DNA from: Candidatus Eiseniibacteriota bacterium
GTDB taxonomy: Bacteria > Eisenbacteria > RBG-16-71-46
DNA length: 64,000 bases
Reading direction: 5' to 3'
Assembly (NCBI GenBank): GCA_016215625.1
Contig: JACRIW010000020.1
Span: forward strand, 71,013-135,012
The notes under the pieces were generated by a model. It was not told the DNA's origin. It was given only the letters and a program-made list of their open reading frames with translations, and made no database searches. The position numbers and the translations under genes are program-made. Positions 1-64,000 of the stretch are shown here, in pieces (position 1 is the stretch's first letter; each line of letters opens with the position of its first letter).

Positions 1-1088
1 GGCAGCGCGCCGTCCACGCGCAGGCCGCGGTCCACGATGCGCGCGAGGCGCGCGTTCCAGTCCGGCGGCGTGAGCGACGAGAGCGGCTGTGCGAGTTCCT
101 CCGCCGTCGGCTCGGGACGCGACGTGTCGAAGTGCTGCAGGCGCGGGCGCGAGGCGTCGAAGGGCATGCGGTCGATCCTGCCCTCGACGAGCAGGTCGGC
201 GAGTTGGAGCCGCGCGCGGCGGATCTCCTCGTTCCAGTGCGCGTACAGCAGCAGGTCGCAGCCGGCCGAGAGCGCGAGCGCGCCCGCTTCGGCCGGCGTG
301 CGGCCGGCGGCGGCGCCCTGCATCTCGAGCGCGTCCGTCACGCACACGCCGCGGAAGCCGACGAGGTCGCGCAGCAGGGTCGTCGCGATCGTGCGCGAGA
401 ACGTGCCGGGTTTCTCGCTGTCGAGCTTGCGGTACACGACGTGAGCGGTCATGACCGAGTCCGCGTCGAGGTTGGCGTGGAACGGCGCCAGCTCACGCGC
501 CTCGAGCTGGCCCGAGCCGCGGTCGCACACCGGCAGCGTCACGTGCGAGTCGGTGCGCGTGTCGCCGTGCCCGGGGAAGTGCTTCAGGCAGGACGCGAGA
601 CCCTGCGAGCGGTAGCCGCGCAGCACCGCGGCGACCATCTGCGAGACCTGCTCGGGCGTGGTGCCCCAGGCGCGCGGTCCGATCACCGGGTTGTCCGGCT
701 CGCTGTGCACGTCGGCGACCGGAGCGAAGTTCCAGTCGAAGCCGAGCGCGCGCAGCCGCCGTGCGGTCACGCCCGCGACCCATTCGACGTCCTCGGCCGT
801 GCCCCCGCGCGCGAGCAGCGCGGCGTTCGGCGGCACCACGAGGTGGCCGACCAGCTGCGAGACCCAGCCGCCCTCCTCGTCGAGCGCGAAGAACAGCCGC
901 CGCGGCCGGGCGAGCGCGCGCAGGTGCGCGATCTTCGCCCGCAGGTCCTCGAGGTCGGTGAAGTCGCGCCGGAAGACGATGATGCCGGCGGGCGGGTACT
1001 GCGCGAAGTCGCGCTCCCAGGCCGGCGTGAACCCTTCCGGCGGGAGACCGATGACCATGCGTCGGGCGATGCCGCGTTGAGCGTCCAT
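1..1088 (-). CDS. nagZ: beta-N-acetylhexosaminidase, GH3 (partial, runs off left edge)
   Basis: Manual translation from ATG at 1088 gives MDAQRGIARRMVIGLP, ALDEEGGWV, DWNFAPVAD and the NagZ signature KHFPGHGDTRTDSH. Confidence 0.88.
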   Translation of the reverse strand, partial: MDAQRGIARRMVIGLPPEGFTPAWERDFAQYPPAGIIVFRRDFTDLEDLRAKIAHLRALARPRRLFFALDEEGGWVSQLVGHLVVPPNAALLARGGTAEDVEWVAGVTARRLRALGFDWNFAPVADVHSEPDNPVIGPRAWGTTPEQVSQMVAAVLRGYRSQGLASCLKHFPGHGDTRTDSHVTLPVCDRGSGQLEARELAPFHANLDADSVMTAHVVYRKLDSEKPGTFSRTIATTLLRDLVGFRGVCVTDALEMQGAAAGRTPAEAGALALSAGCDLLLYAHWNEEIRRARLQLADLLVEGRIDRMPFDASRPRLQHFDTSRPEPTAEELAQPLSSLTPPDWNARLARIVDRGLRVDGAL

Positions 1089-1099
1089 AGAGGCGGCGC

Positions 1100-1128
1100 A
1101 GCGTGGGGGAGCGTCCCGGGACTGTCAA
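1100..1128 (-). promoter_or_regulatory. putative sigma70 promoter of nagZ
   Basis: Minus strand TTGACA-17 nt-CACGCT, 11 nt upstream of the ATG. Confidence 0.5.
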
Positions 1129-1271
1129 CCGTATCGTGACCACCCCGTCCGTCGCGCGTTCGGGTGCGATCGTGCAAATCGCTCGTCGCGGGAGGCCCGG
1201 TCGCGGGCTACACTGCCGGGAATCGCCCCCGCAGGCGCGGCTCCCACGCCGCGCGACACAGGAGAGACCCA

Positions 1272-1913
1272 CTGAACCATTCCGCGTTTCGCCGTCTCGC
1301 CGCCTTGCTCGGAGTCGCGTGCCTGCTCGCTTCCACGGTGGCCGCCACTCCGAAGAGCGCCGCGCGCCCCGCACGCAGCACGCCCGCGAAGGGCGCGGCC
1401 AAGGGCGCCACGGCCGCGCCGCTCACGCTCGTCTACGGCGACGACCACGTGTTCGGGCTCGTCGCGCCCGCCGGCTGGGCGGTGGACGACACGAGCGGCC
1501 TGGGTTCGCGCATCCGCGTCGTGCTCTATCCGGTCGGCCAGAAGTGGGACACGGCGCCCACGGTGATGTACGCGAACGTGCTGCACCAGGACACGCGCCG
1601 TCCCAAGACGCTCACGCAGATGGTCGTGCACGACGTCGAACAGTTCCAGAAGGCGAACCCGCGCGGCAAGGTCGTCGCCGCGCCCATGATGCGCACGGCC
1701 AAGGGCCGCACGGCGCAGGTGCGCTGGTTCGCGCCCGACGGCGGCGAGCCGTCCGAGGCCGTGGCGTACATCGAGGAGCCGGAACTGGTCATGCTGCTCG
1801 TGCTGTCGTCGCGGGAGAACGGCGGGTTCAAGAAGGCGCTGCCCGCGTTCCAGTCGCTCGTGGAGCACTACGAGTTCGTGGGCGGCGGCATCCAGACCCC
1901 GTCCGCGCGCTGA
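1272..1913 (+). CDS. secreted hypothetical protein
   Basis: Signal-peptide-like N-terminus (RRLAALLGVACLLASTVAA); GGAGAG at 1261 precedes an in-frame CTG at 1272 (start uncertain); stop overlaps next ATG (TGATG). Confidence 0.6.
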   Translation: MNHSAFRRLAALLGVACLLASTVAATPKSAARPARSTPAKGAAKGATAAPLTLVYGDDHVFGLVAPAGWAVDDTSGLGSRIRVVLYPVGQKWDTAPTVMYANVLHQDTRRPKTLTQMVVHDVEQFQKANPRGKVVAAPMMRTAKGRTAQVRWFAPDGGEPSEAVAYIEEPELVMLLVLSSRENGGFKKALPAFQSLVEHYEFVGGGIQTPSAR

Positions 1914-3094
1914 TGGCCATCCGTACTTCGCAGAAGAGCGGGCGCTTCACGGAGTCGGTCATCCGCGAGATGACGCGCCTCGCGAACGCGCACGCCGCCG
2001 TGAACCTGTCGCAGGGCTTCCCGGACTTCCCGGCGCCCGATGCGATCAAGCAGGAGGCGGCGCGGGCCGTGATGGCCGACGTGAACCAGTACGCCGTCAC
2101 GTGGGGCGCCAAGCGCCTGCGCGACGCGCTCGTCGCCAAGCAGGAGCGCTTCACGGGACTGTCGTTCGATCCCGAGCGCGAGGTCGTCGTGTGCTGCGGC
2201 GCCACCGAGTGCATGGCCGCCACGATGATGGCGCTCGTGGATCCGGGCGACGAAGTGATCGTGTTCGAGCCGTTCTACGAGAACTACGGCCCCGACGCGA
2301 TCCTCTCGGGCGCGACGCCGCGCTTCGTGCGGCTGCGCGAGCCCGACTGGTCGTTCGATCCGGCCGAACTGGCCGCGGCGTTCAACGACCGCACGCGCGC
2401 GATCGTGGTGAACACGCCGAACAATCCCACGGGCAAGGTGTTCTCGCGCGAGGAGCTCGAGACCATCGCGGCGCTGTGCCGCAAGTGGGACGTCACCTGC
2501 ATCACCGACGAGATCTACGAGCACATCGTCTTCGAGGGCGAGCACGTGTCGATGGCCGCGCTGGACGGCATGCGCGAGCGCACGGTGACCATCTCGGGCC
2601 TGTCGAAGACCTGGAGCGTCACCGGCTGGCGCATCGGCTGGTGCCTCGCGCCGCCCGAGGCCACGAACGCCATTCGCAAGGTGCACGACTTCCTCACCGT
2701 GGGCGCACCCGCCCCGCTGCAGGAGGCCGCGGCCGTCGCGCTCGCGATGCCGGACGAGTACTACCGGCAGCTGGCCGAGGGCTATCGCGAAAAGCGGGCG
2801 TATCTCGTGCCCGCACTGGCCGAAAACGGCTTCGGGACTTTCGCCCCGAAGGGCGCGTATTACTGCATGACCGACATCTCGAGCTTCGGATTCTCCGACG
2901 ACGTGGCCTTCGCCCGCTTCCTGATCACCGAGGTGGGGGTGGCCGCCGTGCCGGGGTCGAGTTTCTATTCGGAACCGGACGCGGGGCGGCAGCGTCTGAG
3001 GTTTCACTTCGCACGCCGCCGTGAAACGCTGGAAGCCGCCGTCGAACGCCTGCGTACACTGAAGTCCCGCCTGAGCGCGGGGCGCGGTCACTGA
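1913..3094 (+). CDS. PLP-dependent aminotransferase class I/II (YbdL/DapC-like)
   Basis: NLSQGFPDF, NTPNNPTG, DEIYE and SGLSKTWSVTGWRIG motifs. Confidence 0.9.
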   Translation: MAIRTSQKSGRFTESVIREMTRLANAHAAVNLSQGFPDFPAPDAIKQEAARAVMADVNQYAVTWGAKRLRDALVAKQERFTGLSFDPEREVVVCCGATECMAATMMALVDPGDEVIVFEPFYENYGPDAILSGATPRFVRLREPDWSFDPAELAAAFNDRTRAIVVNTPNNPTGKVFSREELETIAALCRKWDVTCITDEIYEHIVFEGEHVSMAALDGMRERTVTISGLSKTWSVTGWRIGWCLAPPEATNAIRKVHDFLTVGAPAPLQEAAAVALAMPDEYYRQLAEGYREKRAYLVPALAENGFGTFAPKGAYYCMTDISSFGFSDDVAFARFLITEVGVAAVPGSSFYSEPDAGRQRLRFHFARRRETLEAAVERLRTLKSRLSAGRGH

Positions 3095-3114
3095 ACCCGG
3101 GGATCACCCACATC

Positions 3115-4794
3115 ATGACCATGAAGCGCAAGTCCTCCCTCGGTCCACTCGTCGTGGCGATGTCGCTCTCGGTGCTGCTCGGCTTCGGCCTCGCGCGCGC
3201 GCTGCGTGCCGGTGACGACCTGCGCAGCAACCTCGACCTGTTCAACAACGTGCTGTACCTCGTGCAGCAGAACTACGTCGAGTCGCCGGACAACGAGAAG
3301 CTCATCAAGGGCGCGATCGACGGCATGCTCAAGACGCTCGACCCGCACTCGGTGTTCCTGCCGGAGAAGCGCGCCCAGCAGATGGACGAGCAGTTCCACG
3401 GCGAGTACTCGGGCATCGGCGTGCAGTTCGACATCCAGGACAACAAGATCGTCGTGATCTCGCCGCTCGAGGGCACGCCGGCGTACCGGCTCGGCATCCG
3501 CGCCGGCGACAAGATCGTCGAGATCGACGGCAAGCCGCTCAAGAAAGGCATCAACAACGACGACGTCTTCAAGCTGCTCCGCGGCCCGACGGGGTCCACC
3601 GTCATGGTCACGATCGAGCGCGAGACGGAGCCGGAGCACATGCACTTCACGATCGAGCGCGCGAAGATCCCGATCGAGAGCATCCCGTACGCGTACATGA
3701 TCCGGCCGGGCGTCGGCTACGTGCGCGTCATCCGGTTCGCGCAGACGACCGGCGACGAGCTCGAGGCGGCCATCGCGAAGCTGCGCGGCCAGGGCATGAA
3801 GAGCCTGCTCATCGACCTGCGCTCGAACTCCGGCGGCCTGCTCTCGCAGGCGGTGGACGTGCTCGACCAGGTGATCCCGGACAATCGCCGCCTTGTGTAC
3901 ACGCGCGGCCGCATCACGTCGTCGAACGCCGACTACTACTCGACCAGCCGGCCGGGCAAGTGGACCGACGGCCCGATCGTCGTGCTCGTGGACCACGGCA
4001 GCGCGTCGGCGAGCGAGATCGTGTCGGGCGCGGTGCAGGATCTCGACCGCGGTCTCGTGGTGGGCATCAACACGTTTGGCAAGGGCCTCGTGCAGAACCA
4101 GATGAACCTGTCCCAGGGCAAGCTGCTGCTCACGATCGCGCGCTACTACACGCCGAGCGGCCGCGGCATCCAGCGCGACTACACGAAGTTCGGTGACCAG
4201 TCCGAGTACCAGGAGGACGCGTACCGCGAGGACGTGCCGTCGGACTCGGCGCTGCAGGCCCGTCCGAAGTTCAAGACGTCCACCGGCCGCATCGTGTACG
4301 GCGGCGGCGGCATCTATCCCGACGTCGTGATCAAGGACCCGCCGAACCTCACGCGCCCCGAGATCGAGTTCATCACGAAGCGCGTCGGCTTCGAGTTCGC
4401 GACGCACTACGTGACGAAGCACCCGAACACGAAGTGGACGCCGGAGACGTTCGACCCGCGCTTCACGCTGACGCCGGACGAGTGGAAGAACCTGCGCCAG
4501 ATCGTGGACAACAAGAAGATCGTCATGAACGACTCGGTCTGGACCGCGGAGAAGCCCTTCATCCTCCGCCAGGTGCGCGCCGAGCTGGCGAGCGCCACGC
4601 TCGGTTCGCTCGAGCGCTACCGCATCGCGGTCGAGGACGATCCGCAGCTGAACGCCGCGCTGGACCTGTTCCCGCGCGCGCAGCAGCTGCTCGCGACGGC
4701 CGCGGGACGGCGCTCGGAGCCCGGTCCGGTGGACGGCTCGCCGCCGGCCGACCCGCGCAAGGCGTCGCTCGACGGCAAGGAACGCAAGAAGTAA
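3115..4794 (+). CDS. ctpA: carboxyl-terminal processing protease, S41A family with PDZ domain
   Basis: LDPHS, GIG PDZ motif, DLRSNSGG, SASASEI and TFGKG motifs. Confidence 0.92.
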   Translation: MTMKRKSSLGPLVVAMSLSVLLGFGLARALRAGDDLRSNLDLFNNVLYLVQQNYVESPDNEKLIKGAIDGMLKTLDPHSVFLPEKRAQQMDEQFHGEYSGIGVQFDIQDNKIVVISPLEGTPAYRLGIRAGDKIVEIDGKPLKKGINNDDVFKLLRGPTGSTVMVTIERETEPEHMHFTIERAKIPIESIPYAYMIRPGVGYVRVIRFAQTTGDELEAAIAKLRGQGMKSLLIDLRSNSGGLLSQAVDVLDQVIPDNRRLVYTRGRITSSNADYYSTSRPGKWTDGPIVVLVDHGSASASEIVSGAVQDLDRGLVVGINTFGKGLVQNQMNLSQGKLLLTIARYYTPSGRGIQRDYTKFGDQSEYQEDAYREDVPSDSALQARPKFKTSTGRIVYGGGGIYPDVVIKDPPNLTRPEIEFITKRVGFEFATHYVTKHPNTKWTPETFDPRFTLTPDEWKNLRQIVDNKKIVMNDSVWTAEKPFILRQVRAELASATLGSLERYRIAVEDDPQLNAALDLFPRAQQLLATAAGRRSEPGPVDGSPPADPRKASLDGKERKK

Positions 4795-4806
4795 CGCACC
4801 GCCTCA

Positions 4807-4850
4807 CGCACGAAGCCCCGCGGACCCGTTCGTTCGCGGGGCTTCGTGCG
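4807..4850. terminator. bidirectional hairpin terminator
   Basis: Perfect 16-bp inverted repeat CGCACGAAGCCCCGCG / CGCGGGGCTTCGTGCG between convergent genes. Confidence 0.8.
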
Positions 4851-4867
4851 TTCCGGGGGCGCCCCGT

Positions 4868-5530
4868 TCACGGGCAGGTCGGCGTGGCGCTGTGGGCGGA
4901 CGTGCCCGTTCCGGCCGCGGTCAGCCAGATCGAGAGATCGTTGGCTCCGAGCGCGCCACTGCCGTCGTGGTCCCCGCGCATGGACGGCGTGGCGGCGCCG
5001 AGGTCGTCGAGCCAGATCGCCAGGTCGTTCGCGCCGACGCCGTTCGCGCCGTCGAGGTCCAGCACGCTCACGCTCACCGTGCCGAGCGCCACACCGTCCG
5101 CGGTGATCGACGCCGTCGGGACGCTGGGGAACGTCGAGGGCCCGAGCCCGGCACCGAGGATCGTGAAGGAGGCGCGGCCCGAGGAGTCGGTCACGCGACG
5201 CACGGTCCGGTGCGTGCAGTTCACCGTCGTGCCCGCCACGAGCGAGCTGGAGGCGAGGCGCACTTCGAGCGCGGCCGAGAAATCCAGCACCACGAGGCTG
5301 TTCGGGACCGGGTTGTTGTACCAGTTGCGCACCACGACCGTGAATGCGCCGTTCGTCGTGTCCGGCTGGGAGAGGAAGCGGCCCGTCACGAAGAGGTGGG
5401 CGGGCATGGTGCTGTACTGCGCACTGGGCATCCACGCCGGGATCGGGTCGGCCCGGCCGACGGCACTTCCCGCCGCCACCAGGCACGCCAGCAGCGCGAC
5501 CACGCCTCGGAGGAGCCTGCGCGCGCTCAC
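4868..5530 (-). CDS. secreted Ig-like + dockerin-like (paired Ca-loop) protein, paralog 3
   Basis: GTG start overlaps upstream stop; signal peptide; DLDGANGVGAND and DHDGSGALGAND loops; ends TCP. Confidence 0.75.
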   Translation of the reverse strand: MSARRLLRGVVALLACLVAAGSAVGRADPIPAWMPSAQYSTMPAHLFVTGRFLSQPDTTNGAFTVVVRNWYNNPVPNSLVVLDFSAALEVRLASSSLVAGTTVNCTHRTVRRVTDSSGRASFTILGAGLGPSTFPSVPTASITADGVALGTVSVSVLDLDGANGVGANDLAIWLDDLGAATPSMRGDHDGSGALGANDLSIWLTAAGTGTSAHSATPTCP

Positions 5531-6159
5531 GGGCAGATCCCCGGCGCCGTGACGGCCGAGCCGGCGAGGCCCGCGGCGTTCAGCCAGACCGCGAGGTCGT
5601 TCGCGCCGACGAACTCGCTGCCGTCGTAGTCGAAGCAGCCGGGCGGCTGGGGCAGCGCGAACGAATCGAGGAACAGCGCGACGTCGTTGGCGCCGGCGCC
5701 GCCCGAGCCGTCCACGTCGAGGATGGCCACGAGCGGGCTTCCGAGCAGGACGCCGTCGGCATAGATGTGCGCGCGCAGCGGACCCGGCGCCAGGGTGGCG
5801 TTGCCGCCGTGTCCCATGACCGTGAACACGGCGCGTCCGGCGGCGTCGGTGAACCTGCGCACGGAGTGCTGCGCGCAGTTCGTGAGCACCGCCGCGTCCA
5901 TCTGGTCCGAAGCGAGATGCACTTCGGGAAGCGACGAGAAGTCGATCACGACCACGCTGCCCGGGACGGGATTGTTGGCCAGGTCGCGCACGACCACTTC
6001 GAACTGCCCGACGGCGGCGTCGGGCCTCGCGCCGCTCCAGCCGACGATCGTGATGCGCGAGGGGATCGTCGAGTTCGCCGGCCACCAGAGGTCCGCCACG
6101 GCGGGTGCGGCGGCGGTCGCGCAGAGCAGCAGCGCGAACGTGCAGGCGAAGCGTTTCAT
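5527..6159 (-). CDS. secreted Ig-like + dockerin-like protein, paralog 2
   Basis: MKRFACTFALLL signal peptide, GGAGG RBS, DVDGSGGAGAND and DYDGSEFVGAND loops, ends ICP. Confidence 0.78.
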   Translation of the reverse strand: MKRFACTFALLLCATAAAPAVADLWWPANSTIPSRITIVGWSGARPDAAVGQFEVVVRDLANNPVPGSVVVIDFSSLPEVHLASDQMDAAVLTNCAQHSVRRFTDAAGRAVFTVMGHGGNATLAPGPLRAHIYADGVLLGSPLVAILDVDGSGGAGANDVALFLDSFALPQPPGCFDYDGSEFVGANDLAVWLNAAGLAGSAVTAPGICP

Positions 6160-6311
6160 GTCGGCCTCCGGGAGTGGCGCCCGATTGGAGCGCACGCGTG
6201 TGCGGCCCAAAGTCTATGCCCGCATCGTGCGCCGCAGCCAGCGCGGAAATGCTGGCGCCCCGCCGGGGAACGTCCGGCGGGGCGCGGAAGGGCGGGCGCG
6301 GCCTTTCGGGC

Positions 6312-6935
6312 TCAGGGGCAGGCGAGCGGGACGCTCTGCGTGGAGCCGCCACCGCCGAGCGCCATGAGCCAGATGGCGAGGTCGTTGGCGCCGAGGCGTC
6401 CGTCGCCGTCGTAGTCGCCGCGGCCGAAGTACTGCAGCTGGCCGTAGTCGTCCATCCACAGCGACATGTCGTTCGCGCCGAGCCCGTTGGCGCCGTCGAG
6501 GTCGAAGATCTCGACGCGCGGGCGGCCGATCAGCACGCCGTCCGCCCAGACGTCCGCCTGGATCACGCCCAGCGTGTGGAGCGAGCCGGTGCCGCGTCCG
6601 ACGACCGTGAACGAGGCCGTGCCGTCGGGTCCCGTGGCCTTGCGCACGCAGCGGTGCGGGCAGTTCGTGACCACCGACGGGTCGTACTGGTTCGCGCCCA
6701 GCCGCACGTCGGAGAGCATCGCGAAGTCCACGAGCACGATGCTGTTCGCGACCGGTGCGCCGTACGCGTCGCGCACCGTGATGGTGAAGCGGCCGAACGC
6801 ATCGTCGGCCGACACGCCGTTCCAGCCGACCACGCGGATGTGACCGGGTACCGAAGAACTCGTGGGCGAGGGCGCCGCGGCGAACGCCGCGGACGCCGTG
6901 AGCAGCAACGCGAACACTGCGATGATGCGATGCAT
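6312..6935 (-). CDS. secreted Ig-like + dockerin-like protein, paralog 1
   Basis: Signal peptide, AGGAGG RBS, DLDGANGLGAND and DYDGDGRLGAND loops, ends ACP. Confidence 0.78.
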   Translation of the reverse strand: MHRIIAVFALLLTASAAFAAAPSPTSSSVPGHIRVVGWNGVSADDAFGRFTITVRDAYGAPVANSIVLVDFAMLSDVRLGANQYDPSVVTNCPHRCVRKATGPDGTASFTVVGRGTGSLHTLGVIQADVWADGVLIGRPRVEIFDLDGANGLGANDMSLWMDDYGQLQYFGRGDYDGDGRLGANDLAIWLMALGGGGSTQSVPLACP

Positions 6936-6996
6936 GAGACGAGGCCTCCTTCTGGAGTGCCTGGTCTCCGAGGGTGGGATGGTGAAGCGCGCGGCG

Positions 6997-9108
6997 TCAG
7001 TGCCGTGGTTTCGTCCCGGCCAGACCGACTTGATTCAGGATCCACGCGTAGTCGAAGGCGATCTCGCGAAGCGCGTCGTAGCGCCCGCTCGCACCGCCGT
7101 GACCCGCGCCCATGTTGCACTTGAACAGCAGCGGCCGAGCGTCCGTCTTCTTCGTCCGGAGCTTGGCCACGTACTTCGCCGGCTCCCAGTAGCCCACCTG
7201 GGAGTCGTTGAGGCTGGTCTTCACGAGGATCGCCGGGTAGGCCTTCTCCTCGAGGTTGTCGTAGGGGGAATACGCGCGCATCCACTCGTACTGCTCGGCG
7301 AGCTTGGGATTGCCCCATTCCTCGAACTCGCCGACGGTGAGCGGGAGCGATTCGTCGAGCATCGTGTTGATGCAGTCCACGAACGGCACCTGCGAGAGCA
7401 CGCCACGGAAGAGATCGGGACGCAGGTTCGTGACGGCGCCCATGAGCAGGCCGCCGGCGCTGCCGCCCTGCGCGACCAGTCCCTCCGGACTCGTCCACTT
7501 CGTGGCGCACAGGTGCTCTGCGCACGCGACGAAGTCCGTGAACGTGTTCATCTTCTTCGCCATGCGGCCGTCGTCGTGCCACGCCTTGCCGAGGTCGCCG
7601 CCGCCGCGGATGTGCGCGAGCGCGTACACCATGCCGCGATCCACGAGGCAGAAGCGGTTCGGATTGAAGAGCACGTTCGACGGCATGCCGTACGAGCCGT
7701 ACGCGTAGAGCAGGCACGGCGCGCTGCCGTCGCGCGGCGTGTCGCGGCGCGCGAGCAGCGTGAGCGGCACGCGCACGCCGTCGGCCGTCACCGCCTCGAT
7801 GCGTTCGAGCACGTAGGAGTCCGGGTTCCAGCCGCCCAGGACCTCGGTGCGCTTGCGCATCGTGGACCGCAGCGTCCCCAGGTCGAGGTCGTAGACGCTC
7901 GGCGGCGTGAGGAACGACTGGTAGCCGTAGCGGAACGTCGTCGCGGCGAACTCCTCGTTCGCGCCCGGCCCCACCGCGTACGCGGCTTCGTCGAACGTCA
8001 CGCGCTTCGCCGCGCGCGTCGCGAGGTCCATGACCACGATGTGCGGCAGCGCGCGCTCGCGCTCGGTCCACACGAGGTGGCCGGCGAAGCAGTCGATGCC
8101 GGTGATCATGACTTCGGGACGGTGCGCGACCAGTTCGGTCCAGTGCTCGGGCGAAGGGCTCGCGACCGGCGCGGTCACGATGCGGAAGTTGCGGCCCGTG
8201 TCGTTCACGCGGATGTAGAACTCGCCGCCCCGGTGCTCGACGAAGTATTCGCGGTCCTGCACGCGCGGGGCGAGCAGCGTCCATGCGCCGTCGGGCGTGG
8301 CCGCGTCGAGCACGCACACCTCGCTCGTCGTGTGGCTCGCGCGCGTCTGCACGAGCCACTCGCCACTGCGCGTGAGCGAGACGTACACGTCGAAGCGCTC
8401 GTCGGGTTCCTCGTAGACGAGCGTGTGCGCCGCGGTGCCGAGCGTGTGCCGCCAGAGCCGGTAGGAACGCTTCGAGACCGCGTCCTCCTGCACGTAGAAG
8501 AGCGTGCGGCCGTCGGCGCTCCACGCCACGGACGTCACGCGTTCGGCGTCCACGTCGAGCAGCGCGCCCGTGTCCAGGTCCTTCACGCGCAGCCGGTACT
8601 GGCGGTAGCCGGTCGAGTCCGTGCTGTAGGCGAGCTTCGATCCGTCCGGGCTCACCTCGTACGCGCCGATCGCCATGAACGAGAGTCCTTCGGCGAGCGC
8701 GTTCACGTCGATCAGCATCTGCTCGGGCGCGTCCATCGAGCCTTCGCGCCGGCAGTGGAAGGCGTACTGCCGTCCCTCCTCGGTGCGCGTGTAATAGAGC
8801 CACGCGCCGCGCCGGTAGGGCACCGAGAGGTCGGTCTGCTGGATGCGCGAGAGCATCTCGGCGTACAGCGCGTCCTGCAGTTCCTGCGTTCCGTCCATGC
8901 AGGCGTCGGCGTAGGCGTTCTCGGCCTCGAGATACGCGCGCACGCCCGGGGCGTCCTTGTCGCGCAGCCACGCGTAGTCGTCCCGGCGGGTCTCGCCGTG
9001 GAGCGTGGTGACGACGGGCTTCGGTTCGGCGATGGGGGGCTCGGCCGGGATACCGCGAAGTTCGGAGATGGGCATGTGTGAGTGTGCGGGAGCGGGGTCG
9101 AACGTCAT
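6997..9108 (-). CDS. ptrB: oligopeptidase B (S9A prolyl oligopeptidase family)
   Basis: DDYAWLRD N-terminus, GGSAGG nucleophile, NDSQV and GHGG catalytic motifs; start could be 9075. Confidence 0.92.
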   Translation of the reverse strand: MTFDPAPAHSHMPISELRGIPAEPPIAEPKPVVTTLHGETRRDDYAWLRDKDAPGVRAYLEAENAYADACMDGTQELQDALYAEMLSRIQQTDLSVPYRRGAWLYYTRTEEGRQYAFHCRREGSMDAPEQMLIDVNALAEGLSFMAIGAYEVSPDGSKLAYSTDSTGYRQYRLRVKDLDTGALLDVDAERVTSVAWSADGRTLFYVQEDAVSKRSYRLWRHTLGTAAHTLVYEEPDERFDVYVSLTRSGEWLVQTRASHTTSEVCVLDAATPDGAWTLLAPRVQDREYFVEHRGGEFYIRVNDTGRNFRIVTAPVASPSPEHWTELVAHRPEVMITGIDCFAGHLVWTERERALPHIVVMDLATRAAKRVTFDEAAYAVGPGANEEFAATTFRYGYQSFLTPPSVYDLDLGTLRSTMRKRTEVLGGWNPDSYVLERIEAVTADGVRVPLTLLARRDTPRDGSAPCLLYAYGSYGMPSNVLFNPNRFCLVDRGMVYALAHIRGGGDLGKAWHDDGRMAKKMNTFTDFVACAEHLCATKWTSPEGLVAQGGSAGGLLMGAVTNLRPDLFRGVLSQVPFVDCINTMLDESLPLTVGEFEEWGNPKLAEQYEWMRAYSPYDNLEEKAYPAILVKTSLNDSQVGYWEPAKYVAKLRTKKTDARPLLFKCNMGAGHGGASGRYDALREIAFDYAWILNQVGLAGTKPRH

Positions 9109-9179
9109 GGCACGACGGAGCAGGGAAGCGGCCCCGGACGGGGGCACGCTCCTGTCATCGGTCGCGGGGGCGATTTCGT

Positions 9180-10004
9180 TCAGCGAGAAGTGCTTGTGGG
9201 GTGGCTCGTCACCCGGAGGGAGACCGGATCGCCCTCGCCGATGCCGTGGCGTTCGGCGATGTCGCCGCCCACCTGGGCGATCTCGAGGCGGCCGCTCGAG
9301 CCGATGATGGCCACGATCGTGCCGACCGGAGCGTCGCCGTACGAGCGCGCGAGCGCGCCCACGGGACGTTCGAGCAGCCGCACGGCGAACGTCTCGTCGG
9401 CCGCGTCGGCGCCGAACGCGTCGGCGATCGCCCGCGAGGTCAGGTTCGTGAGGGCGTTGCCGAAGCGGTCGATGAACACCACCCGCCCCACGAGTTCACC
9501 GTCGCGCAGCACGGGGTGCGCCTGGGGGAGGCGCACCGGATCGGTCACCGCGGGGCCGAACGCCTCGAGCGGCACGCCGCGCGTGATGTGCCCGGCGACC
9601 GGGGCGAAGATGTCGCGGCCGTGGAACGTGCGGCTGACCGGCCGGCGGAACCAGCGCTCCTCGACGAGCTCGTGGACCACCGCTTCGGGATCGGACAGCG
9701 CCCATTCGAGCAGGCCGTTGTCGGGGCCGACGAAGAACTGGTGGCGCGCGCGCACCGCGAGCGCCCGGCGGCGCGTGCCCACGCCCGGGTCGACCACCGC
9801 GAGATGGATCGTGTCGGGCGGGAAGTCGTGCGCCGCGGCCTCGAGCACGAAGGCGCCGCGCGCGATGTGTCCCGGAGGGATCGTGTGATTGAGGTCCACG
9901 ACGTGCGCGTCGGGCGCGACGGTCTGGATGACGCCGTGCACGACACCCACGAACCAGTCCTGCGTGCCGAAGTCGGACAGGAACGTCACGATGGGGCGGG
10001 GCAT
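9180..10004 (-). CDS. SAM hydroxide adenosyltransferase / chlorinase-fluorinase family (DUF62)
   Basis: LSDFG, VVDPGVG, GPDNG, TFHGRDIFAP and DRFGN motifs. Confidence 0.9.
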   Translation of the reverse strand: MPRPIVTFLSDFGTQDWFVGVVHGVIQTVAPDAHVVDLNHTIPPGHIARGAFVLEAAAHDFPPDTIHLAVVDPGVGTRRRALAVRARHQFFVGPDNGLLEWALSDPEAVVHELVEERWFRRPVSRTFHGRDIFAPVAGHITRGVPLEAFGPAVTDPVRLPQAHPVLRDGELVGRVVFIDRFGNALTNLTSRAIADAFGADAADETFAVRLLERPVGALARSYGDAPVGTIVAIIGSSGRLEIAQVGGDIAERHGIGEGDPVSLRVTSHPTSTSR

Positions 10005-10171
10005 GAGGACTCTCTCCGGAAGAAGGCGGGACGATGCGGGGGACTGCCGGGAGGCCGGTCGCACCCTAACACAGCGCCCGACGATCGGGCCTTGTGCGAG
10101 AGGCCCGGCATCCGGATACTGCCGCGCCACATCCGAAGCGGACCCGAATCCCCTGCACGAAAGGCCCGCCC

Positions 10172-10807
10172 ATGATCTCCGCCATCGAAGCACTCCAGAG
10201 ACTTCGCGAAGGCAACCGCCGGTTCGTCGCGGACCGCAGCAGCGCGTCCGCCCTGGTCGATCACCAGCGCCGCATCGAACTCGTGTCCCGGCAGGAGCCG
10301 TTCGCGATCGTGCTCGGCTGCTCCGACTCGCGCGTGCCGGCCGAGTTGATCTTCGATCTCGGCTTCGGCGACCTCTTCGTGATCCGGGTCGCCGGCAACA
10401 TCGTCGCGCCCTCGCTCGTCGGCAGCGTCGAGTTCGCGGCCGCCCGCTTCGGCACGCGCCTCGTCGTCGTGCTCGGCCACACGCAGTGCGGCGCGATCGT
10501 CGCCACGCTCGAGGAACTCACCGGCCGCACCACGACGCAGTCGCGCAACCTGCAGTCCATCGTGCACCGCGTGAAGCCCGCCGTGCAGAACCTTCTCGCC
10601 GGGCACCCGCACCTGAGTGACGACGAGATCGTCGACCAGGCGGTGAAGGCCAACGTGCGCGCGTCCGCGGACCATCTTCGCCACGGCTCGGAGCTGCTCG
10701 AAGGGCTGATCCAGAACGACGGCCTGCTGATCGTCGGCGCGGAGTACTCGCTCGAGACGGGCGTCGTCGAGTTCTTCGACGGCGTGCCGGAAGGCCTGCA
10801 GGACTGA
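10172..10807 (+). CDS. beta-class carbonic anhydrase
   Basis: GCSDSRVP, RVAGN and GHTQCGA zinc ligands. Confidence 0.93.
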   Translation: MISAIEALQRLREGNRRFVADRSSASALVDHQRRIELVSRQEPFAIVLGCSDSRVPAELIFDLGFGDLFVIRVAGNIVAPSLVGSVEFAAARFGTRLVVVLGHTQCGAIVATLEELTGRTTTQSRNLQSIVHRVKPAVQNLLAGHPHLSDDEIVDQAVKANVRASADHLRHGSELLEGLIQNDGLLIVGAEYSLETGVVEFFDGVPEGLQD

Positions 10808-10855
10808 TCTCCGGGCGCTTCCGGCGTCCTCCACGATTCCGACGAAAGGCCCGCC

Positions 10856-11686
10856 ATGCGCCCGGACGGATTCCCGCAGCTCGTGCCCTACTGCTTCGTG
10901 GAGCGCGCGCACGAGTTCGTGCGCTTCCTCGTGGAGGCGCTCGGAGGCGCCGAGCTGCAGCGCTCGCTGCGTCCCGACGGCGCGATCGCGAACGCGATGG
11001 TCGCCTTCGACGGCGTGACGATCATGGTGAGCGAGGCCTCGGCGGAGTTTCCCGCGATGCCGGGCTCGTACTACCTGTACGTCGCGGATGCGGACGCGGT
11101 GACCGCGAAGGCGATCGCCGCCGGCGCCGCGCTGGTGATGGCGGTCGGCGACATGCCCTACGGCGAGCGGCAGGGCGGAGTGCGCGACCCGTTCGGCAAC
11201 CTCTGGTGGATCTCGCAGCGTCTCGCGAGCGGTCCGTACGCGCACGACCCCACGGCCGAGTCCCGCGTCGCCGCGACGTCGCGCGTGTTGTCGGCGCCGC
11301 CGTCCACCGTCTGGGACGCGTTCCGCGATCCCGGGAAGCTGGCGCGCTGGTGGGGGCCCGAGGGTTTCACGAACGAGTTCGAGTCGTTCGACTTCCGCGT
11401 CGGCGGCGACTGGAAGTTCGTCATGCGCGGCCCGCAGGGAGCCGCGTATCCCAACCATCAGCGCTTCGTCGCGCTGGACGAGGCGCGGCGCTTCGTGACC
11501 TGCCACGTGAACGCCCCGCACTACGTGCTCACCGTGATGCTCGTGCCCGAGGGCGACGGGACGCGCCTCGACTGGCGGCAGGAGTTCGAGTCCGACGACC
11601 TGTTCCGCCGCCTCGCCGAGTTCGTCCGGCCCGCCAACGAGCAGAACCTCGACCGGCTGGAGGCGGTGCTCTCGTCCGGGCGCTGA
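10856..11686 (+). CDS. VOC/PhnB-like glyoxalase domain fused to SRPBCC (AHSA1-like) domain
   Basis: YGERQGGVRDPFGNLWWI followed by VWDAFRDPGKLARWWGP...DFRVGGDW. Confidence 0.8.
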   Translation: MRPDGFPQLVPYCFVERAHEFVRFLVEALGGAELQRSLRPDGAIANAMVAFDGVTIMVSEASAEFPAMPGSYYLYVADADAVTAKAIAAGAALVMAVGDMPYGERQGGVRDPFGNLWWISQRLASGPYAHDPTAESRVAATSRVLSAPPSTVWDAFRDPGKLARWWGPEGFTNEFESFDFRVGGDWKFVMRGPQGAAYPNHQRFVALDEARRFVTCHVNAPHYVLTVMLVPEGDGTRLDWRQEFESDDLFRRLAEFVRPANEQNLDRLEAVLSSGR

Positions 11687-11805
11687 TCGGAATGGGCCGC
11701 CCGGCCCATTTACATGCGCCCGCGGTGCCGATTCACTGGCGGCACACGCGACGGGAGACACCGGAGCGACCCCGGGCATTCGCACTCGAATCGTCGAGGA
11801 AGCTC

Positions 11806-12579
11806 ATGCGTCTTTCGAATCGTTACCGCCTGCTCGTCCGGGCCGGCACGGCCGTCGTGGCGGTGGTCGCCGCGAAGCTCGCGATGCACGCGCTCGGATG
11901 GGAAACCCTGTCGCTCAATCCGCTGTTCTCCGGCATCGTCGCGGCCAACGTGTTCCTGATGGGCTTCCTGCTCAACGGCGTGCTGTCCGACTTCAAGGAG
12001 AGCGAGCGCCTGCCGGGAGAGCTGGCGGCGGGGCTCGAGAACCTCGCGCAGGACGTGCGCGGGATCGGTCTCGCGCGCGCCGACGCGGACGTGCGCCCGT
12101 GCCTGGGCGCGCTCGCCGCTCTCGCCGCGGACGTGCGGGGCTGGTTCCACAAGCAGGTGCGCTCGCGCGCGCTGACCGAGCGTCTCGACGCGCTCACACC
12201 CGAGTTCGCGAAGCTCGAGCAGTGGACGCAGGCGACGCTCGTCTCGCGGCTCAAGCAGGAGCAGGGCGCGCTGCGCCGGCTGCTCACGCGCGCGCACACG
12301 ATCCGCGAGACGTCGTTCATCGCGTCCGGCTACCTGCTCGCGGACCTCGTCACGGTGCTGCTGTGCGTGGGGCTCGTGCTCGTGCGGATCGAGCCGTTCC
12401 ACGAGTCGCTCTTCTTCGTGACCGTGATCGCGTACTTCATGATCTACCTGCTCATGCTCATCCGCGACCTCGACAACCCGTTCGGCTACTACGACGGCGC
12501 CTCCGGTGAGGACGTTTCGCTCAAGCCCCTCGAGGACGCGATCGAGCGCCTGCATCGCCTGGCGGCGGAAGGGCGCTGA
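11806..12579 (+). CDS. membrane protein, bestrophin-like/DUF4239-like
   Basis: Two N-terminal and two C-terminal TM helices, IRDLDNPF motif. Confidence 0.6.
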   Translation: MRLSNRYRLLVRAGTAVVAVVAAKLAMHALGWETLSLNPLFSGIVAANVFLMGFLLNGVLSDFKESERLPGELAAGLENLAQDVRGIGLARADADVRPCLGALAALAADVRGWFHKQVRSRALTERLDALTPEFAKLEQWTQATLVSRLKQEQGALRRLLTRAHTIRETSFIASGYLLADLVTVLLCVGLVLVRIEPFHESLFFVTVIAYFMIYLLMLIRDLDNPFGYYDGASGEDVSLKPLEDAIERLHRLAAEGR

Positions 12580-12589
12580 GGGCGGGGAG

Positions 12590-13612
12590 TCACCCCACCA
12601 TCGCGTCCAACAACTTCCACGCGCCGTCCACCGTGAGGCGGTCGAGGCAGCGCAGGTCGTCGCAGACGTCGCGGTGGCAGGGGCTGCATTCGACGCGCGC
12701 GTAGTGCGCGCGGTGCCCCTCGCGCTCGGGGTAGGGGAAGAACATCGCGGGGCGGTTGCGGCTCATGAGGCCCAGCGTGCGCGCGCCGCTCGCGACCGAC
12801 GTGTGCAGCGGGCCGGTGTCGCCGCTCACGAACGCGGCGCACAGCGACTGCAGCGCCACGAACCGCCCGATCGGCCAGCCGGAGACGACGAACGCGCGCG
12901 GTGACGCCAGCTGCGCCACGCACGCGCGCGCGGCTTCTTCCTCGCCCGGTCCCGCGGTGAAGAGCGCCACCGCGCCGGGGCGCGAATCGAGCAGGCGCTT
13001 CGCGAGCGCGACGAAGCGCTCGACCGGCCAGCGACGCGTGGGCCAGCGCGCGCCGGCGTGAAAGCCGACGAGCGTCGCGCCGATCGGCACGGCCATCGCG
13101 CGCAGTCCGTCGCGCGCTTCGCCGACCGCCGTGAGCGACACGTGCAGGCGCGGCGTCGCGGGCTCGGCCGGCACGGGCCAGCCGAGCGCCGCGACGCTCG
13201 CCAGATGGAAGCCGGTCGACGACAGCGTGCGCGGCCGCGCGTGGTGCGTGTAGAGCGCCGAGCGCCAGCCCTTGTTCGGGTAGCCCGAGCGTGCGCTTGC
13301 CCCGCTGGCGAACGTCCAGACCGCCGTGCGCGGATTGCAGAAGCAGTCGATCGTCACGTCCGGACGCCACGCGCGCATGTCCCGGATCAGCGCGAGCGTT
13401 TCACCGGCCGACGGTTTGCCGGAGATCGTGAATACGCGGTCCACGCGCGGGTCGCCCGCGAGGAGCGGCGCCAGGCCGCGCTCGAGCACGTAGCCGATCT
13501 TCGCGTTCGGGCACGCGGCGCGCGCCGCCTCGAGGGCGGGCAGCGTCAGGCAGACGTCGCCCAGGAAGCGTGGCCGGACGAAGAGAATCTTGCGGACGTC
13601 GGAGGGATTCAT
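12590..13612 (-). CDS. glycosyltransferase family 9 (heptosyltransferase-like)
   Basis: RFLGDVCLTLP, GARWPTRRWP and GDTGPLH motifs. Confidence 0.88.
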   Translation of the reverse strand: MNPSDVRKILFVRPRFLGDVCLTLPALEAARAACPNAKIGYVLERGLAPLLAGDPRVDRVFTISGKPSAGETLALIRDMRAWRPDVTIDCFCNPRTAVWTFASGASARSGYPNKGWRSALYTHHARPRTLSSTGFHLASVAALGWPVPAEPATPRLHVSLTAVGEARDGLRAMAVPIGATLVGFHAGARWPTRRWPVERFVALAKRLLDSRPGAVALFTAGPGEEEAARACVAQLASPRAFVVSGWPIGRFVALQSLCAAFVSGDTGPLHTSVASGARTLGLMSRNRPAMFFPYPEREGHRAHYARVECSPCHRDVCDDLRCLDRLTVDGAWKLLDAMVG

Positions 13613-13705
13613 GGGCCTCACGCGGCGCGGGTGAGTAGAATGCGCGCACCGTAACCGACCCTCCCCACACCGTGCCACCACGAGCGAGAACCACGAGGCC
13701 GCGAA

Positions 13706-14890
13706 GTGAGCCACGACTCCCGGCGCCCCGCGCACGCCGTCGAAACGAACGCCGTCCACGGCCCGCACGTCGAGCATCGCGGCGCCGTGAGCACGCCGCT
13801 CGTCCACAGCGCGACGTTCACGTTCGAGAAGCTCGAGGACATGGTCGAGCAGCAGCGGCTCGACACCGCCGGCTCGTTCTACCAGCGCAAGGGCCATCCC
13901 ACGATCTTCGCGGTCGAGGAGCGCCTCGCGCTGCTCGAGGGCTGCGAAGCGGCGCTGCTGTTCCCTTCCGGCATGGCGGCGATCTCGACGGTGTTCCTCA
14001 CGCTGCTGCGCACGGGCGAGCACCTCGTGTGCGTGGACCCGTGCTACGGCGGCACGCAGGCGCTGCTCGCGTGGGGGCGCGAACACTTCGGCTGGGACTA
14101 CACGCTGGTGGACGCGCGCAAGCCCGACACGTGGGAGAGCGCGTTCCGCCCGAACACGCGCGTGCTGCACCTGGAATCGCCCATCAACCCGACGCTCGCG
14201 GTGCTCGACGTGGCCGCAGGCGCCGCGCTGGGCAAGCGCCACGGCTGCGTGGTGACGATCGACAACACGATCGCCTCGCCGCTCGGGCAGCGCCCGCTCG
14301 AGATGGGCTGCGACATTTCGCTCTACAGCGCGACCAAGTCCATCGGCGGGCACAGCGACCTGCTGGCGGGCGCCGCGATGGGGTCGTGGCAGCACCTGCG
14401 CGCGGCCGCGTTCACGCGCATGGTGTTCGGCCCGATCGCCGATCCCGCGATGGCGTGGATGATCGAGCGCTCGCTCAAGACGATGCCGCTGCGCGTGCGC
14501 GCGGGGAACGCGAACGCGCTCGAACTCGCCACGCGGCTCACGAAGCACCCGAAGGTCGCGCAGGTGTTCTACCCCGGGCTGCCGTCGCACCCCACGCACG
14601 CGCTCGCGGTGAAGCAGATGCGCGAGGGCTTCGGCCCGCTGCTGTCGTTCGAGGTCGAGGGCGGCGCGGACGCGGCGCTCGCGGTGGTGGACCGGCTGAA
14701 GGTGATCAAGCACGGCGCGAGCCTCGGCGGCGTCGAGTCCCTGGCGTCGCTGGCGGCGTTCACGTCGCACCAGATCCTCGGGCCCGAGGGCCGCGCCCGG
14801 GCGGGGATTCCCGAGGGGCTCGTGCGCGTCTCCGCGGGCGTCGAGCACGTGGACGACCTCTGGGCGGACCTCTTGCAGGCGCTCGGCTGA
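13706..14890 (+). CDS. Cys/Met metabolism PLP enzyme (methionine gamma-lyase / cystathionine gamma-synthase family)
   Basis: SGMAAI, ESPINP, DNT, SATKSIGGHSD and SLGGVESL motifs. Confidence 0.9.
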   Translation: MSHDSRRPAHAVETNAVHGPHVEHRGAVSTPLVHSATFTFEKLEDMVEQQRLDTAGSFYQRKGHPTIFAVEERLALLEGCEAALLFPSGMAAISTVFLTLLRTGEHLVCVDPCYGGTQALLAWGREHFGWDYTLVDARKPDTWESAFRPNTRVLHLESPINPTLAVLDVAAGAALGKRHGCVVTIDNTIASPLGQRPLEMGCDISLYSATKSIGGHSDLLAGAAMGSWQHLRAAAFTRMVFGPIADPAMAWMIERSLKTMPLRVRAGNANALELATRLTKHPKVAQVFYPGLPSHPTHALAVKQMREGFGPLLSFEVEGGADAALAVVDRLKVIKHGASLGGVESLASLAAFTSHQILGPEGRARAGIPEGLVRVSAGVEHVDDLWADLLQALG

Positions 14891-15059
14891 GGGGTTTCGC
14901 CGCCCGTTTCGCGGCGAAATGCCGCCGGCGTCCGGCCGGCCGGTGCTCGCGTCACGCCCGCGTCAGATGTGGCCGATGCCTTGCCGGGTGGGCCGCGCCC
15001 CGTGCTATCCTTGCGCCCGCTTTCGCGCCCCAAAGAACCCTGACCGGAGGAATCCGCTC

Positions 15060-15701
15060 GTGAAGCGTCTGGCCTCGCTCGTGCTGATCGCGATCCTGCT
15101 CTGCATCGTCTCGACCGCCTTCGGCCACCGCAACGCCGCTGCCGCGCCCACTCCCGTCGCCGTCGCCACCCCGGCGGTCACGGACAGCCTCGGGCTGCTC
15201 GAGCGCGCCGTCGCGAAGGACTCCACCAAGTTCGACAACCTGTACCGGCTCGGCGTCATGTACCTCGAGCGCGAGCGCATGCAGGACGCGCTCAAGGTGC
15301 TCGGCAAGGCGAACTCGCTCAAGCCCGGCCAGACCAAGGTGCTCGTGAACCTGGGCGTCGCCGCCGACGCGATCGGTCACATGGACGAGGCGCAGGAGTT
15401 CTACGGCCAGGCGCTCAAGGTCGCCCCCGCCGACTCCGTCGCGCTCTGCCGCATGGCGAGCAGCAAGTACGCGCAGGGCAAGTACGACGACGCGATGGGC
15501 CTGCTTCGCGACATCATCCGCACGAAGCCGCGCTCGCACTGCGCCTACTTCACGATGGGCGTGGCGATGGCCGACGCGGGCATCTACCGCGACGCGATCC
15601 GGATGTGGCGCAAGGTCATCGAACTTGCGCCGGATTCGCCCGAGGCGCTGAGCGCGCGCGAGTCCATCGACGTGCTCGAGAAATTCCTCGCCGGCAAGTG
15701 A
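15060..15701 (+). CDS. secreted TPR-repeat protein
   Basis: GGAGG RBS, GTG start, signal peptide, several TPR-like helix pairs. Confidence 0.8.
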   Translation: MKRLASLVLIAILLCIVSTAFGHRNAAAAPTPVAVATPAVTDSLGLLERAVAKDSTKFDNLYRLGVMYLERERMQDALKVLGKANSLKPGQTKVLVNLGVAADAIGHMDEAQEFYGQALKVAPADSVALCRMASSKYAQGKYDDAMGLLRDIIRTKPRSHCAYFTMGVAMADAGIYRDAIRMWRKVIELAPDSPEALSARESIDVLEKFLAGK

Positions 15702-15786
15702 CGCGGGCGGTTCGCCCGACGAGCTGCTTTCTCCAGGCCGCGGCGCGCCCCACGGTGCGCCGCGGTTTCTCATCCCGGACCTCGCC

Positions 15787-16926
15787 ATGATCTATCTCGA
15801 CCACAACGCGAGCACGCCCGTCCGCCCGGAAGTCGCGGACGCGATGGACGCCGCCCTGCGCACGCTCTCGGCGAACCCGTCGAGCGCCCATCGCGAGGGG
15901 CAGCGTGTGCGCGCCGCGGTCGAGCGCGCCCGCGCGCAGGTCGCGCGCTTCGTGAATGCGCGCGAGGCCGAGGTCGTGTTCGTCTCGGGTGGCACCGAGG
16001 GCGATCACCTCGCGCTGGTCGGCACCGCACTCGCGCGGCGCGACGCCGGCCGGCACGTCGCGTACGCGGCGGTCGAGCACCACGCGGTGCACGGCGCCGC
16101 GGCGCTGCTCGGCGAGTTCGGCTGGACGCACTCCGAACTGCCGTGCGACGCCGAGGGCCGCACGATCCCTTCGAGCGTGGACGCGCTGCCCGCGGGCACC
16201 ACGGTGCTCTCGGTGATGTTCGCGAACAACGAGACGGGCGTGCTGCAGCCGGTCGCCGAACTGGCGGCGCGCGCGCGCGCGCGGCATCCACGTGCACTGC
16301 GACGCGGTGCAGGCGGCGGGCAAGGTGCCGGTGGACGTGACGGCGCTCGGCGTGGACCACCTCGTGCTGTCGGGCCACAAGTTCGGCGGCCCCAAGGGTG
16401 CGGCCGCGCTGATCGCGCGCACCGGCGCGCCGCTCTCGCCGCTCGCGCGCGGCAGCGCGCACGAGCGCGGCCGGCGTGGCGGCACCGAGAACGTCGCTGG
16501 CATCGTCGGGCTCGGGCTCGCGTGCGAACTGGCCGCGGCGGAACTGGCCGCGCAGGGCGCGCGCATCGCGGCGCTGCGCGAGCGCTTCGAGCGCGGGCTG
16601 CGCGAGGCGATCCCCGACTGCGTCGTCAACGGCGCCGGCGCGGAGCGCCTGCCGAACACGAGCAACGTGTCGTTCCCCGGCGCGCGTGCCGACCACCTGC
16701 TGCTCGCGCTCGATGCGCGCGGGGTGATGGCGTCCGCCGGCGCGGCGTGCGCGAGCGGCGCGGTCGAGCCTTCGCCGGTGCTCGCGGCGATGGGCGTGAG
16801 CCGCGAGCTGGCGATCTCGGCGCTGCGCTTCTCGCTCGGCGCGACGACCACGGCGGACGATGTCGAGCAGGCGCTGCCGCTCGTCGTCGCGGCGGTCGCC
16901 GCGGCGCGCGGCACGGGAGTGCGGTC

Positions 16927-16930
<4 letters not shown>
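15787..16930 (+). pseudogene. iscS: cysteine desulfurase (IscS/NifS type), frameshifted near 16267-16283
   Basis: IYLDHNAST, SGGTE and ANNETG in one frame; HCDAVQ, SGHKFGGPKG and SAGAAC in another; shift lies in a (GC)8 tract and may be an assembly error. Confidence 0.85.
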
Positions 16931-18068
<1,138 letters not shown>

Positions 18069-18072
<4 letters not shown>

Positions 18073-18980
18073 GCGAGAAACTCCAGACGCGCACGATCAC
18101 GCACTGCCTCGCGTGCGGCGCCGAGAAGCTCGAGCCGCTCGCGATGAAGTACCTCTGGCGCGGCCACGAGTTTCCCGCGGGCTCGTGCCCGTGGTGCGAC
18201 ATGCGCTCGCTCACGGTGCAGCCGGTGGGAGAGACGCTCGCGAGCATGTACTCCGCCGAGTACTTCGAGGTGGACTTCCGCTGCGGCCGCGCCGACACGA
18301 ACTCGTTCGACGAGTCCGCGTTCCGCGCCGAGAACGCCGGGCTGCTCGACGCGTTCGAGACGTACAAGGGCGGCGGCCGGCTGCTCGAGATCGGCTGCGC
18401 CTCGGGCTGGCTCCTGAAGCACGCGGCCGAGCGCGGCTGGCAGGTGACGGGCGTCGAGTATTCCGCCGACGCCGCGGCGCACGCGAAGCAGCTCGGCGTG
18501 GACGTGCACGTGGGCGCGCTCGAGGACGCGAAGCTGCCCGCGGGCGCCTTCGATCTCGTGTACATGGGCGACGTGCTCGAGCACGTGCCCGACTGCCACG
18601 ACACCGCCGAGCGCGTCGCGGCGCTGCTCGCCCCGGGCGGGCACTTCTACCTGCGCGGCCCGATCACCACGAACACGCTCGCGCGCCGCATCGCGCTCCA
18701 GCTGTACGCCGTGGCCGGCGGCAGCATCACGCTGCATGAGCCGCCCTACCACCTGTGGGAGTTCACCCCCACGTCGCTTCGCCGGCTCATGCGCCGCGTG
18801 GGACTGAAGGTGGTCGAGATGCGCGAGTCGAAGATCCCGCCGGGCAGCGCCGGCGGCCGCAAGCGCGGCGTGCAGCGCGCCCTCATGGCGGCGCTCGACG
18901 CCGGCAACGTGCCGCTCACCAACGCCTTCAATCGCTGGGGCGACCGTGTGGTTATGGTGGCGGAGAAGCCGCGGGGCTGA
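18069..18980 (+). CDS. class I SAM-dependent methyltransferase with N-terminal Zn-ribbon
   Basis: CLAC...CPWC, LLEIGCASG, DVLEHVP and PPYHL motifs. Confidence 0.82.
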
Positions 18981-19090
18981 GTTCCGCCGGCCGGAGCCGC
19001 ACTCCGGTCTTGACGCACGACTCTCATCGGGCGGAACCTCCGGGCACGACAGCCGCCCCGACCGGGTCTGGCGATCACCCCGAGGAACCC

Positions 19091-21367
19091 ATGAACACCT
19101 CCTGCTTCTCGGCCCGCGCGCGGCGTTGGGGCGCCGCGCTGCTGACGGCGCTGTGCGCGTGCGCCGCGCCCGCCTTCGCCGCGACGGCGACCGATCCCAT
19201 CTTCACGCCGCTGCTGGTGCACACCACGATCGAGCCCGCGGTGCCGTGCGCGGACAGTACGGTGTACCTGGCCGTGCACCTCGCGGACCCGTGCCTGCGG
19301 GTCGTCAGCTTCTCGACGAACGTGAGCCCGCCGACGCTGCTCGTGCGCCGCGCGTCGCGGCAGGGCGACAGCTGTGCGGTCGTGCCGAACATCGACCGGC
19401 GCTATGCGCTCGGACGATTCGCGGCGGGACAGCACGTGTACACCGTGCGCGTGCGCACGGAAGTCCCGAACGATTCGGGCTACGCCGTGTCGTGGCAGGA
19501 CCGGCCGCTCCCGTTCTTCGTGTCGTCGAGCTGCAGCGGCGCCCGGCCGCTGCCCTTCGGGCTGCAGTTCATGCTGAACGGGCGGATGTTCGGTGGCGTC
19601 GCCGAGCCGAACATGTGTCCGGCAGTGGCGACGACCCTGCGCTTTTCCGGTTACGTCACGAGCAGCTGCGAGCGCTACACGGGCTACCGGTTCATCCCGA
19701 GCGTCAACGGGACCGACCGCGACCTCGTGCTCGTGGACTTCTCGCAGCGCTGCCCGGACTCGCTCACGGCGTGCCTCGCGAGCATCGAGAACTTCCGCGA
19801 CTCGCTGGTGCTTCCCGCGGCCGCTTCCGGCGCGCGCCGGCTCGAGGTCGTGGTGGTGAATCACCTCGGCTGTCCCGACTCGCTGCCGCGTTCGATCGCC
19901 AGCGCGAGCTTCGCGTACACCGTCGCGGACAGCTGCGCAGCTCCTCCGCCGCCTCCTGCGCCGCTCTGCACGCATCCGTACCTCTTCCCGCGCGGCGACA
20001 CCACGACGACCTGGCCCGACATCACGGTGGACCCCTGCGATCTCCGCGTCGGGCCCGGCGGGACGGGCTCGATCGAGCTGAACACGTGGACCGGCACGCC
20101 GCTCGCCGGCCTGCAGGGCGTGATGCTGCCGCCGCGCGGACCGCTCCACCTCGAGCGCATCGAACTCTCCGGCGCCGCGATCGGCATGCACCTGCAGACG
20201 CAGCGGCGGGACGACGGCGGCATCGCCTGGGCGATCTGGGCCGACCACGGCGCCCCGATCGGGACGAACCGGCTCGTGCCGGTGCTGCGCGTGTTCGTGC
20301 GCGCGGACTCCGTCACCGACCGCAAGGTCGAAGTCCACATGGGGAGCAGCGTGACCGCGGCTTCCGATTCGCTCGGCCGCTCGGTGGCGCTGTGCGTGGA
20401 CCCGTTCGACCACGTGTACCAGGTGTGGGCGTGCGTCGGGACCGCGATGGTGCCGGCTTCGTGCGACGCGAACGGCGACGGCCGCACGAACGTCGCCGAC
20501 CTCGTGCGCATGGTGCGCTGCTGGTTCCGCCCCGCCGAGTGCCCGGACACGCTGCTGGCGCGCCCGGACTGCGACCACGACGGTGCGTTCCATCTCGACG
20601 ACGTGCTCTGCTGCGCGCGCACGATCCTCGGCGCCCCGCGCGACAGCGCCGCGCACGCCCCGGCGCACCTGCGCTTCGCGTTCGGCGAGCCGCGCCTGGT
20701 GGGCGGCGTGCTGCAGGTGCCGCTCACGATGAGCGGCGGCGGAGAACTCGGCGGCGCGCTGCTGCGCCTCGAGTATCCGGGCGAGCGTTACGAGTCGGGC
20801 GAGTGGACGGTCGCGGGCGGCGTGCCCGCCGGTGGGGGCGAGATCGGCACGACGAGCTGGACCGTGGTCACCGAGCACGGCACCGACGACCTGCTGCTCG
20901 GCCTGCTGCGGCTCGACGACGCGGCGGCCGACGAGGTCACGACCGTGCTGCAGTTCCGGCTGCGGCAGGGACAGGTACACGGCGGCACGGTCTCGATCGC
21001 CGAGAGCGAACTGACCGCGCCCGACGGCGCGGCGCTGGCGCTCGACCTGGGCGGCGTGCAGGCGCCGCTGGCGCCGAACCCGCCTGCTGCTCCGCCCGCG
21101 CGGCTGGCGCTGTCGGCCGCGCGACCCAACCCGAGCGCGGGCCGCGCGGCGTTCACGATCGCCCTGCCCGCGGCGGGCGACGTGGACCTCGCGATCCACG
21201 ACCTCGCGGGCCGTCGCGTCGCCACGCTGTGGCGCGGCGCGCTGGGCGCGGGTGAGCGCGAGTTCGTGTGGAACGCCGCGGGCGCGCGTGACGGCGTGTA
21301 CTTCGCGCGTCTCGTGGTGAACGGGGAAGTGCGCAGCACGCGGCTGGTGCTGCGGCGCGATCGCTGA
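19091..21367 (+). CDS. large secreted Cys-rich protein with dockerin-like, cohesin-like and C-terminal FlgD/T9SS-CTD-like domains
   Basis: Signal peptide; CDANGDGRTNVADL and DCDHDGAFHLDD loops; C-terminal ARPNPS...IHDLAGRRVATL...GVYFARL. Confidence 0.75.
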   Translation: MNTSCFSARARRWGAALLTALCACAAPAFAATATDPIFTPLLVHTTIEPAVPCADSTVYLAVHLADPCLRVVSFSTNVSPPTLLVRRASRQGDSCAVVPNIDRRYALGRFAAGQHVYTVRVRTEVPNDSGYAVSWQDRPLPFFVSSSCSGARPLPFGLQFMLNGRMFGGVAEPNMCPAVATTLRFSGYVTSSCERYTGYRFIPSVNGTDRDLVLVDFSQRCPDSLTACLASIENFRDSLVLPAAASGARRLEVVVVNHLGCPDSLPRSIASASFAYTVADSCAAPPPPPAPLCTHPYLFPRGDTTTTWPDITVDPCDLRVGPGGTGSIELNTWTGTPLAGLQGVMLPPRGPLHLERIELSGAAIGMHLQTQRRDDGGIAWAIWADHGAPIGTNRLVPVLRVFVRADSVTDRKVEVHMGSSVTAASDSLGRSVALCVDPFDHVYQVWACVGTAMVPASCDANGDGRTNVADLVRMVRCWFRPAECPDTLLARPDCDHDGAFHLDDVLCCARTILGAPRDSAAHAPAHLRFAFGEPRLVGGVLQVPLTMSGGGELGGALLRLEYPGERYESGEWTVAGGVPAGGGEIGTTSWTVVTEHGTDDLLLGLLRLDDAAADEVTTVLQFRLRQGQVHGGTVSIAESELTAPDGAALALDLGGVQAPLAPNPPAAPPARLALSAARPNPSAGRAAFTIALPAAGDVDLAIHDLAGRRVATLWRGALGAGEREFVWNAAGARDGVYFARLVVNGEVRSTRLVLRRDR

Positions 21368-21438
21368 CGTCGCGCGGTTTCCCGAAACGAAGCAGCGGGG
21401 CGGCTCTCACGGGCCGCCCCGCCGCACGTTTCGTCCGG

Positions 21439-22083
21439 TCAACGCCGCCGCTTCTTCGCGCGCTTCGCGGGCGCGGCCTTCGTCGCGGGGGCGATCGTCA
21501 CGCGCGCCGAGTCGAGCGAGACGGCACCGCCGGCGCGATAGGTCCAGGTGCGCCACGTGCCGGTGCGCTCCATGGCGGTCACCGGCAGGTTCGAGCGCGC
21601 CGAGTGCGTACCCGGCACGTGCACGCTCACGCTCCAGCGTTGCGCTCCCGGATCGGCGCTCATCGGCGCGACCGAGCCGTCGAGTCGGGGCACGTACGCC
21701 CGCTTCGCGGCGCCGTCGCGCGACACGCCCGCTCCGCTGTCCGCCCATTCGCCCGCGTACGAGATGCGCAACGCCGCGAGAGTGCCCGAGAAGGCGCGGC
21801 GCGGCTCGATCAGCAGCGTGTCGCCCTCCTGCCCCCAGTTGATCGGCAGCCCCCCCGCGGCGTCCGTGAGTTCGACGGCGTCCACGAGCGGGCCGTGCAA
21901 CCGTTTCGCGAGAAGCCCCGTAGAGGGCGACACCGCGAGCCATTCGACGTACTGGCCGCTCCAGCGCGGCGCACCCGGGTCGATTTCGAGTTCCAGCGTG
22001 CGCGTGCCGGGCGGCGCGGCGACAGCCGCGGTGGCGAGCAGCAGCAGGAAACCCGTGACAAGTGCGAGCCGTTGGGTGAGCAT
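21439..22083 (-). CDS. secreted hypothetical protein
   Basis: Signal peptide, beta-rich body, basic tail; TACGCT 7 nt before the ATG suggests a leaderless mRNA. Confidence 0.55.
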   Translation of the reverse strand: MLTQRLALVTGFLLLLATAAVAAPPGTRTLELEIDPGAPRWSGQYVEWLAVSPSTGLLAKRLHGPLVDAVELTDAAGGLPINWGQEGDTLLIEPRRAFSGTLAALRISYAGEWADSGAGVSRDGAAKRAYVPRLDGSVAPMSADPGAQRWSVSVHVPGTHSARSNLPVTAMERTGTWRTWTYRAGGAVSLDSARVTIAPATKAAPAKRAKKRRR

Positions 22084-22181
22084 GCGCGCCAGCGTATGCG
22101 GCACACCCCTCGCCGCACAACGGCGCCGTGCGTGGTCCATCCTTCGCCCGGCGCGCCCCCCCAAGCAGGAGGAGTCTACGC

Positions 22182-22760
22182 ATGTCCCGTCGACGCCAGT
22201 TGGGAACGATGTTCGTCCTCGCCGCGCTCTGCGCTTCGGCGCTCGCCTTCGCCGCCGCGCCTTCGGCGCCTTCGGCCAAGGGCAAGCCCGCCGCCGACAA
22301 GGCGGCCAAGATCAAGAAGGGCGAGTACCTCACGACCATCATGGGCTGCAACGACTGCCACACGCCGGGCACGATGTACGGCGCTCCGGACATGGATCGC
22401 AAGCTCTCCGGCAGCGAACTCGGGTGGAAGGGGCCGTGGGGCGTCTCGTTCGCGCGCAACCTCACGCCCGATTCCGAGACGGGCATCGGCTACTACTCGG
22501 AAGACGAGATCGTCCACTCGTTCCGCACCGGCATGAAGCCCAACGGCACGCCGATGCTGCCGCCGATGCCGTGGCCGAACTTCGCGGCGATGTCCGACGA
22601 GGACCTGCACGCGATCGCGGCGTACCTGCTCAGCCTCAAGCCCGTGAAGCACGCGGTGCCCGAGGCCGTGCCCCCGGGCAAGCCGTGGTCGGGCCCGGTG
22701 CTCGAGCTGCCGCCACCGCCGGCGTGGGACGCGCCGCGTACTCCTCCCGCGGGCAAGTAA
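22182..22760 (+). CDS. periplasmic monoheme cytochrome c
   Basis: AGGAGG RBS, signal peptide, CNDCH, NLTPD and PPMPW motifs. Confidence 0.88.
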   Translation: MSRRRQLGTMFVLAALCASALAFAAAPSAPSAKGKPAADKAAKIKKGEYLTTIMGCNDCHTPGTMYGAPDMDRKLSGSELGWKGPWGVSFARNLTPDSETGIGYYSEDEIVHSFRTGMKPNGTPMLPPMPWPNFAAMSDEDLHAIAAYLLSLKPVKHAVPEAVPPGKPWSGPVLELPPPPAWDAPRTPPAGK

Positions 22761-22782
22761 CCCAGTCTCGCATTCGCCGTTC

Positions 22783-22818
22783 GCGCCGCCGGGCGTTGAC
22801 TCGCCCGGCGGCGCTTTC
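22783..22818 (+). terminator. intrinsic terminator hairpin
   Basis: GCGCCGCCGGGCG-TTGACT-CGCCCGGCGGCGC followed by TTTC, downstream of the cytochrome gene. Confidence 0.65.
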
Positions 22819-22833
22819 TACGGTGCCGGTCTC

Positions 22834-23849
<1,016 letters not shown>

Positions 23850-23853
<4 letters not shown>

Positions 23854-24677
23854 GCCGCACGCTCGCCGGCGAGGCGATGCTGTTCGTCCGCGCCGCGCGG
23901 GCGCGCGCGTACGTGCGGATCGTGGGCTCGTTCCGTGAGCCGAACGGCCTGCTCGCCGACGCCGTGTTCCCCAACCTCGGCATGTGCGCGTTCGTGATGA
24001 TGTACCGCGCACTCGGCGCGCCCGCGTACTACGAGGCGCTCGCCGTGATCGGCGGCATCCTCACGACGTACTGGGTGAACGTGCTGTGGGGGATGGGCGC
24101 GCAGTTCTACTGGGAGAAGCAGGCCGGGCAGTTGCAGCTGTACTTCGCCGCGCCGTGCTCGCGCATGGCGATCCTCGCGGGCATGGCCGCGGGAGGGCTG
24201 CTCGCCTCGATGCTCCGCTCGCTCGTCGGAGTGGCGCTCGCCGTGTTCGTGTTCCGCGTGCAGCTCGAGCCGTTCTCGCCGTGGCACCTCGCGGCCGTGT
24301 TCTTCGCGACCATGGCGGCGCTGTACACGCTCGGGATGATCATGGCGAGCCTGTTCCTGCTCTACGGGCGCGAGGCGTGGCACACGTGCAACGCGTTCAT
24401 GGAGCCGGCGTTCTTCCTTTCGGGGCTGTACTTCCCGATCCGCACGCTCGGCGCGTTCGGGGCCGTGGCGGCGGCCCTCCTGCCGCTCACGCTCGGCGTG
24501 GACGCGCTGCGCCAGGTGCTGCTCGGCGTGCGCTCGCCGGGGCTGATGCCCGTGCGCTGGGAGTTCGCGGCGCTCTGCGGCTTCGCGGTGCTCTACTTCT
24601 TCGTCGCGCGCTGGTCGTTGCGACACCTCGAGAACCTCTCCAAGCGCGAAGGGAGGCTCACGCAGCGATGGCAGTGA
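23850..24677 (+). CDS. ABC-2 permease
   Basis: About six TM helices, FLSGLYFP motif, ATGA coupling. Confidence 0.85.
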
Positions 24678-25516
24678 GCGAGACCTTCACGCGCCTGCGC
24701 ACCTCGGCGTGGCTCGGCTGGCAGGTCGAGTCGAACTGGGCCGACCCGGTCGTGTTCTTCATCTACCTGATCGCGCGTCCGCTCGCCGTGTCGCTCACGC
24801 TCGCGGCGATGTACGCCGCGACGCGCGACTCGGCCACGCACGGCGCGGCCTTCGCCGGCTTCTACGTCGCGAACGCCTTCCACGCCTACGTGAACACCGT
24901 GGTGGTCGGCATGGGCTGGGTGATCTTCGAGGAGCGCGAGGAGTCCGAGATGCTCAAGTACGTGTACGTCTCGCCCATGGGGCTCGTGACGTACATCGGC
25001 GGCCGGTCGTTCGTGCGTTTCGTGCTCGGCAGCATCAGCGCGGCGCTCATGCTGCTCGTCGGCTGGTTCCTGCTCGGCGTGCGCTGGGACTTCGCGCTCA
25101 CGCGGCCGTTGCCGCTCGCGCTCACGATCGTCGCGGGCTTCGCGGCCACGCTCGCCGCGGGTTACGTGCTCTGCGGCGTCGCCATGGTGCTCACGCGTTC
25201 GGCGATGACCGTGCTCGAGGGTTGCATGCTCGGGCTCTACCTGCTCTGCGGTGTGATCTTCCCCGTGGACCTCATGCCGGTGTGGCTGCGGCCCGTCTCG
25301 TACGTGCTGCCGTTCACGTGGTGGTACGAGTGCCTGCGCCGGTTCCTGCTCGGGCACGGCTCGAGCGCCTGGATGAGCACGCTCACCGACGCGCAGCTGC
25401 TCGGCGCGACGCTCGCGGTGTGCGCGGCGTTCTCGCTCGTCGCGGCGCTGGCCTATCGCGAGCTCGACCGGCTCGCACGACGGCTCGGCCGGCTCGACCA
25501 GACGACGATGTTCTGA
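24674..25516 (+). CDS. ABC-2 permease
   Basis: About six TM helices, CGVIFPVDLMP..LP motif, GTGA coupling. Confidence 0.85.
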   Translation: MSETFTRLRTSAWLGWQVESNWADPVVFFIYLIARPLAVSLTLAAMYAATRDSATHGAAFAGFYVANAFHAYVNTVVVGMGWVIFEEREESEMLKYVYVSPMGLVTYIGGRSFVRFVLGSISAALMLLVGWFLLGVRWDFALTRPLPLALTIVAGFAATLAAGYVLCGVAMVLTRSAMTVLEGCMLGLYLLCGVIFPVDLMPVWLRPVSYVLPFTWWYECLRRFLLGHGSSAWMSTLTDAQLLGATLAVCAAFSLVAALAYRELDRLARRLGRLDQTTMF

Positions 25517-25639
25517 GCGGAGCCGGGGTTCCGCCCCGGCGAATCGCACGATTCGCCGCTCAAGCGCTTCTCCCGCGCAGCCGATACCGGGGCGCCCACC
25601 CCAAACCCTCGGTATCCCGGAACCACACAGGAGAATCGC

Positions 25640-26236
25640 ATGAACTTCGGCTCGCTCTTCGCGGCCGCGCTGCTCGCGGCTGCCTCGCACCCTGCTGTAC
25701 CCCTGTCGCGTCCGCACCAGACGGCCGCCCACAACGCCGTCTCCGTGACGAACGCCGACCCGGTCACCCCGGGAGCTCTCGTGACCCCCGCCGCCGGTGA
25801 ACCCGCCCCGGACTTCACGTACCAGTCGCACGAGTACCTCTGGCAGAACCTCCACAACATGCTCGAGCAGGGCCACGTGCTGCTCGTGTTCGGCGCGACC
25901 GAGACGGACCTGCGCCGGCTCGAGTCCGAGCGCGAGAACCTGATCCGCCAGGGCGTGCTGCCCGTGGCCGTGATCGAGCAGCGCGAAGGCGACGTGTGGA
26001 AGCTGCTCCGCCGCACCGACGTGAGCATCAGCCTGCTCTCCGATCCGCACGGCGCGATCGCGGAGCAGTACGGCGTCTACCAGCCCGCCTCGCGCGGCGC
26101 CCATGCGGCGTGGTTCCTCGTGGACCAGTCGGGCCGCGTGCGCGAGACGGGGACCGGAGCGCTGCCGAACCACTGGTCGGAGCGCACCGCGGTCGCGCTC
26201 GGCCGCACGGACGTGCGCACGGCCAGCGCGAACTGA
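25640..26236 (+). CDS. secreted AhpC/TSA-like thioredoxin-fold protein without any cysteine
   Basis: GEPAPDF, LLSDPHGAIAEQYGV and FLVDQSGRV motifs; no Cys in the translation. Confidence 0.7.
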   Translation: MNFGSLFAAALLAAASHPAVPLSRPHQTAAHNAVSVTNADPVTPGALVTPAAGEPAPDFTYQSHEYLWQNLHNMLEQGHVLLVFGATETDLRRLESERENLIRQGVLPVAVIEQREGDVWKLLRRTDVSISLLSDPHGAIAEQYGVYQPASRGAHAAWFLVDQSGRVRETGTGALPNHWSERTAVALGRTDVRTASAN

Positions 26237-26261
26237 CGGCTCGGTTTCTTTCTGCGAACGA

Positions 26262-26292
26262 AACGGGCGGCGCCCTCGAGGCGCCGCCCGTT
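26262..26292. terminator. bidirectional hairpin terminator
   Basis: AACGGGCGGCGCC / GGCGCCGCCCGTT inverted repeat between convergent genes. Confidence 0.72.
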
Positions 26293-26307
26293 CGCGTCGA
26301 TCTCCGG

Positions 26308-29469
<3,162 letters not shown>

Positions 29470-29743
29470 GAGGCTCCCGGTTCGGGTCTGACGGAAGGTG
29501 GACGATGGAAGTATCGGCCGGACCGAACGGTTCCGTAGGCGTCAGGGGCCGCAGGCGGCCGCCTGCGACCGCCCTGCGTCCCGACGGGCCCGCGCGTCGC
29601 ACGAGCAGATGGGGATTCCTCGTCCTCGCCGGGAAACCGGCTTGCGGAACTCGCCGCGAAACGGTAACTTGCCCGCCCGCTGGTCTTCGGGGGCAACCCG
29701 CCGAAGGTCACCCGGTGATCCCGCGCAGGCGAGGGGGGAGCAG

Positions 29744-29773
29744 TTGTCCGGCTCCCGAGGCGATGCTTATAGT
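29744..29773 (+). promoter_or_regulatory. putative promoter of tRNA cluster
   Basis: TTGTCC-18 nt-TATAGT, 17 nt upstream of the first tRNA. Confidence 0.5.
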
Positions 29774-29790
29774 GCGCCGCCAGAACTTGC

Positions 29791-29876
29791 GGAGGGATGG
29801 CCGAGTGGCTTAAGGCGGCGGTCTTGAAAACCGCTGAGCGCAAGCTCCGTGGGTTCGAATCCTACTCCCTCCGCCA
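29791..29876 (+). tRNA. tRNA-Ser(TGA)
   Basis: GGAGGGA/TCCCTCC acceptor stem, anticodon loop CT-TGA-AA, long variable arm, GTTCGAATC, encoded CCA. Confidence 0.95.
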
Positions 29877-29886
29877 GTCGCACCTT

Positions 29887-29978
29887 GGAGTGGTGGCCGA
29901 GTGGCCGAAGGCAGCCGCCTGCTAAGCGGTTAGTCGGGTAAAACCGGCTCGGAGGTTCGAATCCTCTCCACTCCGCCA
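29887..29978 (+). tRNA. tRNA-Ser(GCT)
   Basis: GGAGTGG/CCACTCC acceptor stem, CT-GCT-AA loop, long variable arm, T-loop, CCA. Confidence 0.95.
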
Positions 29979-30025
29979 GTAACGGACCGGTAGCACGGTT
30001 CGGACATTTGCTTCGTGCTTGATGC

Positions 30026-30102
<77 letters not shown>

Positions 30103-30169
30103 TTCAAGCACCGCCGCGAGTCCCTCCGGCGACTCGAAGCCACCACGCTCCCCGCGTGAGGTCGCTGCC

Positions 30170-30913
30170 ATGCGCCGATTGACCGCTTCCGCGCTTCTCG
30201 TGGCCGCCTGTTTCGCCGCTCTCGGCGCCTTCGGCGCCACCGCCCTCGCCGCCGACCGCGGCGCCCGCAAGCTCGACGTCTTCTGGGAGTCGCCGGAACT
30301 CGCGTCGCTCGACCTTCGTGCCATCGCGCTGCTGCCGGTCGGGACGTTCGACGGCAACCTCGAAGCGCGCCGCCTGACCGAGGACGCCGTCGGCAAGGCG
30401 CTCCGGGGCAGCGGGCACCGCTGGCTCTCGCCGCTCGTCACGCGCGAGATGCTGCGGCAGGCGGGCGGGGATTCGCTGCTCAAGGCCGTGAACACGCAGG
30501 TCGTGAACGGCGTGCGCGTGGATTCTCTCCAGGCTCCGTACTACTGCCGCCTCATGCGCGCCCGCGCGCTGCTCACCGTGCGCGTGGACCAGTTCGAGAA
30601 GCGTGAGATGGAGTTCAACCAGAGCGGCAAGCCCGTGACGACGGTGAACCTGCGCGCCGCGCTCGTGGATTCGACGGGCCGGCTGCTGTGGACCGCGAGT
30701 GGCGCCGAGAATGCCGAAGGGCCGTATCACGACGCCAACTCCGGCGCGATCGGCGTGAAGGCGAGCGGGCTCAACAACGCCCCGCTCACGAACCAGGCGG
30801 GTGCTCCGGGTTATCCCGAGACGCTCGGCAAGCTGCTCGCCCGCTGGACGCAGGCGTTCCCGCGCCGCGGCCCCGCGCCGGCGGCTTCGCCCGACTCGAC
30901 CGGCGCGCGCTGA
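30170..30913 (+). CDS. secreted hypothetical protein (CsgG/TolB-N-like fold possible)
   Basis: Signal peptide, IALLP strand, C-terminal ALVDSTGRLLW. Confidence 0.6.
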   Translation: MRRLTASALLVAACFAALGAFGATALAADRGARKLDVFWESPELASLDLRAIALLPVGTFDGNLEARRLTEDAVGKALRGSGHRWLSPLVTREMLRQAGGDSLLKAVNTQVVNGVRVDSLQAPYYCRLMRARALLTVRVDQFEKREMEFNQSGKPVTTVNLRAALVDSTGRLLWTASGAENAEGPYHDANSGAIGVKASGLNNAPLTNQAGAPGYPETLGKLLARWTQAFPRRGPAPAASPDSTGAR

Positions 30914-30917
30914 CGGC

Positions 30918-31436
30918 GTGTTCATCCTCGACGACGAAGCCGGCATGCGCGCCGCGCTGCGCGAAGCCCACGAGTCGCTCGCGCGTGACGAAGTGCCGGT
31001 CGGCTGCGTGATCGTGCACGACGGGCTCGTGATCGGGCGCGGCCACAACCAGGTCGAGGGGCTGCAGGACGCCACCGCGCACGCCGAGGTCGTGGCGATC
31101 GGCGCGGCGTCCAACGCGCTGGGCTCGTGGCGCCTGAGCGACTGCACGCTCTACGTCACGCTCGAGCCCTGCTCGATGTGCGCCGGCGCGATCGTGCTCG
31201 CGCGGCTCGGCCGCGTGGTGTATGGAGCGGCCGACCCGAAGGCCGGGGCGTGCGGCTCGGTGCTGGACGTGCTCCACGAGAAGCGCCTCAACCATCGCGC
31301 CGAACTGACCGGCGGGGTGCTGGCCGAGGAATGCGGTGAACTGCTGCGCGAGTTCTTCCGTTCCCGCCGCAAGAAGGCGCTGCGGCTCGCCGAGGCGCCG
31401 CCGATCGACGACCCCGAGGGTGGCGAGGAGGCTTAG
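30918..31436 (+). CDS. tadA: tRNA adenosine(34) deaminase
   Basis: EVPVG, TAHAE, TLEPCSMC and LNHR motifs. Confidence 0.92.
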   Translation: MFILDDEAGMRAALREAHESLARDEVPVGCVIVHDGLVIGRGHNQVEGLQDATAHAEVVAIGAASNALGSWRLSDCTLYVTLEPCSMCAGAIVLARLGRVVYGAADPKAGACGSVLDVLHEKRLNHRAELTGGVLAEECGELLREFFRSRRKKALRLAEAPPIDDPEGGEEA

Positions 31437-31561
31437 GCGCCGCCGGCGCGCCGGCGGTCCGCGCCCGGCGGCGCGAGGCGGGCGCTCGTCGCCGCGGCGG
31501 CGGGAGGAGCACCGGTCCTGCTAACATGGCGCCCGACCGGACGCACCCGCGGGAGACACCC

Positions 31562-31897
31562 ATGCACAAGCGCGCCATCCGACTGCTGCTCGCCGTCACG
31601 TTCGCCGTGTCGCAGCTCCTGCCGATCGCCGTGCCCGCGGCGCGGGCCGCGATGTACGAAGGGCGCAACATCGACGGACGCTGGTACGAAGGCCGGGCCG
31701 TGAGCACGACGTACGGCTCCTACCGCTGCCAGGTCAAGTTCAACGGTGACCGTGCGTTCATCAAGCTCGACGGCTCGAGCCTCCAGATCGTCGGCATCCT
31801 CGACGAGGAAGTGATCACCGACCCGCACGACATCCTCGCGCGCGATCCCAAGCGCGGCGTGAACTGGACGCTCGAAGTGGTGAACCTGCGTCATTGA
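31562..31897 (+). CDS. small secreted hypothetical protein
   Basis: GGAG RBS, signal peptide, coding-like codon usage, TGATG coupling. Confidence 0.65.
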   Translation: MHKRAIRLLLAVTFAVSQLLPIAVPAARAAMYEGRNIDGRWYEGRAVSTTYGSYRCQVKFNGDRAFIKLDGSSLQIVGILDEEVITDPHDILARDPKRGVNWTLEVVNLRH

Positions 31898-32700
31898 TGG
31901 CACGAACACTCACGGCCGCGCTGGCGGCGACGTTCCTGTTCCTCGCCGCGAGTCCGGCCGTGCCGGGCGCCGCGGTGCGCGCCACCCCGGCGCGCCGTCA
32001 CACGGTCGCGGCGCTTCCGCCCGTCATGCTGTGGGCGTGGGAATACCCGCAGGACCTGCGCTTCGCCGATCCCGCGCGCGTGGGCGTGGCTTCGCTCGGC
32101 GCGACCGCGGCGCTGGTCGGCGACGACGTGCGCGTGACGATGCGCCGCCAGCCGCTGCGGCTGGCCCCGGGCGCCGCGCACGTGCGCGTGCTGCGCGTGG
32201 AGCTGCCGCGCGGCGCGAAACCGGCGCTGTCCGAGGTGCAGGCGGCGCGGCTCGCGCGGCTCGCCGCCGGACTCGCGCGTGAGAGCGGCGTGCGCGGCGT
32301 GCAGCTCGACTTCGACGCGCCGCGCTCGGCGCGGCCGTTCTACCGGCGGCTGCTCGCGCGCGTGCGCGCGGAACTGCCCGACACGAGCCTGCTCGCGATG
32401 ACCGCGCTCGCCTCGTGGGCGATGGGCGACGCGTGGCTGGAGGGGCTGCCGGTGGACGCCGCGGTGCCGATGGTGTTCCGCATGGGCGCCGACGCCGGGC
32501 GCATCCGCGCGGCGCTCACGGCCGGCCGCGATTTCACGCCGGAGCGCGCGCGTGGCAATCTCGGCGTGGATTTGGACGAACCGTGGCCGCGTTTCCTGCC
32601 CGGCCGGCGGTTGTGGATCTTCGTGCATGGATCGTGGACGCCCGCGCGCGTGGAGCGTGTGAACCGAGCGTGGGCGCAGTGGAAGAGAGACTCGACATGA
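31897..32700 (+). CDS. DUF3142-like (GH18-like TIM barrel) secreted protein
   Basis: LWAWE, GVQLDFDA..S.RPFY, TALASW and VPMVFRMG motifs. Confidence 0.7.
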   Translation: MARTLTAALAATFLFLAASPAVPGAAVRATPARRHTVAALPPVMLWAWEYPQDLRFADPARVGVASLGATAALVGDDVRVTMRRQPLRLAPGAAHVRVLRVELPRGAKPALSEVQAARLARLAAGLARESGVRGVQLDFDAPRSARPFYRRLLARVRAELPDTSLLAMTALASWAMGDAWLEGLPVDAAVPMVFRMGADAGRIRAALTAGRDFTPERARGNLGVDLDEPWPRFLPGRRLWIFVHGSWTPARVERVNRAWAQWKRDST

Positions 32701-35009
32701 AGTCGCGTGTGTCCGCCGCCGCCCTCGCCGTGCTGCTCACGGCCGCCTCGCTCGCGTTCGCCTGTGGACCGGATCTCCCGTACGCCGTCTTCACGCACGC
32801 GCGCCATCCCGACGTGCCGCTCGAGCCGTTCGCCGCGGGGCAGATCGGCGTCGTCCAGCCCACGTGGGCGCGCAGCTACCTCGTCGTCTCGTACCGCTGG
32901 CTCTCGGGCACGCCGCTGACCGCCGACGAGCAGGCGGGCGCGCTGCGCACGTGGCGCGAGCGCGCGCAGCCGTGGTGGACCGAGACGAAGCGCGCCGGGC
33001 TGCCCGACTGGATGGCGGCGCGCGCGAAGGTCGCGGGGCTGCCGAAGCCGCCGCGCGAGCTGAGCGCGGCGATGGCCGACGGCTCGTGGCAGTACTCGTT
33101 CAACGCCGGGCCCGATGCGTTCCGTCTGGCGGTGCGCACGCTGAACGAGCGCGTGGCGGCCGAGGGCGCGCGCAGCGCCGCCGTGCGTGCCTGGGCCGCG
33201 GCGCAGGACACCGTGTTCGCGATCTCCGCGGGCGGGGACTACCGCCTCGCCGAACCCGCCGGTGCGCGCACCGATCCGGACCGGATCTACCAGCTCGCCG
33301 CGGTCGCGTTCCACGGGCGCATCTGGGCCGACGCCGAGCCGCGCTTCCGCGTGCTCGCGCAGTCGCCGCTCGGCCGCCATCGCGCGCTCGCGCGCTACCT
33401 CGCCGTGCGCTGCGTCGTGCGCGCGGCGCAGCCGGACGACGAGGACGGCACGATCGACCGCGAGGCGTTCACGCGCGCCGAGGGCGAACTGCGGGACATG
33501 CTCGAGGATCCCGTGCTGGCCGAGGTGCATCCGGCCGCGCGCCGGCTGCTCGGCTTCGTCGCGTTCCGGCTGCGGCCGGTCGAGCGCTTCGCGGACCTGT
33601 CGCGTTCGCTCCGCACGAACGACCCCGGCTTCGGCCAGGACCTGTGGGACTTCGCGCTCATGCTCGACAGCGTGACGGGCGCCGACGACGCGCCGACGGC
33701 GATCGCGTCGTCGCGCGACGCGCTCGCGGCCGCGGCGGCGAACGACGAACTCGCCGACTGGGTGATCACGTACCAGCGCGGCGCCGCCGCCGGCACGCGC
33801 GCCTACCTGCGCTGGAAGGGCACGCGCGCGCTGCCCTGGCTGGTCGCGGCCCTCGCTGCGGCGCAGCCGAACGGACGCGAGACGCCCGAGCTGCTCGAGG
33901 CCGCGGCGCTCGTGCCGCCGATGTCGCCCGCGTTCGCCACGGTCTCCTCGCATCGCGCGCGGCTGATGTCGCAGCGCGGCGAGGCGCCCGGCGCGCGCCG
34001 CGTGCTCGACGCCGCGCTCGCGCGCCCGGCGCTCCCGGTCGGGAGCCGCAACGTGCTGCTCGCGCAGCGCACGGCGCTCGCGCACACGTGGACGGCGCTG
34101 CTCGCCGACCTGCCGCGTGCGCCGGCCGAGGTGATCTACGGTCCCGACGTGCTCGTCGAGCCCACGCCGGTCACGACTCCGGGCTGGGAGCCGGATTCGT
34201 CGTACGTGCGCCAGCGTGAGAGCGTGCTGCGCCTTCGGCGACGCGCCGAGTGTCTCGACGAGGACGGCGCCGAACTCTTCAACCGCACGCTGCCGCTCGC
34301 GCGCTGGCAGGACGCGGTGGGCGCGGACGTGCTGCCCGACCGCGTGCGCCGCGCGCTCGCGCTCGCGGGCTGGATGCGCGCGGTGCTGCTCGCGGACTCG
34401 GCGGCAGCCGCGTCGTTCGCGCAGTCGCTGCGCGCGCTCGAGCCGTCGCTCGCCGCCGACCTCGCGGCGGGGGAGAAGGCGGCGCCCGGCGAGGGCCGCG
34501 ATTTCGCGGTGGCGCTGCTCGTCGCGCGGCGCCCCGGCCTGCGCCCGTACCTGGGCGCGGGGCTCGACCGGCTCGAGCCGTTCGACCGGCTCGACGACTA
34601 CCGCGACAACTGGTGGTCGTCGCGCGAGCAGGTGACGGGGCAGGAGTACGACGGACTCGTGCCCGGCGACGCCGCCACCGGCATCGTCACGCGTGACGGC
34701 GTCCGGTCGCCGGCGCCCTCGTGCGCGTTCCTCACCTCGCCCGAACGCGCGGCCGCGGCCGAGCAGGGCGTGCGGCTGTCGAAGACGTGGCCCGCGCCGC
34801 GCTGGATGGGCGCGCGCATCCTCGCGTTCGCGAAGGCGCGTCCGCGTGACCCGCGCGTGCCGGAGGCGCTGCACCGGCTCGTGCGCGCGGTGCGCCTCGG
34901 CGCGGCCGACGACGCGAGCGCGCGCATGGCGAAGGAGGCGTTCACGCTCCTGCACCGGCGCTACCCCGCGAGTCCCTGGGCGAAGAAGACGAAGAGCTGG
35001 GGCGTGTAG
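32697..35009 (+). CDS. large secreted alpha-helical (TPR-like) hypothetical protein
   Basis: Signal peptide then CGP; C-terminal DPRVPEALH...AFTLLHRRYP.SPWAKKT; ATGA coupled to the DUF3142-like gene. Confidence 0.7.
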   Translation: MKSRVSAAALAVLLTAASLAFACGPDLPYAVFTHARHPDVPLEPFAAGQIGVVQPTWARSYLVVSYRWLSGTPLTADEQAGALRTWRERAQPWWTETKRAGLPDWMAARAKVAGLPKPPRELSAAMADGSWQYSFNAGPDAFRLAVRTLNERVAAEGARSAAVRAWAAAQDTVFAISAGGDYRLAEPAGARTDPDRIYQLAAVAFHGRIWADAEPRFRVLAQSPLGRHRALARYLAVRCVVRAAQPDDEDGTIDREAFTRAEGELRDMLEDPVLAEVHPAARRLLGFVAFRLRPVERFADLSRSLRTNDPGFGQDLWDFALMLDSVTGADDAPTAIASSRDALAAAAANDELADWVITYQRGAAAGTRAYLRWKGTRALPWLVAALAAAQPNGRETPELLEAAALVPPMSPAFATVSSHRARLMSQRGEAPGARRVLDAALARPALPVGSRNVLLAQRTALAHTWTALLADLPRAPAEVIYGPDVLVEPTPVTTPGWEPDSSYVRQRESVLRLRRRAECLDEDGAELFNRTLPLARWQDAVGADVLPDRVRRALALAGWMRAVLLADSAAAASFAQSLRALEPSLAADLAAGEKAAPGEGRDFAVALLVARRPGLRPYLGAGLDRLEPFDRLDDYRDNWWSSREQVTGQEYDGLVPGDAATGIVTRDGVRSPAPSCAFLTSPERAAAAEQGVRLSKTWPAPRWMGARILAFAKARPRDPRVPEALHRLVRAVRLGAADDASARMAKEAFTLLHRRYPASPWAKKTKSWGV

Positions 35010-35043
35010 CGTCCCGGCTCTTCGTGACCCCGCTGCGCGGCCG

Positions 35044-47300: not shown

Positions 47301-48827
47301 ATGGCCGTCACGCACTCGATGCCGAAGCTCGTCGACCTCGACTCCGACGCGCTGATTTCGCCCTTTGCCGCTTCCGACGCCGCGGACGAGCGCGCGTTCG
47401 TCGAAGCTCTGCAGAAGGGCGTGATCGGCTCCGACGCGCGGCTCGCGACGCCCGAGGGCGACCAGCCGCTGCTCTACTTCGACTACGTGGCGTCGGGGCG
47501 CTTCCATCGGTCGGTCGAGGACGCGCTCAACTCGCGCGTGCTCCCGTTCATGGCGAACACGCACACCGAGACCAGCTCGACCGGGCGGCAGATGACGCAC
47601 TGGTACGAGCGCGCGTTCAAGCGCATCGCCGGTTACCTGCACGCCGATGCGAACCATGTGGTGATCCCGGTGGGCTCGGGCTCGACCGGCGCGGTCAATC
47701 GCCTCATCCAGGCGATGGGCCTGCGCATCCCGAGCACGCTCGAAGACCGCTACGAGATGTCGCGGCTGATCGAGGACGACGCGCGGCCCGTGGTGTTCCG
47801 CAGCCACATGGAGCACCACTCCAACGACATCACGTGGCGTGAGACGATCGCGGAGACCGTCTACGTGCCGTTCGACGCGACCGGCCGCGTGTCGGCCGAG
47901 GCGCTCGACGAGCTGCTGGCGAAGTACGCGCACGCGCCGCTCAAGATCGGCACGTTCTCGGCGGCCAGCAACGTGACCGGCATCCGCAACGACTGTCACG
48001 GCCTCGCGCGCGTGCTGCACCGTCACGGAGCGCTCGCGTTCTTCGACTACGCCGCCGCCGGTCCGTACGTGGACATGGACATGGCGCCGGTCGGCGCGGA
48101 CGGCGAGCCCGACGCGCTCGCGCGGCTCGACGCCGTATTCCTGTCCGTGCACAAGTTCCTCGGCGGTCCGCGCGCGCCGGGACTGCTGATCGCGGACCGA
48201 AAGCTCTTCTCGAACCGTGTGCCCGTCGAGCCCGGCGGCGGCACCGTGCTCTACACGTCGCCCGACGAGCACGTGTACCTGACCGACACGTCGCACCGCG
48301 AGACCGGCGGCACGCCGCCGATCGTGGGCGTCATCCAGGCCGGGCTCGCGTTCGACCTGAAAGCCGCCATCGGCCACCAGCGCACGTTCGACATCGAGCA
48401 CGGCTACCTGGAGCGCGCGCTCGCCGAATGGACGAAGGAACCCGGCATCGAGATCCTGGGCGACCTGAACGTCGAGCGGCTCGGGATCGTGTCCATGATC
48501 TTCCACGGCCTGCACCACAACTTCGCCGTGGCGCTGCTGAACGACTACTTCGGCGTGCAGGTGCGCGGCGGCTGCATGTGCGCCGGCCCGTACGGGCACG
48601 AGCTGCTCGGCATCGACGAAGACGTCTCGCTGCGCATCCGCAAGCTGCTCGAACAGGGCAACTGCGGCGTGAAGCCCGGCTGGGTCCGTGTCGGCTTCTC
48701 GCCCGTGACGCGCGAGGACGAGTTCCAGGCGCTCATGGAAGGCGTGCGGTTCGTGGCGCGCGAGGGCAGGAAGTACCTCGACCGCTACGAGATGACGGAC
48801 GCCAGCGGGGAGTGGCGGAGGAAGTAG
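47301..48827 (+). CDS. aminotransferase class V, cysteine desulfurase/selenocysteine lyase-like
   Basis: YFDYVASGR, ANTHTE, EHHSN, SAASNVTG, SVHKFLGGP, ETGGTP and RGGCMCAG motifs. Confidence 0.85.
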   Translation: MAVTHSMPKLVDLDSDALISPFAASDAADERAFVEALQKGVIGSDARLATPEGDQPLLYFDYVASGRFHRSVEDALNSRVLPFMANTHTETSSTGRQMTHWYERAFKRIAGYLHADANHVVIPVGSGSTGAVNRLIQAMGLRIPSTLEDRYEMSRLIEDDARPVVFRSHMEHHSNDITWRETIAETVYVPFDATGRVSAEALDELLAKYAHAPLKIGTFSAASNVTGIRNDCHGLARVLHRHGALAFFDYAAAGPYVDMDMAPVGADGEPDALARLDAVFLSVHKFLGGPRAPGLLIADRKLFSNRVPVEPGGGTVLYTSPDEHVYLTDTSHRETGGTPPIVGVIQAGLAFDLKAAIGHQRTFDIEHGYLERALAEWTKEPGIEILGDLNVERLGIVSMIFHGLHHNFAVALLNDYFGVQVRGGCMCAGPYGHELLGIDEDVSLRIRKLLEQGNCGVKPGWVRVGFSPVTREDEFQALMEGVRFVAREGRKYLDRYEMTDASGEWRRK

Positions 48828-48844
48828 GGGGCGGGCGAGGGAGC

Positions 48845-50224
48845 TCACGCGGCCGCGCTCTTCGGCGCAGCGGGCTTCGTTTCCGTCTTCGAGAAGTCCT
48901 GCTTCGTCGCGAGCCGCGCGGTCAGCACTTTCAACGCCGCCCGCACCCGCGGCTCGAGCGGGCCGTTCGCGAGGTCCTTGGTCGCCTCCGCCGCGCGCGC
49001 CGATTGCTCCGGCGTGAACTGGAGTGACTTCAGCGCGCTCAGCAGATCGGCGTCGCGCTCCTGGATCGCGGCTTTCTCCGCGGCGAGGCGCGACTTCTCT
49101 TCCGCGGCCCGCGCCTTCTCTTCGCGCGCCGCCGCACGAGCGGCTTCTCTCGCCTTCGCTTCACTGTGGCGTGCGCGCTCGCGTTCGGCGCGTTCGCGGG
49201 CGCGCGTGACGCGGTCTTCGCCCAGCACGCGTTCGGCCTCGAACAGGTTGTGCGCGCGGCAGAGCAACCGGACGTTCGCGAGTGTGCTCTCGCCACCGAG
49301 TGCGACGGGTGTGCGGTGATCGAACTGCAACCAGCGGCGCTCGCCGCAGCGATGACCGTCGGCGCTCACGAACGAGCAGCACCCGCCGTCGCGCTGTCAG
49401 ACGGCGTGGCGCACGGCCTTCGGGATGCGGCGACCGTTGCCGACGGTCTCTTCGGTCTGTTCGCTCTTCTTCGCGCCGAGCTTGTCCTTCAGCAGGCGCT
49501 CTTCAAGCAGCTCGATCGCCTTCGCGTAGATCGCCGCCGGGTCTTGCGCCCAGTCGGTGTTGCTCAGCAGGTCCTGCACGCGGCGAAGCGCGTCGCGCTC
49601 CTGCTGCGTGAGCGTGAGACGGACTTCGTGTTCGCCCGGCGCGCCGAGCGCGATCACGCCGCGCTTCTTCGACGGCACAGGCGCAGACGACTCCTGCGCG
49701 AACGCGATGAACGCGAGCGCCTCGGGACCGGCTGATTCTTGGCCGTCTACATGCCATGTGGCATGTGATGGTGACGTTTCGTTGACAGGTGGCGTCTCGG
49801 ACTCACTCCTCTGAACGGCGGGCCGCGCTCGCGCTGCGACCAGCTGCGCAATCTCGGCGCACGACTTGTTCGCCGCCGCCGCGAGCAACTCTTCCGAGTT
49901 CTCGACCTTCAGATGCGGCGCGAGCGCGACGACCGCACCGAGCGTGAGTCGGCCATCCGACAAGTAGTCGAAGATCGTCGTGAACCGCGCGGCGGTCCGC
50001 GCCGCCTGGAGTCGCTTCGAGGCGCGATCCGGCGTCATGCGCAGGTGCTGCTCGCAGTACGTCTTCATGCAGGAGTAGCCGGCGGCGCGGAAGTCGCGGC
50101 GCGAGTCGATCAGTGCGAGGAGCGCGAGTCCTTCGGCGACGCGATGGTGTTCTTCCCGATAGATCAGATCGAGGCGCGCGCGAGCTTCTTCCGGCGAGAG
50201 GTGCGTCGGCAGGCGAAAGCGCAT
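48845..50224 (-). pseudogene. DUF222-like/HNH endonuclease gene with in-frame TGA at 49397-49399
   Basis: Two collinear in-frame ORFs: IPKAVRHAV*QRDGGCC...QFDHRTPVALGGESTLANVRLLCRAHN; RuvA-C-like helical tail. Confidence 0.82.
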
Positions 50225-50665
50225 GGTGCATGTACCGCGGGGGCGCGTTCACTTCACGCGGGGGCTGCGCGCCTTTTGTATCACAGGCAATTTCGAACGC
50301 CGCACTTGCCCGCACGCGCACGAACGAAGATCGCGACAGCAACTCGCGAACGAAAGCGCGCGCGGCGAGGACACGCGCGAACCTCGCGCGATTGCGCTCA
50401 AGCGGCGCGAACGCCAGCGCTGCGCGACAAGGTCGCCTTCCGAACCCGTCAAACACTTTCTTTCGCGATACGCCCGCGTCGATCGCTCGAATCGGGCGCC
50501 CTCGCCGGGCCCCGGCCGCCCGGGCCGCGCCCGCAGCCCCAAGCCCGCCACCGACCTATCCCATCGGCCCATCCCGCCTTGCCGCAAGCGGCTGTTAGTC
50601 TCCGGGCGGATGACGACACCTCGAACTCGCCGGGACGAACCCGCCCGCGCGGAAGGGATAGAGCC

Positions 50666-52170
<1,505 letters not shown>

Positions 52171-52171
<1 letters not shown>

Positions 52172-53568
52172 TGCTCTTCGAGCCGCTGACGGCCCTGCGC
52201 TGCATCGCCTGCGGCGCCGAGCCGGACGCTCGCGACCCGTATCCGTTCCGGTGTCCCCACGCCGGGAGCGGGGACGGTCGCGAGCACCTGCTCACGAGCT
52301 CGCCCGACATGACGCGCGCGCGGTTCGCGCTCGGCACGTCGGGCCAGCCGTTCGTGCGCCATCGCGAACTGCTCCACTCGTACACGCGCGCGCGCACGCT
52401 CGGCATGAGCGACGCGGCGTTCGTGGACATGGTCGAGGAGCTCGACGCGAAGGTCGCGGCGGTGGAGGGGCACGGCTTCGCGCAGACGCCGCTCGCTCCG
52501 AGCGAGGCGCTCGCGAAGTCCACGCGCCTGACCGAGGGCGAAGTCTGGGTGAAGAACGAGACGAGCAACGTCGCGGGCTCGCACAAGGCGCGGCACCTGT
52601 TCGCGCTCGCGCTGCACCTCGAGGTGAGCGAGCGCACGGGACTCACGACGCGCGAGGAGACGAACCGGCGCGGTCTCGCGATCGCCTCGTGCGGCAATGC
52701 CGCGCTGGCGGCCGCGGTCGTCGCGCGCGCCACGGAGCGCCCGCTCGAAGTCTTCATCCCCCCGGACGCCGACCCGCGCGTGGTCGAGCGGCTCCGCGCG
52801 CTCGGCGCCACGATCGGCGTGTGCGTGCGGCAGGAGGGCGTGAGCGGTGACCCGTGCGTGCGCGCGTTCCACGCGGCGCTCGCCAAGGGCGCGCTGCCCT
52901 TCTGCGTGCAGGGCAACGAGAACGGTCTGAACGTCGAAGGCGGCGCCACGATCGGCTGGGAACTGGCCTCGCAGCTCGCCAGTTCGGGCGGCCGCGTCGA
53001 CCGCGTGTTCATGCAGGTGGGCGGTGGCGCGCTCGCGAGCGGCGTGATCCAGGGGCTGCGCCACGCGCGCGAACAGGGCGTGATCGAAGCGCTCCCCAAG
53101 CTGCACACCGTGCAGACGCGCGGCTGCTGGCCGCTGCGCCGGGCGTACGAGCGCCTGCGTGAGCGCGCGCTGCCGGGCGCGCACGGCGACGACCCGACGT
53201 TCGCGGTGCGCCTGCGCGCGCCGAACCACGCGGGGGACGTCCGCACCGCGCTGCTGCACGCGCTCGACCAGCGCGCGCGGTACATGTGGGCGTGGGAGCT
53301 GGCGCCGCACTCGATCGCGCACGGCATCCTCGACGACGAGACGTACGACTGGTTCGCGATCGTCGAGGGCATGCTCGAATCCGGCGGCTGGCCGGTGGTG
53401 GTGGACGAGGCGCTGCTCGCCGAGGCGCGCGACATGGCGCAGGCGGCGGGCGTGAGGGCGGACGCGACGGGCGCGGCCTCGCTCGCCGGGCTGCTCGCGC
53501 TGCGGCGCGTGCGCTGGCTCGGCGTGGACGAGCGCGTCGTCGTGCTGCTGACCGGCGTCCAGCGCTGA
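52171..53568 (+). CDS. threonine synthase-like PLP enzyme with N-terminal Zn ribbon
   Basis: CIAC...CP, TPL, VKNETSNVAGSHKAR, ASCGNA, QVGGGAL and LLTG motifs; TGATG coupling. Confidence 0.8.
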
Positions 53569-53644
53569 CCACCGCGACACCGGCGGCGCCGCAGGCGCGG
53601 CTCCGAGCTTGGGGGCCGCGCCGCCGTGCTGTTACGGTGGCGGC

Positions 53645-55297
53645 ATGACGCGTTCTTCGTGGCAGGCACCGCTCCTGTGGCTGGCCGCATTCGCCGGGCT
53701 GGCCGTCTTCGCCGTGCAAGTCTCGCGCGAACTGCTCGCGACCTCCGTGTGGGACGACGCGTGGATGTTCGTGCGCTACGCCGAGCAACTGCTCGCCACC
53801 GGCGTGCCGGCGTTCGCGCCCGGCGGGCACGGCGTGTACGGGCTGACGTCGCCCGCCTACCTCACGGTGGTCGCGCCGCTGCGGGCGCTGCTCGGGCCGG
53901 AACCCGTGCGGGTCGCGCTGCTCTCGAGCCTCTTCTGCGGCGTGCTGTTCCTCGGATTCCTCTCGCGCATGGTCGTGCGCCTCACGGACGGCTCGCCGCG
54001 GCGCCGGGCGGCGACGTTCGCACTCGTGGGCTTCACGCTCGCGTACGCCGCGCCCGCGCTCGCGCGCCACTTCGCGAGCGGCATGGACACGACGTTCGCG
54101 CTCGCGTACTTCACCGTGTGGATCATGCTCGCGCACGCGTGCTCGCGCTACGTGGCGGACGAGGCCACGTGGACGCTCGGCGCGTTCGGCGGCATGGCGT
54201 TCAGCGTGCGGCCCGACCTGCTCGTGTTCACGGTCGGCGTGCCCGCGCTCTGCGCCGTGTTCGCGACGCACTGGCGCACGCGCAACAGCCAGGCCGCCGC
54301 GGCGTTCTTCACGCTGTTCGTCGCGCTGCTGCAGTCGGCGGTGTACGCGTGGTGGCTGCACTCGCCGCTGCCGTTGCCGTTCTTCGCCAAGACGTTCGGC
54401 TTCTACGGCCCGACGCTGCGCGCCGCGTACGACGGCGTCGCGATCGCCGAGGTGAGCGGCTTCCTGCGCGCGATGTCCGCGCTGCGCGCCGTGTTCGCCG
54501 CGGCCGTCGTGCTGCACCCGATCCGCTGGTGGAACGCGGCGAGCCCGCTCGAGAAGGCGCTGTTCTTCACCGGCCTCGTCTTCACCGCGTACCACGCCTT
54601 CGCGGTCGTGCCGATCATGGGCTACGCGGGGCGTTTCGAGATGCCGCTCTTCCCGGTGCTCGTCTACCTCGCGGCGCGCTCGCTCGCGCACCTCGCCACG
54701 TGGTACCCGCAGGCCGTGTGGCGCTCGCTCGTCGTGACGCTCCTGGCGCTCGCGGTCGCGGGCGTCCTCGTTCGGCGCATCGTCGCGCACCAGATCGCTC
54801 CCGAGCCGCCGCGCCTGGCCGCCGCGGAACGCTTCGACCTGCACGCCGCCTGGCGCGAGAACGGCCGGAACTACTGGGTCGCGCTCGACCGAGTCTCGCG
54901 GCTGCCGGACGACCTCGTCATCGCGACCACGGAAGTCGGCATGCCGCTCGTGCTGTCGCCGGAGCGGCGCATCATCGACCTCGCGGGACTCAACGAGACG
55001 AGCATGATGCGCCACCACGTGAGCGCGGACAGCGTCGTGCGCCGCGAGCGGCCGGACCTCGTGTACCTGCCGCATCCGCACTACGCGGAGATGCGCGACG
55101 CGCTGCTCGCCGACCCGGTGTTCGAGCGCGACTACGAGATCTGGCCTGCGGCCTCGCTGCGCGCCGACATGGGAGTCGCGGTGCGGCGCGACGGCCCGTA
55201 CGCCGACTCGTTGCGCGCGCTGTTCGCCGCCCGCGCGGCCGAGACCGCGGCGCGAGCCGTGCCGGCCACGCCTGCGGCACAAACGCCCGGGCACTGA
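53645..55297 (+). CDS. polytopic membrane protein, GT-C-like glycosyltransferase
   Basis: WDDAWMFVRYA, G.TSP, SGMDT, RPD and IIDLAGLN motifs; many TM helices. Confidence 0.65.
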   Translation: MTRSSWQAPLLWLAAFAGLAVFAVQVSRELLATSVWDDAWMFVRYAEQLLATGVPAFAPGGHGVYGLTSPAYLTVVAPLRALLGPEPVRVALLSSLFCGVLFLGFLSRMVVRLTDGSPRRRAATFALVGFTLAYAAPALARHFASGMDTTFALAYFTVWIMLAHACSRYVADEATWTLGAFGGMAFSVRPDLLVFTVGVPALCAVFATHWRTRNSQAAAAFFTLFVALLQSAVYAWWLHSPLPLPFFAKTFGFYGPTLRAAYDGVAIAEVSGFLRAMSALRAVFAAAVVLHPIRWWNAASPLEKALFFTGLVFTAYHAFAVVPIMGYAGRFEMPLFPVLVYLAARSLAHLATWYPQAVWRSLVVTLLALAVAGVLVRRIVAHQIAPEPPRLAAAERFDLHAAWRENGRNYWVALDRVSRLPDDLVIATTEVGMPLVLSPERRIIDLAGLNETSMMRHHVSADSVVRRERPDLVYLPHPHYAEMRDALLADPVFERDYEIWPAASLRADMGVAVRRDGPYADSLRALFAARAAETAARAVPATPAAQTPGH

Positions 55298-55393
55298 ACG
55301 GGCCGGAGGCCCGGAGCTCTGGAATCCCCCGCTTCCGGCTTTTCAAGTCCCGCCCCGACCGCGTACCTTCCCGGCTTCGTCCGGAGGACACCC

Positions 55394-56218
55394 ATGTTCA
55401 GCAAGCTGTTCGGCAAGAAGAAGCCGGAAACTCCCGCGACTCCGCCGCCGCCCCCGCGGCAGGTGCCGCTCTATGCCGCGCTGCTCGAGAAGCCCTCGCG
55501 CGACGTGCCGCAGAACCTGAAGACGAACGAGGAGAGTCCCGAGTTCGCGCAGTGGCAGGCCAAGTGGCAGGAAAAGCTGCGTGGGCAGAAGCGCCCCGCG
55601 GACGACCAGCCGGTGCTCACCACGCTCGCCTCGGGCGACCACATGGCGACGTTCGCGATGCCCGACGAGGGCGGGCGCGCGGCGCTGTTCTTCAGCTCGC
55701 CGCTGCGCGCCGCGGACTACAAGGACCACATGGGGGCCGAGAGCGCCGGGGCGCAGATCCCGATGCTGCCGCTCGCGGGGTTCGTGCAGATGCTGCGTGA
55801 CCTCGAGAGCGCGGGCGTGACGCACTTCGCGTTCGACCGCTGCCCGCGCTGCGTCGGCGCCACGGTGGCCGAGGCCGCCGGCGTCCAGACGGTCGAGGAC
55901 GCGTGGGCGGTGCGCTCGCAGTACAAGGGTGCCGAGGTCGCGCGCGAGAAGCTCTACTTCGAGTACGCGCTCGACGCCGCGCGCACCGGGCACCTCGAGG
56001 AGGCGCGCGAGGTCGCGCTGCAGGCCGTGTCGCACATCACGATCGAGGACCCGAACATGCACCTGCTGATCGGGCAGATCGGCGTCGCGCTCGCGGACAC
56101 GCAGCTGCACCAGGACGCCGCCGCGATGCTGCAGTTCCTCAAGGCCGATCCGTACGTCGCCAAGCTGCACACGGTCGTCGAGATCGGCGCCGCCGACTTC
56201 GAGGGTCCGGACGCCTGA
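55394..56218 (+). CDS. hypothetical protein
   Basis: GGAGG RBS, coding-like codon bias, CPRC motif, helical C-terminus. Confidence 0.7.
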   Translation: MFSKLFGKKKPETPATPPPPPRQVPLYAALLEKPSRDVPQNLKTNEESPEFAQWQAKWQEKLRGQKRPADDQPVLTTLASGDHMATFAMPDEGGRAALFFSSPLRAADYKDHMGAESAGAQIPMLPLAGFVQMLRDLESAGVTHFAFDRCPRCVGATVAEAAGVQTVEDAWAVRSQYKGAEVAREKLYFEYALDAARTGHLEEAREVALQAVSHITIEDPNMHLLIGQIGVALADTQLHQDAAAMLQFLKADPYVAKLHTVVEIGAADFEGPDA

Positions 56219-56236
56219 GCGGCGAGGCGGGAGCAC

Positions 56237-56272
56237 GAAGGCGGCCGGGGCGTGAGCGCTCCGGCCGCCTTC
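56237..56272. terminator. bidirectional hairpin terminator
   Basis: GAAGGCGGCCGGGGCG / CGCTCCGGCCGCCTTC stem between convergent genes. Confidence 0.7.
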
Positions 56273-56288
56273 TCTTCGTGGCGCGCGT

Positions 56289-56906
56289 CTAGTGCTGCGC
56301 GGGGGCCTCGCTCGCGGCGGTCGTGTCCGCCGCCGCGGGCGCTTCCGCCGCAGCGGCCGCCGCGGCCGCGGCTTCGCTCGAGACCCGGCCGAGGTTCGCG
56401 AGCCCTTCGGTGAAGTCCTTTCCGACCATCGCGTCCATGTCCATGAACACGCACATCACCTTGGACATGAAGTCGTAGTCGCCCGACATGGACCACTCGA
56501 CCTTCGTGCCTTCGCCCTCGGGCGCGAGCGCGAGCGTGGTCATGGCGGTCGAGGCGAACGGCTTGAGGAACTCCAACTTCATCACGACCTTCTGGTCCGG
56601 CGCCGCCTCGGTGATCGTCATGCGGCCGGAGCCCGCGTCCTTGTTGCCTTCCCACTCGTAGACCGCACCGACGCCCGATTCGGCGCCGCTGAACTGGGTC
56701 CGCATGGCGGGGTCGAGCTTCTGCCACGGCGACCACGACGGGAAGCGGTGCATGTCCGCGATCTGCGCGTACACCGCCGCCGGCGGCGCCGGAAGCGTCG
56801 CGCTGCGGGTGATGGTGTAGTGGTCCGGTTTCGTGGCGGCGAGCCCGAGCACCGCGAGCACGGCGACGCCGACGAGGGCGAGCACGCCCAGCAGGATCTT
56901 CTTCAT
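56289..56906 (-). CDS. SRPBCC (polyketide cyclase/dehydrase-like) protein
   Basis: N-terminal TM helix, WSPW..LDP, GAVYEWEGN, FLKPF and GKDFTEGLANL motifs. Confidence 0.85.
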   Translation of the reverse strand: MKKILLGVLALVGVAVLAVLGLAATKPDHYTITRSATLPAPPAAVYAQIADMHRFPSWSPWQKLDPAMRTQFSGAESGVGAVYEWEGNKDAGSGRMTITEAAPDQKVVMKLEFLKPFASTAMTTLALAPEGEGTKVEWSMSGDYDFMSKVMCVFMDMDAMVGKDFTEGLANLGRVSSEAAAAAAAAAEAPAAADTTAASEAPAQH

Positions 56907-57094
56907 GGCGATGGCCTCCATGGGAAGGGGTAGGGGCGGGACGCTAGCCCGTCCCCGGGTTCGCGCGCCAGCGCTCGCGCGACGAACGCGGGCAATAAGG
57001 TGGCCCGGCGCTCGCCCGTGCGCTTTGCCGTTGACCCGCACGGGCCGTCCGCGCCAGTTTTTGCGCCGGAGCCCATCCACCCCCGGAGGTCCGC

Positions 57095-57706
57095 ATGCCC
57101 TCGACCGATCCCCGCGTCGACGCCTACATCGCGAAGTCCGCGCCCTTCGCCCGTCCCATTCTCGAAGAGCTGCGTGCGCGCGTCCACGCCGCCTGCCCGA
57201 ACGTGGAAGAGACGATCAAGTGGGGCTTCCCGAACTTCGTCCACGAGGGCGCGCTGCTGTGCAGCATGGCCGCCTTCAAGCAGCACTGCACGTTCGGATT
57301 CTGGAAGGGGAAGCTCCTGCGCGCGGCCGGGCTGAAGGTGTCCGACGAGGCGATGGGGCAGATGGGACGGCTCGAGTCCGTGAAGGACCTGCCGGGCAAG
57401 GCCGAGTTCCGGCGGCTCGTGAAGGCGGCCATGACGCTCAACGAGGGGCCGACCCGCGTCGCGCGTCCGGTCACGAAGCCGGGTACGCGCAAGCCGATCC
57501 CGGTGCCCGCGGACCTGAAGGCCGCGCTCGCCCGGAACGCCCGGGCGCGCGGGACGTTCGAGTCGTTCGCCCCGAGCCACCGCCGCGAGTACCTCGAGTG
57601 GATCACCGAGGCGAAGCGCCCCGAGACGCGCGCGAAGCGACTCGCGCAGACGATCGAGTGGCTGGCCGAGGGCAAGCGTCGCAACTGGAAGTACGAGGGC
57701 TGCTGA
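57095..57706 (+). CDS. YdeI/OmpD-associated family protein (DUF1801)
   Basis: DPRVDAYI, ETIKWGFP and EYLEWITEAKRPETR motifs. Confidence 0.88.
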   Translation: MPSTDPRVDAYIAKSAPFARPILEELRARVHAACPNVEETIKWGFPNFVHEGALLCSMAAFKQHCTFGFWKGKLLRAAGLKVSDEAMGQMGRLESVKDLPGKAEFRRLVKAAMTLNEGPTRVARPVTKPGTRKPIPVPADLKAALARNARARGTFESFAPSHRREYLEWITEAKRPETRAKRLAQTIEWLAEGKRRNWKYEGC

Positions 57707-57802
57707 CACGCACGGCGGCGGGCCTGCGGCCGGACGCGGTGCTACAGTGAGGCGTGAGCGTGTTGGGCGCTCGAGCGATCCCTCCGCGCGAGGCCCCCAC
57801 GC

Positions 57803-58381
57803 ATGCCCATCACCCGACGCACTTTCCTTGCCCGCACGGCGCTCGTCGCCGGCGCCTTTGCCGCGTGGGGACTGAGCGGCGAGCGGCTGCGCTGGCTCGT
57901 CTCGGGCGCGCTCGCGCCCGCGCCCGTGGGACCGCTGCGCGAGTCGGCCGCCGAAGTGCTGCGCCTGACGGTCGTGGCGCTGCTCGACGCCCGCGTCGAG
58001 ACGGGGCACTACGTGGCGCGTTTCCGCTGGCGCGCCGAGCACGTGAGCGGCGCGCGCGCGCTGTACGAGCGCTTCGAGCGCGCGATGGACCGCGCGGCGC
58101 GCGCGGCGGGCGAGACGAGCTTCCGCGCCGCACGGCCCGAGACGCGCCGCCGGCTGCTCGAAGCCGTGCGCCTCGAAGGGGGCGCCACGCGCGTGCGCCG
58201 CACGCTGCTCGACCGCGACGCGTTGCGCTTCGCGCGCTGGGTCACGCGCGACGTGTTCGAGTGCTTCGCCGCGACCGACGCGTGGGTGCTCGCGGGCTAC
58301 GACGCCTGGCCGGGCATGCCGCGAGCGATCGCGCGCGTCGCGAAGCCGGCGAAGCCGGACGGCCCGGGAGGCGCCTCGTGA
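57803..58381 (+). CDS. Tat-exported small subunit, gluconate 2-dehydrogenase subunit 3-like
   Basis: ITRRTFL Tat motif, C-terminal AWVLAGY..WPG, directly upstream of the GMC gene. Confidence 0.65.
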   Translation: MPITRRTFLARTALVAGAFAAWGLSGERLRWLVSGALAPAPVGPLRESAAEVLRLTVVALLDARVETGHYVARFRWRAEHVSGARALYERFERAMDRAARAAGETSFRAARPETRRRLLEAVRLEGGATRVRRTLLDRDALRFARWVTRDVFECFAATDAWVLAGYDAWPGMPRAIARVAKPAKPDGPGGAS

Positions 58382-59955
58382 GCGCGAGCCGCATCGCCAT
58401 CGTCGGCTCGGGCATGATGGGCGCCACGCTCGCGTACGAACTCACGCGCGCAGGCTGCGAAGTGGACGTGTTCGAGCGCGGCCCGGACTACGCCTACCCG
58501 CACCGGCAGCGCTTCGTCGAGACCATCGAAAATGGCTGGGACGATCCCGCGCGCGCCGTGGCGCCCGACCTGCGGCGTTTCACGAGCACGGGCAGCTACG
58601 CGCGCGAGCTGTGGCGCGAGGCCGTCGTGCGCGAGGGCGGCAGCGGCACCGCCTGGACCGGGCTCGCCACGCGCATGTCGCCGACCGACCACGAGACGCG
58701 CTCGCGCTACGGCTTCGGCGAGGACTGGCCGCTCTCGTACGCCGAACTCGAGCCGTGGCTCTGCCGCGCCGAGGCGCAGCTCGGGGTCTCGGGCACCGAC
58801 GACGACAACCCGTGGGCGCCGCCGCGCTCGCAGCCGTATCCGCTGCCGCCGTTCGAACTGACCCCCGACGACGTGCTCGTCGCCGAGCGTCTCGCCGCCG
58901 GCGGCATCCACGTGCACTCGACCCCGCAGGCGCGCACGCGCGCGGACTACGAGGGGCGGCCCGCCTGCATGAACATCGGCGAATGCCAGGTGTGCCCGAC
59001 GGGAGCGCGGTACTCGTCCACGCACCACCTGGCCCTCGCGCGCGCGACCGGGCGGTGCCGCGTGACGACCGGGGCGAGCGTGCGTCGCGTGCTCACGGAC
59101 GCCGCCGGGCGCGCGCGCGGCGTGCGGTGGCGACGCGAGGGTGAGGACCGCGACCGCGAGCACGAGGCCGACCTCGTGATCGTCGCGGGGGCCGCGTTCG
59201 AGAGCGCGCGGTTGCTGCTGCTCTCGCGCGACGCGAAGCATCCGGACGGCCTCGGGAACACGCACGGCCACGTCGGGCGCCATCTCGTCTTCCACCACAT
59301 CTGGGTCGGGCACGTGCACTTCGAGGAGCCCGTCCACGCGGGCCGCGTCGGCTTCTGGACCGCGCAGAGCGACCAGTTCGTGGACCCGCCGACGCGCGGC
59401 CGCCACGGCGGGGTGAAGATCGAGCTGCCGTCCAAGCCCGCTCCGGAGCACATGCGCGCGGCCGGCCGGGCACGCTCGTTCGAGGAAGCGATGCGCGCCT
59501 TCGACGTCGTGCGCCGCTGCCGCACGGTGGGCATGCACGCGGAGTCGGACACGGGGGACGGCAAGTACGTGGCGCTCGCCCGCGAGCGCGACCGCTTCGG
59601 CGATCCGGTCGCGCACGTGCACTACGACTCGAGCGCGTTCGACCGCGCGACCCACGCGTACGCGCGCGAGCTGTTCGATCGCGTGGCCGCGGCGCTGCGC
59701 GTGCGCGAGCGTGTGTTCCCCGGGCTCGAGGAGTTCGGGACGTTCGCGCACCACATGGGCACGCACCGCATGAGCGCGCGTCCCGAGGACGGCGTCGTGG
59801 ACACGTACGGCGCGGTGCACGACACGCCGGGCCTGCACGCGATCGGGCTCGGCATGTTCGCGGGCTGCGGCGGCGCCGTGAATCCGACGCTCACCGGCGT
59901 CGCGCTGGCGATCCGCGCCGCCGACGCGATCGCGCGCGGCGCGGGCCGCGCATGA
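58378..59955 (+). CDS. GMC-family FAD oxidoreductase
   Basis: IVGSGMMG, GGSGTAW, DWPLSYAELEP, CMNIGECQVCP, HHMGTHRM and NPTLT motifs. Confidence 0.88.
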   Translation: MSASRIAIVGSGMMGATLAYELTRAGCEVDVFERGPDYAYPHRQRFVETIENGWDDPARAVAPDLRRFTSTGSYARELWREAVVREGGSGTAWTGLATRMSPTDHETRSRYGFGEDWPLSYAELEPWLCRAEAQLGVSGTDDDNPWAPPRSQPYPLPPFELTPDDVLVAERLAAGGIHVHSTPQARTRADYEGRPACMNIGECQVCPTGARYSSTHHLALARATGRCRVTTGASVRRVLTDAAGRARGVRWRREGEDRDREHEADLVIVAGAAFESARLLLLSRDAKHPDGLGNTHGHVGRHLVFHHIWVGHVHFEEPVHAGRVGFWTAQSDQFVDPPTRGRHGGVKIELPSKPAPEHMRAAGRARSFEEAMRAFDVVRRCRTVGMHAESDTGDGKYVALARERDRFGDPVAHVHYDSSAFDRATHAYARELFDRVAAALRVRERVFPGLEEFGTFAHHMGTHRMSARPEDGVVDTYGAVHDTPGLHAIGLGMFAGCGGAVNPTLTGVALAIRAADAIARGAGRA

Positions 59956-62900
59956 GCGCCGGACGGGTGGCTCGGAGCGCTCCCCTCGTCGCGTCGCTCG
60001 CGGCATGGCTCGTGGCCGCGTCGCCGCCCGGTGACGGCTTCGCGGCCACACCCGCGGCGTTCGCGCCGCCGGCGCGCGCCGACTATCGGCTCGAAGTCGA
60101 GATCCCGGCGTTCGAAGCGCACGAGAGCGCACGCTGCCTCGTGTGCCACGACGTGCCGGGTTTCGTGGTCCGCGACAGCGTGGGAGGGGCCGCGCGAGTC
60201 CTGACCGTGCCCGGGCAGGCGTTCGGGCGCAGCGTGCACGCGCGTCTCGCCTGCACGCAGTGTCACGCCGAGATCCGGCGCTACCCGCACGGCACGATCG
60301 CGCCGGCGTCGCGCGCGCGTTGCGACGGCGACTGCCATGCCGCCGACTCCACCGGCCGCGCGGTCACGCACGCCGCGGCGGCGCGCGCGCTCGCGGCGAG
60401 CGTGCACGGGGCCGCGCCGCACGGCCCCGCTTCGGACCTGCCGGCGTGCACGTCGTGCCACGGCGGGAACGCGCACGTCGTGGGCACCGCGCCCGCACGG
60501 TCCGACCGCGCGGCGCGGCTCGCCGCGTGCGCGCCCTGCCACGCCGACGGCGAACGCATGCGTGCGCACGACGTCGAGCCGGGGGCCGTGCCGTCGTACG
60601 AGCGCAGCTTCCACTTCAAGGCGCTCGAACTGGGCTCGACCCGCGCCGCCGTCTGCACGGACTGCCACGGCGCACACGACGTGCGCGCCGTGCGAGACAC
60701 GCTCGCGCGCACGCACGCGAGGCAGCTGCCCGCCACGTGCGGCCAGGACGGCTGCCACCGGGGCGCGAAGCTCGCCTTCGCGGCCTCCGGCGCCAATCAC
60801 CTCGACCTGCGCGTCGCCCGTCATCCGGTGCTCGCGCTCGTGCGCACGCTGTTCCACGCGTTCGGCGCGCTCGTGCTCGCCGTGCTCGGCGTCGGCGTGG
60901 CGCTCGACGCGCTCCGGCGAGCGCGGGACCGTCGCGTCCCTCGTTCGCCCGCGCGAGCGGACGACGCGCTGCTCGTGCCGCGGCTCACGCTCGCGCAGCG
61001 CCTGCAGCACGGCGCGCTCGTGCTCGCGTTCCTCGTGCTCGCCCTGAGCGGCGCCGCCGTGCACTTCGCGCACACCGTGCCCGCGCAGGCGTTCGCCGCC
61101 GCGGTCGGAGGCCGTGCGGTGATCCGCGCGCTGCATCGCGGCGCCGCCGCGCTCCTCGTCGCCACGGCGCTCGCGCACGCGGCCTCCGCGCTGGGGCTGC
61201 TCGCGCGCGCGAGGTTCGCGCCCGCGCGCGCTTGGCCGATGTTGCCCACGGCGCGCGACGCGCGCGACTGGTGGGCGCTCTCGCTGTGGTATTTCGGCCT
61301 GCGCGGAACGCCGCCGGAGTTCGACCGCCACGAGTTCCGGCAGAAGCTGCACTACTTCCTCGTGCTGGCCGGCGTGCCCGTGATGACCGCGACCGGGCTG
61401 ATGCTCGCGTTCCCGGTGTTCTTCGGGAACCTCCTGCCCGACACGGCCTACGGCATCGCCCACCTCGTGCACGGCACCGAGGCGAGCCTCGCGATCGCGA
61501 TCTTCGTGCTGTGGCACCTCTGGCAGCTGCGCGTCACGCCGGGACCGCACGCGCGGCTGCTCACCGCCTGGGACGGCCGCATCACGCGCGCGCAGTGGCG
61601 CGAACAGCACGCCGCCGAGGCGGCGCGCGTGGGCGAGCCCCCCGTGGCGGCGCCGGAACCTTTCGATCCCTGGGCGGCCCGCGTGCGGCTGGCGCTGCCG
61701 CTGGTGCTCGCGCTCGCGGTCCTGCTGCGTGTGCGGGAGGCGGTGCGCACGCCACTGTGGTTCGACGAGCTGTTCACGCTGCACATGGCGAAGCTCGACC
61801 TGCCGCATACGCTCGCGCTCCTGCCGAACGACGTCCACCCGCCGCTTCCGACGCTGCTCGTCTCGCTGTGGGTCGCCGTCGGCGGGACCGCTCCGCTCTG
61901 GCTCAAGAGCCTGCCGCTGCTGCTCGGCGTGCTCGCGCTGCTCGCCACCTACGGTTTCGCGCGAAGCCTGTTCGGGCGGCCGGTCGCCCTGCTCGCGACG
62001 CTGCTGCTCGCGCTGCACCCCGCGCACGTCTATTTCTCGCAGGAGCTGCGCGGCTACGGCCTGCTCACGCTCGCGCTGCTCGCGGCGGCGTGGTCGGCGT
62101 GGGCGTGGCTGCGCACCGGTCGCGCGCGCTTCGCCGGGGGCTGGGTGCTCGCCGCGGCGCTCGCCGCGTGGACGCACTACCTGAGCGCGGTCGTGCTCGC
62201 GCTGCTCTCGCTCGCCATGCTCGCCGCTTCGCGCACGCGCGGGCGCCGGCTCGCCTGGCTGGCCGTCCATGCGGCCATCGCGCTGCTCGTCGCGCCGCTG
62301 CTGGCGCTGCTGCCCGGTCAGCTCGCGCTGTCGCACGAGACCTGGGTGCCGCAACCCGCCGGCGCCGATCTGCTCGACCTCGCGCGCAAGGTGGCCTTCG
62401 GGGCGCTCTACCTGGTGCCGGTGCTCTTCGGTCTGGCGATCGTCCCACTCGTGCGCGGGGAGCGGCGTGGCGCGGCGCGCTTCGCGTGGGGCATGGCGAC
62501 CGGCGCGATCGTGCTCACGTTCGCGCTCTCGCTGCGCGGTCCGCACCTGTTCGCCGCGCGCTACATGTACTTCACGCTGCCGTACTGGTGCGTGCTGTTC
62601 GCCGCGGGGCTGGTGGCGCTGCCGTGGCGGCGCGTGCGCGCCGGAGCGATCGTGCTGGTCGCGCTGTTCGCGCTGCGCTCGGCGATCCTGCGCCCGCCGC
62701 TCGCCGAGGCCGTGGACCTGCAGCGCGCGATCGCGACCGTCCGGGGCGCGGTGCGTCCGGGCGACCTCGTCTTCGCCGCCGATCCGCACAGCCTGCTCGT
62801 ACTCGACGAGGCGCGGGCGTTGCCCACCGCGCGGCTGCTTTCGGACCTGGAGAAGCTGCCGTACTTCCGCGGCGGCGCGATCCTCGCGCGGGAACGCATC

Positions 62901-63098
62901 GTGCCGCTCGACACGCTGCGCGCCGTGGCGGCGGGCCGGCGCTGGTGGGTGGTCCACACGCCCGAGCCCGGCCGGCCCGGGGCCGCCGTGGCGGCGCTGT
63001 GCGACTCGCTGGCGGCGCCGCGCCGGCAGGTGGTCGGCATGGTGACGATCTGGCGCGGCGGGCCGGTATCAGGTGCGGGCCCGGCGCCACCTTTCTGA
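59952..63098 (+). CDS. fusion: multiheme cytochrome c + cytochrome b (FdnI-like) + GT-C (GT39/PMT-like) glycosyltransferase
   Basis: Five CxxCH plus CDGDCH and CGQDGCH; QRLQH, LHR, LVHGTEA and WHLW cytochrome b histidines; LWFDE, DVHPPL and YFSQELRGY. Confidence 0.8.
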   Translation: MSAGRVARSAPLVASLAAWLVAASPPGDGFAATPAAFAPPARADYRLEVEIPAFEAHESARCLVCHDVPGFVVRDSVGGAARVLTVPGQAFGRSVHARLACTQCHAEIRRYPHGTIAPASRARCDGDCHAADSTGRAVTHAAAARALAASVHGAAPHGPASDLPACTSCHGGNAHVVGTAPARSDRAARLAACAPCHADGERMRAHDVEPGAVPSYERSFHFKALELGSTRAAVCTDCHGAHDVRAVRDTLARTHARQLPATCGQDGCHRGAKLAFAASGANHLDLRVARHPVLALVRTLFHAFGALVLAVLGVGVALDALRRARDRRVPRSPARADDALLVPRLTLAQRLQHGALVLAFLVLALSGAAVHFAHTVPAQAFAAAVGGRAVIRALHRGAAALLVATALAHAASALGLLARARFAPARAWPMLPTARDARDWWALSLWYFGLRGTPPEFDRHEFRQKLHYFLVLAGVPVMTATGLMLAFPVFFGNLLPDTAYGIAHLVHGTEASLAIAIFVLWHLWQLRVTPGPHARLLTAWDGRITRAQWREQHAAEAARVGEPPVAAPEPFDPWAARVRLALPLVLALAVLLRVREAVRTPLWFDELFTLHMAKLDLPHTLALLPNDVHPPLPTLLVSLWVAVGGTAPLWLKSLPLLLGVLALLATYGFARSLFGRPVALLATLLLALHPAHVYFSQELRGYGLLTLALLAAAWSAWAWLRTGRARFAGGWVLAAALAAWTHYLSAVVLALLSLAMLAASRTRGRRLAWLAVHAAIALLVAPLLALLPGQLALSHETWVPQPAGADLLDLARKVAFGALYLVPVLFGLAIVPLVRGERRGAARFAWGMATGAIVLTFALSLRGPHLFAARYMYFTLPYWCVLFAAGLVALPWRRVRAGAIVLVALFALRSAILRPPLAEAVDLQRAIATVRGAVRPGDLVFAADPHSLLVLDEARALPTARLLSDLEKLPYFRGGAILARERIVPLDTLRAVAAGRRWWVVHTPEPGRPGAAVAALCDSLAAPRRQVVGMVTIWRGGPVSGAGPAPPF

Positions 63099-63174
63099 GC
63101 GTCAGGCGCCACCGCGCCCGGCCCCGTCCGAGCCCCCCACGGTCGCGGCCGTCACATCCACCTCGGACCGGTCC

Positions 63175-64000
63175 ATGATGCGCCGCGATTTCGCCGCCAC
63201 CCTCCGCGCCGCGGGGCTCGCCGCCCTGTGCGCCGTCTCGTCGTTGTCCTTCGCCGTCCCGGCCCGCGCGGGCGCTTCCTGGGTGCCCGGCGAAGTGATC
63301 GTGAAGTACCGCGCCGGGGCCACGCGCGCGCGCCGGGCACTCGTGCGCAACGTGCTCCCGTCGGTCGAACGCGTGGACGGGCTCGAACTCATCGGAGCCG
63401 AGTGCGTACGGTTCACCGGCATGGCCGTCGAGGAGGCGTGCGCGACGCTCGCCGCGGATCCCGCGGTCGAGTACGCGCAGCCCAACCACGTGTTCACCGT
63501 GGACGTCGTGCCGAACGACCCGTCGTTCGCCTCGCTGTGGGCGATGAAGAACACCGGGCAGGGCGGCGCCTTCGCGGGCGACGACCTCGACGCGACGCTC
63601 GCCTGGGACCTGTGCACGGGCGACCCGGAGATGAAGATCGGAGTGGTCGACTCGGGCATCGACTACACCCATCCGGACCTCGCCGCGAACATCTGGACCA
63701 ATCCCGGCGAGATTCCGGGCAACCAGATCGACGACGACGGAAACGGCTACGTGGACGACGTTCACGGCTACGACTTCGTGAACGGCGACGGCGACCCGAT
63801 GGACGACTACAAGCACGGCACGCACGTCGCGGGCACGATCGGCGCCGTCGGCCACAACGGCATCGGCGTGACCGGCGTGTGCTGGCGGTGCAGGCTCGTC
63901 GCGATCAAGTTCGTCAATGCGACCGGCTCGGGCACGGAGTCCGCCGCGGTGCAGGCGCTGCAGTACGCGCTCACGGTCGGCGTGCGGCTCACGAACAACT
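63175..64000 (+). CDS. S8 subtilisin-like serine protease (partial, runs off right edge)
   Basis: Manual translation: signal peptide, VPGEVIVKY, EYAQPN, VVDSGIDYTHPDL and HGTHVAGTIGA. Confidence 0.9.
   Translation, partial: MMRRDFAATLRAAGLAALCAVSSLSFAVPARAGASWVPGEVIVKYRAGATRARRALVRNVLPSVERVDGLELIGAECVRFTGMAVEEACATLAADPAVEYAQPNHVFTVDVVPNDPSFASLWAMKNTGQGGAFAGDDLDATLAWDLCTGDPEMKIGVVDSGIDYTHPDLAANIWTNPGEIPGNQIDDDGNGYVDDVHGYDFVNGDGDPMDDYKHGTHVAGTIGAVGHNGIGVTGVCWRCRLVAIKFVNATGSGTESAAVQALQYALTVGVRLTNN

Follow-up and report, generated by a model that had tools for sequence, protein, structure and literature searches.

A GMC dehydrogenase operon encoding a cytochrome c/cytochrome b/GT-C glycosyltransferase fusion protein in Eisenbacteria

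We analysed a window of 64,000 nucleotides, and all positions given here refer to that whole stretch. The host is an uncultured bacterium of soil and groundwater. At 57803-63098 on the forward strand, the window carries a three-gene operon for a small subunit, a GMC flavoprotein, and a fusion protein. The small subunit gene (57803-58381, +) encodes a 192-aa protein bearing a twin-arginine signal at its N-terminus, the flavoprotein gene (58378-59955, +) encodes 525 aa counted from GTG, and the fusion gene (59952-63098, +) encodes 1048 aa comprising cytochrome c, cytochrome b, and GT-C parts. The initial annotation had proposed that the three genes are translationally coupled, and both overlaps were found directly in the sequence, GTGA at 58378-58381 and ATGA at 59952-59955. 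GC3 was 0.93-0.95 for all three genes, each in its own frame. No Rfam match was obtained between 52000 and 64000, a promoter and terminator scan of the locus gave nothing informative, and the operon contained neither a polyprenyl-phosphate sugar synthase gene nor any other glycan gene.

The N-terminal signal motif of the small subunit reads TRRTFLA in the translation. R5 and R6 were near-invariant among 27 homologues, and the homologous genes lay upstream of the GMC gene in all operons examined. The GMC flavoprotein has no signal peptide, and its FAD-binding GxGxxG begins at residue 9. The small subunit is likely a Tat "hitchhiker" that takes the signal-less flavoprotein to the periplasm. Its family assignment is weak: PF13618 matched two of the 27 homologues (best E 0.035), and UniRef lists one homologue as "Gluconate 2-dehydrogenase subunit 3 family". 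The small subunit itself had no Pfam match up to E 10, no PDB match by sequence or by profile, and no Foldseek match. With VIA-align, BcGDH gamma ranked 2-3 of 48161 chains (Z 4.2-4.3), tied with unrelated rows.

In the flavoprotein, Pfam identified GMC_oxred_N and GMC_oxred_C. A phmmer search of the PDB aligned residues 5-519, that is, the full length, with the fructose dehydrogenase (FDH) subunit FdhL (7w2j_A, E 1.1e-46) and with the alpha subunit of the Burkholderia cepacia FAD-glucose dehydrogenase (FAD-GDH), BcGDH (6a2u_B, E 6.9e-46), in agreement with the annotated layout of a membrane-bound sugar dehydrogenase. C197/C203/C206, the putative 3Fe-4S ligands, aligned to Cys212/218/222 of BcGDH alpha, and the catalytic pair H458/N502 aligned to His476/Asn519; these BcGDH residues are named as cluster ligands and catalytic pair in PMC6719666. 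The disulfide residue Cys213 of BcGDH alpha is replaced by Met198. In the same alignment, the covalent-FAD histidine His105 corresponds to Ala92, and the two sugar-recognising asparagines correspond to Phe-Ala. The known enzymes give no guide to the substrate.

Residues 1-285 of the fusion protein (59952-60806, +) form a Sec-type signal peptide (residues ~1-31) followed by a periplasmic seven-heme-motif domain. About seven heme-c motifs had been annotated. Seven were indeed found, but only five are canonical CxxCH (at residues 62, 101, 166, 193, and 235), the other two being CxxxCH at 124 and CxxxxCH at 263. All seven were kept in each of the eight full-length relatives. Pfam models for cytochromes c7 and c3 fell slightly short of their cut-offs. 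Residues 291-525 (60822-61526, +) contain five hydrophobic segments and comprise one TM helix and a four-helix HydC/FdnI-type di-heme cytochrome b. A His-ligated cytochrome b module, as annotated, was evident from a Ni_hydr_CYTB match at 346-523 (E 3.7e-9; 37.0 bits, cut-off 30.1) and from six histidines (H353, H395, H409, H467, H507, and H522) that were invariant in all nine fusion proteins; an NCBIfam formate-DH gamma match in this region (E 1.4e-6) fell below its cut-off. This domain presumably provides the quinone site. The entire fusion protein had no match among PDB sequences up to E 1.

The junction corresponds to residues 526-572 (61527-61667, +) and consists of the cytoplasmic tail of cytochrome b and a short Pro-rich linker, which was present as originally quoted (GEPPVAAPEPFDP). 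With five membrane passes, cytochrome b ends on the cytoplasmic side, and the first GT-C helix then brings the invariant Asp-Glu loop into the periplasm. In relatives whose cytochrome half is 46-47% identical, this position is where two genes meet out of frame with each other, which would be in line with an assembly or gene-calling artefact in the fusion gene, such as a missed stop or frameshift at around 61600-61700. We consider such an error extremely improbable. Across 61500-61800, GC3 was 0.93-0.94, with the codon bias in a single frame throughout. An independently assembled Logan contig of 2657 nt covered 61187-62600 with one difference and no gaps, and short contigs from two further runs covered 61425-61714 and 61501-61651 with no differences. 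One of these two runs came from a different study, whose contigs matched 61501-61651 exactly. Many short "joints" with 20-23-base sides, apparently cross-matches among GC-rich metagenome contigs, were ignored in this search.

The initial annotation had named two findings that would refute its proposal, namely restriction of the fusion to this assembly and, in reads or close relatives, a stop followed by a new start at the junction. The first did not apply: the architecture was common to nine protein clusters (46-100% identity) from NCBI, JGI, and Logan assemblies. Eight other proteins (46-82% identity) had the fused architecture, with in-frame fusions in G008 (81%) and G014 (60%), both free of stops, and in six further metagenome proteins. 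The second applied in part, as the closer relatives (81% and 60%) were in frame, whereas the distant ones (46-47%) were split. The split form is a natural, GTGA-coupled two-gene version of the operon and does not indicate an error in the fusion gene. The fusion is genuine and not an assembly artefact, because the codon bias is continuous, the independent contig is gap-free, and eight other proteins share the architecture.

The GT-C part begins with a membrane domain (residues 573-913; 61668-62690, +), which carries WFDELF with D605/E606 in its first periplasmic loop, and ends with a small alpha/beta periplasmic domain as judged from the secondary structure of the model (residues 914-1048 plus stop; 62691-63098, +). 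The claim of a complete-looking GT-C enzyme with LWFDE, HPPL, and SQELRGY motifs was well founded. WFDELF was located at residue 603, HPPL at 629, and SQELRGY at 696, and PMT_2 matched above its cut-off at 629-784 (E 2.8e-6; 28.1 bits against 26.1). The AlphaFold2 model, with a mean pLDDT of 92.5, adopted a GT-C fold. Its top Foldseek matches were the ArnT structures 5ezm and 5f15 (E 8e-8, TM 0.62-0.64), followed by ALG9, STT3, and AftB, and all 33 of the listed matches with E ≤ 0.001 were GT-C enzymes. Sequence identity to solved GT-Cs was 12-18%, and a profile search of PDB sequences returned a weak STT3A match alone (E 0.004). In the GT-Cs known to us, the first periplasmic loop carries the catalytic base. 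D605/E606 are positioned 4-7 residues past the first GT-C helix (573-599). Sequence and model together identify the domain as an ArnT-like GT-C glycosyltransferase, and a well-conserved one.

The GT-C part might no longer transfer sugars and might instead anchor the cytochrome in the membrane, act as a scaffold for its assembly, or bind isoprenoid lipids for it. The absence of donor-synthesis genes nearby and a PMT_2 score barely above the cut-off would be compatible with this, but the pattern of conservation makes it quite improbable. D605, E606, D627, H629, E698, R700, H742, and E919 were invariant in all nine fusion proteins. E919 was also invariant in the free-standing homologues, and among 33 fused and free-standing homologues, E606 and D627 were invariant and D605 was present in at least 90%. 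Furthermore, the model showed a complete GT-C fold, and the GT-C part was conserved as much as the cytochrome parts, or more, in six of eight relatives. A complex prediction between the cytochrome b part (285-570) and the GT-C part (571-1048) scored 0.00, which is no verdict either way.

Among the 150 best representatives, from 1.84 billion, only three spanned both halves. In three other assemblies (L044, G146, and G147), of which two are genomes from a different genus and one is a metagenome contig, the GT-C was a separate fourth gene after the cytochrome, and its GTG start overlapped the TGA stop of the cytochrome gene as GTGA at the position of the junction. This separate, overlapping gene indicates that the GT-C is a true member of the operon. 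In AU tests on the GT-C tree, a clade uniting the fused and adjacent forms was not rejected (p 0.29), whereas a single clade of all fused forms was rejected (p 0.002), implying that fusion or fission occurred at least twice. These tests were run on rows of verified context, with groups that were defined once earlier trees were at hand, and with trees from quick searches. A first AU test, which had rejected one fused clade at p 1e-56, was discarded, since its outcome depended on P0016. This 487-aa protein comes from a 2230-nt contig whose context was not visible. The tree of the cytochrome half did not resolve the order of events; it was built when P0014 had not yet been recognised as the split-adjacent protein of G146. 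The genomic context of P0013, P0015-P0020, and similar proteins was considered only where the locus had been retrieved.

We consider it reasonably probable that the locus encodes a periplasm-facing, membrane-bound dehydrogenase of the FDH/FAD-GDH class, with an unusual electron-transfer subunit and a glycosyltransferase as its fourth component. The small subunit would ferry the folded flavoprotein across the membrane via Tat, and the flavoprotein would oxidise a sugar-type hydroxyl in the periplasm. Electrons would pass from FAD through the 3Fe-4S cluster, seven c hemes, and two b hemes to quinone. Our most likely reading, which we hold loosely, is that the dehydrogenase and the GT-C serve one envelope-glycan pathway, with the dehydrogenase acting on the lipid-linked donor of the GT-C or on the glycosylated product. 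Oxidation and glycosyl transfer may then be chemically coupled. As a tentative proposal, the GMC enzyme might oxidise either the sugar on a polyprenyl-phosphate donor while the GT-C holds it or the sugar immediately after its transfer, and send the electrons along a built-in nine-heme wire to the quinone pool.

The modules were also found apart. G010, G017, and G115 had the small subunit, the GMC enzyme, and the cytochrome c/b without an adjoining GT-C, and in G010 the GT-C orthologue was encoded elsewhere, at an unrelated locus on a separate contig, where its neighbour was a phosphodiester glycosidase. The same subclade includes six free-standing GT-Cs of full length (L045-L050); dehydrogenase genes were absent within the available flanks of all six, and no recurring neighbour gene was found for free-standing GT-Cs. 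The link is therefore facultative rather than obligatory. Second copies of the small subunit and GMC enzyme (in G006, G010, and G017) and a KSB1 relative had no adjoining cytochrome, and G104 and G105 had the cytochrome without GMC genes, indicating that dehydrogenase, cytochrome, and GT-C also work separately.

This separation of the modules in many relatives would be expected if the genes were co-expressed without shared chemistry, with an ordinary envelope or protein GT-C that happened to be last in the operon and was harmlessly fused by a single-base change. The target of such a GT-C might be the subunits of the complex itself or some component required under the same conditions, and the enzyme would have no substrate in common with the dehydrogenase. 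The orthologue at an unrelated locus in G010 fits this explanation. Fusion would also be mechanically easy, as a shift of frame at the GTGA overlap is all that separates the fused form from the split one, and topologically neutral, as both termini are cytoplasmic. Nevertheless, we regard it as rather unlikely. The link, whether fused or adjacent, was retained in two genera and in several metagenome lineages with identities as low as 45-48%, and has outlasted at least two changes of gene boundary. In addition, C70, a free-standing GT-C paralogue in the same genome (41% identity), falls in a different clade, which shows that one particular GT-C orthologue is tied to the operon.

The idea that GMC loci repeatedly adjoin other GT-C-like membrane proteins was not supported. 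A 562-aa protein at 53609-55297 had a sub-threshold NCBIfam match (E 5.8e-4), and two of its 30 atlas matches belonged to a cluster in which 13% of members have PMT_2. The membrane-plus-TPR proteins next to second GMC copies gave TPR matches alone. For all three proteins tested as GT-C-like GMC neighbours, hhalign against the GT-C profile was negative.

Each part of the operon comes from a known family, and it is their combination that is, as far as we know, undescribed: a respiratory electron conduit covalently joined, or translationally coupled, to a GT-C glycosyltransferase. When proteins are fused in some genomes and encoded by neighbouring, coupled genes in others, this is one of the better genomic signs that they cooperate. 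Occurring in both forms, this locus offers a concrete starting point for testing whether Eisenbacteria, to our knowledge a phylum without cultured members, carry out redox chemistry in the periplasm on envelope sugars or lipid-linked ones. It also suggests that "direct electron transfer" dehydrogenases of the FDH/FAD-GDH type, which are of biosensor interest, can work with a c/b cytochrome of CbcL-like type where others have a tri-heme subunit. If the GMC enzyme does oxidise a GT-C-linked sugar, envelope glycosylation would be wired directly to respiration, a link that we have not seen described for any GT-C enzyme. Co-expression alone would still make this a clean natural case of genes that fused and split repeatedly where they overlap by 4 bases.

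ArnT and other PMT_2-type GT-Cs (GT83, GT39) resemble the GT-C part in fold, in PMT_2, and in the acidic pair of the first periplasmic loop, but ArnT and the other solved enzymes are only distantly related to it in sequence. We know of no characterised GT-C that is fused to, or shares an operon with, a respiratory cytochrome. A literature search for a cytochrome c/b and GT-C fusion found no description, in keeping with the initial annotation. A possible analogy is DprE1 of mycobacteria, a flavoenzyme that acts outside the cytoplasm, where it oxidises a polyprenyl-phosphate sugar and hands the electrons to the quinone pool; its product feeds GT-C arabinosyltransferases. DprE1 is not a GMC enzyme, has no cytochrome partner, and is not fused to the transferases, and a DprE2-like reductase was not found at the locus described here.

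FdhSCL of Gluconobacter and the gamma-alpha-beta FAD-GDH of Burkholderia cepacia likewise have a Tat-signal small-subunit gene adjoining that of a signal-less GMC subunit. Their catalytic subunit is homologous over its full length, and the 3Fe-4S cysteines and the His/Asn pair, which PMC6719666 names for BcGDH, are common to both systems. Homology between the small subunits is undetectable by sequence, and the covalent-FAD histidine and the substrate-recognising Asn-Asn of BcGDH are replaced here, as described above. Whereas these complexes use a tri-heme cytochrome c and have no GT-C, the present operon has seven heme-c motifs fused to a di-heme cytochrome b, with the GT-C attached or adjacent. 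CbcL of Geobacter sulfurreducens is an inner-membrane protein that has a periplasmic multiheme c domain and a membrane di-heme b domain and communicates with the quinone pool, according to PMC9129911. By domain make-up, it shows the same c and b combination in one polypeptide, with nine c-type hemes compared with seven heme motifs here, and it lacks the GT-C domain that the fusion protein carries. CbcL conducts electrons from quinol outward, whereas here they probably flow towards quinone, because the cytochrome sits in a dehydrogenase operon.

The interval 57803-63098 was fully taken up by three plus-strand genes, identified as open reading frames and by translation: those for the small Tat subunit (57803-58381, 192 aa), the GMC flavoprotein (58378-59955, 525 aa counted from its GTG) and the cytochrome c/cytochrome b/GT-C fusion protein (59952-63098, 1048 aa). 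The gene overlaps claimed in the initial annotation were read directly in the sequence, as GTGA at 58378-58381 and ATGA at 59952-59955. Third-position GC was 0.93-0.95 in each gene's own frame, in a window with a G+C content of ~75%. A minus-strand gene (~56289-56920) and then a YdeI/OmdA-family gene (57095-57706) lie 5' of the operon and a subtilisin-like peptidase gene lies 3' of it; the three genes stand alone among these neighbours.

The downstream gene encodes a secreted S8 peptidase (63170-64000, continuing to ~65112 in the contig). Several further secreted proteins encoded downstream on this contig share its C-terminal domain of ~80 residues (...GVYFVRL...VVVLR), which looks like a tag by which this phylum, the Eisenbacteria, sorts or anchors proteins. 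Further upstream, 53609-55297 (+) encodes a 562-aa multi-pass membrane protein without a Pfam family. It gave a sub-threshold NCBIfam match to 'LA_3751/LA_3752 putative glycosyltransferase' (E 5.8e-4), and two of its 30 atlas look-alikes fell in a cluster with PMT_2 on 13% of members. This gene is kept upstream of the operon in the compared genome G014; in the window, the minus-strand gene stands between them.

The fusion itself proved real. Across the junction, a single frame held third-position GC at 0.93-0.94 throughout. In assembled reads, run X1, possibly the source sample itself, yielded a 2657-nt Logan contig that spanned 61187-62600 without gaps and with a single difference, and short contigs were exact at 61425-61714 (run X3) and 61501-61651 (run X4, from a different study). 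A word-indexed protein search returned nine clusters (P0003-P0011) with 46-100% identity and matching length and order, one of them (P0008) a 771-aa fragment, and when 1.84 billion representatives were searched exhaustively, only 3 of the best 150 matches spanned both halves. Whole-genome searches gave unbroken in-frame matches in G008 (81% identity, residues 3-1047) and G014 (60%, residues 31-1041); the unpublished genome G026, also in the search set, gave no match. We therefore regard an artefact as extremely improbable. In source annotations, the fusion proteins are called 'glycosyltransferase family 39 protein' or 'cytochrome b subunit of formate dehydrogenase'.

The initial annotation had also raised the question of a stop and restart at the junction in relatives. 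The frame runs through in G008 and G014, and such a break does occur in G146, G147 and the metagenome contig L044, which was found by scanning metagenome contigs with the family alignment. L044 carries the genes in the order small subunit, GMC enzyme, cytochrome c/b and GT-C, the last two in different frames, with the cytochrome stop TGA at 4024-4026 and the GT-C start GTG at 4023. These split GTGA junctions agree across three independent assemblies, which argues against sequencing error.

We then surveyed 206 species genomes of the phylum at E <= 1e-95, scoring three candidates per genome, so that weaker copies may escape. The in-frame fusion was found in one genus (G000, the source genome, with G008 and G014) and the two-gene form with a GTGA overlap in another (G146, G147). 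The small subunit, GMC and cytochrome c/b genes occurred with the GT-C not adjoining in G010, G017 and G115; in G104 and G105, cytochrome c/b occurred with no GMC genes within ~5 kb. The operon was also present in G023, where the contig end falls within the cytochrome gene. In G104 (locus L126) and G105 (L127), the cytochrome c/b orthologues (43-46% identity, ~580 aa) have no accompanying GMC or small-subunit genes and adjoin a GNAT-type acetyltransferase gene. Cytochrome c/b is a movable electron-transfer module.

The other modules also occurred apart. Second small subunit and GMC copies in G006, G010 and G017, and a KSB1 relative (50% identity), had no adjoining cytochrome. These second copies (L039 in G006, L040 in G017, L041 in G010) are diverged, at 55-61% identity. 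Beside the second GMC gene of G006 and of G010, the other strand encodes a ~630-aa membrane protein whose C-terminal part carries TPR repeats; according to the atlas, its family is Eisenbacteria-specific. For six full-length GT-Cs of the linked subclade that are free-standing (L045-L050), no dehydrogenase gene lay in the flanks (~360 to 7000 bases upstream), and none of three GT-Cs examined in G017 belonged to that subclade. In G010, a congener of the window organism, the orthologous GT-C is on another contig (L017 6728-9192), directly 3' of the gene for a secreted phosphodiester glycosidase of the NAGPA family and in the same orientation; the opposite strand carries genes for a fused alcohol-dehydrogenase/Gfo-Idh-MocA oxidoreductase and for a GT4 glycosyltransferase. 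In G000, a second GT-C of the family (contig C70, 41% identity) falls in another clade. Each module is evidently able to work alone.

In a GT-C tree of sequences with verified context, made with a quick search, the three adjacent forms made one clade (SH-aLRT 100) with the fused P0011 as sister (SH-aLRT 99), and the remaining seven fused forms made a separate clade (SH-aLRT 97). An AU test did not reject a single clade of all linked forms (p 0.29) and rejected one of the fused forms (p 0.002); as earlier trees were already known when these groups were defined, the p-values are only indicative. Most simply, a particular GT-C orthologue was recruited once to the operon end, and at least two switches between overlapping genes and one gene followed. 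That the dehydrogenase and the GT-C, whether fused or adjacent, are related by co-expression only seems to us unlikely.

The fusion protein begins with a Sec-type signal followed by seven heme-c motifs (five CxxCH, one CxxxCH and one CxxxxCH), all conserved in 8/8 full-length relatives. For residues 346-523, the Pfam match was Ni_hydr_CYTB (E 3.7e-9), which denotes cytochrome b of the HydC/FdnI type; six histidines in the region are invariant. As five hydrophobic segments lie between the periplasmic heme domain and the linker (526-572), the linker is cytoplasmic, and the next helix (573-599) brings WFDELF (603-608) to the periplasmic side. GT-C enzymes need such a loop there. At least two more multiheme-c plus cytochrome-b proteins, with 25-32% identity to the N-terminal half, are encoded on G000 contigs C10 (~80.7-85.1 kb) and C58 (~0.6-3.1 kb), which suggests that the organism has a family of such quinone-linked conduits.

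A model of residues 567-1048, with 32 homologues as input, had a mean pLDDT of 92.5. Its closest solved structures were the GT-C enzyme ArnT (5ezm and 5f15; E 8e-8, TM 0.62-0.64), followed by ALG9, STT3, ALG12 and AftB. D605, E606, D627, H629, E698, R700, H742 and E919 were invariant in 9/9 fusion proteins, and E606, D627 and E919 also among 33 fused and free-standing homologues. In six of eight relatives, conservation of the GT-C part equalled or exceeded that of the cytochrome parts, and nothing suggests decay; a non-catalytic GT-C part is very unlikely.

The small subunit begins MPITRRTFLA, and R5/R6 were nearly invariant in 27 homologues. Its gene lay 5' of the GMC gene in all relatives examined, matching the Tat 'hitchhiker' pattern of the FDH/FAD-GDH class; this likeness is one of arrangement, homology not being established. 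Searches gave no match in Pfam, in the PDB by sequence or profile, or in Foldseek. PF13618 appeared in 2 of the 27 homologues (best E 0.035), and one homologue (56% identity) carries the UniRef name 'Gluconate 2-dehydrogenase subunit 3 family protein'. In VIA-align, the gamma subunit of the B. cepacia FAD-glucose dehydrogenase (BcGDH) ranked 2-3 of 48161 chains (Z 4.2-4.3), level with unrelated helical proteins.

The flavoprotein lacks a signal peptide, and its FAD-binding motif starts from residue 9. Residues 5-519 aligned with the Gluconobacter fructose dehydrogenase large subunit (7w2j, E 1.1e-46) and BcGDH alpha (6a2u_B, E 6.9e-46), and residue roles were read off the latter alignment as named in PMC6719666. 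The 3Fe-4S ligands Cys212/Cys218/Cys222 are kept as C197/C203/C206 and the catalytic pair His476/Asn519 as H458/N502. With these residues aligned, the flavoprotein looks active and able to pass electrons to a heme partner. Not kept are His105, the covalent FAD link (Ala92), Cys213 of the inter-subunit disulfide (Met198), and Asn474/Asn475, which recognize glucose (Phe456/Ala457). Known class members give no guide to its substrate.

With the parts, order, topology and conservation of the operon established, a function can be proposed from the families. The small subunit and flavoprotein would be exported together by Tat, and the flavoprotein would oxidise a sugar-type hydroxyl in the periplasm. 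Electrons would pass from FAD through the 3Fe-4S cluster, seven c hemes and two b hemes to quinone, and the GT-C would transfer a glycosyl group from a polyprenyl-phosphate donor. The two activities probably serve one process, within which direct action of the flavoprotein on the GT-C donor or product is a tentative possibility. The main interest is that the fused and split forms jointly yield a specific, testable prediction. In our full-text literature search, no paper was found in which a cytochrome and a GT-C enzyme are joined, or in which a GMC dehydrogenase is connected with a lipid-linked glycosyltransferase. That electrons flow toward quinone is assumed from the dehydrogenase class. Geobacter CbcL, with the same domain make-up as the cytochrome half, acts as a quinol oxidase (PMC9129911).
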